The notes below the pieces were generated by a model that did not search any database, was not told the origin of the DNA, and saw only the letters and a list, made by a program, of their open reading frames with translations. The translations under genes and the position numbers were made by a program. From Prorocentrum cordatum (lineage: Eukaryota), in NCBI GenBank assembly GCA_963575745.1, contig CAUYUJ010000001.1:930001-994000 (forward strand): a stretch of DNA of 64,000 nucleotides, written 5' to 3'. Of the stretch, positions 1 through 64,000 are shown in pieces (the stretch's first letter is position 1; every line of letters starts with the position of its first letter).

Positions 1-64
1 CCGAAGGAGCAGCTCGAGCCCGAACTCCAGGGCTCGCCAGCCATTGAACCCGTCACGCCGACGG

Positions 65-786
65 AGCTGCGTGGCTCCCTGCCGTCGTCTGCTCGTCGGC
101 ACCGCATGTCGTCGTCGTCGTCGTCGTCGCCTCCCGCCTTCCCAACATCATCCCCTGTCATCCTCGCGGTGAAAAAAAAACACGACGGGAGGTGTTTGCC
201 AATTTCAGCCTGCGGGGGCACCTTGCTTGGCCTGGGACCACCAAAAACAGTTCGGGATGCGAAGTTTGTCTTGGGGCAAGGGGTCCAGAACCCTGAGGGT
301 CCACGTCGCGAAAAAAACACGACGTCGGGGTCTGGGTGTCCAGATCTCCGACGAATTAGGGTTTTCATAGATTTGGCCCTTGAGGCCCGCTTTCGGGACA
401 CGGATGAAAAAAATACGACGTCGTAGCTGCGTGGCTCCCTGCCGTCGTCTGCTCGTCGGCACCGCATGTCGTCGTCGTCGTCGTCGTCGCCTCCCGCCTT
501 CCCAACATCATCCCCTGTCATCCTCGCGGTGAAAAAAAAACACGACGGGAGGTGTTTGCCAATTTCAGCCTGCGGGGGCACCTTGCTTGGCCTGGGACCA
601 CCAAAAACAGTTCGGGATGCGAAGTTTGTCTTGGGGCAAGGGGTCCAGAACCCTGAGGGTCCACGTCGCGAAAAAAACACGACGTCGGGGTCTGGGTGTC
701 CAGATCTCCGACGAATTAGGGTTTTCATAGATTTGGCCCTTGAGGCCCGCTTTCGGGACACGGATGAAAAAAATACGACGTCGTAG
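65..786. repeat. Exact tandem duplication with a 360-bp period (2 copies), containing a dispersed repeat (family F)
   Basis: 65-426 is identical to 425-786 (ORFs 106-426 and 466-786 are identical). The internal segment is homologous to ~1965-2135 (+) and ~42225-42335 (-). Confidence 0.95.
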
Positions 787-832
787 GCCTTGTCTCGTGG
801 TGACCTCAGGGGGCCTAGATGGACCAGGGACC

Positions 833-1050
833 TCTCCTCCTTCCTCCTCCTCCTCCTCCTCCTCCTCCTCCTCCACCTGCTCCTCCACCTGCTCCTCCTC
901 CTTCTCCTCCTCCTCCTCCTCCTCCTCCTCCTCCTCCTCCTCCTCCTCCTCCTCCTCCTCCTCCTCTCCTCCTCCTCCCTCCTCCTCCTCCTCCCTCCTC
1001 CTCCTCCCCCTACTCCTCCTCCTCCTCCTCCTCCTCCTCCCCCTCCTCCC
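833..1050. repeat. (CCT)n microsatellite
   Basis: Direct reading. Similar tracts occur at 4154-4231, 16799-16872, 39425-39571 and 48535-48605. Confidence 0.98.
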
Positions 1051-1230
1051 ACGTGGTGAGAAGACGTCACGGCGTCGGAGTTCTGGGCCCCCCCAGGTGG
1101 CCTCTGGCCCCCCCAGGTGGGTTGTCGTCGGCGCCATTTAGTAGGCCGCATCGTCGCAGGGGTGAGGAGGGCTGCAGGAGGGGGAGGGGGCTGGCAGGAG
1201 CGCGACCCACCGGCGCGCCGACCATGGGTC

Positions 1231-1408
1231 AGGGGCAGCGTAAAGGGGGGGATAGGCTCGGGGGGGGAGGCATCGACTCCCAATCGTTCATGGATGCACC
1301 CCGCCCAGAGCCGTGCGGATTTGCTAGTGGTGGCCTATCGCCGATCTGTTGGCGATGTATCGCCGATTTCAGTTCGATGGTTCCCCCCCCCCCTGAGTCG
1401 GTGCCCCT
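1231..1408. mobile_element. MITE family E, copy 1
   Basis: Termini AGGGGCAGCGTAAAGGGGG ... CCCCCTGAGTCGGTGCCCCT. The internal TATCGCCGATC..GGCGATGTATCGCCGATT is shared with 4414-4598 and 45883-46093. Confidence 0.7.
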
Positions 1409-2516
1409 CCTACCGTTCACGCCGACGAGGCGTGGCTCTCCGCCGTCGCTGTCGCCGTTGGTGCCGGCGTCGTCGTCTGTCGGCATCGCAGGTTCGGAAC
1501 GTTTTCTGGTCGTTTGCGGGTGTTCTCGTCGTCGGGGCTGGGCGCAGCTTGCAAATGGCCAAGATGAGCCCGAGGAGGGCAGGGTGATGAGCCATCTGGA
1601 CCGTCCCAGCCCCCGCGAGGTCCCAAGCCGCCCCTCCCCTCCCCCCCCAATACACCCCACCGAACATGACCCAGCTGTGCTCCAGGAAAGTCCTAAGTTA
1701 GCCCCAAAGGGTCTTTAACCCCCCACCCCCCTAAAAAGAATGAAAAATTATAGTTTCTGCGTAGGCTCATTGACGGATTGGAAAGTAATTATTCCCCCGC
1801 GGCAGCCACCGTTAAGAGGATCTCGTCAAGCTGGCCCCCACGCTCCACGATTTCCCTGCTCACGTAAGATCGCCGACGAATGACGTCCTGCCTGTTTCAA
1901 CGCATGGGTCGGCCCATTTGTTCTTGTTGGATTCGCAGGTCCCGTTCCCAGACCCACTCGCGTCTAAAGAAAATCACGGCGGCAGGTTTTCGGCAATGTT
2001 CTGGCTCCAGGGGGCCTCAACACTTCGGGACCTTCCACAAAACGACTCAGCAGGATGAAAAACCTGTCCCCGGAAAGGGGTCCAGACCTCATGGGGCTCC
2101 ACGTTTTGAAAAAACACGACGTCGGGAGTTCGGGCTTGCGGGTCTCAGTGCCCGAAGCGGGCTTCCGAGACGGAGAATGGGCCCACCCACGGCTGCAGTT
2201 TCTTCGCGAGCGCCAGCGTCTCGGCTTATCAAAATGTCCCCGTTGACAGGGCCCTGCAGGTGCTCCATCCCGGACCACTTGTCGATGCCCCCTGGGACCG
2301 ACAACGGCATCCAGACGTCCGCACACGGCAAGAGAAACAGTTGTCTTGATCTCTCCCAGTCGCTGCCAGTATGGGTCCTCTCTCCTGCCCCTCCTCCACC
2401 TCCCCCTTCTCCTCCTCACCCCAGAGTCACCCCCCACCCGGCGTGGCTTGGGAAGAAGATTGCCAGGGAACCCCGGCATGGAGGACGAAAAGCCCTCCAA
2501 TGTTGGTCAGCGCTGA

Positions 2517-3222
2517 CCCCAAGCAGTGAGTTATTGCATCGTGGAGGTGTGAGAGATGTTGTGCAAGCGAAGTTGTGTAAGTTTTGCGGTGTGAGTTTTC
2601 TGGTGCAATGCATGTTGTATAAGCTAAGTGGTGCACGCTACGGTGTGTAAGCTGTGTGGTGTGAGCTACACGGTGTGAGATAGATCGTGTTATCTATGTT
2701 GTGTAAGCTATGCTGCGTTAGCTATGTTGTGTAGGATCTGTCTTGTGATATAGACGGAGTGAATTATGTTGTGCAAGACATGTGGTATCAGCCACGCTAT
2801 GAACTCTGAGCAATGTAAGGTAAGTCGTGCAAGCTATGTTGTGCAAGCTGTGTGGGATGAGCTATCTGGTGGGAGCTATGCGCTGGAAGCTATGAGGCGC
2901 AAGCTATGCGGTGCAAGCCGTGTGCTGCGAGCTATGTGACGGAAGCGAACGGGGCGCTTATGAGGCGCCCACGAGCGGGCACGGGCGCCAACGAGGCGAA
3001 ATGTCGGGAAACCCGGTCAGCGCACGGGGCGCCCACGGGGCGCCCACGAGCGGGAACGGGCGCCAACGCAGCGAATTTGTGTGAAGCCCACCCAGCGCAC
3101 GGGGCGCCCACAAGGCGCCCGCGAGCGGGCACGGGCGCCAACGCGACGAAAATCTGGGAAACCCATCAAATGAAGCAAGACAGCCAGGTCAGAGCCCCTA
3201 AGCGCAAGCATGGTTCGGGGAT
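2517..3222. mobile_element. Non-autonomous element (family H) filled with degenerate AAGCTATG and GGGCGCCCACG repeats
   Basis: The left end CCCCAAGCAGTG is an imperfect inverted match to the right end CATGGTTCGGGG. The right-end motif AGAGCCCCTAAGCGCAAGCATGGTTCGGGGA recurs at 3774-3806, 6036-6068 and 48455-48486. Confidence 0.6.
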
Positions 3223-3252
3223 TCACAACTAATCAGAATTAGCCAGCGCGGA

Positions 3253-3806
3253 CCCCAAAAAGAGAGGTGTTGCACCATGGAGGTGAAAGCTCTGTGTTTT
3301 AAGCTATGTGGTTTAAGCTATGTCGTGTGAGTTAAGTTGTGTGGGCTATGAGAGTCAAAGCTATGCGGCGCGGTCTGAGGTATAAGCTATGCAGTGTCAT
3401 ATACGTGGTGTGAGCCGTGGGTGGAAGCTGGGTTGCGCAAGCTATGCGGGGTAAGATATATAGTGCAAGCTGTGAGGTGTAAGCTATATGGTGCACATTG
3501 CGCCGTGTAAGCGGTGGGGACTATGTGAGGTAAGATGAGCGCGCGGGGCGCCCACGAGCACCCACGAGGTGGCACGGGCGGCAAAGTGGCGCAACCTGGT
3601 CTGACCTACTCAGCGAACGGGCCGCCCACGACGCGGCACGGAGCGGCAGAGCGGCGCAACCTCAGCGGACCCACCCAGCGCGCGGGGGGCCCACGAGCGC
3701 CCATGAGGCGGCACGCGACGGCAACGTGGAAAATCATCGACCGACCCGTCAAGTTACCCAGGGGGCATAAGTAAGAACCCCTAAGTTCAAGCGCTCTTTG
3801 AGTAAA
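3253..3806. mobile_element. Family H element, second adjacent copy
   Basis: Same internal AAGCTATG and GCGCCCACG repeats as 2517-3222, and the same terminal motif. Confidence 0.6.
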
Positions 3807-4413
3807 AAGCCTGATCGGCTAACCTCGATTCTCCTCCTGCATGGCTGCTTCGGGGACGCTTTAGCTGCGTCCGCGGTGAGAGTTTTTGGGCTTCCGCTGG
3901 CAGTTTCCAGTTTTTCTATGTTGTCAACGATGTTTCGGGTTCTAGAAACTTGTAGATACTGGGCCGACGGCAGGTCCGAAATTCGCAGCAAATTCGCGGC
4001 CCGGGTCTTCCCATCGCGTTGCGATGTATGTCTTCTCCGACAGTGCACGTGTTCCGGTGTGCCAGTTCGTCCGCGAGAAGAGAAGATGTGTGGGCCCTGG
4101 GGCGTTTGTGTGATCAAGAGGTGGATATCTGCCGCGATGGGCGTCTGACCGTATCCTCCTCCTCCTCCTCCTCCTCCTCCTCCTCCTCCTCCTCCTCCTC
4201 CTCCTCCTCCTCCTCCTCCTCCTCCTCCTCCTAGGCGCGAGTCCTGCTAACGGGTGGTCGGTGGGCAGCGGTGGGCTGCGGTGCCGCGGCCCCCCTGCCT
4301 CCCGACTGGCCCGCTATGCGACCAGGCTTTCCGCATCCTGAGGCCTCCTTGCCTCTTGCTTTCCAAGGGCAGCGCGTCGATTCAGGCACTGCCTCTCGGC
4401 CAGGTATATCCTT

Positions 4414-4598
4414 CGGGGGCAACGTTCCGGGGACCCCCGAACGCCCATTCAACGCCTATTTGGGCCAGATAGCCCACCCCTCCCAGGAACGCGCGGGGTC
4501 GCTCCCCGGACTCCTGACGCCGACCTATCGGCGACGTATCGCGGATTCTGGGTCGACGTTCCCCCCCCCTTAGGCCAGTCCCCCCGAACGTTGCCCCG
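4414..4598. mobile_element. MITE family E, copy 2
   Basis: TIR CGGGGGCAACGTTCCGGGG ... CCCCCCGAACGTTGCCCCG, with internal homology to 1231-1408 and 45883-46093. Confidence 0.75.
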
Positions 4599-4610
4599 CA
4601 TTCTTCCTCC

Positions 4611-4785
4611 CCTGAGATCCGACGACGCGTAAAATTAACAACATCGTGAAAAATCACGACCAGAGCCCTGGATCCAATCTTTCTGCTCCATTTTCCGAGC
4701 CTGATCGATCTGCGAGGGTCCAGGGGCCCGAAATGATGCCATCATCATGTCCGACTCGAACGGATGACGACGTCAGGATCTCAGG
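4611..4785 (-). mobile_element. MITE/Introner family B, in inverted orientation
   Basis: TIRs CCTGAGATCCGACG (4611) and CGTCAGGATCTCAGG (4771-4785). The body is the reverse complement of 41979-42153. Confidence 0.8.
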
Positions 4786-5233
4786 GTTCTCCTCGCAGCA
4801 TCCCGCCGCGAGAGGAGCAGTCACTCTCGCACAGCCAGTTCTGCCGCGCGCTCCGGCATGCCGCCGGGAGGGCGGCGGAGAAGGCCTCGGGAGCGTCCAA
4901 GAATGGAGTGATGTCTGGGGGGCTGCTCAAGACGTCATGGCTCCCTCCCCTCATTCCAGTACGTCCCCGGGTCCCCCACTCGGCCGCGCACGTTTTTCCG
5001 TCGGCGGCGAGGCTGAGGCACAGCACCAGCGAGCAGGCTGAACGGGGGCGCCGTTGTCGCGAACTGGCCAGCACGTGCCTCGGGCCCTGGACGCCCCGCC
5101 TCCCTCGGACGCCCCCGAGAGGCCGCGGCGGGCCGGGCCCCGGAGCGCCCGCGGCAGCCGCAGGAGGTGGAGCGGCGCCCTCAGCCTGCGCGGGGGGCGC
5201 CCGCTCACCACCGCCCCGGGTCTCCGACGACGT

Positions 5234-5379
<146 letters not shown>

Positions 5380-5629
5380 TGTGGCCACGACCGCGACGGT
5401 GGCGGTGGCGGCCAGCGTCCATCCTCAGCCACTGTCTCTGGCCAGCCCCGCTGGAAGAGCCTCGGCATGGGCGCCCTAGGCCCTAGCATACCTTACCACG
5501 CCTCCTTACTATATGGGTTGTCTGTAGTGGCCCTGGTTCTGCTTGTTCTTGAGTTCTCGCTCTTGAAGAATAATATTTCATTGCACCACAGAACAACCTC
5601 AATCAGCGGATGGGTCGAAACTTAATATT

Positions 5630-6068
5630 ATGAATATTGAAACCGATTGTGAGAACGATAGTGAGATCGACCGTGGTACCGATAGCGAGGACGATTGTAA
5701 GGTCGATCGCGAGACCGAGAGTGAAGTCGATGCAATGAGATCGATAGTGAGAGCGATCGTGAGATCGCTCGTGCGATCTATAATGAAATTGCTTGTGAGA
5801 TCGATGGTGAGATCGATGGTGAGATCGATAGAAGGGTGGGTACTTAATGAGATCGATGGTGACACCGATCGATAAGAAGATTGACCAGGAACCCAGGAAC
5901 CCGGAAACTCCGCCGCCCACCGAAATCGGCCCAGAACCCGGAGCGGGGAACCCAGGATCCGGGACTTAGGACTCCGGAACCCGGCCGCCTACCGAAATCG
6001 GCCCGGAACTTTAGCTAAATCTTTCAACATCCGCTAGGACCCCTTTAGTGCAAGCATTGATTGGGGAA
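5630..6068. repeat. Degenerate GATCGATGGTGA and CCCGGAAC repeats ending in the family H terminal motif
   Basis: Roughly 12-bp GATC-rich units at 5650-5875; terminal AGGACCCCTTTAGTGCAAGCATTGATTGGGGAA at 6036-6068. Confidence 0.7.
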
Positions 6069-7079
6069 TGATCGCCTCCATTGGTGCACACTGTGTTTTC
6101 TCAATTCAAGTGCCCCCTCGGGGCTCGCAACCTGTTGTTATTAAGGAAAGTGTTCCTGCTCAAACTGTGTTGGTGGGCCCTGCTTTACAGCAGCAGCAAC
6201 AACAACAACAGCAACAGCATCAGCAACAACAACAATCATCGCTTTATGACTGTTCGCTCTTATTTGCTTGCGTGCCAGTCAACACGTAAATCCCAGACCC
6301 TCGATACCCACCCTCTTCGTCTTCGATCGCACCCCCCTGGGTGTATATTTTTCTTACCTGCAGCGTGTGTTTCATGCAGCCGCTCCGGCAGGGGAAGGGA
6401 GGACGGATGGAAGGAAAGGACGAGGGGGAAGGAGGATGGAGCACGAGAAAGAATAGCAGGAGGGGGGCCAGGAACAGAAAACACGTGGCAGGACCAGACG
6501 GGCAGACTGGGCGGGTAGACCCTAACGGGCGGGTCGGGAAGACGGGCCCAGGCGGCCAGGTCGAGCAGGCGGGTTGTTGAGGCGTGCGTCCTGCATGAAT
6601 CTGAATCGCGAGTCTCGAGCGATAGCGCGGTTCCCAAGTAAATCGTGAGATAGACCAAAGCCAGAAGCCAGAGCGTGATTCTTGAGTGTCGACGGAGTGG
6701 CGTCTGAATAAATTGCGAGGAGATCCCACAAGAAAGCGCGATTCCTGCATGCATTGTGAGGACGTCCCGCGAGAGCGCGATTTGGGAATAAATGGTAAGG
6801 ATACATCAGGCGGGAGCTGATGTTGTCGTAACTCAAGGGCCAGGGGGCCACTTCTGAGACCCAAGACTTTCCGCGAGAAGAAACACAGTGCGAGCCCCGC
6901 TAAGGGCAATTCAATTGAAACATACAATGCGCCTGGAGGGGTGATCAACCATCAGTATTAGTCGGTAGCGTGGGCTTAACAACAACAACAACAACAGCAA
7001 CAACAACAATCAGTTTAAGACGGTTCGCTCTTATCTCCTCGAGTGTCATTCAACGTGTATTTCCCATACCGTCGAGACG

Positions 7080-7762
7080 GGCAGCGAAGGGGCCACAACG
7101 GACGATAATGGGGCCACGAAGGACATGCACATGGAGCCATTACGGGCGCGAACGAACCGGGGCCACGAAGCGCATGCGCATACTGGGCCGCAGAGGGCAA
7201 GGACGGGGCCACTGAGAGCAGCGACGGGACCACGAAAGGCAGCGAAAGGGGCACGAAGGGCGACAGCGGGGCCACGACGCGCATGCATATGGAGCCACGA
7301 CGGGCGCGAACGAGCGGGGACCACGAAGGGCATACATATATAAGGCAACGGGGCCACAAAGGGCTGCAACGGGGCCACGAAGGGCAGCGGGGGGGCGCGA
7401 AGGGCGACAGCGGGGCCACGAAGGGCAGCGAGGGGGCCAAGAACGGTTGCAACGGGGCCACGAAGGGCAACGAGGGGGCCACGGACGGCTGCAACAGGGC
7501 CACGAAGGGCAGCGAGGGCGCCACAGAAGGCTGCAACAGGGCCACGAAGGGCAGCGAGGGGACCACGACAGGCTGCAACGGGGCCACGGAGGGCAGCGAG
7601 GGGGCCACGACAGGCTGCAACGGGGCCACGAAGGGCAGCGAGGAGGCCACGAAGGGTTTCAACGGGGCCACGAAGGGCAGCGAGGGGGCTACGAAGGGCT
7701 GCAGCGGGGCCACGAAGGGCCGCGAAGGGGCCACGAAGCGTTGCAACGGGGCCACGAAGGGC
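7080..7762. repeat. GGGGCCACGAAGGGC-based minisatellite (~18/21-bp alternating units, ~39-bp period)
   Basis: Direct reading; it produces the artefactual GATKGSE/CNGATKG ORFs. Confidence 0.95.
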
Positions 7763-8387
7763 GGCGAGATCTTGATTCCGAAATAAACTGCGGGGGAGTC
7801 CTAAGCGTGAGCGCGACTCCTGGGTGCCTCAGTGTCGGGGGCGCGGTGTTTGAGTGAATGGCGGGAACAAGCGAGAGCAATTCCTAAGTAAAAAGCGAGG
7901 AAGTCTCGGACGGGAGCGGGGGTCCTGGCTAAGTTTTGAGGAAGTATCAGGCGGGAGCCGCTGTTGTAATCCAGGGGCCAGGGGCGCAGTGTGAGCCAAG
8001 TGATTTGCCCTGACAAACAACAGGGTGCGAGCACCGGGGGAAGTCCTTCATTTGAAAAAAACACCATGGTCACCAGAGGGGGGATCAACAATAGTCATTC
8101 CTCAGTACTGAGAGTTCAACAACAACAACAACAACAACAATTACTAGCACGCGGGGACACTCCGTTCTCACCAGTGCCAGGGTTTTCATAGGAGGCGGGC
8201 AATACCCCCACTTTGTGGGGTGGCCGGTTCAAGCTCTACCACATTTCCAAACGACTCTTCGCCACCACCCACACCCAGCTTCCCGCCCTATGACGTTCGG
8301 ACACTTCACTTCGTGGCCTGCGGACGACCGTGGCTACTACACTGGCGCATGGGTACAGTGACTTGTTGTGGTAACATTTTCTGTAAG

Positions 8388-8591
8388 CTAGCTTAGTATA
8401 CGACTTTTCCCCCTGTTCCACTGGACAACCCGATACTTGCCCCACCAAGTCTTGCACGCCTGGTGACTGGCCTGGATACCCTTTGCATCGAGCGCCTGAT
8501 GCAAATGATACGGGCTGCCGCAGTCAGCCAAGGGAGGCCGCGACAGCTCTGGGCCATACTGGTCGTCAAGGGCTTTCGCCGACAAAGCCAT
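8388..8591 (-). pseudogene. Short ORF (67 aa, MALSAKALDDQYGPELSRPPLADCGSPYHLHQALDAKGIQASHQACKTWWGKYRV...) downstream of a relic spliced leader; probable retroposed mRNA 5' fragment
   Basis: The ATG at 8591-8589 lies 26 nt downstream of the DinoSL-like 22-mer. The sequence is high-complexity and protein-like, and the block is flanked by an 18-bp direct repeat. Confidence 0.6.
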
Positions 8592-8617
8592 GACCCATCC
8601 AAGAACACAGGCGATAC

Positions 8618-8639
8618 CTTGATCCGAGATGGCTACGGA
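8618..8639 (-). other. Relic dinoflagellate spliced leader (DinoSL)
   Basis: The minus strand reads TCCGTAGCCATCTCGGATCAAG against the consensus DCCGTAGCCATTTTGGCTCAAG: 19/22 identical, ungapped. Confidence 0.85.
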
Positions 8640-8704
8640 TGTGACAGTGATCAGTGATTTTGTTCGATGACGTGGTGACGCACGGACTTGTTGTGGTAAC
8701 ATGC

Positions 8705-8735
<31 letters not shown>

Positions 8736-10325
8736 ACGACGCGCGCATGTGTCCCGCATGGTATTTTTTGCAAGGGATTGTAGCCCCTGGCAGGCGCGCG
8801 GACGCCGTTGAATGCGAAAGTAGCTCGCGCGAGCTCATGTAACATAAATGTTGAAAAACCATTTGTTTTTAACGATTCGGACAGCGCGCGCGGGTAGAAA
8901 TTTGGAAAATCCGTGCACGTGTTTTTCGAGGACCTATGGTGCGATTCGTGCGATTTTATGATACGCGGTGCTGAATTTCTTAAGAAACCCAATGGTATTG
9001 GAAGATTTCGGCGTGCGCGCGCGAAGAAAAAACGAATGTGTACCATATGGTATTATTTGACAGGGATGATGGCCCTGGCATGCGCGCAACCGTTGTTGCA
9101 GAAGTTCGAAGCACGCGAAAAAGTTGCTCGCAAGAGCCCGTTTGACAGAAATGTTGAAAAAATATTGGGTTTCCTCAGAAATCCGCAAGAGCGCGCGGGA
9201 TGAATGTTTGAAATTTGTTTTTGAAAAACCATTGGGTTGTTCATGTTTTTATGTTAAAATCGCTACGAAAACTAAGGTTTTGGAAGGATTTCATCTTGCG
9301 CGCGCGAGTGTGCACTTCGTGTCATTTTTTGCAAAGGATTCTTGAAGTTTGGTTATGTTAGAACAAGACATGTCATTTTATATTGTTTTTTGACAGGGAA
9401 AGCGGGCGTCAACAAAACAACCGGATCTGGATCACATCGTTTTGCCTGAGACTTCCTCACGAAAATTATGAAAATGAGGCTGCGGCCTAGGCGCGGCGAG
9501 GGGGCCATGCACCAGGGGCCCCAACAATAATTATTCTTTAGAAATAATAATGTTCAACAACAATTACTAGCACGTGGGGACACTCCGTTCTCACCAGTGC
9601 CAGGGTTTTCATAGGAGGCGGGCAATACCCCCACTTTGTGGGGGGGCCGGTTCAAGCTCTACCAAATTTCCAAACGACTCTTCGCCACCACCCACACCCA
9701 GCTTCCCGCCCTATGACGTTCGGACACTTCACTTCGTGGCATGCGGACGACCGTGGCTACTATTCAGGGCCCCGCGGCCGACGACGACGGCGTGCGCGCG
9801 CGAAGAAAAAACGAATGTGTCCCGCATGGTATTATTTGACAGGGATGATGGCCCTGGCAGGTGCGCAACCGTTGTTGCAGAAGTTCGAAAAAGTTGCTCG
9901 CAAAAGCCCGTTTGACAGAAATGTTTAAAAAGTGTTGGGTTTCCTACGAATCCGCAAGAGCGCGCGGGATGAAATTTTGACAATTTTTTTTGAAAAACCA
10001 TTGGTTTTTTGATGTTTTTATGTTAAAATCGCTACGAAAACTAAGGTTTTGGAAGGATTTCGTCTTGCGCGCGCGAATGTCCACTTTACCTTATTTTTTG
10101 CAAGGGATTCTTGAAGTTTGGTTATGTTAGAACAAGAAATGTCCACTTTAGCTTATTTTTTGCAAGGGAAAACCGATCGTAACAACACAACCGGATCCGG
10201 ACCAACCCGTTTTGCCTGAGACTTCCTCACGAAAATGATGAAAACGTGGCTGCGGCCTAGGCGCGGCGGGGGGGTCGTGCACCAGGGGCCCCAACAATAA
10301 TTATTCTTTAGAAGTAATAATGTTC

Positions 10326-10369
<44 letters not shown>

Positions 10370-10589
10370 CCAATTTACCGTCATGCGCGATGTTTCCACA
10401 CGAAACAGGCGACCATCATGATAACCATCCACATCATAGGGGGATTTTTGTTCTATAGCGGGGCCCATTATTCCCATTCCCAGATCTCCCGCCCAACGAG
10501 GTCTTGCAAACACCTCCTCCGAGGAATTTCAACATTTCCCGCCTCGAAAACACATGCCAGCGCCTTGCTGCGCCGATGCGAGACCGCCA

Positions 10590-11640
10590 GTGGAACCAGC
10601 GAAGGGTAAAGCACAAGGAAGTATCGAACGACAGGATTGCCTTGGTGGGGATGGGGGCTGTCGGCGGTCAGGCAAGGACTTGGCCCTGAATAGAAAGGGA
10701 GGAAGTCTCGAGCAGGGCTGCTGTTGTTGTTGGGAGCGGCGCCAATGCTGAAGAGAGTAGGGCGCTAGTCCAGCGTAAAACAAAACGAAATCTCGAGCGG
10801 GAACGCTGGTTTTGTTGGGACGGCGGCTTTCGGCGGCGAGGAGGAACACCGCTTTGAGTAAGAGAGGAGGAATCATCGAGCGGGAGCCGTGGTTTTGTCG
10901 GGACGCGGGCTGTCGGCGGCGAGGAACAGCACCGTCCCGAGGAAGAAGAAGGAAAGAAATCTCGAGCGGGAGCGTCGTTCTTGCTGGGAGCGGCGCCAAT
11001 TCAAAAGAGAGTCGGGCGCCAGTCCAGCGTAAAACGGAAGGAAGTCTCGGGCGGGAGCGCTGGTGTTGTCGGGGCGGCGGTTTTCGGCGGCGAGTAGCAA
11101 CACCGCCATGAGTAAGAAGGGAGGAAGCATCGAGCGAGAGCCGTGGTTTTGTCGGGATGGGGGTTGTCGGCGGCGACGAACAGCACCATCTTCAGCAAAA
11201 AGGGGGGAAACCTCGAGCGGGAGCGTCGTTCTTGTTGGGACCGGCGCCAATTCAAAAGAGAGTCGGGCGCCAGTCCAGCGTAAAACGGAAGGAAGTCTCG
11301 GGCGGGAACGCTGGTTTTGTCGGGGCGGCGGTTTCGGCGGCGAGGAGGAGCACCGCCTTGAGTAAAAATGGGGGGAGTCCTCGAGCGGGAGCGTTGTTTT
11401 TGCTGGGAGCGGCGCCGATGAGAGAAAGACTAGCGCGCCAGTCCAAGGTAAAACTGGAGGAAATCTCGAGCAGGAGCGCTGGTTTTGTTAGGACGGCGGC
11501 TTTCGGCGGCGAGCAGGAACACCAGCCCTGAGTAAAAAAGGGGCAGTCTCGAGCGGGAGCGTTGTTGTTGTTGGGGGGCCGGTTTTGGCGGTCCCCCAAA
11601 CCGCTCGAGCGTGAGCCTCATGTTCAATGAACATGTAGCC
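10590..11640. repeat. Degenerate tandem repeat (~75-90 bp units with CTCGAGCGGGAGC...CGGCGGCGAG core and higher-order structure)
   Basis: Recurrent CTCGAGCGGGAG, GGTTTTGTCGGG and TCGGCGGCGAG motifs; 10961-11060 is nearly identical to 11211-11310. Confidence 0.85.
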
Positions 11641-11716
11641 GGCGCCTCGGCGAGAGCGCCAGGGCGCCTGTAAGGAGTCCAACAATATTATTTTTTAGTT
11701 GGTAGCACTAAGTAAT

Positions 11717-11758
<42 letters not shown>

Positions 11759-13849
11759 AATAATAACAATTTTAAACTGTTCGCTCTTACTGGCACGCGT
11801 GTCTCGCATTCTGTATACCCCGACCTGCGATACCCGCCCACTTCGTCTTCGATTGCCACCCCTTTCTGGGGGAATCTCTTCCTTATCGGCCACTGACTGA
11901 AGTGCGAGGAAGTCTCGAGCGAGAACGCCGTTCCTGAGTTCGGGGACCTCTCTGGCCAAGGGCTCTTTCAATGCCTGTGGAGCTATGGAGAAATATCGAA
12001 CGGGAGCCCTTATCGCCGTGATTGGGCTTCCACCAACTTGCTTGAATTACGAGAAAGTCTCGAGTGAGATCGCTATTCCTGAGTTCGGGGGCCTTCCTGG
12101 CCATGGGCTCTCCGAGTAAATCGTGAGGAAGTATCGAGCAGGAACCCTTGTCGTCGTGGCTGGGCCTCCGCCAACTTGATTGAATTGCGAGGAAGTCTCA
12201 AGCGAGAGCGCTTTTCCTGAGTTCGGGGGCCTCTCTGGCCAGGGTGCCTCGAGGCCAATAGTGACGAAGTATCGAGCGGGAGACGTTGTCGTCGTAGCTG
12301 GGCATCCAAGGGCCCACATTTAGATTCAAGCCAACGCTCTCGCGGGAGTCTCGTCTTCAGAGAAAATGTAGCCGGCGTCGAGGCGAGAGCGCGCGGAACC
12401 GTTTCCGAAGATAAACAATAATTATTTTCTATAAACGAATATTGAGCACCAACAACAACAATAATTACAACAACAATAATTACAACAACAACAACAACAA
12501 CAGCAGCAACAGTAGCAACACCAAGCATTTGAATATTGTTCGTTCTTCCCCTCTCGCGTGCCACTCAAAACGTGTATCCCAAACCCTCGATACCCGCCCT
12601 CTTCGTCTTCGATCGTACCCTCTTCGGGGTGTATCTTTCTTATTTGCAACGTGTGTATTTCGTGCAGCCCTTAAGGCAGGGAAACAGAGGACGGATGGAA
12701 GGAAGGGACGAGGGGGAGGGAGGAGGATGGAACACGAGAGAATAGCAGGAGGGGGGCCAGGAACAGAAAACACGTGGCAGGACCAGACGGGCAGATCGGG
12801 CGGGTAGACCCTAACGGGCAGGTCGGGACGGCGGGCTTAGACGGCCAGGTCGAGCAGGCGGGTTGCTAAAGCATGCGTCCCGCATGAGTCGCGAGGAAGT
12901 CTCGAGCGATAGCGCGATTCCCCAATTCACTTCGAACAAAATCAAGCGAGAGCGTGACTCCTGAGTGTGAAGGGCGTGGCGTCTGAATAAAATGGAAGGA
13001 TGTCCCACGCGAAAGCGTGATTCCTGCATTGAACTATTGAGGAAGTCCCTCGCGAGAGCGCGATTTGGGAGCAAGCCGTGGGGAAATAGCAGGCGGGAGC
13101 CGCTGTTGTTGTAAACCGGGGGGCAAAGGGCACAGTTTGAGCAAGATGATCTTCCCGAGTAAAAACGCAGCGAGCCTTGGGAGGGGCATTTCAATTGAAA
13201 AACAAATATGTTACGCGAATGCGTGAATCATATATAATTCGCCAGGAAGTCCCGGCCTAGAACGCAATTCCTAAGAAAATGATGAGGAAATCCCAGACGA
13301 CAGCGCGATTCCTGAATGGCGAGGGCGTGGCGCCAGAGTTCATTGCGAGGAAGACACAGGCGAGAGCACGATTCTTGGATTAATTGCAAGGGAGCGCGAT
13401 TCTCCAGTAAATTGTCAGGAAATATCAGGCGGGAGCCGTTGTTGTATTCCGGGGGCCAACCACGCAGTTTGAGGAGGATGATGTGTCCTGGTTTAAAGAA
13501 ACAGGGTGCGAGCCCCGGGAGAGACAGTTCAATGAAAATACACATATGTTACCAGAGGGGGGGATCAACACGAATTATTTTTCAGTAGTGAGAGTACAAC
13601 AACAGCAGCAGCAGCAACAACAAGAGTCATGTTAAGATTGTTCGCTCTTATCCGCTCGTGTGCCGTTCAACACATATATCCTATATCCCAGACCCTCGAT
13701 ACCCGCCCGCTTCGTCGTCGATCGCACCCCCCGGCGGGTGTATATTTCCCAACCCTCCTTGGTTGGGCATTCGTTCTGCATAGTGCACTGTGGTCTCCGT
13801 CCTTCCTTCTCTCCTTCCCGCCTCCCTCCTGCCTTCTCCTGTCTTGCCT

Positions 13850-15465
13850 GCAGGGGGCTGCGATCTGTGAACCTGTCGCAACTTTCGAGGGCTGCTGGGG
13901 TGCTGGGGTGTCCAGCACAGTGACGTCCTACGCAGATTCAAACTAGACCTCGCCATCCCTGGGGGGCTGCGATCTGTGGAACCGGCGCCACTTTCGAGGG
14001 CTGCTGGGGGGTCCAGCATAGTGACGTGCTGCGCAAATTCAAATTAGACCTCGCCATCCCTGGGGTGCTGCCATCTGTGGAACCGTCGCCACTTTCGAAG
14101 GCTGCTGGGGGGTCCAACATAGTGACGTGCTGCGCAAATTCAAACTAGACCTCGCCATCCCTGGGGTGCTGCCATCTGTGAAACTGTCGCCGCTTTCGAG
14201 GCCAGTTGGGGGTCCAGCACAGTGACGTGCTGCGCAGATTCAAATTCGACCGCGCCATCCCTGGGGGGCTGCCATCTGTGGAACCGTCGCCACTTTCGAG
14301 GGCTGCTGGGGGGTCCAGCACAGTGACGTCTTACGGAGTTTCAAACTAGACCCCGCCATACCTGGGGGGCTGCGATCTGTGATGAACCTGTCGCCACTTT
14401 CGAGACCTGCTGGGGGGTCCAGCATAGTGACGCCCTACGCAGATTCAAACTCGACCTCGCCATCCCTGGGGGGCTGCGATCTGTGGAACCGGCGCCACTT
14501 TCGAGGGCTGCTGGGGGGTCCAGCACAGTGACGCCCTACGCAGATTCAAACTAGACCTCGCCGTCCTTGGGGGGCTGCGATCTGTGAGCCTGTCGCCACT
14601 TTCGAGGGCTGCTTGGGGGCCCAGCATGGTGACGTCCTACGCAGATTCAAACTAGACCCCGCCATACCTGGGGGGCTGCGATCTGTGAACCTGGCGCCAT
14701 TTTCGAGGCCTGCTGGGGGGTGAAGCATAGTGACGTGCTGCGCAGATTCAAATTAGACCTCGCCATCCCTGAGGGGGTCCGATCTGTGAACCTGTCGCCA
14801 CTTTCGAGGCCAGTTGGGGGGTCCATCATGGTGACGTGCTGCACAGATTCAAACTACCTGCCGGGGGGTCCAGCATAGTGACGTCATACGCAGATTCAAA
14901 TTCGACCTCGCCGTCCTTGGGGGGCTGCGATCTGTGAACTTGTTACCACTTTCGAGGGTCCAGCATAGTGACGTCCTACGCAGATTCGAACTAGACCCCG
15001 CCATCCCTGAGGGGCTGCGATCTGTGGAACCGTCGCCACTTTCGAGGCCTGCTGGTGGGTCCAGCAAAGTGACGCCCTACGCAGATTCAAACTCGACCCC
15101 GCCATCCCTGGGGTGCTGCGATCTGTGAAACTGTCGCCACGTTCGAGGCCTGCTGGGGGGTCCAGCATAGTGACGTCCTACGCAGATTCAAACTAGACAT
15201 CGCCATCCCTGGGGGGCTGCGATCTGTGAAACTGTTACCACTTTCGAGGGTCCAGCATAGTGACGTCCTACGCAGATTCAAACTAGACCCCGCCATCCCT
15301 GAGGGGCTGCGATCTGTGAAACCGTCGCCACTTTCGAGGCCTGCTGGTGGGTCCAGCATAGTGACGTGCTGCGCAGATTCAAACTAGACCTCGCCATCCC
15401 TGAGGGGCTGCGATCTGTGAACCTGTCGCCACTTTCGAGGCCTGCTAGGGGGCCAGCATAGTGGG
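13850..15465. repeat. ~101-bp tandem satellite, about 16 units
   Basis: The unit CGCAGATTCAAACTAGACCTCGCCATCCCTGGGGGGCTGCGATCTGTGAACCTGTCGCCACTTTCGAGGGCTGCTGGGGGGTCCAGCATAGTGACGTCCTA is repeated with no unique spacers. Confidence 0.97.
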
Positions 15466-16058
15466 GCCCCGCGGCGGATTCAACTGGGACCTTTCAAATG
15501 CTGGTCGCAGAAATACATACGTCCATGTCTCGTCACCACCCCCTTTACGAAGTCGCCGAAGCTACTCATGCCCCGCATTGCGCAAGGGTTGGGTACATCG
15601 CCAGGGTAATGTTTAGCCTGCAGCGTGTATTTCTTGCAACCCCTGAAGCAGGGGTAGAGAGGACGGATGGAAGGAAAGGACAAGGGGGAAGCAGGAGGAT
15701 GGAGCACGAGAGAGAATAGCAGGATTGGGGTTAGGAGTAGAACGCACGTGGCAGAACCAGACGGGCAGGTCGGGCGGATAGACCTTAACGGGCGGGTGAG
15801 GAAGGCGGCCCAGGCGGCCGGCCAGGTCGAGCAGGCGGGTTTGCTGCAGCGTCCTGCACGAATCGAGCGAGAACGCGATTCCCAAATAAATCATGAGAAA
15901 ATCCGCAGCGAGAGCGTGATTCCTGAGTGTCGAAGGTGCGGCGTTTGAATCAATTGATATACATACCTATAAATGTATGTATGTCCTTATGTATTCTTAT
16001 ATATATATATAGATATACACACACGCTTATGCGTGTGCAGAAACATAGTCATACACAA

Positions 16059-16102
<44 letters not shown>

Positions 16103-16149
16103 ACATATCGATCCCCGTGCACGAGGCCCGGGGCCCGGGGGGGCATGGG

Positions 16150-16735
16150 AGGACCGGGATTTCGCAGACCGTTCCCAGAGCACCCTGGAGCGGCCCTGGA
16201 GCTCCCAGACTGCCCCAGAGAGCTCCCAGAAGCCCTCGGGGACTTCGAAAAGCCCCAACGTGGCCCAAGATGGGTTCGAGACCGCAAATACACAGCCCAA
16301 GAGGCCTCCAAGAGGCCTCAAGAGAGCTCCGAGAAGCATCCCGAGAGAGCCCGAAGAGGCTCAAATCATGTATTTTCATGTGTTTTTTCTATATGTTTCG
16401 GTTTCTCGCGTTTTCGACCTTCCCGGGCTCCAAGACGGCCGACGACGCTCCCAAGACCGCCCCAAGACCGCCGAAGAGGCCCCCAAAAGAACACCGAGAC
16501 GGCAAAAGGGAGTTTATCGACTGCCCAGGAAGAGCCCCAGACGGCCCAAGAGAGCCCCAGGACAGGCCCAAGCTGGGCACCCCGGAGCGGCCCTGGAGCC
16601 CCCAGACTACCCCAGAGAGCTCCAAGACGCTCCCAGAAGGCCCCGGGGAACTTAACTTCGACAAGCCCCTCCAAGACAGCCCAGACAGGCCCAACGTGAT
16701 CCCCGCAAAGAAAATCAATTATTGTAGGGACTTGT
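16150..16735 (+). repeat. Dispersed degenerate CCCCAAGAG/GGCCCAAGA repeat element (family G)
   Basis: Same motif soup, in reverse orientation, at 24855-25440 and 25880-26400, and in forward orientation at ~39200-39350. Confidence 0.8.
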
Positions 16736-17312
16736 GAAGAGGGAGTTTGGAGGGAGGGTGTACTGCAACATCGTTGATGCATCTTGGGTTTACACTGGTC
16801 CTCCTCCTCCTCCTCCTTCTCCTCCTCCTCCTCCTCCTCCTCCTCCTCCTCCTCCTCCTCCTCCTCCTCCTCGGCGCCTCTTAATCGACGCCACGCCATC
16901 GTGCGGCTCGCGTGGCAGGGCCCGTGGAGCTGCCTCGCCTTTTTGGGGGGAGGGGCCTCGTGGAGGGCCTTCGTTGCCACGGCCGCATCCGCCTCGAGAC
17001 GATCCAGTGCAGGTCCTGGGGCCGGTTGCCGAGGAGGCGGTGGACGATTGATGATCCTCAGGACGTGTGCTAGCTGCTAGCCCAATGTGTGTGTGTTACC
17101 CTCTTCAGCTCCATGGTAGCGCGCAGCTTGTGTCGGCTCTCATTGCATCGCCTGCGTCGGAGTGAAGGGCTTCGGGGAACAAGCACACGTTGGCGCGAAC
17201 ACGCGCTCTGAGGATCATCGAGATGAGGGCCACGAGGTGAGGGGGCCTGGGGGAGAGAAGGATGGGGAAGGAGGAGGAGGAGGAGGAGGAGGAGGAGGAG
17301 GGTGCTGCAGAG

Positions 17313-18214
17313 GTCAGCGGCTTTGTGGTGCCCGAGGCCTGAGCGGCCGCCGCAGTGCCTGCGGGAGAACCCCCAGGAGCCCGCGATGCCGCCGCCAGGA
17401 GAGCAGCAGGGCCAGTGCCACCAGGAGCAGCCGCCGCCCCACCTGGAAGCGGGCGACCCTGACGCTGCTGAGGGCTGCTGGTCCCCAGCGTCACACCAGG
17501 CCCACCAGTCCTTGCACGCTCTGGAGCGACAGCAGCAGCAGCAGCGGGAGCATCCAGAACTAGAGCAGCCAGAGCAGCAGCCGGCTCGACAGCAGGGGCA
17601 GTTGCCAGAGCAGCAGGAATCGCGGTCAGAGCAGCAGTCACGGCAGCTGGAGCATCAGCCGCAGCTGGAGCGACACCGGCGGCAACGGCCGCCGGAGCTG
17701 CAGCCGCAGCCAGAGCAACCAGAGCAGCAGCTCGCAGCGGAAGACGGGGAGGGCAAGCCGCAGCCGCAGCCGCAGTCGCCAGCGGAGGTTGTTGGCGCCT
17801 CGGTCGCCCTGGTCGCCTCGCCGGCGGCGGGGGAGCATCCCGCGCCTGAGCCAGCGGCGGCCGCAGAGGAGGCACCCATGGCTGAGCCGGAGACCGAGCG
17901 TGCTCCTGGGTGCACGGGCAGGTCCAGGTCGCACGGGTCTAGGGATGCACTCCCTGCTGCGCAGGCGCTGCAGAAGGTCCCACTGCTGGAGCTCCACAAG
18001 CTCTTGCCAGGGGTGGACATCCCGTTCTCTATGACGGACGAGGCGAGGGAGGACGCCCGCCGGATCGGGGCAGCCGTGTCGGGTGGCTTGGAGCCGGAGG
18101 ACGGCGAACGCGTGCGCCCGCGCCGTGGGATCCTCGAGGCTGAGGGCGTCACCAGCTCGGCGCCCTCCCGCGCGCAGCGGCCACGCCTGCGCGAGATGTT
18201 GCGGCCAGGCGCAG
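17313..18214 (+). CDS. Large Gln/Glu/Pro-rich exon of gene 1
   Basis: The open frame (ORF 17302) has strongly GC3-biased codons and non-microsatellite Q/E-rich content followed by LQKVPLLELHKLLPGVDIPFSMTDEAREDARRIG. It ends at a GC donor that joins in phase to 18929. The 5' boundary is uncertain (17313 or 17377). Confidence 0.6.
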
Positions 18215-18676
18215 GCCGGAGGGCGCAAACTCTATGCACTTGCGCCGGTCCTGGTCAGGCCAGTCCTGGGATCGGTGTCTGTGCCCTACTCGACAAGCCA
18301 GGAGGGCGTAGAAACGATGCCAGGTCAAGGGTTCACAGCCCCCTCGCCCCCCCAGATGCAGATGGGACGGGCCTTAGGGTCCCACAGGCTCCCCACTCCC
18401 AAGATGGGAGGGGGGACGACGACGACGACGACGACAACGACGACGACGCCGACGACGATGACGACGACGAAGACCTCCACCACGCCACGCCCACAGGGCC
18501 AACCAAAGGGGGGGGGATACTTTCCCCCCGCCCTCATGGGATCGCTCCCCCCTCCCCCCGCTGGATGGGGGGTACGCCCGTGAGCCTCGCGAAGGCCTCG
18601 CGAATGGAATCGCCTCATCCACCACCTGAGGTCGTGGCCCTGCTGTGGGCGTCGCGTGGTAGATCGTCGTCGTCGT

Positions 18677-18722
<46 letters not shown>

Positions 18723-18928
18723 ATCGCCGTCGTCGTCGTCGCCGTCGCCGTCGTCCCATCTTGGGGGGGCGGGCCTGTGGAACCCTGGGCCCTTGGGCCC
18801 ATCCCATCTGGGGGTGCGGGGGGCTGAACCCTCGACCCCGCGTCATACATAACACCGATCCTGGGCGGCCCAGGTCGGGGCCTGGCCGGGATCGGTGCAA
18901 GTGCACAGGGTTGGCGTCGACCCAGCAG
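18215..18928 (+). mobile_element. Foldback (whole-length inverted repeat) element forming a GC-AG intron (family D)
   Basis: Arms ~18222-18500 and ~18630-18918 are imperfect reverse complements, including mirrored (GAC)n/(GTC)n tracts. GCAGG is directly repeated at both junctions. Confidence 0.75.
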
Positions 18929-19185
18929 GGGGGGGGCTCGGGGCGGCGCCCGCCGCAGCGGCCGGCGCGGCGCCGCCCGTGCTGGCCCCGCTGCAGCCGC
19001 TGCTCGCGGCCCTGCCGCTCGCTGCCGGCCCCGCGCACCTCCCGCCCCTCTCCGAGGCCCCGGGGCTCGGAGGACCCCGGCGCGCGAGCGCGTCCGCGCC
19101 GCCGGGCCGCAGGCTGTCGGGCGAGGGCCCGCGCGTGCGCGCCGAGGCGGGGCCTTTGAGGACCGCGCGGCGAGAAGGAGGAAGA
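18929..19185 (+). CDS. Ala/Pro/Gly-rich exon of gene 1
   Basis: AG|G acceptor in phase 1, matching the upstream donor. It reads GGLGAAPAAAAGAAPPVLAPLQPLLAALPLAAG... and is followed by a family B element. Confidence 0.5.
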
Positions 19186-19722
19186 GCCCTGAGGCTCTCT
19201 GGCGTCGCAGTGCTTTCGCGCCGGGCGTGCTCGCCCGGCTTCGGCTCCGGGGCCCTCAGAGATCGATGCGCCCCGAAAGTTGCCGCAGAAGGAGGGGGTC
19301 TGGGGCTCCAGTGGTGATGTGTTCTGCGATGTTGCACTTCTCTCCAAACGACCACTGCTAACAATAAGGGAAAACAAGTTGAAACTGTTATCTCCCCCCT
19401 TTTATATTCGCAAAAATCATACTTCGTGTGTGGCTGACTGCGGTATGATGAAAGCCCGTGCAAGACGTCAGATCTGACGGAGGTCCGGGCCCCGAGGACC
19501 CTGGCGTCGCATTTTCTGGCGCAGCGCGGGCGGGTTGGTCTCGCTGCGGGCCCCGGGGCCCTCACGGATCGACCCGGCTCGGGGGAGGAGGGGGGGGAGG
19601 GAGGGAGGGGGGAGGAGGAGAGGGGATGGATGGAGGAGAACACCCGATGGATCGAGGGGGTGCAGGGCTCCAGTCGGGTGTTCGCCACGATGTGGCAATT
19701 GGTCCGTGACGTCGGCTCCCAG
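19186..19722 (+). mobile_element. Two tandem family B (Introner-like) copies, 19186-~19480 and 19489-19722
   Basis: Each starts GCCC(T/C)GAGG....TGGCGTCGCA, contains GGGCCCTCA..GATCGA, and ends GACGTC(A/G)G.TC.. like the other B copies. Confidence 0.7.
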
Positions 19723-19730
19723 GGGCGGAA

Positions 19731-20225
19731 GAGAGGGAGGGCACTGGACTCCGATGTACCGCTCTGCCAGTCCCTCGCCGCCACGGCCTGATCCGCTTCG
19801 AAGCCCATGGTCAGAGCGGACTCCAGGAGAAGTCGGTGGAGCAGCCAATACACGCCAGTCGCTGAAAGTAGGTAGCTATCTTTAAACGCCCAGATCCCAT
19901 TGCCGCCTTTCTACTTCAAGAGTCGAGTATTTTTCCCTCTTCCCTCCTCTACAGGGGGCGGGCGGAAACCTGATCTACTTCCAACGCCTTCCTACTTCAT
20001 GGTTCTACGCACTTCGTCCGACCGCCAGGTGCAGATGTCCCGACACGTCTCCCATGGGCAAGTTTCGCCCGAGTCCATTTTTGATGGCCCCGGGGCCCGA
20101 GAGCGAGTTCCAGGGGCTGACTTTTGGAAAAACGCCCCGAACTATAAGAAGAAACAAAAAAATATCATGCCGTCGGAGGTCGGAGATTTTGCCCCCCCCA
20201 CCCCCCCCAGGACCCGCGACTCCAG
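19731..20225 (+). mobile_element. Intronic repeat family C
   Basis: Collinear homology with intron 41231-41794 (TACACGCC.GTCG..GAAAGT.GG; CTACTTCAAGA.TCGAG; TTCCTACTTCATGGTT...TCCGACCG). Confidence 0.75.
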
Positions 20226-20874
20226 GGAGAAGAGGTCCCGGGAGGGCTCCAAGCGGCAGGGCAGCGCCCCGCAGGGCGCGCGCGAGGACCCGCGCGAGGC
20301 GAAGCTGCCGTCCCGGCCAGCGCCAGAGGAGGCGCGGCCTGCCGCGGCGGGGCGGCCGGCGGCGCGAGGGGCGAGGCGGCCGCCAGAGCTGCAGGAGCTC
20401 GGCCTCGAGGCGAGCGGGGGGCTGCGCCCGGCTGCGCCCCGCCAGCTGCCGGCTCGCTGGCTCGCCGCCGCCCCGGGAGTCCGGCCCTCGCGGACGCTTT
20501 GCCCTCGGATCTTGGCGTTGCAACTTTGTCGCAGCGGGCGTGTTCGCTCGGCTTCGGGACCCGGGACCCTCACAGATCGATCCGGCCCCCGGGACGCGTT
20601 GCCGGGCGCTGCAACTTTTTCGCATGTTTGGGCACAGGGCCCCCATCAGGTCGTTCTTGCCCAGCGTATGTTCGACCCTTTCGGGAAGTTGGTCTGGTTC
20701 TTTGGCCCCCTGCGAACGCCTGTGGTTGCACGCGCAACGCCAGCCCAGAGTCTGGTCACGATTCTACCTGTCAATTGGCCCAGGTTGCTCAGGCGAGCAT
20801 ATTGCTAATCATACCCGCAGCTGTAGTTTGAGGCGTCGGAGGGCGGCACAACAGGACGATTGGGTCGGCCACGC

Positions 20875-23470
20875 CTGTTCATGGTCAAAGTAGCATGTTT
20901 CATGGTCAAGGTAATTAGCCTGTTTCATGGTCAAGGTAGCATACTTCATGGTCAAGGTTTCATGGTTCATGGTCAGGGTACATACAGCATGTCATGGTCT
21001 GACCTGGGCGCTTACTTTAACGCTATCTGGCATCAGTGGACAACCGTGCACTTCCCAAACCCAGACAAGATCTGCGCCGACCCCTCACTCCAGCAGCCTG
21101 AGTCGTGCTCCCGCTTCCTTCGTGAGTGGGCACGTTTCAAGTACAACGCCTTCGCGATAGACGCAGGTCTCCAGCTCGGAGTTCGGTGGAACATAGTGCG
21201 TGCACGCGTCCGTGAGAGGGCCACACACTCGGACACACCCAACAATGGTAAAGGCAAAGGACTGCGCGGAGGGGGCGACGTCAAACGTAGCAGGACGGCG
21301 GGCTCCCAGGACGACCCGAGTGGCTGCCCAGCCGGAGTATTTCTCTAGGCCCAGCCGCCGGCTGGCACTGCCATGGCCGGCCGGGCGCCGCCTACCTGAC
21401 GGTGGGCCAGCCTGCCACCGCACGCTCTCCACTGACGTGCTAATACCGCCTCGGACTTGCCAGGCTGGGGCTCATTGCACGTCTCAGGCTCTAGGTCCCC
21501 CTCCCGGGGCACCTCTTGCGGCACATCCCCCCTTGGATGACTGCCGCCTCCCCGATTCGCTGTAGGCGGCCAGGGACCGGGCCCCTCTGTGGCCTTCCGT
21601 ACTGCTAGTGCCATCGCGGCTTCACTTTGCAGCTCCTCGCTGCCCCACTTTTAAGCTCATACCGGCTCCACAATGCCGATGATACGACAGGGTCGTCGTC
21701 ACACGCTTGCCGAGGCGCTCTCCTCGTCGGCTCCACCGAGCGGCGTCGACACGGTGAATGCTGGCTCGACGAGACAAGGTCCACAGCATGACCCTCAGGG
21801 TTGTGGTTCCACAGAACGCTGCGGTTGACCAACAGTACACCAGGCAGTCTCATACGTTGCCAGCGCGAAGCATTCCGCGGCTGTCAGCTTCACCCTGCCA
21901 GAGAATCAGCACATCGCAGGCGAAGCTACCCCCCTTCGCTCTCTGCGGCTATCCGCATTCTGTACGAGCAACTGGATGTCTCAGGTGAACAATCCTCCCT
22001 CTTCTTGCGGCTGTTAGCTGCAACCCAGCTGATCGTCGTCACCATCCTGGCGAAGCTATCGTTCACACCCAGCATCCTGCGGCGTTAGGTGCCAATCCAC
22101 CCCCACCCTGAGTCTTGGACTGCAATCGGCTACCCCCCCGAGTTCCGCTCCCAGCCCGACCTACGGTATGTCTCAGGCGAAAGCATATTTTCCCATTTGT
22201 CCGCGGCTGTTAGCTGCACCCTACCAGAGCACCTGGCACTCTCACGCGGTGTTATCGCGGGCTTCTTCACCCCGACCTTGGCACAGGACGGCATTCGGCT
22301 ACCCCCCCGCTCGCCGCTCCCAGGCCGGTCACCAATCTGCATGTCTCAGGCGGAAACACTATTTCCCGTTTTCTTGCGGCTGTTAGCTGCACCCTACCAG
22401 AGCACTGGGCACTCTCATACGTTGCCAGTGCAATGCCTTCCGCGCCTGTATGCTGCACCCCACCGGAGAATCTGCTCACCGCAGGTGAAGCTACCCCCCT
22501 TCGCACTGCGGCTTTTCGCCCTCCGCCCGAGCAACGGGTTGTCTCATGTGAACCATATCCCGTATTCTTGCGGCTGTTAGCTGCAAGCCAGCACAGCAGA
22601 GTCACCATCCTGGCGAAGGTAATGTTCACACCCAGCATCCAGCAGCGCTTGCTATTATCTCTGATCTATCATTTGTGGTCAAGCAGCCGAGATTGCTTCA
22701 ATATCTTAGCGTGTACACGTTACAAGCATGAGCGGGCAGGGTATGGTAGTGATCAAGAAAGCTAAACCGGAGGTTGCAGAGCGACAGAAGTTCTTTCTCA
22801 CGTGGGATGGCATAGTACCTCTAGGACACACGTCGACGCTGCAATACAACAGAGTGGGAGCACTAGCGTTGACATTCCAGGTATGGTCATATATACGATC
22901 AGGCTTCCGACGAAAACAATACTATCAGGTAGGGTGGTTCACAGTGGACATTGCCTCGCAATTCGAGGGCCTGCGAGTGGACAACGGCGGCAGGCGAACC
23001 CCATGGAGAGGGGCAGTCAACAAAGATTGGCCTGGAAAGACGGAGGGGTGATTCACACTCCACCCCGCTCTTGGTCGTGGGCGGCAATCCGCTTCCCCCT
23101 CGTTTGCCTCCCACTCTGACCTCCAGTATGTCTCAGGCGACAGCCTGTTTCCCACATTCCTGCGGCTGTTAGCTGCACCCTACCAGCGCACCGGGCATTC
23201 TCATGCGGTGCAACCGCGAGCTGCTTCACCCCGCTCTTGGACAGGGCGGCATTTGGATACCCCCCCGCTCGCCGCTCCCAGGCCAGTCACCAATATGTCT
23301 CAGGCGTAAACATCGCAGCGAGCTGCAGGTCTCAGGCGACGCAATCCCCCATCACCCTGAGGGTGCCCGCCCGACGGGCCTGGGCTGGTCACCCCCAGAG
23401 AGCTTCATGTCTCAGGCGGCGCAACCCCCCGCCCTGAGCTGGCGTGCTTTGCAGGCCCAGGCTGGTCACC
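20875..23470 (+). repeat. Repeat complex: TTCATGGTCAAGG tandem units (20875-21000), a protein-like fragment (20989-21348) and degenerate TGTCTCAGGCG...CGGCTGTTAGCTGCA repeats (21850-23470)
   Basis: Direct reading. CGGCTGTTAGCTGCA occurs at ~22008, 22204, 22377, 22571 and 23163. Probably the remnant of a mobile element. Confidence 0.65.
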
Positions 23471-24854
23471 CCCCCCGGCTGGCTTGGTATGCTTCTGTTG
23501 CCACCGGAGTGTACTCCATTTGAAGTGGATTCGAGACGGTGCCGCACGCTGACTTGGCCGGGCTCGTGGCTCTTGCCCCTTCGTGGCTCGCGGTGGCAGC
23601 GATCTTGCGGCTGATTACGCGGTCCTGGAGCTGACCTGGCGGATGGGTGTCTGCGTGCCGAACGCCCACGCTCCTCTCGTACCAGTGGCCACTCTGTGAC
23701 GTCTCAGCTGTGTGCATTGGATTGGCTTGGGTCAGCCTTACTACAACTTCCGTTTGTTCAACGAGGGACGTTCGTCTCCTACTCGGTTTGAGCGTGAGCC
23801 GCGGCTTGCCTTCTCTTCTGTCTTGTCCTCTGGTTCCCGTCTTTCTCGTTTCGTTTTGCCTTTCTTGCTTTCCTCGTGTGTCTCTTGCTCTTTCGCTTCC
23901 GCCGCGTTGTTTTCGCCACCGTTGGGGCCCCCCTTTTTCCGCGTGCTGCCTGCGCTTGGCCTGCACTGTCACGACTTGTAAGACGGCGCGCAGCTGCCCA
24001 CGTCGCTCGCGAGCCAAAGAGTATCCCCACCGGCCCATCCAGAAACGATCAACAAGAGAGTTGGTGAATCATGGACGGTTGGAAGCACGCAGTTGCGCGG
24101 CCGTCTTCAGGAGAAAAAATCACCGATAGTTTCCCGCATAGTTTAAAATGGAATTCAGTGCAAGATGCAAGATACAACGTGGTGCTCCCCGTGGTAGACG
24201 TCTCTAGCGCAGGTGGCTGTATCCACCCTGGGCCATGAGAAATAAGGATCGCACATAGCTTCCCGCAGCGAAGTTTAAGATGGAAACCAGTGCCATATAC
24301 GCCAGGTTGTTCCCTGTAGTAAGCGTATCTGGCGCAGGTGCCTGTATCTATTAGTCGTCGCCCTTGTCGCACAGTTGAGAGTCGCATCCCATATGCATCC
24401 TTGATATACACCCCCCACACCGAAGTGTACATTAACCTCGCGTGCGGCTGCTGGTGATGGTGGTGGTGGTGGCGGTGGTGGTGATGCTGCTGGTGTTGCT
24501 GTTTGTGGTGTTCGGTTGCCCTCTTGGGGCCATGTTGGATCAAGTAGTGCTGCTAGAGCCAGGGATGCCTGGGGCAATATTGGGGGTGAGAGGATGAAGG
24601 GTAGGAGGAGGAGGAGGAGGAGGAGGAGGAGGAGGAGGGGGACGAGGAGGAGGAGGAGGAGGAGGAAGAGGAACAACAGAAAAGGAGGAGGGGAAGGAGG
24701 AGGAGGAGCAGGAGGAACGCGGCGCGAGGAGGATGGAAAGGAGCAGGGAGGCGGCATAAAAGAAGCAAGGAAGGAACGGACGTTGACAAGGAAGGCGAGA
24801 AATCGGGTTTTGGACATATGTCGTGGTGAGTGGTTCTTCGAAGACTCGTAATGC

Positions 24855-26400
24855 CATTTGGGCGCCATCTTGGTGTCCTCTTGGGGTCCGTTGGGAGCCT
24901 TCTTGGGACCTCCTTGGGTTTTTTTTTGATAGGCTTTGGAGCAATATTGGGGTCTGTTGGGGGGGTCTGGGAGGCCTTTTGGCGCCGTCTTGGACCCCTT
25001 CGTTAAAAAGAGGGGGGTCTTAAATTCAGGTCCCCCCTCGGAGGCCAAAAAAGGAGCGTCTCGGGGCCCTCTTGGACCGCTCTTGGGGCGCTCTTGGGGC
25101 CGTTTTGGGGCCCTCCTGGGCTTTTCTTGGGGCTATGTTGGGCCATCTTGGGGCCATTTTGACGCCTCAAGAGCTCATCGGAAGCGAAACAGCAAAAAAA
25201 AAAAAAAAAAAAAAAAACATTCATGTTCCATAGGTCTTGAACACATTTTTGCCTTTGGGGGGGTCCGTGGAGGGCTCGGAAGGCACTTGAAACCGTCTTG
25301 GGGCCGTCATGGGGCCTTTTGGATGCGTGTCGGGGGCTATCTTGAGCCATCTCGAAATAGATTGGGCCAACTTGGAGGCCATCTTGGGCTATCTAAAACC
25401 CTCTTGGAGCTATATTGGGCCATCTTGGACGCTCTAACCTCTCGGGTTGCCCCCCTTCCAGACCCAGAGAGGGGGGGTGTAAACCTCCCGAGCAGGGAAA
25501 GCAAGGAGGTTGGAAGAGGAAACGCTCGAGACCACCTGCGCCCAGAGGGCTGGTGGGACTTGGGGCGACTGCTGACGAACAAAGATGAAAGCGAAGAGTT
25601 CGGGGGCGGTAGGAGTAGTTGGGGGGAAGCGACACGCAACGCGAGTTGAACCACAGTTGGGTCTCGGAACGGACCCACCGGGCGCCCGCTCAGAGGTCCC
25701 CCCCCCTCTGCAGACGTTTCACTTAAGGCCCCACGATGAGTTTAGTGGAGCTGGCGTTGCTGAGTTCAGACACTGGTGTAAGCAATGCCCCATCCACTTC
25801 CCGCCCCGCCTTATCGAATGGCCTCTGGCCCACCCCGCCACGAAGCCTATTGGATTTTCGTTGGGATTTTGTGCGCGGGGCCTCTCGGGGGCCTCTTGGA
25901 AGCAATTTGGAAGCCTCTTGGGTGCCGTTTGGGGGCCTTTGGGGGCCTCTTTGGGGTTTCTTGGGGGCCCATTCGGGCCTCTTGGGGTGAAGCATCCCGG
26001 GGCCTCCTGAGTGCCTCTTGGAAATTCCTGTGGGCCTCTAGGGGCGGAAGCCTCGGGTTTTCGGTTCGCAGGGCGTTCTGGGCACCTCTTGGGCCGCGTT
26101 GGGTCGGGGGCGCTCTGTGGCCGTCTTGGGGCCCTCTTGGAGGTCTTTTGAGCCGTTTTGGCGCGGTCTTGGGCGCCTCTTGGGCCGTCTTGGAGCGCCG
26201 GAAAACCGAAGAGGCGAGAACACCAAAATCAATTATCAATGATCAATGTTTTGCCTCTTGGGGGCCTCTTGAGAAGCCTCGTGGGTACCTCTTGGGGCGT
26301 CTTGGATGTTTCTTGGGCCATGTTGAGGCCATCCTGGGCGTCTTGGGCCGATCTTTGGGCGTCTCGAGGCCCCCTTGGGCCGTCTTGGGGGCCCGTCTTG
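24855..26400 (-). repeat. Family G degenerate repeat, two blocks
   Basis: TCTTGGGGCC/GGGGCCTCTTGG units; these generate the GPLG/PSWG artefact ORFs. Confidence 0.8.
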
Positions 26401-29200
26401 GCGGAATCGTTTCCAGCGACTCCCCAATCATCGATTCATCGGGAATCGATCTCGATGACTTGGACGGTGTGTTTGAAGAGCCGCATGGCCGCCTCGACTC
26501 GGCCAGGCCAAGGGGCGCCCTCCGCCGCGCGCAGCCGTGGGCGGCGCAGGGTGCCCGCCAGCATCGGCCCAGCGACATCGAGCGCCTGCCCGACCAGGCC
26601 CTCGAGGAGCTGCTCCAGATCTTCGCCGCCGCCGAGGCTTGCGGCACTCGGCCCCGGCAGCTGCCGATCGCGGCGGGGCGCGTGCTGGGCGAGAAGAACG
26701 GCGGCGAGCGGGTCGTCGGCCCGTTGGCGATGGTCGCCCGCATCTGGAACCAGGCAAGAGAGACCGACGCGCAGGGTTGGGTGGAGGACGTCGACCAGGA
26801 GGCCCACGCGGCGCCAGGCTTCGCGCGCGCCCGTGCTATGCTCGACTTCAGACCATTATACGACTCGATGGGTTGGGCGCGGCCTTTCGGCTGGGCCCCC
26901 CGCCGGCGATCCTGGCCCTCGAACTGCAGCAGCGCTCGGCCGCCATGGCCCTCGTCGGCACCGAAACGACGTTGCCGGCATTCCAGCGATCGCGGCCTAT
27001 CGTGCAGGGCCTGCGGCTGGGCGCGGGGCTTGCGAGTTGCCTCGCCTTCTTCATCATAGCCCAGGTCACGGAGGTGGCGCCGCCAGCCATGCTGCCGCCG
27101 CGCATCTGGATCGACGATGTTCAGGAGCCCAGCGCGGGCGCCAGGTGGCAGGTCAGGATCGAGCCGACCAAGTGCGTCGTCTTCACCAGCGACGCCACCA
27201 GCATCACATGGATGGCGCAGGCGATCCGCAGAGCTGGCCACGTGGCCACGGCAGAAATGCCGCCCCCCTGCCCGGGCGTCGACGCGAGCGCTGGGCGCCG
27301 CTGCGGGCGGGCTACTCGCACCAGGCGGGTCGCCCAGACCGAGGCAACGCAGTCGCGTGGCGGGCTTCGCCACGGCCTCCAGGCGACGCAGGCAGGTCCA
27401 CGCCGCGTTCGGCCAGGCCCGCCAGCGCCTACGCCAGCTGCTCGGAGCCGTCTCAGCAGCCGGCGCTCGCGGTAAATGCTTGGATACGGCGTTGCAGCTG
27501 CCCGCCGATCATGCTGATCTTGCTTGCGAGCTGCCGAGGGAGCAGCTCGGCCCATGGTTGCAGACGCGGCAGCGCAGTCCCCTTCGGCGCCAGCGAACGC
27601 AGCGGCCCTGGGCGGCCATCAACTCCAGACTTCGCGACCTCGAGCCTCCGCAGTGCTCGCGGTGGATTGGGGGGCCCGTCTCCGCAGTCCAAGCCCGTTG
27701 GCCCGAGCGCGACCAGCCCCCCGCGGGCCCGCGGGGCCGGGTGCGCGCCCACCATGCCAGACAGAAAGACCGACGGGTTTTCCCAGCAGGTGCCAATCAC
27801 GCGGCCGACCCTGCAGCGCCGCTCATCGCCGCGCTCGACCGCCCCGTCGCGGGAAGGATGCGGGATCGAGCCGCTGGGCATTGGGCAAACGAGGGCATGC
27901 AGGTCGGCGTCGACATGCGCTCAGCGCGCGATCAGCCGGGCGCCCCGAGGCAGGCGCCACGCGGCATTGCGCATGAAGAGACGGTGCCGACCATCGCCGC
28001 TGGCGGGGATTGAACCACGCGGCGGCGCAAGCAGTTCTGCTGCGACTTCGACGACGACGAGCTCTGCGCCAGGCGCGGGCACGCCGTCGAGACCGACTTC
28101 CACGGGACGGGGGGGTCACAGGGCAACGTCGGGAGCAAGGCCTACGCCATGAGTGGCCACCTCATCCCACGCGCCAGGGCCGAGGCGGAGGCCGCGCCAC
28201 GCTTCTGGCAGCGAGGCATGCTCCCAGCGGCAGCCCCCTCCGACTTGGAGTCCTGGACCTCGGCGGCGCGAGCGGCACCCCCGAATCCGAGTCGCCATCC
28301 ACGAGGCAGGTCGGCCTGGCACTCTGCCGCATGCGCGGCGACGCCGCCCAGCTCAGCGCGGCGCCGCCGGGGCCTTTGGCGGGCGAGCGGCAAACTGAGC
28401 GTCGCGGCGAATTGCGGGCGCTGCTGCTGTCCATCGAAACCTCCGAGGGCGTCATGTTCTTCTGCGCGGACAACCCCGCCGCGTGCGAGGGCTGGCGGAG
28501 GCGGCTCGACCGGTGGCCCGATGGGCCCGACGCGGACACGCGTCATCGCGCCCGCTCGGCTCTCCATGGGCGCCGCGGAGCACGCCAACTCGCACCTCGC
28601 AGTCAGGAGGCCACGGCGCGGGGGGGGGGGGTCCCTGGCGCCGCGCCGCGGGGCAACGCTGCGGCGGACCTGCGCGCCCCCACCGTGGATCGCGCCCGGA
28701 TGATGGCCACGCAGGTGGCGGCGTCGCAGGCGCACCGAGGGCTCCCCCGCGCTGCCCTGGACGCGGCGGCCGCCGAGGCGCGCCGCCGCCGGAGGGCTGG
28801 CTGGCCTCAGAGCGAGGCATTCTGCGCCCGCGCCGCGGATCTGCGCGACCTCGAGCCTCGGCCCCCCCAGATCGCCGACGGGTGCGGACGGAGCTGCCAT
28901 GCCCGCCGCTGCTCCAGCATACACAAGGCCATGACGGCCCCGGCGCAAGCGCCGCGCCATGGGCCCCGCCAGTCGACCGAGCTCCTGAGCGAGCTCGGCG
29001 AGCCGGCTGGCGTGCAGGTGCACGTCGCGGGCCAACGCGTCGACGCGTCGCACCGCCTCCGGTTGCGCCGCGCGCTGGACCGGCGGCCCCGCAAGCGCCG
29101 CGGCTTCTCCGGGGCGTCTGGCGGGCGGCAGCTGGGCGACGGGCCCAGGAAGCTGCGCCCGCGCAATCAGCGCGCCAGACCATCACTTACCTACTTCGCG
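26400..29200 (+). mobile_element. Decayed non-LTR retrotransposon: reverse transcriptase followed by RNase H; 5'-truncated and frameshifted
   Basis: Ordered RT-like motifs across frames: KNGGERVVG...RIW (~26694-26747), LDFRPLYDSM (~26841-26870), IVQG (~26999-27010), WIDD (27107-27118), KCVV, PGVD. RNase H-like GPLAGERQTERRGELRA...CADN (28370-28475) and GNAAAD (~28652) follow. Confidence 0.85.
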
Positions 29201-30564
29201 CTTATAGCAGACAGGACCTGCTACCCACCCATTCCAATCTCTGCATTGTTCTTTAAACAACGCACGCACTCCCCGCGCGACGGGGGCAGCACATCCAGCG
29301 GCATGGGATCCTACCCTCTATATGCCAGTCATCTACAGCGAGAACATCAGGTGCACAGGCAGCACACTGCGGCGTGAACCCCAATGGCGACTGCGATCAC
29401 TCTCATGCGATTGCCAGTGAGTCACGCGTGGAAGGTCCCCACCAACCGCCAACCTTCCCCTCCTCCTGGCCCACCTGCTTGCAGCCCCATCCCCCCCGCC
29501 GCGCTCAACTAGCCCCCATCGACATCCTCCTCTTGCTGCGGGGAGGGGGTGGCATCGCGGGCGGGAAAGGGCTCGCATTCACCGCGGGCCGCCCCGGCAA
29601 AGGCCAGGGCGGCCGCGGCCGCACTACAGCCAGCAGCAAGCCACGCCTCCTGTTTCAGGATAGCACGCGTCTCCGCCTCCCCCTACCTCCACTGGCCACG
29701 GCCCGTCTTAGGCAGCCGCGATTTCCATCGCCTGCCGCGGCAACATCAACCTTCACCGCGCGCGCCACCGCCGCGGCAGAAACCACCCCCAAGCGCGGTG
29801 GAAAACCCCAAGCAGCCACCACTCCTGTGATCCGGGTACCCCACTCCTGCCTCGGCGGGGGAGGCTATTGGGATGGTGGCCGCTCAGGGGGGCGTCCTGT
29901 GCGCAGGAGGCGAGGCCTTTCTGCCACCTACCTTGACGAGCGTGGGCGGCGCCGCAGCCGCGCCGCACATGGAGGATGGCCCAAGCCTCCCTCGCGCTCG
30001 GTGCAAACCTCCAAGGGAGGCCCTCGGGCCTTCCCCTCGCAGCAAGCGGCACCCCACGGGGCCCCGCGGAATGGTCGAGCCACCGCGACGCGCTCACCCA
30101 CCTCAGCCTCCTCCGTTTCAATCACCGCCTCTTGCAACCTTCCCAACCTCCTCGTCATTCACATCCCCAAGGCTTTCTACCCACCCATGCCCGCGCCGCG
30201 GCCATAAGCTGGAGGCTCAACGTCCCAGGGAGGATTGGACAGCCCCACCTTGGACCCCCCTCCATCCTGTGCACAGGCGGGCACCCCTGCGGGAGGGGAC
30301 CCGGGGCGCATTCCAGGGCGGTGGCCCAAGAGGGCCACGCGCCCGTTCAACCGCTGCCGCCACAGTTCGCTCCACCTACTTCTTCTACCTCTTCGAGAGT
30401 GTGATGATGATGCGATGTCTCTCCTCCTCCCTCCCCCCTGTTCTGCGGGGCCTCGGCCCCTAATCACGTTTTGTGGGCTACACCCCAAGGGGTCCCGACC
30501 AGGCCTCCCCGGGGGAACCGGCAGCGTCTGAAGACTCCATTGCCCTCACTGCCTCAGTGCCTCA

Positions 30565-30809
30565 GGAGGAGGAGGAGGAGGAGAGGAGGAGGAGGAGGAG
30601 GAGGAGGAGGAGGAGGGAGGAGGAGGAGGAGGAGGAGGAGGAGGAGGAGGAGGAGGAGGAGAGGAGGAGGAGGAGGAGGAGGAGGAGGAGGAGGAGGAGG
30701 AGGAGGAGGAGGAGGAAGGGGGGCCGGCAGTCGACGACTCCCTACCTCATCAGGAATCAGGAGGGGGTGGAGGAGGAGGAGGAGGAGGAGGAGGAGGAGG
30801 AGGAGGAGG
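30565..30809. repeat. (GAG)n microsatellite tracts
   Basis: Direct reading; similar tracts at 17270-17300 and 24604-24715. Confidence 0.98.
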
Positions 30810-31376
30810 TCCTGCGGCAATCGAGGTGCTTCCCCCCGCCTCCTCCGCCAGGCCGTCAGCCCGCGGCCCGCGTCGACCGCGGAGGCCAGGCAGGAGGTGG
30901 AGGCGGCCGAGGCGGCAGATTGCCAGAGGGCCTCGTTGCCGTCGCCTCCCCTTTCCCCGACATTCTCGCGTCGCGAGCAAATCACGATGGGATATATTTG
31001 ACCACGTTCCATCTCCCTGATCCCCTCCCGCCCCATACATATCTAAAGCGCATCAGCTGCTGACGTAGAAGCCTGGAACCATCTATACAAATATGTCTGC
31101 GTTGCACCCTTCGAAACTCGGGGGGGGTCGTTTGCGGCGGCCTGGAGAGGTGGAGTGAGTGGGTGGGAAGACGCCGAGCCGCTGCAGCCCGCCCCCTCCT
31201 CCTCACGAGGGCGTCCGAAGCGATCCGCGACAGGACTGGCTCTGGCAATTTGGACGGAGGGGGGAGGTGGGGGGAAGAGGAGGCAATAAGGAAGGCGGGC
31301 AAAGGAAAACAGAGGGATCCTGCGAAATTCCAGGGGTCTCTGGGCGTGGCTCGCGCGCGAACTGTATAGCAACCTC

Positions 31377-31574
31377 ATGATTCGCCAGGTCATGTTCCTG
31401 CTGCTCTGTCTGGCCTGGATTCGAAGCGGCTTTGATCCTAACAATCGCGGACACATGACGCACAGACCGACCCACGGCAACATCTGGACCCAAGGGCGTG
31501 GCATTGGCATCAATGGATGTCGAGGAGGCAAAAGATTGCACTATTATTCACACTGCTGCTGGTCATCATTGTGA
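31377..31574 (+). pseudogene. Possible fragment of a non-LTR element C-terminal Cys/His (zinc-knuckle-like) region
   Basis: WIR...GINGCRGGKRLHYYSHC loosely resembles the GC-x-HY-x-C motif at the end of LINE ORF2. The match is weak. Confidence 0.3.
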
Positions 31575-32049
31575 TCAAGCGCCAGAGACCCAAGCATGGC
31601 GTCGATCATGGGTTGGTCAATAACAGAACACAGCGCCGTGGGGCACCCCTTCCTAGAAGATCGGAAAGCGTCATCACCCTTCTTTCCAAGGAGAGTCTGG
31701 CGGCCTCTAGGATCACGGCCGCACTTGCCTCCGCCTGGCGTGTCAGGCAGTCAGGGGGCTAGAGACGGCAAGCGCACTACAAGGACTCCCGTCGGGGCGT
31801 TCCCGTCCTGGCCGCATGCGCACTGATCGAACTCTGTGAGCTGGCAGACCTGGGGCTGACATGAGAGTTCCTGTGGGCCCGAATGCCCACGAGGGGGACA
31901 GCACGGGGTTCCCAGGAGGGCGAGGCGGGACGTTCCGCCCACCCACATCCCCCAGAGACCGCTAGACAGCACAACAGCTCAATTGTGCCCAGATATAAAT
32001 AAATGGGTAAACAACGCATGGGCAACAGAAACCTGGATCCTTGTTGGCC

Positions 32050-35000
32050 CAGAGTCAACGCCGCCGTCCCCCATGGGGCCCTCCAGGATCTGAGCGGGAG
32101 GAGGCCCCCTTCTTTTCCATCGTGCCGCCGAAAACGTTTCGAACGGGAGGGCCTCCTAAAGCAGCAACTCGCCCCACCTTAACACGACCAGACCAAAGTT
32201 CGGCCGTGCACTGCTTACTAAGATCGCCAACCTCTGAGTCGAGGAGTACTTTCACAGGCAGCAAACGCACTTCAACACTAGGTAAAACGAAGTCTAGTTA
32301 TGTTTCTCCCGCACATTGCATATCCCCATTCGCGACGCCGACCGCAGAACAGGTTGGCTATAAAAACAGTCTGGCGATGCAGTCTACGCGGGAGTTGTGC
32401 GGCTAACATCTTAGTATATTGTTTTCGTTCGAACGTTCAATCCAGGAAGACGCCCTCAACAGGCCTAGGGGTCGGGGGCTACGATGGCAGTTCGTCGAAG
32501 ATGTGTACTGAAATACTCTGAGCATACTCTTGAGCCTGGCCCCTGGAATGCACGACCTGGAACATCCGCGTTGCCCAGTGCATGGGCCCAGCTGCAACAC
32601 GCGAGGGAACCGAAGCGTGTGAGGCCGAGTAGCCTTTCTTGAAAGACTCTCGTTTCTTGTGTCTCCTGTGCCGCAGGCTCCTGAATGACCTCAGGAACCA
32701 ACGCAGGGACATGGTAGAAAATCAAACAGGTAGCCCGCCAGGTTGTCACACGCCTAATCAGCATTGACCTGGACTCCAGCACTCTTAGGCATGCCGGGCA
32801 CTGATTACCTGAAACATGCCGCCTTGAAATGCCTGACAGAGCTGTGGGAACAGCTCGAATGTGTGCGTCCAGCTACGGAACGCTCATGGAAGTAAATTCG
32901 CAAAAACGGCAGTTGAAAGCCTAGCGAAGGAGAGAAGGGGGTACATCTCTAGCAGGGAGAGGCCTTCACTGGTGAGACGTGTCAGCAGCCGCTTCTTCCA
33001 CCTCGAGCCCTCAAGGTCGCGCCCTGCCTGGTCGACAGCATCCTTCGTAGACTCCTGAACAGGTGTTAGACAATAACCCCGAGACGATCTTACTTAACAA
33101 CCCACGCACTTGAGTCGGACGACTGGAGAGGCATATCCTGGAACCCTTGGTGGCATAAGCGCAACCAAGCACAATCTTTCGGAATATGATGCATCCTGGA
33201 GTTGTGTTGAACTCCACTGTGAGCCTGAATGCATTCAGAATGTAGTACAGCTAAGAGCAGACGAGGCGCCGCAGACAGCACCTGGCCAAACAAACGCAGT
33301 CGTGCAGCACGTAGCACAACCATCAAAGTGCGTCAAAGAGTTGCTGCCATGGCATCGTCATCCGACGGGCATCCTCATTCAAAGCGGGAAAGACGCAGGA
33401 CATGCTTATAACGTCGCAAAGATTGCGAACATGTGCGTACAACGTGATTGCCGAACGGGTTATACCGCGCGCTTGCCACGTGCAAAGCCGACTTGAGATC
33501 CCGGGGATCCGTAAAAATGAGCTCGGGAGTGTCTGAAATTTTCGTGGCCCTCTTGAAGGCCATGGTGAGAATTCTAAGTTGACCCCTTGACTCGGCCTCA
33601 AGATGGACCAGCTCAGGACCCAACATAGCTCGTTTGTTAACCACGGCACCCGAAAGAACAGCAGACCGAATCACGTTAAGAATTTCACCCCTACAAAGCA
33701 AGGAGCGAACAGGCAAGCGCTTATACAGGGTAAGAGAGGCATGTCTACGGTTCGTGGCAGACGCAGGGCCAATTAGGTGCAACGTCAATTCGTTGGGCTG
33801 GTCTTAAGCTGCGGCATCAGACCTACGACTTCACACGAGTTATGCACCACTCTGCAAAAGTCCTCGAGGTTTTCGTCCACAATTTTCAATGGCGCGAGCA
33901 GCGCAAACAAAGAATCATCAACAGTTACCATGCCGGGAAAGTCCAGCTCAATATCTGCCTCGTCAGCACCGAACGGGTTGCGATTGGGCATGGCGAAAGA
34001 GAGCATGAGACCTAGCACCGACAATTCACGAGCGACATGATTAGTGACCTCCGCGTGGCCTAAAGAGCGAGCTGTGTGCCTCAACCAGGCAATCTCTCGT
34101 ACTGATCTGAGCCCGCGGCAGACTTCGCCGCCGGGGTCAGTTTTTGTTCGCAAGCATGCGCGGCACTTTTGTCCCATGCGCATGACTTTGCAACAGAACA
34201 CTTGGTGAAGGCACGGCGATGCCCGCGCACAGCTAGCAACAAAAACCTTAGTGCACTATGACAGAGCAGACTTACTCGCGTGTTGCGTGACACAGCAAAG
34301 CTCCATACCTTGCCACCTTGCCAAACATGTGGAGCAACGGTAGAGCAGCGAGCCGTCGGGGGCACATTTCAGGCAGGGCACGGACATTCCGTCATACCAT
34401 CGCATGTGGTTTAAATTGTTGCACGTCCTCAAGACCGCTGGGTACCTTGGGATAGATCATAGGCTTTCAAACCAGGGTATTGCATGCACGTCGCTGTGGA
34501 ACCGGGATAATCACGTTCAATTGCATTGCTCGGTAATCAGGACAGTTCGATATCATGTATGAGTTTAGATGTTGAGGCATGCGGAGAAGAACGAAGCGGC
34601 ACGGCCACACAGTCGATGCGCCTCGTTGGAAACAACGCACCAGGAGGAACCCACGTCTTGTGACCAACCGAAGGCCCCAGGGACGCACACGGCAAACACA
34701 GCTTGAGATCCCGAAGTAGGTTATGAAAGCAAAGGCCCACGAACATTGTCAGTTTGCGCCCCCATAGCTTTCACCGAAGACGACATTGTGGTTCCCAGCG
34801 TAGCATTCGCGTCTATGCGCAGGAACAGTAAGTCCGCCTTGACAGCGAACCGTCGCAGACAGTTGGTGGCGGCCTTCCACCAATCACGGATAACTGGCTC
34901 GGGACGGCCTGGGCGAGGCGCATGCCCCACGCAGAAAGATGCATTGAACGAAGCAGCAGCCAAGTGAACGATCAGCATCGCAGGAGTCGCTTCCACGACG

Positions 35001-38000
35001 GTGAGACGCTGCCTCGAAATAGCGGGATCCGACCTCCCAGGAATAAGTTGTTGGCCATTCTTCAACCAAATTGCTCCCAGGAACAGCCGTGCGAATTTGA
35101 TCTATGACGTGACCCATGAAGAACCAATTGAAAGCTCACAGTTGCCCAGCTCGGAAACGGCATTCTCGATTCAGCAGTTCCCGCGACGGCCTGTCCTTGG
35201 AGACGAAATTGTTCCGCAGAAAGGATCGGACGCCCAGACAAAAGCCCCAACCATTTGTTTATTTTGGAAGTTTGCTGGAGGGCGAGGACGAGGGCGAAAG
35301 CCATGCGAAGTTTAAGTTGCAACGCATCCTCGGCTGCGTGCGCGCAATATGCCCCGACTGGAAAACATCCAGGAGCACGCCAACAGCAGCAGATGTAGGC
35401 TGGCACATGTGTTGCACGTCAGGATGCCAAGCAACAAGGTTCTTGCTCTGTACCTGCGAATCGCTCCGGACTTGGGCATTGGGCACGCACACCCTCAGGG
35501 AGCAGCTTTAGCCAAGCCCACGAAGCAGATACGGAGTCCTACAGCATGTGTCTCCAGCGACACTCCTCTTGGCTCTTGGCGATGCAAAGCCCAGCAAGTG
35601 CAGCAATAGTATCAGCATGTTCGTTAATGATCTTGTGAACGGGCATGTGCGCGTGATAAACATACCGTTTGTGCGCAGCTAACCACATGGCAAGTGGCGC
35701 GCACACACGCAAATTCAGAAAGTTCCCCAAGATCTGAAATCTCCCACTTGCACCCATCAGATATCTAAAGAAAAAGCATCGACATTCATGGATTCCATAA
35801 TTCGTTCGATAAAATCAAAAATCTGGGCTGCATCCTGGGCGTTGCCTTGGAGCTTGTTTTTCCCTACCTGGGCTCTGCCTAGAAGGGTTCTTACTCTCTT
35901 TCTTAAAGGGGCCGGGCAGTGTAACTCGCCCCGGGCGGTTCCCCCGGCATCTGCCCCGCGGTTCCGCCAGTTGCGTCCCCTTAGCTTAGCGTTGCTTATA
36001 TCATCTTAGCTTAGCTTATTTAATCTTAGCTTAGCTTAGCTTCATCTTAGCTCAGGTTTATCTTAGCTTACCTTACCTTCATCTTAGTTTCGCTGAGTTT
36101 TAGCATAGCAGAGCACAGCATAGCGTAGCGTAGCATAGCATAGCGCAACACAGCATATCATAGCATAGCCCAGCATAGCATTGCATAGCGCAGCATAGCA
36201 TAGCATAGCATAGCGCAGCACAGCTCAGCACAGCATAACACAGCGCAGCATAGCATATCATAGCAGAGCAGAGCATAGGATAGCATAGCATAGCATAGCA
36301 TAGCGCAGCTTAGCATAGCATAACATAGCTTAGCATAGCACAGCGCAGCATGACATAGCATAGCTTAGCATAGCATGGCGTAGCATAGCATAGCACAGCG
36401 CAGCGTAGAATAGCATAGCATAGCATAGCGCAGCATAGCATGGCATAGCATAGCATAGCATAGCAACTGATGCTGCTTTCTTAGGGGCTCCAACTTCTAG
36501 GTATGGTCGCACTGGGGTAATCTCTGTATAATGTTCGTACATCTAGACCTGGGTCATTGGTTAAGAAAACGCCTCGAGGGAAGTCCATTGTCTTAGCATA
36601 CAAATTCTTGAACGCTGAGCATGGGTGTACCCTGAGCAGCACGCATGCAAGCCATACTCGTCTGGCGCAAACGAGCCAGCCAAGCCAGTCCAGTTGTTGG
36701 AAGGGCCATCCTTAGGCACGACCAAGACACAAATTGCCCAAGCTGGAACAGCTTCAGAAGCCCCTCCGCTCCCGTCCGTCTGCACACCTATAAATCATCT
36801 TTTCACGTCCTCCACGTTCATACCCATGAGGAGAGAGATTGGGAACCAATTCCAAGGTGCACTGCCTAAGAAGCTGCTAGTACTGTCTCCAATATGAAAT
36901 CAGCTGGCAATTCCACCACTGATCGAGTCCTTCTGCACTGCTTGGAAAAGGCACGAAGCTGGATCGAACAGCGCCTGGCAAAAAAACAATCACTCCGATC
37001 GCCAGGCTCACCAATCGGAGTGGAAGCCACGCGAGCCTCGCGAGCCGTGCGCTCCTGACGCGCATCCTCGTCGAGTTCATCGTTACTGTCGCCACTTCCA
37101 GCTTTCGCACCGACCGCTGCTGCTGCCCCCCACCTGCCCGGGCCTCCCTCGACCAGGTTTGCGCTCGCGATCGCGAGAGGCCGCAGAGTGATGGGCCGAG
37201 CGATCGGCAGGTTTGCTCGCCACTAGCTTCTGACCCAGCGGCGCTCTCGAAGAGGCCCGCTGGTAAGACTTTGCTGGGCCACATGTGGTTTGAGCAGGCT
37301 GCGACTTGCTGCTGATCTGGATTGGATAGTGCTCGTCAGAAGGGCCAACTGTTTCTGCAGGACTGCTACATCTGCCAACTCGCCAACTTAAACACCCTGA
37401 GCAGCTGGTGCAGCGGATGACGCTGCAGGTTGTTGCCGTGCACGTACCAGTCCAACAGGCAGAGGTTGTTGCAACATCTGAGACTGCTCCTCTGCCCGAT
37501 CGTGAAGGTCGCCGTCGCGTTCGTTGGCTGCAATATGCATTTGCTGAGGGGGAGGCGATGCTGGTACCTCATCGTAGGCAACCTGATGCCGACCCACTCG
37601 CTGGCCAAAGTGGCATGCTCCTCGAGTCGAACCAAGCTGAACTTCGCATCCTCGAGTATGTCCCCATGCCGAGCCGCAGCACATTTGAGGGCTTTCTCTT
37701 AACGGGAGACTTGCTGTTCGTCGGGCCTGCATAAATGGGTACCAGCCAGAGTTGCAGCGTACCAAGAACCTTCTTCATGGGCCATCTTCCAGCACGCTCT
37801 CGTAAAGGAATGGTGTTTGCCAACATTCGAATTTGATTCCCACAATTTACAATGCATTATGTTATCATCGTAGTTGTGGCATCTTCTCACTCTTCAGGAA
37901 AGTGGGGGTGCATCCTCGCGTCTGACGGCGGAGCTGGAATGATTCTCAATCCTGTGAAATGGTTGTTCTGAAGGCCCTCGTGTTCCGATTCTGCCTTGTC

Positions 38001-38600
38001 TGCAAATGAGAGTGAGGAGGATCTCTCTCTCTCTCTCTCTCGCTATTTCTGTTTCTCGATGGTCTGCGCGGCACCTGTCGCCGTTGCTGCGCTTTGTTGT
38101 CGGTAGGAAGGGATGGCGGAGGCACGTGATTCAGGTCGGGCTTGTTGGCAGGAGCAGCCGCCGCAGCTTGCTCTTTGCCTTTTGCCCTTCTCTTTGCCGC
38201 GAGGGAAATACTCTGCACCCTCCCCACCCCATATCTCCAATCTCGTAGCATCGCAGTTTCTGCGCGTAGTACTCTCCAGAAAGTTTGGCGTAGCACGCCG
38301 CACAGAGCCAAGATTGTGATGCACTTGAACCTGCCATGTTGGCAGAGCGATGCTGAGGAAAGATGTGGTCTTGTCAAGATGATGTCCGTCGTCGACAAGC
38401 GTGCAATGACGCGAGCTGTGGCACGGGTCGCACGCTGACGTTGGTGCCAAGCCGATCCGCTACGAAGCTTCTTCGTCGTGCTCTCGGCCATGGCCAGCCC
38501 TTCTCGGATGGGCCGGCGCGCTGTCTCTCTGGACAGGGTGCTGTATACGAAGACGAATGTACAGTAAGTTTGTGGAGCCTCAAAATGCTCGCGCCCCCGC
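32050..38600 (-). mobile_element. Heavily decayed LINE-type non-LTR retrotransposon: ORF1-like region, RNase H-like, AP endonuclease, RT-like
   Basis: Minus-strand order: WLCAAC...KLRCY and GKEKGK (~38310-38190); TDGS...AWA (36779-36735); HMPVH..INEHAD (~35650-35611); APE motifs GHAP (~34927), IDANA (~34816), RIDCV (~34620); weak RT-like remnants (FTDPRDLKSA ~33515, TKGSR ~33150). Many stops and frameshifts. Confidence 0.65.
35980..36465. repeat. (TTAGC)n followed by (TAGCA)n pentanucleotide satellite
   Basis: Direct reading; it interrupts the RNase H-like region of the minus-strand LINE. Confidence 0.97.
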
Positions 38601-39943
38601 CTCGTCGCCGCGCAGGCGGACACGGACGGACATTGAAAGGCTCCGGCATTCTGGCCCGGAGTTTTGAACGAGGAGGAGAAGCAGGAGGATCACGCAGTTG
38701 AGGAACCTCGGCCAGTGTTTTTTGTCGCGATCGTAGCCCTCTGCCCACCCAGACTCACACACACACACCACCAAGCTATTCATTTATCAAATACCCCCCA
38801 GACCTCCAAAGTCGAGAAAACAAGAGACGGAATCCTTGCCTGCCGTGGAGGACGTCGTCTGGCTCCACTAGCGTGAAGGAGCGACCCTGGATGAACAAGT
38901 GCAAACAGGGCCTACGATCGGGATATTGAGGGCAACTTTCTGAACAAGGCACGACGTCGCAGGCAGTATTTCTCCTCCTCCTACTCCTCCTCCTCTTCCT
39001 TGTCTGTCTAATCCTCCCCCGCGTATCTTCTCGTTTGCCCCATCCTCCTCGCCTTGCTATTTTCCCTCGCTCGCCCTTGTGCCCTGTATCGTAGCCTCCT
39101 CCGCCTCTTCCCCTCGTCCTCATGTTCTTGGTTGTTTTTACTTGTCCTTTGTGATCCCGAGATGCCGCCAGGATGATCCCACATGGACGCTGCCACGACC
39201 CCCTGGTGGCACCAGGGGGTCAAGATTACCCGTGGCCCCGAGATAACCGCAAGATGACCACACGCCCCCAAGACGATTCGACGAACCCATGACTCCAGTA
39301 GGGCAAATGACCCCGAGATAGCCCCAGAACCCCCCAGATACCCAAGGATGACCTCATTGCAATGCGAGGGGGCTCGGTGGAGCGGTGGAACGCCAGATAT
39401 GGTACCTAGTTCTCCTCTCTCCTTCTCCTCCTCCTCCTCCTCCTCCTCCTCCTCCTCCTCCTCCTCCTCCTCCTCCTCCTCCTCCTCTCCTCCTCCTCCT
39501 CCCTCCTCCTCCTCCTCCTCCTCCTCCTCCTCCTCCTCCCTCCTCCTCCTCCTCCTCCTCCTCCTCCTCCTCTCGCCGTACCTGTTTTATATCATGATCG
39601 TCTGTATCATCTCTGATCCCTTCTCCCTTTAGGTAACTTCTCTTTGCGCCACCAGGCATGTCAATATGGCGGTCCAGTCGATTCGTCCGATATCTGACTG
39701 ACGGTCCCAAAAGTTAGCAAACCGTTCTTACACAGATGGAGGGCGGGCAGTTTGAAAATGTGTTTTGCCCCAGCACCGCGCACAGTCGCGTTTAAATATT
39801 CCAGCAGATACGCGGATGGAAGGCGAATCATGTTCAAAATGCGGTTTTTAGTTTTTGGAGCCACACATTCGTCTCAAACGCTTCCGGCAGTCACAAGGAT
39901 CCAGGGCTTCTCGTCTTCGGAATCAGGCTAACGACCCGCAATC

Positions 39944-39968
39944 CCGCAGCCACTCACTTTGGCTGAAG
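39944..39968 (+). other. Degenerate relic spliced leader upstream of gene 2
   Basis: CCGCAGCCA[CTCA]CTTTGGCTGAAG against CCGTAGCCATTTTGGCTCAAG: 18/21 matches with a 4-nt insertion, about 70 nt upstream of the in-frame ATG at 40040. Confidence 0.55.
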
Positions 39969-40039
39969 GATCAAAGGGAGGCGGGAAGCATGCAGCGTGG
40001 CGCGCTGCGGCGGACGCGCGCGCGCGGCCAGCGGCGTCC

Positions 40040-41230
40040 ATGCTGATGCCGCGGGGGCCAACGGCCCCATCGGTGCTGGCAGCGCTCGCGGTCCTTCCAG
40101 TGCTGCGAGCAGCATCGAATGCAGGGGAAGCTGCCACGAACAGGAGCCAAGCAGCGGGGAGACACGCCTGCGAGCCAGCGATCGCCTGCCCACCTTTCAC
40201 GGTCCAGACGCCCGAGGGCGAGGTCTTCTTCATGGGCGCACAGGGTGGGGAGGTCCCCGGCGTCGTGTGCCCCGTGGGCACCGAGTACTCGGGGCCCGCG
40301 CTCGAGTGCGGCTGGGTGGGGAAGAGGTGCCTGCAGGGCCACGGGGAGGCCGGGGCCTCGCAGACCTGCTGGAACGTGTACAACTTGACTGAGCGTGGCG
40401 GGGGCCTGTCGTCCTGGCCTGCCTCTGCAGAGCCGGGGCTGGTGGACTCGCTCTGCATGCCCGCCAGGGGTTCGGGCCTCGCCGTCGAGCCTATCGCCCC
40501 CGAGGACTTGCGGTGCCGAAGTCGTACTTTCGTGGATTTGGATTTCGGCTCAGCAAGAGTGAGGCGAAATAGCCACGCGCAAGAGACTTGCTCAGCGGTG
40601 GGCCCCTGCTGCCAGTGGTCGCTGCGCTTCGAGGGCGTTGCCGCTGTCGAGAGAGGCCAGCGAGCGGTGGACTTGTTGGTGTGCAACTTGGAATCCGGGC
40701 CCCGTGCGCTTGCGACCGACGGCGTGGTGGGCTCCTCGGGTCGCGTCTCGGTGCGCAGAGGGGAGGATGCGGAGCTCCTGTTCCGATTCGTCGATCAGGC
40801 CACGGGGCAGCCCGAGGTCTTGGAGAAGGTGTTCTTGTCAGTCTTCGAGCTGGACGACGGGGCCGACGGCGGGCGGGACATGCAGGTCACAGCCAGCCCC
40901 CTGCAGGAGTTCTACGTGTCCCCCGGCAGCCGCCTGAGGACAGACCAGCTCGGACTCGGCACGTGGCGCTTCTCCCGTGACGCGTCGCGGGCACCCAGAG
41001 GCTCCGTCGCCGTCGAAGGGGGGGCTGCGAGGGCGATGTGGCAGGGCGTGCTTGATCGCTCCGTGGTGCTCGCATTCGCCGGGACCGCCGAGTTCACCCT
41101 GCTAGTGCACGGGGGGCCCGAAGAGCCCTGCGGGGACGCAGTCGAGGGCGACCAGTGCCACAAGTCGGTGGAGTGGGCCATGAAGGAGGGCCTCGCCGAT
41201 CATCCCGAGTGGTACCCGGGCCTGGGCCCG
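40040..41230 (+). CDS. Gene 2 exon 1: signal peptide, Cys-rich region, beta-rich extracellular domain and the first half of a small Cys/Trp module
   Basis: Long high-complexity ORF (part of 39959-41647). The N-terminus MLMPRGPTAPSVLAALAVLPVLRAASNA is hydrophobic. It contains LDFGSARV...LRFEGV...VDLLV...LLFRFVDQATGQPEVLEKVFLSVFELD and ends CGDAVEGDQCHKSVEWAMKEGLADHPEWYPGLGP. Codon usage changes abruptly after 41230. Confidence 0.85.
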
Positions 41231-41794
41231 GAGTTGGGGAAACCAATCGGTACCGACGCCGCCACTCTCCGGGCCTCTCCCGGGGTGCGTTCTGACCAGA
41301 ATTTCGAAGCGAATCCAACCGTGGCGACTAGGGCTTTCCAGGAGGCCCAGAAACGGGAAAACGAGCGAAGGGTAGCGGTATGGGTACACGCCGGTCGTCG
41401 AAAGTGGGTATTATTGGATTCCCAGTTCGCAAACTATTTCAAGCGCCTTCCTACTTCAAGAATCGAGATATGTTTGCTGCGTCGTGCTATTCTCTGGGAG
41501 GGCCTGAGCCCACTCTTCCGGAACCGCTTTCCTACTTCATGGTTTCACGTATTTCTTCCGACCGACGTGTGGGGGTACCAAGCAGTGGCGAAGCGCCCTG
41601 GCTTGCCTACATGCCCACCAAAGAATACTCTAAGCATTTGTCTCTGATGTAGCACATCGGGCGTACGTTCTAAGAACGCCGTTTTTGCTCTCAGAACATT
41701 CCTGGGTCCTCAGAGCATGTCGTGGTAGGCGGTAGAGAACTGCTGGGACGGGGCGGTCAGTCCCTGCGCAGTGGGCACCCCCCCCCCCTCTGAG
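41231..41794 (+). mobile_element. GA-AG intron composed of repeat family C
   Basis: Removing it joins WYPGLGP to ESPFSAFQAVLSASHDSEAACPPPC in frame. GGAGT is repeated at 41230-41234 and 41794-41798. The body is homologous to 19731-20225. Confidence 0.8.
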
Positions 41795-41973
41795 GAGTCG
41801 CCCTTCTCGGCGTTCCAGGCGGTCCTCAGCGCGAGCCACGACTCGGAGGCCGCCTGCCCCCCGCCGTGCGGGGAGCACGACCCCCTCTGGCTGCCCCTGG
41901 AGCCCCGGGGGGCAAAGGAGCAAGCGGCGCCGCCACCATTGGGGGTGCCACCTCCAGCGAGGAGGTCCACGAG
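41795..41973 (+). CDS. Gene 2 exon 2 (completes the Cys/Trp module); reading frame after CPPPC unresolved
   Basis: ESPFSAFQAVLSASHDSEAACPPPC completes the C-x8-C..V.WA..G...HPEWYPGL..S.F..FQ..L...CP.PC pattern, which I recall as a recurrent module in dinoflagellate secreted proteins. Confidence 0.7.
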
Positions 41974-42152
41974 GCCCCCCGAGAGATCTTGGCGCTGCAA
42001 GGTTTTCACCACGGGCGTGTTCGCCAGGTTTCGGGCCCTAGGACCCTCACAGGTCGATCCGGCCCGAAGGATGATGCAGAGAGATGGGGTCCGGAGCTGT
42101 GGAGATGTTTTTGTTTGCGATGTTGTAATTGCTTTGCAACGTCGGATCTCAG
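41974..42152 (+). mobile_element. Family B MITE forming a candidate GC-AG intron
   Basis: AG|GCCCCCCGAGAGATCTTGGCG ... CAACGTCGGATCTCAG|GGC; the terminal inverted repeat supplies the acceptor AG. Confidence 0.75.
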
Positions 42153-42470
42153 GGCCTCCCCGAGCTGGGCACAGGGGGCGTCCCGAGCGAGAGGGGGGCA
42201 CCACACCACCAGGGGTGACCCTTTTCCCAGACATCCGGCGCTCCGATTTTGTTCGGTTCGTGGACCACTGGAGGTCTGGACAACTTTCCTAGGGCCAGCT
42301 TTCAATCCTGAGTCGGCTTTTGACGGTCTTGGGGCCCGCTGAGGGCCCCCGGAAGCCGAACACAGCCCAAAGCCAGACGCTCCAACTTGTTAAGAGCCTC
42401 TGGTCCTGTGGGTTGGCTCCTCCGCTGGTGGTCCCTGGCAGGGGTGGTGTCGCTTTCCCCCTGCTCCCAG

Positions 42471-42603
42471 GAGTTCTCGGGCTGGTCCCTGCTCGCGCAG
42501 CTCGGCGCGGCGACCCCGGGCGCCGGGGGCGACCCGGGCGGGACGCCCTCGGCCGATCTCGTCGCCGGCTTCAGCGCCGCGCCGCGGCCGCGCGTGTCGC
42601 GCG
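42471..42603 (+). CDS. Gene 2 internal exon (EFSGWSLLAQLGAATPGAGGDPGGTPSADLVAGFSAAPRPRVSR)
   Basis: Pyrimidine-rich CCCAG|G acceptor, GC3-rich codons, and a GA donor at 42604 that is in phase with 44629. Confidence 0.55.
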
Positions 42604-42694
42604 GAGCAAGCGCGCGGTGAGATCTATACATGTCCATTGCCACTGGTCAGGCCAGTCCTGGGTCCAGGAGCGGCGTGACCACATGTATTTTTAC

Positions 42695-42737
<43 letters not shown>

Positions 42738-42759
42738 CATACATGCATGCATGCATGCA

Positions 42760-42791
<32 letters not shown>

Positions 42792-44628
42792 CACATATAC
42801 ACATATACACATACACAGTCATGTACATATGTGAATGTGCATTTACATCTACATATATTTATACACACACATATGGTCACATTTCTCTGCATGTGAAGAT
42901 GTATAGTGATAAGTGAATACATATATGTGGCAATACATGATTGTGTAGATATACATAGGTATGTATGGGCGCTGGCCGAAAGCACGGTCGATTGGAATCA
43001 CAGGGGACGCTGCGGTCGGCGTTTGGGGGAAAGCGGTTTTTCCGGACAGATCGGGGGACCTGGAAGGGGGCCCAAACCTTGCGAACAGCGCCGGCGTCGA
43101 GAACTTGAGCCCGCGCGCAAGTCTACCTCAAACGATCTTGCATTGCGGATTCTCATTGCTCTTCAAGGAGCTGGGCCTGGTTGTCGGCCCGGCCGGCTCG
43201 TGGCCGCCCGTCGCCGCCGTGCTTGGTCGCGAGTTTGTCAGTGTGAGGGTCGCACGAGCAGAGCAGCCGTTTCGCGTGAGATACCCCGCAAGCATTGAAA
43301 CCCGACATGTTCCAAGTTATCCTACCATGTTTCAAAAAGGAAATCTTCGTTCGAGACAGTATACAAGAAACGGCTTCGGAGTTCCATTTCAACTGCAATC
43401 GAAAGGTGCGCAACACCCTCCTGCTCCACATTCACACACACACATCGCAAGGCGTGGCAGCCCCACTCGCGTTGGACTGCGATTCCGCTGTAGCACCTCC
43501 TTCTCAACAGCCCCCTCGTGATCCTCATTATCCTCCTCTCCGTCCCCCTCTGCTTCTCAATCTCCTTTTTTCCCTCTGCCTCTCCATCGGCTCCAACTTC
43601 ACATTCCTCTTCTCGCCAATGACTTGAATTATTACGTGCTGTCGGTGTTTGTATGATCCTAGGCACGCAGGTGCCACTTGTACACGTGTGTATAAACACA
43701 CACCTCTGTATATGTATATACATACAAAATGTATAACATACATGCATGCATGCATGCATGCATGCATGCATGCATACATACATACCTTCATTCAAACGAA
43801 CATGCATACATACATGTGTCTAGATGTATATATCAGAGTGAGGGGCCGAACGGTCATTCATTGTCCCTGGGTGCGTGGCTGAATTGGGATTTCGTGCTGG
43901 GAATTATGCTTGTTGCGTTGTTGTTGTTGCTGTTGTTGTTGTTGTTTGCTGTCTTCGTCCCACCCGCGACCCACCCCGCGACCCACCCCGCGACCCACCC
44001 CGCGACCCACACCGCGACCCACCCTTCGACCCACCCCGCGACCCACCCCGCGACCCACCCCGCGACCCACCCGCGATCCACCCGCGACCCACCCGCGACC
44101 CACCCGCGACCCACCCCGCGACCCACCCTCAAGGGTGGAAAAAACACCCGGATCCGACAATTGACGTTTACTAAGCGGCCTCGGGCGTTTTGTAAGCAGC
44201 CTTGCCCGGTTCGATGCATTCCTTGTGTGTGTTTACTAAACGGCTTCGCTTGTCGGGGTGATTCCTATGGGTTGAAGTTTCTGCCCTCTACACCCGCGAC
44301 CCACCCGCAACCCACCAACGATCCACCCGCGACCCACCCGCGACCTACCCACATTGGTTTGACGAAAAATCGGCGCCTGCGGCGGGCTCTTTTGTGAAAC
44401 TTTGGCGCCTGCGGCGGGCTTCTCCAGAGTCTCGCAAACTGCCGACGTCCCCACCGCCCCCTCGCTCGAATCCGCATCTGCGGGGTGCTACGTATATTTA
44501 TGTTTATATATATATATATACATATGGACACCTCGCTGGCCAAGCCATGCAGGCCTCCGCACCGCTCCTGGTCCCAGGATGGGCCCAGCCAACAGCAGCG
44601 GACGCGTACGGACCTCGCCGCCCCCGAG
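42604..44628 (+). mobile_element. ~2-kb GA-AG intron bounded by family D inverted repeats, with nested simple repeats
   Basis: GGTCAGGCCAGTCCTGGGTCCAGGAGCGG (42645) is an inverted match to CCGCTCCTGGTCCCAGGATGGGCCCAGCC (44562-44590) and homologous to 18253-18280. GGAGC is repeated at 42603-42607 and 44628-44632. Confidence 0.65.
43960..44350. repeat. CCCACCCCGCGA 12-bp minisatellite element
   Basis: Direct reading. Confidence 0.95.
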
Positions 44629-44799
44629 GAGCGCGCGCGCGGGGAGCGCGGGCGGCCGCCGTGGCCAGCGGCTTTGCTCTCCTGGCCGCCAGCGGGCTGG
44701 CGCTCGCCTGGCGGCTGCGGCGGGGGCGGCACGGGCCGGCGGGCCGCGCGGGGGCGGCGGGCGCGGGCCCCGGCGAGGGCGAGGCGTTGGTCGTCTCAG
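44629..44799 (+). CDS. Gene 2 exon with a predicted transmembrane anchor
   Basis: AAAVASGFALLAASGLALAWRLRRGR is a hydrophobic helix followed by basic stop-transfer residues. The exon is in frame with the upstream exon and is followed by a family B element. Confidence 0.65.
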
Positions 44800-45354
44800 G
44801 CCCCGAGGTTCTGGCGTTGCAAGTGTTTGCGCAGCTGGGGACAGCACGAGCCAACCCCATCCCCGCCAGGACCCCCACGCCCGGCCTGGCGATATCCGGG
44901 GAGTCCTGGCTAAGGGTGGGGATGGTTTTTGCTGACTCCCGGGAAGCCCCAAAGAGCGCCCCCACCCCCAGCCAGGACCCCCTGGATCACCCCAGGTCGG
45001 GGGTGGGGAAGGGCAACTCAAGAGGGCTCTTGATCCTGGAACTTCGGAGGCCATGAGGGCCAACTTGATCACGAAGATGTTCTTCTCCGAGAGGTCCCTG
45101 TGAAGGCGTTTTGTTTCTCTTCTTCGAGAGTTCTTCGAGAGGCCCTTGATCAACCCAAGATTCCTGGAAGGGGTGGGGGTGGGTCGTGCTGTTCTCAAAC
45201 GTGCGTACGTACGTACGGGCGTTCTCGCCCAGCTTCGGGCCCCAGGGGGCCTCAACAGGTCGAGCCGACCCGAAGAATGGCGCAGAAAGATGGGGTCCTG
45301 GGCTCTGGTGGTGATGTTCTGCGATGTTGGAATTTCTGCAACGTCTGATCTGAG
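44800..45354 (+). mobile_element. Family B copy with an internal ~380-bp insertion; candidate GC-AG intron
   Basis: CAG|GCCCCGAGGTTCTGGCGTTGCAA ... GCAACGTCTGATCTGAG|GGC; 45230-45354 is collinear with 42030-42152. Confidence 0.7.
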
Positions 45355-45882
45355 GGCGCTTCAGAGGAGAAGCAGGAGATTGTTTTTTGTTTTCCCCTGG
45401 CGATGACGGGCGTGACTTGGGGAGAGAGGGGGGGGGAGGGAGGGGAGGGGGGGGCGAGGGGGGGATGGTTGCTTCACGATTCGCGCCGGCGCCGCCTGGG
45501 AATCGAATGCTGAATAATGGCTCATTCCAGACGGCGCTGGCCCGAATCGTGACGTCACCAGGGTGGGGAGGGGGCGGCGGGCGGGGCCGATCACTGGCGT
45601 CATCGCGAATAGTGCAAAAAAATTGCTCCACAACTGAGAACCCATCGTTTGGGGCGGGGGGGGTGACCCCTGGGCGGTGGTGCGCCCGAGCGTCATTCGG
45701 TACTGGACGACGCTCAGGCGTGCCACCGCCCAGGGTGGACCCCCCCCCCACCGCTGGGTTCACGGTGGCGTCGGTTTCTGTTTCGCCTCTGATTGTCACC
45801 GCGGACGGGCACTGAGTAGGGGCTTCCAATCGCAGCGGCGCGCTGCGCGTTGGGCCAGCGGGCGAGTCTTCGGGGAGGGATC

Positions 45883-46093
45883 AGGGGCAACCTAGGGGAG
45901 GGGATTGATGGGATCAGGGGGGGACGAATCGGCCAATCGCCCATTGATCGCCGATAGGGGCCCGATAGCCCACCCCGCTCAGGACCATGCTGATTCGCTG
46001 TCGGGCGACTATCGCCGATCCATCGGCGATGTATCGCCGATTGAAGCTCGACAGTTTCCCACCTGCGCTAGTCCCCCCCCCTACGTTGCCCCT
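45883..46093. mobile_element. MITE family E, copy 3
   Basis: TIR AGGGGCAACCTAGGGG ... CCCCTACGTTGCCCCT, with the shared internal sequence. Confidence 0.75.
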
Positions 46094-46569
46094 CGGATGG
46101 GGGCATGTGGGTGGGCTGGGCGAGACCTGTGGCGGGGTCTCTGGCTGCTATGCGTCTGCATGCATGCGTAATTCGTTGCGATCGCGGCAGCTCCATTGAA
46201 GCCGCGCAGTTCCCTCTGTCTCTCCTTCTGATTCTCCCTCCCTGTCGTTATCTATCACTCCCATGTCTCTGTCTGTATTCTGGATGGCTCCGTCTCTAGT
46301 GTCAGACGTGTTCCTTCCGACTCGGAGCTGTCAGCATGTATCCCCCATAGTGGGTAATGGCTTGAATGCTCCATGTCCTCAATCAGACCCCTCGCTCGCC
46401 TGAGATCAACGCATGACAGGCAGGGAGGTATCTCAACGACTGGCTGCCCAGATTGCTCTGCCATGCAGCCGTGACGCTCGACTGGCTGGCTAAAAAGCAC
46501 CCTGTCGGCAGGGTACCCTGAACACCATAGTCGGATACAACAGAAACCAGCGAATTGTACCGCACATGC

Positions 46570-47430
46570 AGGAGTCCATAGGGGAGACGATAAAGGCGAC
46601 CACACGGAGACCGTACAGTAAACTAGGAGCGAAGTCATACTGGATGCCAGACGGGATACCACACGGTAGACCAGGAGGCCATACGGGAGACCACACGTCA
46701 AACCATACGGGAGACCACACGGGGGACCATACGGGAGACCGTGGGCCATTGATTCGGTATCCAGGCGTGCTCATGCTCGACCCTAGAATTACATCTTGAA
46801 GGCATCAGACCTTAAACATCATATTTAAACATTGCAGAAAGCAGCAAGGCGTGCTTCGCAAAAAGGAGATCGTAAGTGAGAGCTTGCGGGAGACACTACG
46901 AGAGACCACAAGGAAAACCAGGAGAGGGATTGTAAGGGAGGCCATACGTGAAGCCATTAAGGAGACCACAAAGGATACCATCGGGGAGATCAGATGGGAG
47001 AACCGACAGGATACCAGACGGACCATACGCGAGATCATACGGGGCACCATGAGATAGACCGTGTGGGAGACAGTACGGTAGGCCATAAGAGAGACCCGGA
47101 GTGCACCCGGGAGACCATGTCGGGATTATAGAGACGGGGGCCAGTGCACACGGGGGTCAGCCAGAGCGCCGGATCTTGCAGGATCCTGCAGAGCCAGGGG
47201 TGCACCGACCTGGGCTCGGGTGCAGGATCCTGCAGGATCCTGCACGGCCTGACTGACCCGGGCTTGGATTGACCCGCGTCATTAGTTCCCAGACCATATA
47301 GGGACCATACAGAAGATCAACGGGAAGCCATTCGGGAGAGCAGACGGAATGCCACACGTGAGAACAGACGGGACAGCAGACGGGCAAACAGCACGGGAGA
47401 CCAGGCAGCAGACCATACGGGAGACCAGTG
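46570..47430. repeat. Degenerate GGAGACCATACG 12-bp repeats, with a small foldback at ~47154-47260
   Basis: Direct reading; GGGTCAGCCAG...CTGACTGACCC inverted ends surround GCAGGATCCTGC palindromes. Confidence 0.8.
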
Positions 47431-48139
47431 GCACGCACTGCGGCAGCTTCCGAGCCACCGACTCCGGATCTTGAGCCTGAGGAATGCTACACAGGAGTTC
47501 TGCAGTCAGCGGCAAGCTGTATAGGACCATAGCAGGCAAGTTGGTTAGGGCCAAAAAAAACATATACGACCCGAGTTGCAGTGATGAGGGGCTGATGTTT
47601 TTCAACATGGGGCTGTCCATTGTTTTCTTGGCAGTTTGCTGCCCGGCGTCTGGCTTCGTGGAACAGTGGAACAGCTTCACGGGTGGGCGGCCCCTCCTCC
47701 TCCGGAGGAGGAGTCCTCGCTGGACGTGCCCTCCTTTTCCACACGCGCCGTCGCGTCGCGCAACCTTTTTGCAGATCCGCATGCACAGCGGGGCGCTCTC
47801 GTGAAAGGCAGGCCTGTGGGGCGCTCGTCTTTCAAGGGGCTGCTTCCCGCAGCGAGGAGGGATGCACGCAGGGGTTCTCGTGGCAGAGGGCGGTCGGGAC
47901 GGGGAGGATGTCCCGTGCATCCTCGTGAGGGCATCCCGGGTCTGCTCCGGTCCTGCTCCTCCTCCTTCCCCGATCATGATATTGTTGTGCCTCCTGGGCT
48001 GCTGCACGAGAGCACCAGCCAGCGCGGACCCAAAAGATTGACGCCTTGCAATACATGCGGCGCAATCTAGGTGGTGCACTCAGTGTGGTGCAACCTAGGT
48101 GGCCCAATCCATGTGGTATAGTCTATGCGGCGCAAAGCA

Positions 48140-48375
48140 GTGCAAGCCATGCAAAGAATGCAAAGCAATGCACAGCAATGCAATGCGATTGTAAAGTAAC
48201 GCAGCGCTTTGCAATGTAACGCAATTAAAAGCAATGCAACGCAATGCAAATCAGTGGAAATCAACGCAACGCGAAGAAATTTAATGCAATGCGATGTAAG
48301 GCAATGCAACGCAATGCCAAGTAACGTAAAGCAACGCAAAGCAAAGCAACGCAATTCGACTACAATGCAAAGCAA
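48140..48375. repeat. Degenerate (GCAAT/GCAAC)n pentamer tract upstream of a family H terminus
   Basis: Direct reading. Confidence 0.85.
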
Positions 48376-49929
48376 ACCAGCAGCGAAGGCGGTGACGGGC
48401 AGCGACGAGACGGCCAGACAGGCACTCCGGCCCAGCTGCCTTTGAAGTCAAGCAAGAACGCCTAAGTGCAAACACTGGTTGGGAAAAACATGTTCTCCCC
48501 TCCGCCTTCCCCCTCCCTCCTCATCTCTCCTCTTCTCTCCTCCTCCTCCTCCGCCTCCTCCTCCTCCTCCTCCTCCTTTTCCTCCTCCTCCACCTCCTCG
48601 TCCTCGTTATCCGCCTCCTGCAGCCCTGAGAAGGGTAGGCTAGCCGAAGAAGTGAGGAGGGTGGAGAAGGCAGAAGGAAGGATACGGAGCTACAAGGGAG
48701 AGGGGAGGAGAACATTCTCGCAGAGCGTATGAGGGAGAATGGGACCGAATGAGAATGAGCATGGGCAGAAGGGAGTATGAGTCAGAAAGAAGAAGGAAGC
48801 AGAGGCGAGTATGAAGGAAGTGCGCTCGCACCATATCTGATGTCCTATCCATCCTGCCCATCCTTGCCCATTACGCTCATGCTTTCTGTCCGCCGACTGG
48901 AGTGCCCTGGAGGACCCTGATCCCCCAAACGATCCCATCGGATGATACGCAATCGGAGCGGGTGGCTTTGAATGAAGACGAGGATACGCAATGAGAAAGA
49001 AGCAGGAGGAGCAGGAGGGTCAGGGTGAGGCGGCGGAGAGAAAGGAGTGGGGCAACAACGACGAGGAATGACTCGGATTCAGAAATGTGGCCCGCGCTTG
49101 GGCGAGAGCCCCATTCTGAACGACGGGGCAAAGCACCGATCCTGAAATGTGACAGTAATGCGCGAGAGAGAGAGAGAGGGAGAGAGAGCGAGGGCGGCCC
49201 CCGCATTGGGCGGTATCGGGGCAGAGAGGACATTCTTGTTTTTTGTGTACGTGCTGATGGGCAGGAGGGGAGATGATGAGGAGAAGGAGGGGGTCGAAGA
49301 GAGGGAGGAGTGTGTGTGTGTGCCGGTGCGTGAGCCCGGCTGGTGCACGCGCTCGTTCGACCTGTTCTACGCTTCGCCGCTGCGCGCTCGGCCGCGACGC
49401 CCAAAAGTGTGAAGTTGTTGCGTATGTGTGTGTACCTGTGCACATGCACATATGTGTATGCGTGTATGTGTGCGTGTGTGTGTTCCCCTCTCCCGGGTCG
49501 TCCACCTATGGGCTCGTGTCTCGGTTTTGCGCTCAGGTGCCAGGCGTTGCTTGAGCGAGACGCTCTTCGGCACGACGCCTTGCCGAGACGCCCTTCGGGG
49601 GTGGTCTTCGAAAACGTCATCAAGGAGTGCCAGCCCTGCACCATCGGGAAGCAAGTTGTTTGATGACTTCACACAGGTTTGGGTGTTATCCCTGAGCCAC
49701 TCGCTGATGCGAAGAGGCTTCTGGCTTCTTGTAAGCGGACCCCTGGGCATCCGAGCTGTCCCATCCCTCCTTCGTGGCTCGTGGTGCCCGCTTGGTTTCA
49801 CGCGCTGTGCGCGTGGAGGCGAGGCGAGACGCCCTGCGGGCATGGCGGCCAGCAGAGACGCCTGGCGGGAGCGGTCCTTGTTCCCCTCCTCGTTCTTCCG
49901 CATCGTCGTCGTCGGCCATCCTCCTCCTC

Positions 49930-50130
49930 TCGGCGGCGAGCCCAGGGGGGAAATGAAGGGGGCAGGCTTTCTCAGAAGGCGGTGGGGCTTCTGAGAATCC
50001 CTCGCGGCTTCTGAGAAGCCCTCTTCGGTTTCGGAGATGGTTTCTCAGAAGGCGCGCGGGCTCCTGAGAAGCCCCGCCGCCTTCTGAGAAGGCCTGCCCC
50101 CTCTCACTGTCCCCCTAGTCTCGCGGCCGA
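49930..50130. mobile_element. 201-bp foldback MITE with a 5-bp target-site duplication
   Basis: Arms of ~70 bp (TCGGCGGCGAG...GGGGCAGGCTTTCTCAGAAGGCGG / CCGCCTTCTGAGAAGGCCTGCCCC...CTCGCGGCCGA). TCCTC occurs at 49925-49929 and 50131-50135. Confidence 0.85.
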
Positions 50131-51247
50131 TCCTCCGCTTCTGATTACGAGTGCCTTTTTTTCCGGATGGTCCGCGGAACGGCGCCAGTGGTTACTTCCT
50201 CGTCGCCCTGCGTGCGGATCGTGCGGATGTTCGCCTCCCTCTCTCCTCGTCGTTCCCTCTTCGTCTTCGCTCTCAGCGTTGCTCCCGTTTGCGTCCGTGC
50301 CACTGGCGCTCGAAGAGCGCCGCTGGGGCAGAGTGACGGGCGGATCGGTCGCCTGCCATTGGCGTCTGGCGGTTTGGGTGGGTTCTCTTAGCTCTCTTTG
50401 TTTTTGCCCTCACCTCACTTGCACGACCCGCATGTGCTGCGGAATTATCGTACAAGCCCGCTCGCTTAGTGCAGTCATTTTTTTCTGCACACGACTGCCA
50501 CGTCCAGCCCACCCGCTTGCCACACCGGGTGAAATTCGCCTCAGCGTGTCCCCGCTTCGCGCTTCGCGACGGTGGCGCCACCTCGCCGCTGGAGGAACAC
50601 GCGTGCGTGCGTGCGTGTGTGGGTGGTTGTGTGTGTGGTCGACTGACGTCAGGTTGAAGGGGGGCTGAGCCTGTCACTATGATCTTCGCGGAATGGGGTT
50701 CCACAGTGCTGCGTGTTTGGGGTGTGGGGGGGCAGGATATGTTTTCACATGTCAGACATGTGCAGGCTATCGGCCACGCGGCGGGGTCAGATCCCTGCCG
50801 CTCCAATGTGATCCTTGTGGTCGCAGGTTGACGGCAAACACGACGAGCCCGGCGCAGGGCATGGCCTTCGTATGCATTTTCCGAAGGGCGAGCGATGTTA
50901 ACAAATCGTCCCCCCCCCCCTTTCGTTGGAAGGGCAATATGAAGGGCGAGCGAGGTTAACAAACTGTCCCCCCCCCTTTCGTTGCTGATCCCGCGGCGAC
51001 CGTTAAGATGGCCACAGCTCGTGACGAGCGATCGTCGTCGACGTCCTCACCAGCATCGCCGTCGATACCCATAGCCGTGGGCTCGAGCCTTGGGCTACCC
51101 ATTTGAGAGACGCCCCCATCATCCCACTACCAACGTTTGCCCCCAGCCTCATCCTTGCCTTGGCCTCCTGTCCCAGCCCCTTGGGATGAGGCCAAGGGGC
51201 GAGCATGGGGAACGGCATTGGTAACCCGATCTAGACACCGCGAAGAT

Positions 51248-54200
51248 GGTTGTATGTGTGTGTTGTGTGGTTGTATGTATGTGTTGTGTGTTGGGCGTTG
51301 TGTGTTGTGCTGTGTGTGCTGGTTGCTTGGTGTTGCGTGTAGTTTGTCGCGTGTTGTGTGTTGTCTGTTATGTGCTGTTCGGGTTGCGGGTTGCGTGTTG
51401 TGTGCTGTGTCTTATTTGTATGCGTTGTGCGTTGTGTGTTAAGCGTCGCGTGTTGTGTGTTGTGTGTTGCGTGTTGCGTGTTGTGTGTTGTGTGGGTTGC
51501 GTGCTGTGTGTGTGTTGCGTGTTGAGGCTTGTGTGTTGTGTGCTGTGTGTTGTTTTGTTGCGTTGTGTGTGTTGTGTGTAGTGCGGTATGTGTTGTGTGC
51601 TGTGTGGTGTGTGTTGGGTGTTGGGTGTTGTGTGTTGCGCGGTGGGTGTTGTGTGTTGCATGGTGTGAGGTGTGTCGTGTGTGTTGCGTGGTGTGTTTTG
51701 CGTGGTGTGCGTTGTGTGTTGTGTGTCTGGTGCGTGTGGTTGTGCGTGGTTGTGTGTTGCATGGTTGTGTGCGTTGCGTGTTGGGCGTTGTGCGTTGTGG
51801 GTTGAGTGTTGCGTGTTGTGTATGGTGGGTTGTGTGTCGCGTGGTGTGTGTTGTTTGTTATGTGTTGTGTGTTGCGTGTCTTGTGTGTTGTGTGCCGTGT
51901 GGGGTGTGGGGTGTGGTGTGTGCTGTGTGTTGTGTGATGTGTGCTGTGTGGTGTGTGTTGGTTGGTGCGTGGCGTGTGGTGTGTGGAGTGTGTGTGCGTG
52001 TTTTTGTGTGGTGTGTGTGTGTGTTGTGTGTGCCGTGTGTTGTGAGTTGCATGGTTGTGTGTATTGCGTGTTGGGTGTTGGGTATTGTGTATTGGGCATT
52101 GTGTGCTGTGTGTGGCGTGCTGTGCGTTGCGTATTGGGTGTTGTGGGTTGGGTTTTGTGTGGTTCGTGGTGTGTGTTGCGTGTTACGTGTTGGGTGGTGT
52201 GCTTTGTGTGGTGTGTTGTGTGGTGTGTCTTGTATCATGTGCTTTGTGTATTGTGTTGTGTGTTATGTGCTGTGCGTGTTGTGTCTTGTGTGCTGTGTGG
52301 TATGCCTTGTATGTTGTGTCTTGTTTCGTGTGTCTCGTGTGTTGTGTGGTGCGTGGTGTGTGGTTGATGTTGTGTTTTGTATGGTCGGTTGCGTGTGTTG
52401 TGTGTGTGGGTTGTGTTGTGTTGTGTTGTGTTGTGTTGTGTTGTGTTGTGTTGTGTTGTGTTGTGTGTGTGTCTGTGTGTGTGTGTGTCTGTGTCTGTGC
52501 CTGTGTCTGTGTCTGTGCCTGTGTCTGTGTCTGTGTCTGTGTCTGTGTATGTGTCTGTGTCTGTGTCTGTGTCTGTGTCTGTGTGTGTGGGTGTGTGGGT
52601 GTGTGGGTGTGTGGGTGTGTGGGTGTGTGGGTGTGTGGGTGGGTGTGGGTGTGTGGGTGTGGGTGTGGGTGTGGGTGTGGGTGTGGGTGTGGGTGTGGGT
52701 GTGTGTGTGTGGGTGTGTGTGTGTGTGTGTTGGGCGCTGTGTGGTTTGCTTTGTGTGTTGGGTGGTGGGGGTCGTATATTATGTGGTGTGTGTCTTTCGT
52801 GTTGTGCGTTGTGTGTGTGTGCTGCGTGCTGTGTGCTGTGTGCCTTGCACATTGTGCGCTGCGTGTTGCGTCGTGTGTGATGTGTGTTGTGTGTAACGTG
52901 TTGCGCATTGCGTGTTGTGTGGGTTGCGTGTTGTGCGGTGCGTGTTGTGTGTTGTGTGGTGTGTGGTGTGTGGTGTGTGGGTTGCGGGTTGTGTGTTGTG
53001 TGGTGTGTGGTGTTGCATGGTGTGTGGTGTGTGGTGTGTGGTGTGTGTTGTATGTTGTGTGGGTTGCGTATTGTGCGTTGCCTGTTGTGTGGTGTGTTGC
53101 GGATTGTGTGTTGTCTGTTGCGTGATGGGCGTTGTGCGTTGTGCGTTGCTTGTTGTGTGTTGTGCTTTGGGCGTTGTGTGTTGCGTGGTGTGTGTTGCGC
53201 GTTGTGGTCTGTATGTTGTGTGGTGCACGGTGTGTGTTGTGTTGGTTTCATGTTGTGTGGCGTGTGGTGCGTGGTGCGTGTGGTGTTGCAAGGTGTGTGC
53301 GTGTGTGGTGTGTGTGGTGTTGTGTGTGGTTGTGTGTTGTGCGCGGCGCGCTCTAATTTGCATACAGTGTGTCCCCTGGTGTCGGTCCGACGGAGAAGTC
53401 ACCCCCTGCGCAACCGCCGACGCAAAAAGGGCGTTGCGTGGTGGTGCGCGGTGTCTGTTGGGCGGTGTGCCTTGTGTGTTGGGTGTTGGGTGTTGTGTGG
53501 TGTGTGGTGTGTGTTGTGTGCTGTGTGTTGGGTGATGTTTGTTGTGTGTTGCCTTGGTTGTGGGGTGTGCGTTGCACGTTGTGTGCTGTGGGTTGCGGGT
53601 TGTGTCTTGCGTGTTGCGTCTTGTGTGGTTTGTGTTGTGTGGTGTGCAGTGTGTGGTGTGTGTGTGTTGTGTGCTGTGTGCTGTGTGTTGTGTGTTGTGT
53701 GTTGTGTGGTTCATTTTGTGTGTTGTGTGGGTTGCGTGTTTTTTTGCGGGTTGTGGTTTGTGTGTTGTGCGTTGCGTGGTGCGTGTTGTGTGGTGCGGGT
53801 TGCGTGTTGTGCGGTGCGTATTGCGCGTTGCGTGTTGCGTGTTGTGTGTTGTGTGGTGCGTGTTGTGTGTTGGGTGGTGTGTGTTGTACGTTGTGTTGCG
53901 CGCGTTGAGTGTTGTGTGTTGTGGTGTGTGCGGTATGTGTTGAATGTTATATGTTGCGTGGTGTGTAGTGCGCGTTGTGTGTTGTGTGTTGAGTGCTGCG
54001 TAGGCTGCGTAGGTTGCGTGTTGCGTGGCGCGCGGTGTGTGGTGCGTTAGTTTTGCATGTTGTGTGTGGCGTGCGTGTTATGAGTGTGGTGTGTGTGTGT
54101 TGGTGTGTGTGGTTGTGTGTGTTGTGTGATTGTGTTTGTTGTGGTGGGCGGTGTGCGTTGTGTGCTGTGTGTTGTGTGCTGTGTGTTGTGTGTTGTGTGA

Positions 54201-56308
54201 TGTGTGTTGTGTGTTGTCGTGGTTGCGGGCTGTATGTTGTGTGTTGCATGTTGTGTGTTATGGGTTGTGTGTTGCGCGTTGCGCGTTGCGTCGTGTATGA
54301 TGTGCGGTGTGTGCTGTGTGGCGTGTGTTGGTGTGTGGAGTGTGTTCTGTGGTGTGTGGTGCGTGGTGTGTTGCGCGTTGGGTGTTGGGCGTAGTGCGTT
54401 GTGTGTTGTGATTAGCGTGGTGGGTGTTTGGCGTTGTGCGGTGTGCGTTGTGCGGGGTGTATTGTGTCGTGCGGCGTATGTCGCATGTCGTTTGTAGTGT
54501 GTCGTGTGCTGTGTGTTGCGTGTTGCGTTGTGTGTGGCGTGTCTGGTGTGTGTTGTGCGGTGTGGCGTGTGGCATGTGTCGTGTGGCGTGTGGCGTGTGT
54601 CGTGCGCAGTGTGTCGTGGGTGTTGTGTGGCGTGTGGTGTGCATTGTGTGTTGTGCGTTGTGTGGTGTGTGGTGCGTGCTGCGTGTGTTATCCTGTGGAC
54701 GGTGAATGTGCGGTTTCGGGTGTGTGTGTGTGTGTCGGTTGTCTTTGTGTGTTGTGTGTTGCGTGTGTGTTGTGAATTTGGTTTTGTAGTTTGTGCGTTG
54801 GGCGTTGGGCGGTGGGCGTTGTGTGGTGTGCGGTGTGTTGCGTGGTGTGCGTTGTGCGTGTTATGTTGCGTGTTGTGTGTTGTGTGGGTTGTGCGTTGTG
54901 CGTTGCGTGATGCGTCTTGTGTGTTTTCTGTTGTGTGTGCCCCCCCCATTCGGCCGTCCGCCCTCTCATGTTGTCTCCCCCGTGCATTGTGGCACAATGC
55001 GATACCACGGTGCCCAGGTTTAGTTAGCTTTCTTTCCGCCAGCGCAGTTACTATGTTGTCGTTGCGTGTTGCGCGCTGTCTGTTGTGTGTTGTGCGTTGT
55101 GTGTTGCATGGTGTGTGTTGTGCGTTGTGTGTTGTGTGGTGTGTGTTGTGTGGGTTGCGAGTTGTGCGTTGCGCGTTGCGTCTTGTGTGCTGTGTGGTGT
55201 GTTTTGTGTTGCGTGTTGTGTTGTTTGTGGAGTGCGTTGTGTGTTATGCGTTGTGTGTTGTGTGTTGCGCGTTGTGCGTTGTGCGTTTTGTGTTGTTTGG
55301 TGTGTTTTGCGCGTTGGGTGTTGTGTGTTATGTGTTGTGCGTTTGCGTTGTGTGTTGTGGATTGCGCGTTGTGTGTTGTGTATTGTGTGATGTGTGTTTT
55401 GTGTTGTGCGTTGTGTGGCGTGTGGTTTGTGGTGCGTGGTGCGCGTGTGTGTTTGCGTTGTGTGTGGTATGTGCGTGGTTGTGTGTGGTCGTGTGTTGTG
55501 TGGTTGTGGGTTGGCTGTTGTGTGTTGTGTTCTTGTGCGTTGTGTGCTGGGTGCTGGGTGTTGTGCGTTGTGTGTTGTGTGTTGCGTGTTGTGTGTGTTG
55601 TGTGCTGTGTGTTGTGAGTTGCGTGGTGCGTGGTGCGTGATAAGTGGTGTGTGGTGTGAGGTGTGTGGTGTGTGGTGTGCGCTGTTTGTTTGGTGTTGTG
55701 CGTTGTGTGTGTGTGTTGTGTGTCGTGTGTTGTGTGTTGTGTGTTGTGTGGTAAGTGGCGTGTGGTGTGTGGTGTGTGTTGTGTGTTGTGCGTTGCGTGG
55801 TGCGTGGTGCTGGGTGCGTGCGTGTGTGTTTGTGTGTTCTGTGTTGTGTGTTGTGTGATTGTGTCGTGTTGTGTGTTGTGTGGTTGTGTGTGCTGTGGGT
55901 TGGATGTTGCGTTTTGTGTGTTGTGTGTTGTGTGATTTGCGTGTTGGGTGGCGCGTGTTGAGTGCTGCATGCTGGGTTTGGGGCGTTGTGTATTGTGTGT
56001 TGTGTCTTGTGTATTGCGTCATGTCCCTTGCGTCTTGTGTATTGTGTATAGCGTTGTGTGGTGTGTGTGTTGTGCATTGTGTGCTGCGTGTTGTATGTGT
56101 GTTGTGTCTTGTGTCTTGTGTCTCGTGTGGTGTGTGTGTGTGTGTTGTGTGTGGTGTGTGGTGTGTGGTGTGTGGTGCGTGTGTGTGTTTAGTGTGTATT
56201 GTGTATGTGTGTTGTCGTGTGTGTTTGTGTGTTGTGCATATGTGTTGTGTGTTGTGTGTGTGTGTTTGTGTGCGTGCGTGTGTGTTTGTGTGTTTGTGTG
56301 CGTGCGTT
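51248..56308. repeat. ~5-kb degenerate TG/GTGTGTT low-complexity tract
   Basis: Direct reading. It has pure sub-arrays (TTGTG)n, (TGTGTC)n and (GTGTGG)n at 52410-52730 and two unique islands. Confidence 0.98.
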
Positions 56309-57185
56309 GCCGCCACCCGCAGGCGACTGGCCAGCCCTGCCGGCTGCGTCGGTTTTTCGATTTACGTACCGGCGTGCCCTCATTCCCGTGTTTCGTCATT
56401 GTCGGTTGGTCGGTGCAATGCCGTCCCCGTCTTCGGACGCTGCCTCAATATTCCCACTCGCCGCCCACGCGCAGGTGGCATATGGGCGGGATCCAACGTG
56501 GCTCCGCGTTTGAAGCCCTGGCCGCGCGCGCTAGCTCGCGCCGCTTGCTCGGGCCACTCCGCCTCGTCGCTACGCGCGAGGCGCGACCGCCAAAAAAATT
56601 GTCTGCCTGCGCGTGCGTTTACTGCTCCCCGTGACCCCGCCGCCTGCCGCGCGCGGGCCTGGCCGGGCCCGGCCCGCTCCTTTGCACACATCGTGGTTGC
56701 AACTGGTGGGCCTGAAGTGGTTTGCCTCAATCGGCTTGGATTGTCCGAGTGGCTCTTCGCCCCGGCCGCGTGCGCTCGAAATGTGTTTGCGCGTGTGGTC
56801 GTGTCTTTTTCGCCGCCTTCTCACAGTCTCCCCGACTTCGGGTCTGCACACCCTGACCCGCTCTGCATGTGCCAGGCTGCTGGCTCGCCCGCCAAGTTGA
56901 CCTTTGCCCAGCGCAGCCACCAGCCTGCTGCGCCTGGCGGAAGTCATCCACGGACGATACGTGTGCACCGTACCGTGTTGGCGCCCCTCGTGGCGTCGTC
57001 GATTCTCGTTGATTTTCGACCCAAGAATGGTGCGGCGCATGGTTTTCGGACTCCCTGAGATCAGTATATTATGCACCGTACCGCGCTGGAGCGGGGCCTG
57101 AACGGAACCCTGACATGGTGTGGTGAATAGGCGCCTTTCTATAGCCTGGGCCCCTCGCTATCATTCGCAACATCACTAGTTCACG

Positions 57186-57632
57186 CGTGTGTGTGTGTGT
57201 GTGTGCGCGTGTGCGTGTGTGTGTGTGTGAGTGTGCGCATGGTGTATGCGTGTGTGTGTGCTTGTGTGCGTGTGTGTGTGTGCGTGTGTGCGTGAATGGG
57301 TGAATGTATGAGTGTGTGAGTGTGTGAATATGATTGTGAGTGTGTGGGTGTTTGGGCGCGTGAGTGCGTAAGTGTATGCTGGTGTCCGTGTTTGTGGTTG
57401 TGCTTGTGATCGTGATTGTGATTATGTGTGTGTTGTGTGTGTGCTCGTGTGTGTGAGTGAGTGAGTGTGTGTGTGCATGTGTGTTGAATTATTTGTGTGT
57501 GTGTGTTTGTGTGTGCTTCTGTGTGTTGTGTGTGGTTGTGTGTGTGAGTTTGTGCGTGTTGTTGTGTGTGCGCTTGTGTGTTTGTGTGTGTTGTGTGTTG
57601 TGTGGTTGTGTCTGTGTTTGTGTCGTTGTTCG
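57186..57632. repeat. TG-rich low-complexity tract
   Basis: Direct reading. Confidence 0.95.
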
Positions 57633-57666
57633 TGTATATAACTCGTGTAACCGTCATCAGGGCTAG

Positions 57667-60600
57667 CCCACCTTTGAACACCTACGCGCCCTGACGCAGC
57701 CCCCTGATGGCCACACCCGCGCACTGCGGGATGAACTGGAAGACCCAGACAGTGAGCCATTCAGCACGGCTTGGGCCACCAGTGCGCTGGCCTTGATGTT
57801 CCTGCTCATCCGGGAGCCTAGGCCCATGATGGCGCAATACACGGAACCTGGCCACATCGGCGACGTCTTAGAGGCAGCCTTAGCCCTATGCGAACCTTGG
57901 CGCGACTGGCAGTAAGGGACAGCTTCGGTCAGGCGCATGGCACCACTGGGCAGGACTCCGAAGGCTCCACAAACACATCGAGGCCTTCATGAGAATTTCC
58001 TCGCGCCTTGTCACGGTTGCCCACCATCACCACATCGCCAAAGAACACCACAGCGCAAGCATTTGGAGCGACCTACTTGCCCTGGATTTTCCCTTGACAG
58101 GCACGCTGGCGGTTTTCGGCCACCTCACCACCGCGGCCGATCTGTCGGCGCTCAGCATGCACAAGTACGCCGTCTGCGTACTCTCACAGGACCTGACTGG
58201 TTCCGACGTTGGACCCCCCCCCCGCCTCGCCGACCCCGACGAAGACCCAGTGCATAGGCAGTGGGCAAACCAGCAGAGAACGCGAACTGCATGACCCACC
58301 CCCCACTGGGGCCCTCCCTGGAGTTGCGCTGATCCCCGCGATTTTGTAGACAGGAGATACCAGGTTTCTGCCGACTGCACAGCCACCCCAGGTCTACTGC
58401 GACGAGTGTTCGAAGGGCCCCATTTGATCCGCACGGGTCCGAAGGACGTGCCTGGATTAGCGCGGAGATCCGCAGAACCCTTGCAGCCAACCGCCTTGAA
58501 CTCTACAAGCGGGGAAGCAGCTGCCAGCGGCCCCCCACGTCGCTCTCCCTGACGCCCAGACATCACTCTGGCAGCTCCTGCTGCCCCAGGAAGGCGCACA
58601 CGACCCAGCCACGGCACGCACCACCAGATCGACCCAACGCACCGAAGTTGACAGGTTCGGTGGGAAGACAGCAACGAAGGAGTGGAAGAGCAAATGCGAT
58701 CGCTGCCCCGGCACCGCCCCGCCGCGCGAGTGGAAGTGCAGGCAAAGGCCGCTTGGCGCGTTCGTCTTCCGCCCCGGCGCAGCCGACTCAGTATCTCCCA
58801 GCCAGGGCCTCCCGCCGTTCAACGATTGGGTCTGCGCTCTCTCGAGCACGCAATGAAACGCCGCCTGGTTCTGCGAGCGCTGCCCGGTCGACCTCTGGAA
58901 CGCATGACCTACCGACGCGATGCAGGTACTAACCAGAGACGGCGCCAAAGTGCACCCAGACGCCCCGCCCAAGCGATCGCGACCCCCCCCACCGCCTCTC
59001 CCCGCACAGAATCCGCCACTGGCGAAGCCGCTCACTCCCGCGCGGGGCATCACCCAGCTCGCAGATGCAGAGGACCAGGGCGGGGTGACCCAGGCGCTCG
59101 CAGACCCGCTTGGGGCCGTCAAAGAGACCCGGGCCCGTGGCCCAGACCAGGCCAGCAGAGGCCAGCCACCCCAGAGAGCCGAGAGGGCCCACGTCGCCAA
59201 GCAGTCAGCATGGCGCATCCAGGGCCGCGCAAAGCACCCCGATCACAACGACGCTGCCGGCGCAGGAGGGGCCCACCCCCGAGCGCGCTGCCACCCACCC
59301 CGGCAGAGAGCCGGGCCCCGCGGGGGCCGGGAACGCCGGCCCCAGGGCCGGGGGAGAACGCCTTCGCGGGGGTCCGACCGCAGAAGCCAGCCAGCGCACT
59401 CCCTGGGAGAGCGAAGGCGGAAGCCAGGCAGCGATCTTCAGGATCGCAGGGCACCTCGGCACACAGTCACGCGGCAAGTGCCCTGCCACGCTTGCCTCCG
59501 GCAGGAGCGAGGAAGGGCCCGGAGACGGACGAGGCAGCAGCCAATCAGAGACCTCCGACCACGCCCCACCGCCGCACCGCGGAGGGCGGCGCACCCGAGC
59601 CCGGAGAGTCGGGCCACGGACGTCAGACCCAGTCCAGCCCGACGGCCTTGCAGGCAGTTCCTAATCCAAGCCTGGCGAGGGAGGCGCAGGCTGGGGCAAG
59701 CCCCTCGGCCTACCCTCAACAGACCCTGCAGTCGCCGCAGGAATCCTCACCGACCCCCCGTTCTGCCGCCGCCCCCACGTCCCAGCAGAACCATTCGACC
59801 AGTGGACACAGTTCAACCCAGCACGCCGATCAACCCGGGGCCGAGGAAAGGAAAGGCGGACCACGCCATCGCCCGCGCGATGGCCCAGCACGCCCAGGCG
59901 CTGCTTGACAACATAGAAAAGGCTCGGCGGCAGCGGGCCGACGAGTTGCAGGGGCGACCGCGCGGGCCACGCAGCGCCCCGAGGGACCCCCGGGCGTGGA
60001 CAGAAGACGACTGCAAGGGCCTCCTTAGCAGCATATACGGGCCAACGATCCCAGACAACGGAATCCACGACGGATGTCCTCGGGATGGAAGACGGGCCGC
60101 CTCTGCACACGTGGTGACTTACCCTATCAGGCAGAAGGGGCGCTCACAAGGAAAGCAGGAAGGACTACGTGGCTGAGCAATGGACCTCCATCCCACAGAC
60201 TCACCACCCCCAGCTGTTTCAGGACCCAGGCAAAGACCCCAACAAGCATGACAGCATCGCCTCATCAGCTTCCCGGCCTCGCAGGGGGTTCAGGACCCGA
60301 GGTCTCCACCGCTGGAACACTACGCTCCCGGCGCCGCCACCAACCCCGTCACCAGGTCCGTTCGCAACAAGACATGGACAGGCCCGCAGGCCGAAGGGCG
60401 CAGCTCTGCCCCGGCCCGAGGCCCCCAACGCGACCACCCCCCCGGGGAGGCCAGCGGCTCAGAAGGAGGCCCAGCAGCCGCGGGCCTGGGGGCCCCCACC
60501 GGCAACCCTGCAATTCACGGCCCCCGCCCCATCGAAGTAGACTGCCCACCCACGCCGCCGCCCCCGCGCGCAGTCTCCGAGGCCGATTTCTCGCCCGCCG

Positions 60601-61510
60601 CTGAGACCGAAGGTCAGGGCCCACAGGCAAGCCCTATCAGCGAGCCTCACCCTGAGCATCACTCCTAGGGAGCCACTAGCAGCCCCGACTCCGAGCACGC
60701 CCTTCAGACGGCCCCCCAGCTCCCACAGCAAGATCAGGCTGCGGGCGCCGAAACCGCTGGAGAGGCGGAGGCTAGCGCGCCCAGCAGCGACCACCGCACC
60801 GAATGAGTTGCAGGAAGTGGCCAAGCACACAAGACACCGAGGACGCCAGAGCACAGGCACGGTCGCCCTCAGCAGGCCGAGACGGCACGCGCCAACCCCG
60901 GGGCTGGCTATCGAGGGGGAGGAGGCTCCTCCCCTGCTGCGCGCCCAGACCGCGCCGACCCAGAAGCGCCCCAGCGACATAGAACCCCGCAGCTCGACCC
61001 TGGATAAACTCGCCACCACGACCCCCATGACGCGCTTCACATCAAGCCTCGCCGGGTGATCAACTGGCATCGCACGTGGAACTACAGGACCGACCTCCAG
61101 GAGACATGGCTGGAGGTCGTCAACAGGCTGACGAAAGACTGCGGCGTCGTGTTCGCTGAAGGCTGGAACGGAACGCTCTCTGCGACGCCAGGGACAGCCG
61201 ACTTGGAAGAGGCGCCTACGACCCGCGCGGGCACGACGCCTTCTGCCGGGACTTGCTGCCGCAGATGCACAATGAAGAGATCGACATCCGCAGAATCTGC
61301 AGAGCCCGAGGTGTCCGCGTGGACTGGAACGCTGTCTGGGAAAGGCAGTTGCGGCGCAATGAGCTGCAGCGGGAAAAAGGGCAAGGGCAAAGGAGGGAAA
61401 GGTCAAGACACGGTCGGAAAAGGCGAGAGGCGCGCGGACCCCACCTGGCCCAACAACGACCAATCCAGGCAGCCCCTTCCCGACGCGACAGGCCTGCCAT
61501 GCCTCTGAGA
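57667..61510 (+). pseudogene. Decayed coding-like region of unknown identity (possibly an old mobile-element ORF)
   Basis: Protein-like fragments in shifting frames (HIGDVLEAALAL; AQALLDNIEKARRQRADELQG; INWHRTWNYRTDLQETWLEVVNRL; GKKGKGKGGKG) are separated by stops. No splice signals were recognised. Confidence 0.35.
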
Positions 61511-62857
61511 CCCAGCGCCTGGCCCGCACCAGTGCGAGCCGTTCCCACAGGCGGCGGCGCCATGACCTTGCCGCGCCCTCCGCCGCGCCGCAGACACAGG
61601 TCTCCCCTTGCGCCGCGCATGCCCAGCCCTGGTGCGCTCGGCCACGAGAGGCGCCTGGCGTCCCAGCATCACCTTCCCATCGATTCCATCGACCTCTGAG
61701 CCACTTGGCGGACCTAGTCGCCACACGCCAACCACCCCAGCAGCGCGTGGCACCTTTCCACGCTTTGGCCTTCCCGCCTCTGTTTCCCCCCCCCCCTGCA
61801 CCCCGGCCGCGCGCTGCCGGCCCAGGCAGCGCGCAGCCCCCTCGGCCTCGGCCGCTTCAGCTAAATTGCCCCTGCACCGATTAGGTGCCCCATGACTGGT
61901 CCGCACTATCCTCCCTGGCAGTGCGGGCTTCTCGGCCTTGGCCCCAGTTTTGACAGCCGACGTGACCGCGCGCTGTCCACCCCGGCAGCGAGCGGCCCCC
62001 TAGCCTCAGCTGGCTCTCGCTTCCGTTGCACCGGCTAGATGCCCCCGGTCTTGGCCTACACTGTCCACCCCGGCAGCGCACGACACTACTGCCTCTGCCA
62101 CAGTTTTGTCTTTGGCACGTCCTTTCTCTGCCCTCGGCTGGCAGCCTTGGGCGTGCCGCAGCAGCTATGGCCTGCCTTCCGGGGCAGGGCAAGCGTCCGC
62201 AGCAGACACAGCGCGCGGGCAAGCTGCCTTCCAGCCGCCCGCGCTGCCGCCCCGCCTGCGGGGATCACCCCACAGGCAGGGCGCTTCTCCTCCCCCGCCC
62301 TCTCCTCCCCCATCCCCCTCCTTTCGCTGTCCCTCCCTCCCTCGCGGGCCGCCATGGCGCTCGCGGAGCTGCCGCCGCCGGCAGCCTCCCCTCGCAGTCC
62401 AGCAACCGGGCTTGGTCTTGCCGCCTGACCCCCTCCTCAGGCCCAGCAGTTTGCTGGTTGCAGCCCCACCGCGACTGCACTTGTACCTGCCGCACCTTGT
62501 CACGCGCAACCCACCTGGGCGGCCTGCGGCCCTCGCCCGTTAACCTAGCACCTCGTGTGCTACTTCGACGACATCACGGCTTCGCCGACTTGCAGTACCC
62601 GCACTTGGGCCCCGTCTGCGCCCGCGGGCGCCCAGGCGCCGTGGCCCGGCAGCTGCCACGGCCCCTGCCGCGTCAGCATACTCGGGCTCAGACTCGTCCG
62701 CCCCTTTGGGTGGCCTCTTCCTTCCCCCCTCCCCCCCGCGGCCGCCCGCCTCCCCCCGCTTCCCTCTCTTGCACGCTGGCCAGTTCGCTTTTCGGTGCCC
62801 CGTCTAGCTCCTTCGCTGGTGCAGCCAGCCAGCTCTGCCTCGCCGCCGACGAAAAGA

Positions 62858-63510
62858 GTGTGTGATTGTGTTTGCGTTTGCGTTTGCGTTTGCGTTTGCG
62901 TTTGTGTTTGTGTTTGTGTGTGTGTGGTTGTGTGGTTGTGTTTGTGTGTGTGTTGTGTTTGTGGTGTTGTGTGTTGTGTTTTGTGTGTTGTGTTTATGTT
63001 TGTGTTTGTAGGTTTGTATGTGTCTGTGTGTTTATGTCTGGTTGTGTTTGTGGTTGCGTTTGTGTGTGGAGGCGTGTGTGTGTGTGTGCGTGTGATTGTT
63101 TTGTGTGCGTGTTTGTGTTAGTGTTGGTATGTGTGTTGCTGGTTGTGTTTATGGTTGTGTTTGTGATTGTGTGTGAGTATGTGTTTGGGTGTGTGTGGTG
63201 CGTGGTGTAATTGTATGTGTGTGCGCTTGTGTGTAATTGTGTGTGTCGTGTGTGTGGTGTTGCTTGTATGTGGTTTAATGTTTCGGTTAATGTGTGTGTT
63301 ACTGGTTGTGCTTGTGTTTGTGTGCATGTGTGCTTGTGTTTGCGTGTGTGGTAGTGTTTGTGGTTGTGCTTGTGTTTGTGGTTGTGTGTGTGTTTGTGTT
63401 CGTGTTGTGTGAGTTGTGTGTGTTGTGTGTTTTGTGTGTGTCGTGTGTGTCGTGTGTGTCGTGTGTGTCGTGTGTGTGTGTGTTGTGCGTGTGCGTGTGC
63501 GTGCGCGTGT
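62858..63510. repeat. TG-rich low-complexity tract
   Basis: Direct reading. Confidence 0.97.
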
Positions 63511-64000
63511 TCATCGAAACGATGAACCGACGGTTTTTCTTTGTCGGTCGCCCGGGGGCGTCGGCTCGGTCGACGAAGGATGTGCCGACGAAATGTGGTT
63601 GTTCGTCGCTCAGGCGCTGCCAAGCAACAAAACACAGCTTGCCCGCAGTGCACGAAAGGAACCTCAAGTCGAAAGTTGTCTTTGTTCAGAAATTGGGCAC
63701 GGGGCACGGGCATGGATTTCAGTCGTCACGCATGGGCGCGTGGGCACGGGCATATTTGGCTCCCGCGTGAGCACGGTCATGGATTTCAGTCGTCCAGGAC
63801 GTCCGCGGCAGATTTCGTCGGTTGCGCGGGCCGCAGCAGTCTCGAGCGCCCCTTCGCTCCGTGAATGGCTGCTTGGCGCTGGTGCGGTGGAGGGGGTAGG
63901 TGAGGGAAGTAGCGGGGGAAAGCGGGGGAGGATGAATGAGGAGTGGGGGGGATTTCAGGTGGCAGGATGTTGGGTGGCTTCCCGTCGCACTGATCCGTGA

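Follow-up and report, generated by a model that had tools for sequence, protein, structure and literature searches.

In dinoflagellates, cellular mRNAs are known to give rise to new gene copies that carry the spliced leader as a mark, and a 2008 report by Slamovits and Keeling is said to be a source on these DinoSL-relic retrogenes. The same mark is found here in front of a Helitron-type transposase gene. In the available text of Song et al. 2017 (PMC5585692) and of a review (PMC6050394), the retrogenes of dinoflagellates are treated as "recycled" processed cDNAs, and the former paper takes as its criterion an exact DinoSL match of at least 9 nt within 500 bp upstream of an ORF and on its strand. 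DinoSL also lies upstream of virus-derived genes: according to the excerpt of PMC9651163, this is the case for 13 of 59 such genes in Symbiodiniaceae genomes, which its authors read as integration via a trans-spliced transcript. Among Helitron-type Rep-helicase proteins (RepHel), the single RepHel of Symbiodinium microadriaticum is noted in the excerpt of Heringer and Kuhn 2021 (PMC8788227). No Helitron transposase with a DinoSL relic is found in the full-text literature searched.

Within the window, the whole 64-kb stretch of DNA analysed, positions 8378-8684 are probably a non-functional, internally deleted stub of a multi-kb dinoflagellate RepHel gene unit that has retained its DinoSL relic. 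Like the DinoSL-relic retrogenes, the locus has a DNA-encoded DinoSL on the strand of the gene, 26 nt before the start codon, and the ORF of its relatives is long and uninterrupted; unlike them, the gene is no cellular one but encodes the transposase of a DNA transposon, only a 56-codon stub of it is left in the window copy, poly(A) is minimal, and no parent lacking the SL is identified. The virus-derived genes, as excerpted from PMC9651163, resemble it as foreign or selfish genes carrying a host leader in DNA, whereas the window gene is a rolling-circle transposase whose family is highly multiplied. The features of the locus are these:

8132..8339, no strand: "A" part of a short repeat unit of very high abundance; 98% identical to the sister at 9555-9762 over 208 bp
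8340..8359, no strand: 20-nt linker, absent in the sister, which has 14 other bases there
8360..8377, no strand: 18-mer direct repeat, copy 1; exact match
8378..8424, minus strand: putative 3' block remnant, ending ...CTTACAGAAA beside 18-mer copy 1
8421..8427, minus strand: putative internal-deletion junction; homology to contig L001 stops at 8425/8424
8425..8591, minus strand: predicted first 56 codons of a Rep-helicase (Helitron-type) gene; matches to P0014, P0048 and L001
8592..8617, minus strand: predicted 5' UTR, 26 nt from leader relic to ATG
8618..8639, minus strand: DinoSL relic, 19/22, from the sequence match and a family-level test
8640..8684, minus strand: 45-nt leader from 18-mer copy 2 to the relic; common to L001 and partly to P0080
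8685..8702, no strand: 18-mer direct repeat, copy 2; exact, and at the equivalent place in L001 too
8706..8732, no strand: (GAC)9 microsatellite; common to L001, shorter in the sister copy
8744..9008, no strand: "B-like" diverged partial duplicate of the B part (8744-8908 vs 9033-9213, 66%)
9009..9560, no strand: "B" part of the abundant repeat unit; 88% identical to 9788-10330
9555..10330, no strand: sister unit (A'+B') without the block; its junction form is also seen as the X1 joint 8332->9010

By homology, 8425..8591 is predicted to encode the N-terminus of a dinoflagellate protein of about 2,000 residues with Rep and helicase regions of the Helitron type. Residues 4-55 of the window peptide align to residues 13-66 of one relative, P0014, with 52% identity (E=1e-14), and tblastn with residues 9-58 of another, P0048, finds the 8425..8591 region; P0048 is an uninterrupted 2,064-aa ORF that starts at the same place as the window peptide. 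Among 80 N-terminal relatives, 55 begin between -3 and +7 residues from the window's Met, and the transposase is widespread in marine assemblies, its N-terminus being matched by 312 representative clusters at E<=1e-3. What the first-pass annotation had taken for a captured fragment of a host mRNA is the N-terminus of a Helitron-type Rep-helicase itself.

The relatives carry Helitron_like_N followed by AAA_30 (E down to 1e-17), with AAA_19 also present. The best Helitron_like_N match has 26.6 bits (E=8e-6), and in every protein scanned the score lies under the Pfam gathering cutoff of 28.9. In an alignment of 12 sequences the histidines of the HWH motif, H1238 and H1240, and the tyrosine Y1289 are conserved at >=90% and Y1293 is invariant; we take these four to be the catalytic residues of an HUH-type Rep, and they are read in the relatives, not in the 56-codon stub of the window. 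A PDB profile search matched Pif1 and RecD2 helicases. In a Foldseek search the AlphaFold model of the relative P0022 (pLDDT 71.7) gave a match of 1,127 columns to 7lcc_A, a Helitron transposase (E=2e-20), the sole match of more than about 600 columns among the 45 listed of at least 500; Pif1 structures were also matched. The relatives resemble Helitron and Helitron2-like RepHel in having a Rep with HWH and two tyrosines, then a Pif1-like helicase, and the P0022 model resembles 7lcc over its whole length. They differ in the weak Pfam score of Rep and in about 1,000 residues of repeated 60-70-aa modules, corresponding to no Pfam family, that precede it; with these modules the RepHel family gains a large, undescribed N-terminal repeat region. 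The locus itself differs from Helitrons in its SL relic in the 5' UTR and in that the terminal hallmarks were not found. By Pfam, the relatives have no AP-endonuclease domain. Comparison of the protein profile with viral contigs gave 21 pattern stretches, none of which was confirmed.

The ATG at 8591-8589 on the minus strand opens a 67-codon ORF that ends with the stop at 8390-8388, and it stands 26 nt (8617-8592) past the SL match, as had been annotated on first pass; the same frame is open further upstream, through the SL-like stretch and the 18-mer. To judge from sequence comparison, the ORF appears to consist of 56 real codons and 11 out-of-context codons and to have no function of its own. 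Its last 11 codons and stop are given by 8378..8424, which has no homology to the protein family and which in other copies runs on into different sequence (loose ends behind 8420, in X2 and X3). At the junction about 3 nt (ACA) of microhomology may be shared, as suggested by 30-nt loose-end consensus sequences. The 307 bp between the two 18-mers are unique within the window. Pfam finds no family in the 67-aa and 123-aa ORFs or in 16 other long ORFs of the window, and Rfam, which may or may not include a DinoSL model, has no match anywhere in the window at its gathering thresholds. When the leader region and the two unit ends were folded as DNA, no structure was better than in shuffles.

A near-identical copy with a longer gene is present on L001, a metagenome contig of 3,410 bp. 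It aligns to window positions 8777-8425 with 95.5% identity over 356 bp, through the B-like flank, a (GTC)n repeat, the 18-mer, the leader, the UTR and the ATG, and its SL-like 22-mer is identical to that of the window. Past the window's break at about 8425, L001 continues as an ORF of 270 + 838 codons and so reads on for more than 1,000 codons. The window ORF is short by reason of the break and not as a short cDNA. The loose ends before 8425 in X2 and X3 are the continuation seen in L001. A longer gene with the same SL+GTATCGCC start, which the earlier account had proposed to look for as the parent, is thus present. L001 also holds a frame-shifting, AT-rich interruption of 79-85 nt that is intron-like, which would be unexpected in a processed copy, and its truncated ORF ends in an A-rich tract with a run of >20 A. 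Between the window and L001, 8 of 56 residues differ (11 base changes), which looks like relaxed constraint. A Pfam search of the L001 ORFs returned Slx4 only, and this chance-level match was rejected.

The leader relic at 8639-8618 of the minus strand reads TCCGTAGCCATCTCGGATCAAG. By base count it agrees with DinoSL (reference sequence as printed in the excerpt of PMC2606063) at 19 of 22 positions, the figure first reported, with mismatches at 8628, 8626 and 8623; GT follows directly. With up to 3 mismatches allowed, the 21-mer has a single match in the 64 kb and none in the shuffles (0/100). An exact 10-mer within the relic, CCGTAGCCAT, lies 26 nt upstream of the ATG on the same strand, well inside the 9-mer and 500-bp limits given in the excerpt of PMC5585692. 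Twenty-five relatives extend upstream of the conserved start by 8 residues or more and could be compared in this respect with 2,912 control windows drawn from the remainder of the relatives' proteins. Four of the 25 encode at least 19 of 21 DinoSL-compatible bases upstream of the start (P0012, 21/21; P0122 and P0080, 20/21 each; P0083, 19/21), as against 0 of the 2,912 controls, for which the maximum is 18. Two of the four are only 43-46% identical to the window copy; P0080, at 89% identity, is a member of the same subfamily as the window copy. The distance from SL end to ATG is 1 nt in P0012 and 14 nt in P0122. In translation, the canonical SL gives SVAILAQ, P0080 SVAILDQ and the window SVAISDQ, which reads as a decay series. 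Together the match and the family test argue that in the SL-like 22-mer a genuine relic of DinoSL is encoded in the DNA, and that the likeness is more than chance. The SL-bearing relatives come from ENA assemblies of unstated type, and the SL of P0122 could be an RNA-level leader. P0177 and P0225 (17/21) and P0036 (16/21) were rejected as SL carriers, their counts falling inside the control range. A protein start "MAQ...", which might have pointed to translation from a TTG within the SL, was likewise discarded as evidence for P0004, P0043 and P0092, which start at the family's normal position; the "MAQ..." start of P0014 might possibly be such a case.

Since the relic stands 26 nt upstream of a real and conserved start, an mRNA-derived origin of the gene lineage is the best reading, in keeping with the first-pass view that a genomic SL before an ORF denotes reverse-transcribed mRNA. 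On one occasion or more, a trans-spliced mRNA of the RepHel lineage would have undergone reverse transcription and integration, in the manner of ordinary dinoflagellate retrogenes. If this is true, an RNA intermediate has served to spread or re-install the gene of a DNA transposon. Two routes of amplification would thereby be linked, and between them they could account in part for how very rich in repeats dinoflagellate genomes are.

The window holds two exact copies of the 18-mer GACTTGTTGTGGTAACAT, one at 8360-8377 and the other at 8685-8702; a third copy is absent even at 3 mismatches, and two or more matches arise in 0 of 100 shuffles, so that the exact direct repeats described earlier stand. 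They have sharp edges and bracket the gene unit from the leader to the A-run, and the translation of P0080 departs from the window upstream of the leader. Their earlier interpretation as a target-site duplication (TSD) remains plausible but unproven, and for the whole gene unit only; we see about an even chance that they are the duplication left long ago when the whole unit was retro-inserted into a repeat of the A/B type. The A-run before copy 1 is only 3-4 nt. Because 45 nt lie between the relic and copy 2, a simple SL-capped cDNA with that TSD is not what is seen, and the TSD reading requires that the inserted transcript came from an older retrocopy and was either 5'-truncated or not trans-spliced. 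Neither an empty site with a single 18-mer (the (GAC)n beside copy 2 being masked) nor a full-length 3' end of the gene unit was seen in the run contigs; the joint 8377->8703 is not among the joints listed, an absence that carries no evidential weight with 8697-8744 masked. The 18-mer has no match in viral contigs, and its two matches in prokaryote genome contigs (a Saccharibacteria MAG and a Treponema MAG) were taken as chance.

The block is multi-copy in DNA runs, and the repeats around it are more abundant still. In X1 the summed contig depth is 1.3-4.1e5 over the A part and 0.9-1.8e5 over 8999-9100 of the B part; it is 1.2-4.3e3 over 8407-8665 of the block, as against 32-292 in the left flank at 8000-8110. 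The sister copy lacks 8340-9008, both 18-mers included, which bears out the earlier remark that it is without the block, and its type of junction is the commonest loose end at 8339 in X1. Further joints run from 8415 to 9001 (X1 and X2) and from 8332 to 9010 (X1). A commoner variant keeps 8378 to about 8415, without the gene and the second 18-mer; it may be a deletion derivative, and the data equally allow that 8378..8415 is part of the A/B repeat rather than of the gene unit. In all the junction forms seen, A and B are retained while interior sequence is missing, and shorter forms are found at higher depth. The units are in this respect like non-autonomous derivatives of DNA transposons, in which the ends are kept, the interior breakpoints vary and the shortest form is the commonest. 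As transposition ends, A and B are candidates; the composite could just as well have been multiplied by duplication, whether segmental or tandem. The earlier picture of a fragment riding as a capture in a non-autonomous element gives way to that of a multi-copy family, the block being an internally deleted form of a multi-kb unit.

A history that would accommodate these forms begins with a repeat of the A/B type into which the gene unit was retro-inserted as a whole, by which the 18-mer would have been duplicated. The composite would then have multiplied and lost its interior by deletions that spared the A and B ends. The window copy would be one such deletion derivative, its stub joined at about 8425 to the 47-nt block that other copies carry beside the A repeat, and the sister copy would be the commonest, fully emptied form.

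Alternatively, A and B may be the cis ends of an autonomous Helitron-like element with an internal RepHel, in which case the 18-mers would be an internal feature and no TSD, and the window and sister units ordinary internal-deletion derivatives moved by rolling-circle transposition. We regard this as possible, if rather doubtful. The retention of A and B in all junction forms and the higher depth of the shorter ones are as it would predict, L001 has a B-like flank upstream of the gene (the B-like start aligns to L001 positions 1-60), and CTAG is found at the outer A end (8144-8147). However, folding of the A end yields no canonical Helitron 3' hairpin (z=0.65 vs shuffles), no 5' TC or AT target is discernible in the two units compared, and the ends of the units lie in (CAA)n tracts, which would also suit a tailed retroposon; the exact 18-bp repeats around the gene and the SL relic are left unexplained.

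A bolder form of the preferred, mRNA-derived origin, and an unlikely one in our estimation, is that of re-arming by RNA: a trans-spliced RepHel mRNA would have been reverse-transcribed into a non-autonomous A/B element and have made of it a new autonomous rolling-circle element. The 18-bp target duplication would then mark the insertion, and the host leader would stay on the transposase gene, where it may supply promoter-like or host-like 5' signals. Such an element would have multiplied and shed its interior repeatedly, the window showing one derivative beside the emptied form.

That the leader is more than a passive scar, having been kept by selection as a cis element (promoter-like, or a mimic that aids translation), we consider improbable. 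Its recurrence in divergent lineages at differing distances to the ATG would fit, as would two points on its motifs: in the excerpt of PMC9651163 the TTTT motif of DinoSL is suggested to act as a TATA-like promoter, and in that of PMC5585692 the TTTT, TTTG and TTGG motifs are described as preferentially retained in relicts. Yet the TTTT core reads TCTC in both the window and L001, and the changes between these two copies have the look of relaxed constraint noted above. Nor does transcription visibly start at the relic: an RNA-library contig crosses it from 57 nt upstream, at a low depth that could reflect contaminating DNA. The RNA-library run X18 gave 5 contigs, with 0 on 8378-8530, an absence not counted as evidence.

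Very improbable is the proposal that the element acquired the 22-mer and its GT from an SL RNA gene or pseudogene, as an exon with the start of its intron, and not by way of a trans-spliced mRNA. GT does follow the last G, as in SL RNA genes, whose introns, according to the excerpt of PMC6616646, start in GU or GC and differ from locus to locus and from species to species, and whose transcripts contain sequence upstream of the SL. Against this, the SL lies just 26 nt before a start codon whose position is conserved (55 of 80 relatives), and the gaps of 1 nt (P0012) and 14 nt (P0122) are too short for an intron. The window has no tandem SL array and no second match to the 21-mer, and the AUUUUGG motif is mutated to AUCUCGG. 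The sequence downstream of the relic, in which the first-pass annotation had left room for an SL RNA intron, is made up of 5' UTR and coding sequence and contains none.

The least probable account is the one originally given, by which a non-autonomous element received, through retroposition or capture and between 18-bp TSDs, a 5' fragment from the mRNA of an unrelated host gene and spread it as a passenger: an SL relic, an ATG and an ORF between exact 18-mers, with a sister lacking the block, do invite it, but the peptide is the RepHel transposase family's own N-terminus, and L001 carries the same 5' end into a full gene, the shortness in the window coming from the break at about 8425. For annotation, an SL relic with a short ORF in a repeat can thus be the stub of an element's own gene and not a captured host gene.

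The short reading frame on the minus strand of the window consists of the opening 56 codons of a Rep-helicase (RepHel) gene of Helitron type, followed by 11 unrelated codons and a stop, a reading that follows from matches to a metagenome contig (L001), from the domains of the protein family, and from alignment and structure comparisons. The features concerned are the following.

8132-8339, A part of the repeat, 98% identical to 9555-9762
8360-8377, copy 1 of the 18-mer GACTTGTTGTGGTAACAT
8378-8684, the 307 bp between the 18-mers, present once in the window
8639-8618, minus strand, TCCGTAGCCATCTCGGATCAAG, agreeing with DinoSL (the dinoflagellate spliced leader; reference sequence from PMC2606063) at 19/22 bases, then GT
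8591-8589, minus strand, ATG, 26 nt further on
8390-8388, minus strand, stop of the 67-codon ORF
8685-8702, copy 2 of the 18-mer
8744-9008, B-like flank
9009-9560, B part of the repeat, 88% identical to 9788-10330
9555-10330, sister unit, without 8340-9008 and hence without either 18-mer

The 18-mer has two exact copies in the 64 kb and no third at up to 3 mismatches; two matches arose in 0 of 100 shuffles. The leader-like stretch is the sole match in the window to the DinoSL 21-mer at up to 3 mismatches, and none of 100 shuffled sequences had any. Both 18-mers, the leader match, the ATG and the 67-codon ORF had been described in the first-pass annotation and were all recovered exactly where it had placed them; its observation that the sister copy lacks the block was borne out by the alignment.

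The 67-residue peptide has no Pfam family match. L001 (3,410 bp) was picked by an exact-pattern scan of metagenome contigs with 24 bases of the leader-like region, and is 95.5% identical over 356 bp to window 8777-8425 (minus strand). The alignment spans the B-like flank, a (GTC)n tract, the 18-mer, a 45-nt leader, the leader-like 22-mer (whose identity is built in by the search design), the 26-nt UTR and the ATG. Window and contig part at 8425/8424, beyond which L001 continues with 270 in-frame codons, an AT-rich interruption of 79-85 nt and 838 more codons. All matches to its protein were unnamed proteins of environmental assemblies, 13 of similar length and one longer (P0014). The C-terminal part of P0014 as query found 32 proteins, many with Helitron_like_N and AAA_30/AAA_19 helicase domains. 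One cluster member, P0048 (2,064 aa), has the whole architecture: its N-terminal end is alignable to the window peptide, the next 1,000 or so residues belong to no Pfam family, and then come a Rep-like region (Helitron_like_N, E=0.0036) and an SF1 helicase (AAA_30, E=3e-13). Residues 4-55 of the window peptide are 52% identical to residues 13-66 of P0014 (E=1e-14), and tblastn of P0048 against the window gives a single matching stretch, the peptide region. Across a 12-sequence alignment, the GTPHWHI motif keeps both its histidines, and the YINGY motif its first tyrosine, in at least 90% of sequences; the second tyrosine is invariant, and the derived profile matches Pif1 and RecD2 helicases in the PDB. 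An AlphaFold model of a further relative, P0022 (24-sequence alignment, pLDDT 71.7), aligns with Pif1 helicases along about 460 columns and, as its second-ranked match (E=2e-20), with the Helitron transposase 7lcc_A along 1,127 columns. The case for Helitron membership is built on the protein, the Pfam Rep score being sub-cutoff (P0016 and P0022, Helitron_like_N, E=8e-6, 26.6 bits against a 28.9-bit cutoff) and element ends not having been found.

Several features of these relatives may be recorded here. Residues 1 to ~1000 of P0048 hold repeated 60-70-aa modules (...YG..L..PP.........V....C..W..KYR) covered by no Pfam family, and the window peptide matches three P0014 copies of the module. 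The interruption in L001 (~803-890) shifts the RepHel frame and has the direct repeat ATAGGC on each side; it may be either an intron of the GC-AG type or a small introner-like insertion, and neither P0014 nor P0048 is interrupted at this position. At 3240-3410, L001 and P0001 (94% identical) leave family homology at the same residue; what follows in both is A-rich, with over 20 consecutive A at ~3299-3321, perhaps the tail left when a prematurely polyadenylated transcript was retrocopied. Two RepHel helicase fragments of the P0037 cluster, filed at NCBI under a Halieaceae bacterium MAG (MCP4465743.1 and MCP4465186.1), probably stem from eukaryotic contigs that ended up in a bacterial bin.

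Introns of SL RNA genes begin with GU or GC and vary among loci and species (PMC6616646). The proposal that the 26 nt after the leader-like stretch belong to such an intron is not supported, because conserved coding sequence comes directly after them. The relic was also sought across the protein family. With the 197 N-terminal residues of L001 as query, HMMER found 312 representative proteins at E<=1e-3; in a set of 224 proteins that included the best 150 of these, alignment to the first 70 residues was obtained for 80. Since 55 of the 80 begin at -3 to +7 residues from the window's Met, the start codon is conserved. In the remaining 25 the predicted N-terminus extends at least 8 residues upstream of the conserved start (for three of these the aligned part is an internal repeat module instead of the true N-terminus), and each was scored for the number of the 21 DinoSL bases compatible with its encoded residues, one of the three leader frames holding a stop and so hiding any relic in that frame from a protein test.

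Predicted proteins with the highest leader scores (protein; compatible bases; residues; identity to L001; position)
P0012; 21/21; HRSHFGSS; 46%; SL end to ATG 1 nt
P0122; 20/21; TVAIFAQV; 43%; SL end to ATG 14 nt
P0080; 20/21; SVAILDQG; 89%; SL-ATG distance as in the window
P0083; 19/21; ILSHLGSR; 86%; another frame

The maximum over 2,912 matched-length control windows elsewhere in the same proteins was 18, with none at 19, a test that rests on predicted proteins, not DNA, from ENA assemblies of uncertain DNA/RNA type. P0080, of the window's own subfamily, has L as the canonical leader does where the window encodes S, which makes the window version the same relic at a later stage of decay. 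In P0012 the leader is preceded by 12 codons, on a contig ~170 nt longer than the ORF. With only one codon upstream, the leader of P0122 could be an RNA-level one. Leader relics and the marine origin of the samples with matches are the only pointers to a dinoflagellate as the source organism. Elsewhere in the window, a truncated leader form, CCATTTTGGCTCAAG, is matched at 2 mismatches at 11357-11371 (minus strand) and 24530-24544 (plus strand), two matches against 0.13 expected and at least two in 0 of 100 shuffles; the second has the GGATCAAG variant, common to the relic at 8618-8625.

The first-pass annotation had also considered the 18-mers as a target-site duplication (TSD), and we hold the chances of this to be about even. 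The two copies are exact and sharp-edged, and enclose a unit that begins with the leader and closes with a short A-run (...CAGAAA). A duplication of 18 bp is more in keeping with target-primed reverse transcription than with any class of DNA transposon. Upstream of the relic, the P0080 translation equals that of the window over at least 11 codons and then differs at the 18-mer position, as expected if the 5' border of the unit is at ~8684 and the P0080 copy is sited elsewhere. Against a TSD stand the 45 nt between relic and 18-mer, an A-run of 3-4 nt only, the presence of 8378 to ~8415 in a commoner form without the gene, and the lack of an empty site among contigs placed on 8000-9100 from three DNA runs (X1-X3) and one RNA-library run. 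Copy 2 is at the same place in L001 and copy 1 with its flanks is covered by X1 and X2 contigs; both copies are thus older than the window's deletion, which excludes a repair duplication confined to this locus.

The block is multi-copy. Summed X1 contig depths, which are not copy numbers and serve solely to show this status, are 32-292 in the left flank (8000-8110), 1.3-4.1e5 in the A part, 0.9-1.8e5 at the start of B and 1.2-4.3e3 over 8407-8665. Those X2 and X3 contigs in which the L001 gene continuation precedes 8425 (29/30 bases, X3 consensus) are the undeleted gene. Other forms have different sequence after 8420 (X2 and X3), a joint 8415->9001 with 5-7 inserted bases (X2 depth 199), or a joint 8332->9010 with the filler of the sister copy; the best-supported loose end in X1 is the sister-type junction at 8339. 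All forms retain A and B and have lost interior sequence. Judging from short 30-nt consensus strings, the window deletion would have its junction at 8421-8427, with a microhomology of ~3 nt (ACA). One contig of the RNA library, which may contain DNA, covers 8531-8696 (172 nt, depth 3.4); it starts 57 nt before the relic and ends within the ORF. Window and L001 are separated by 11 base changes that alter 8/56 residues, which suggests relaxed constraint; the stub is without function and the locus an ordinary dead remnant.

Most likely, the history began with reverse transcription of a RepHel mRNA, trans-spliced leader included, and integration of the copy. From such a retrocopy a transcript would then have been inserted into a repeat of the A/B type, with duplication of 18 bp. 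The composite would have multiplied, whether by segmental duplication or by rolling-circle transposition with A and B as its ends, after which interior deletions would have given a series of derivatives. The window unit retains 260 bp from the 5' end together with 47 bp from the 3' block, and the sister unit none of the gene.

DNA-encoded DinoSL relics are an accepted mark of retrogenes, found in ~22-23% of genes in two Symbiodiniaceae genomes (PMC6050394, PMC5585692) and upstream of 13/59 virus-derived genes (PMC9651163), and a Helitron2-like RepHel of Symbiodinium microadriaticum has already been noted (PMC8788227). A leader relic on a Helitron-type transposase was not found in the literature searched, where supplementary tables could list one; in a 2025 retrogene survey (PMC12014239) the terms "helicase" and "mobile element" are absent and transposable elements are mentioned once, in general.

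Other repeats occur in the window. Between different repeat units, (CAA)n tracts recur every 0.7-1.4 kb across 6194-13623 (~6194-6236, 6978-7010, 8112-8140, 10322-10375, 11714-11771, 12447-12511 and 13582-13623), an array that could consist of (CAA)n-tailed elements inserted in each other's tails. A 101-bp satellite of ~15 units (87-93% identity) occupies 13897-15463, and 51249-56299 is a 5-kb G+T-rich low-complexity tract of period ~7 (GTTGTGT) in which strand skew is extreme (GC skew 0.66, AT skew -0.85).
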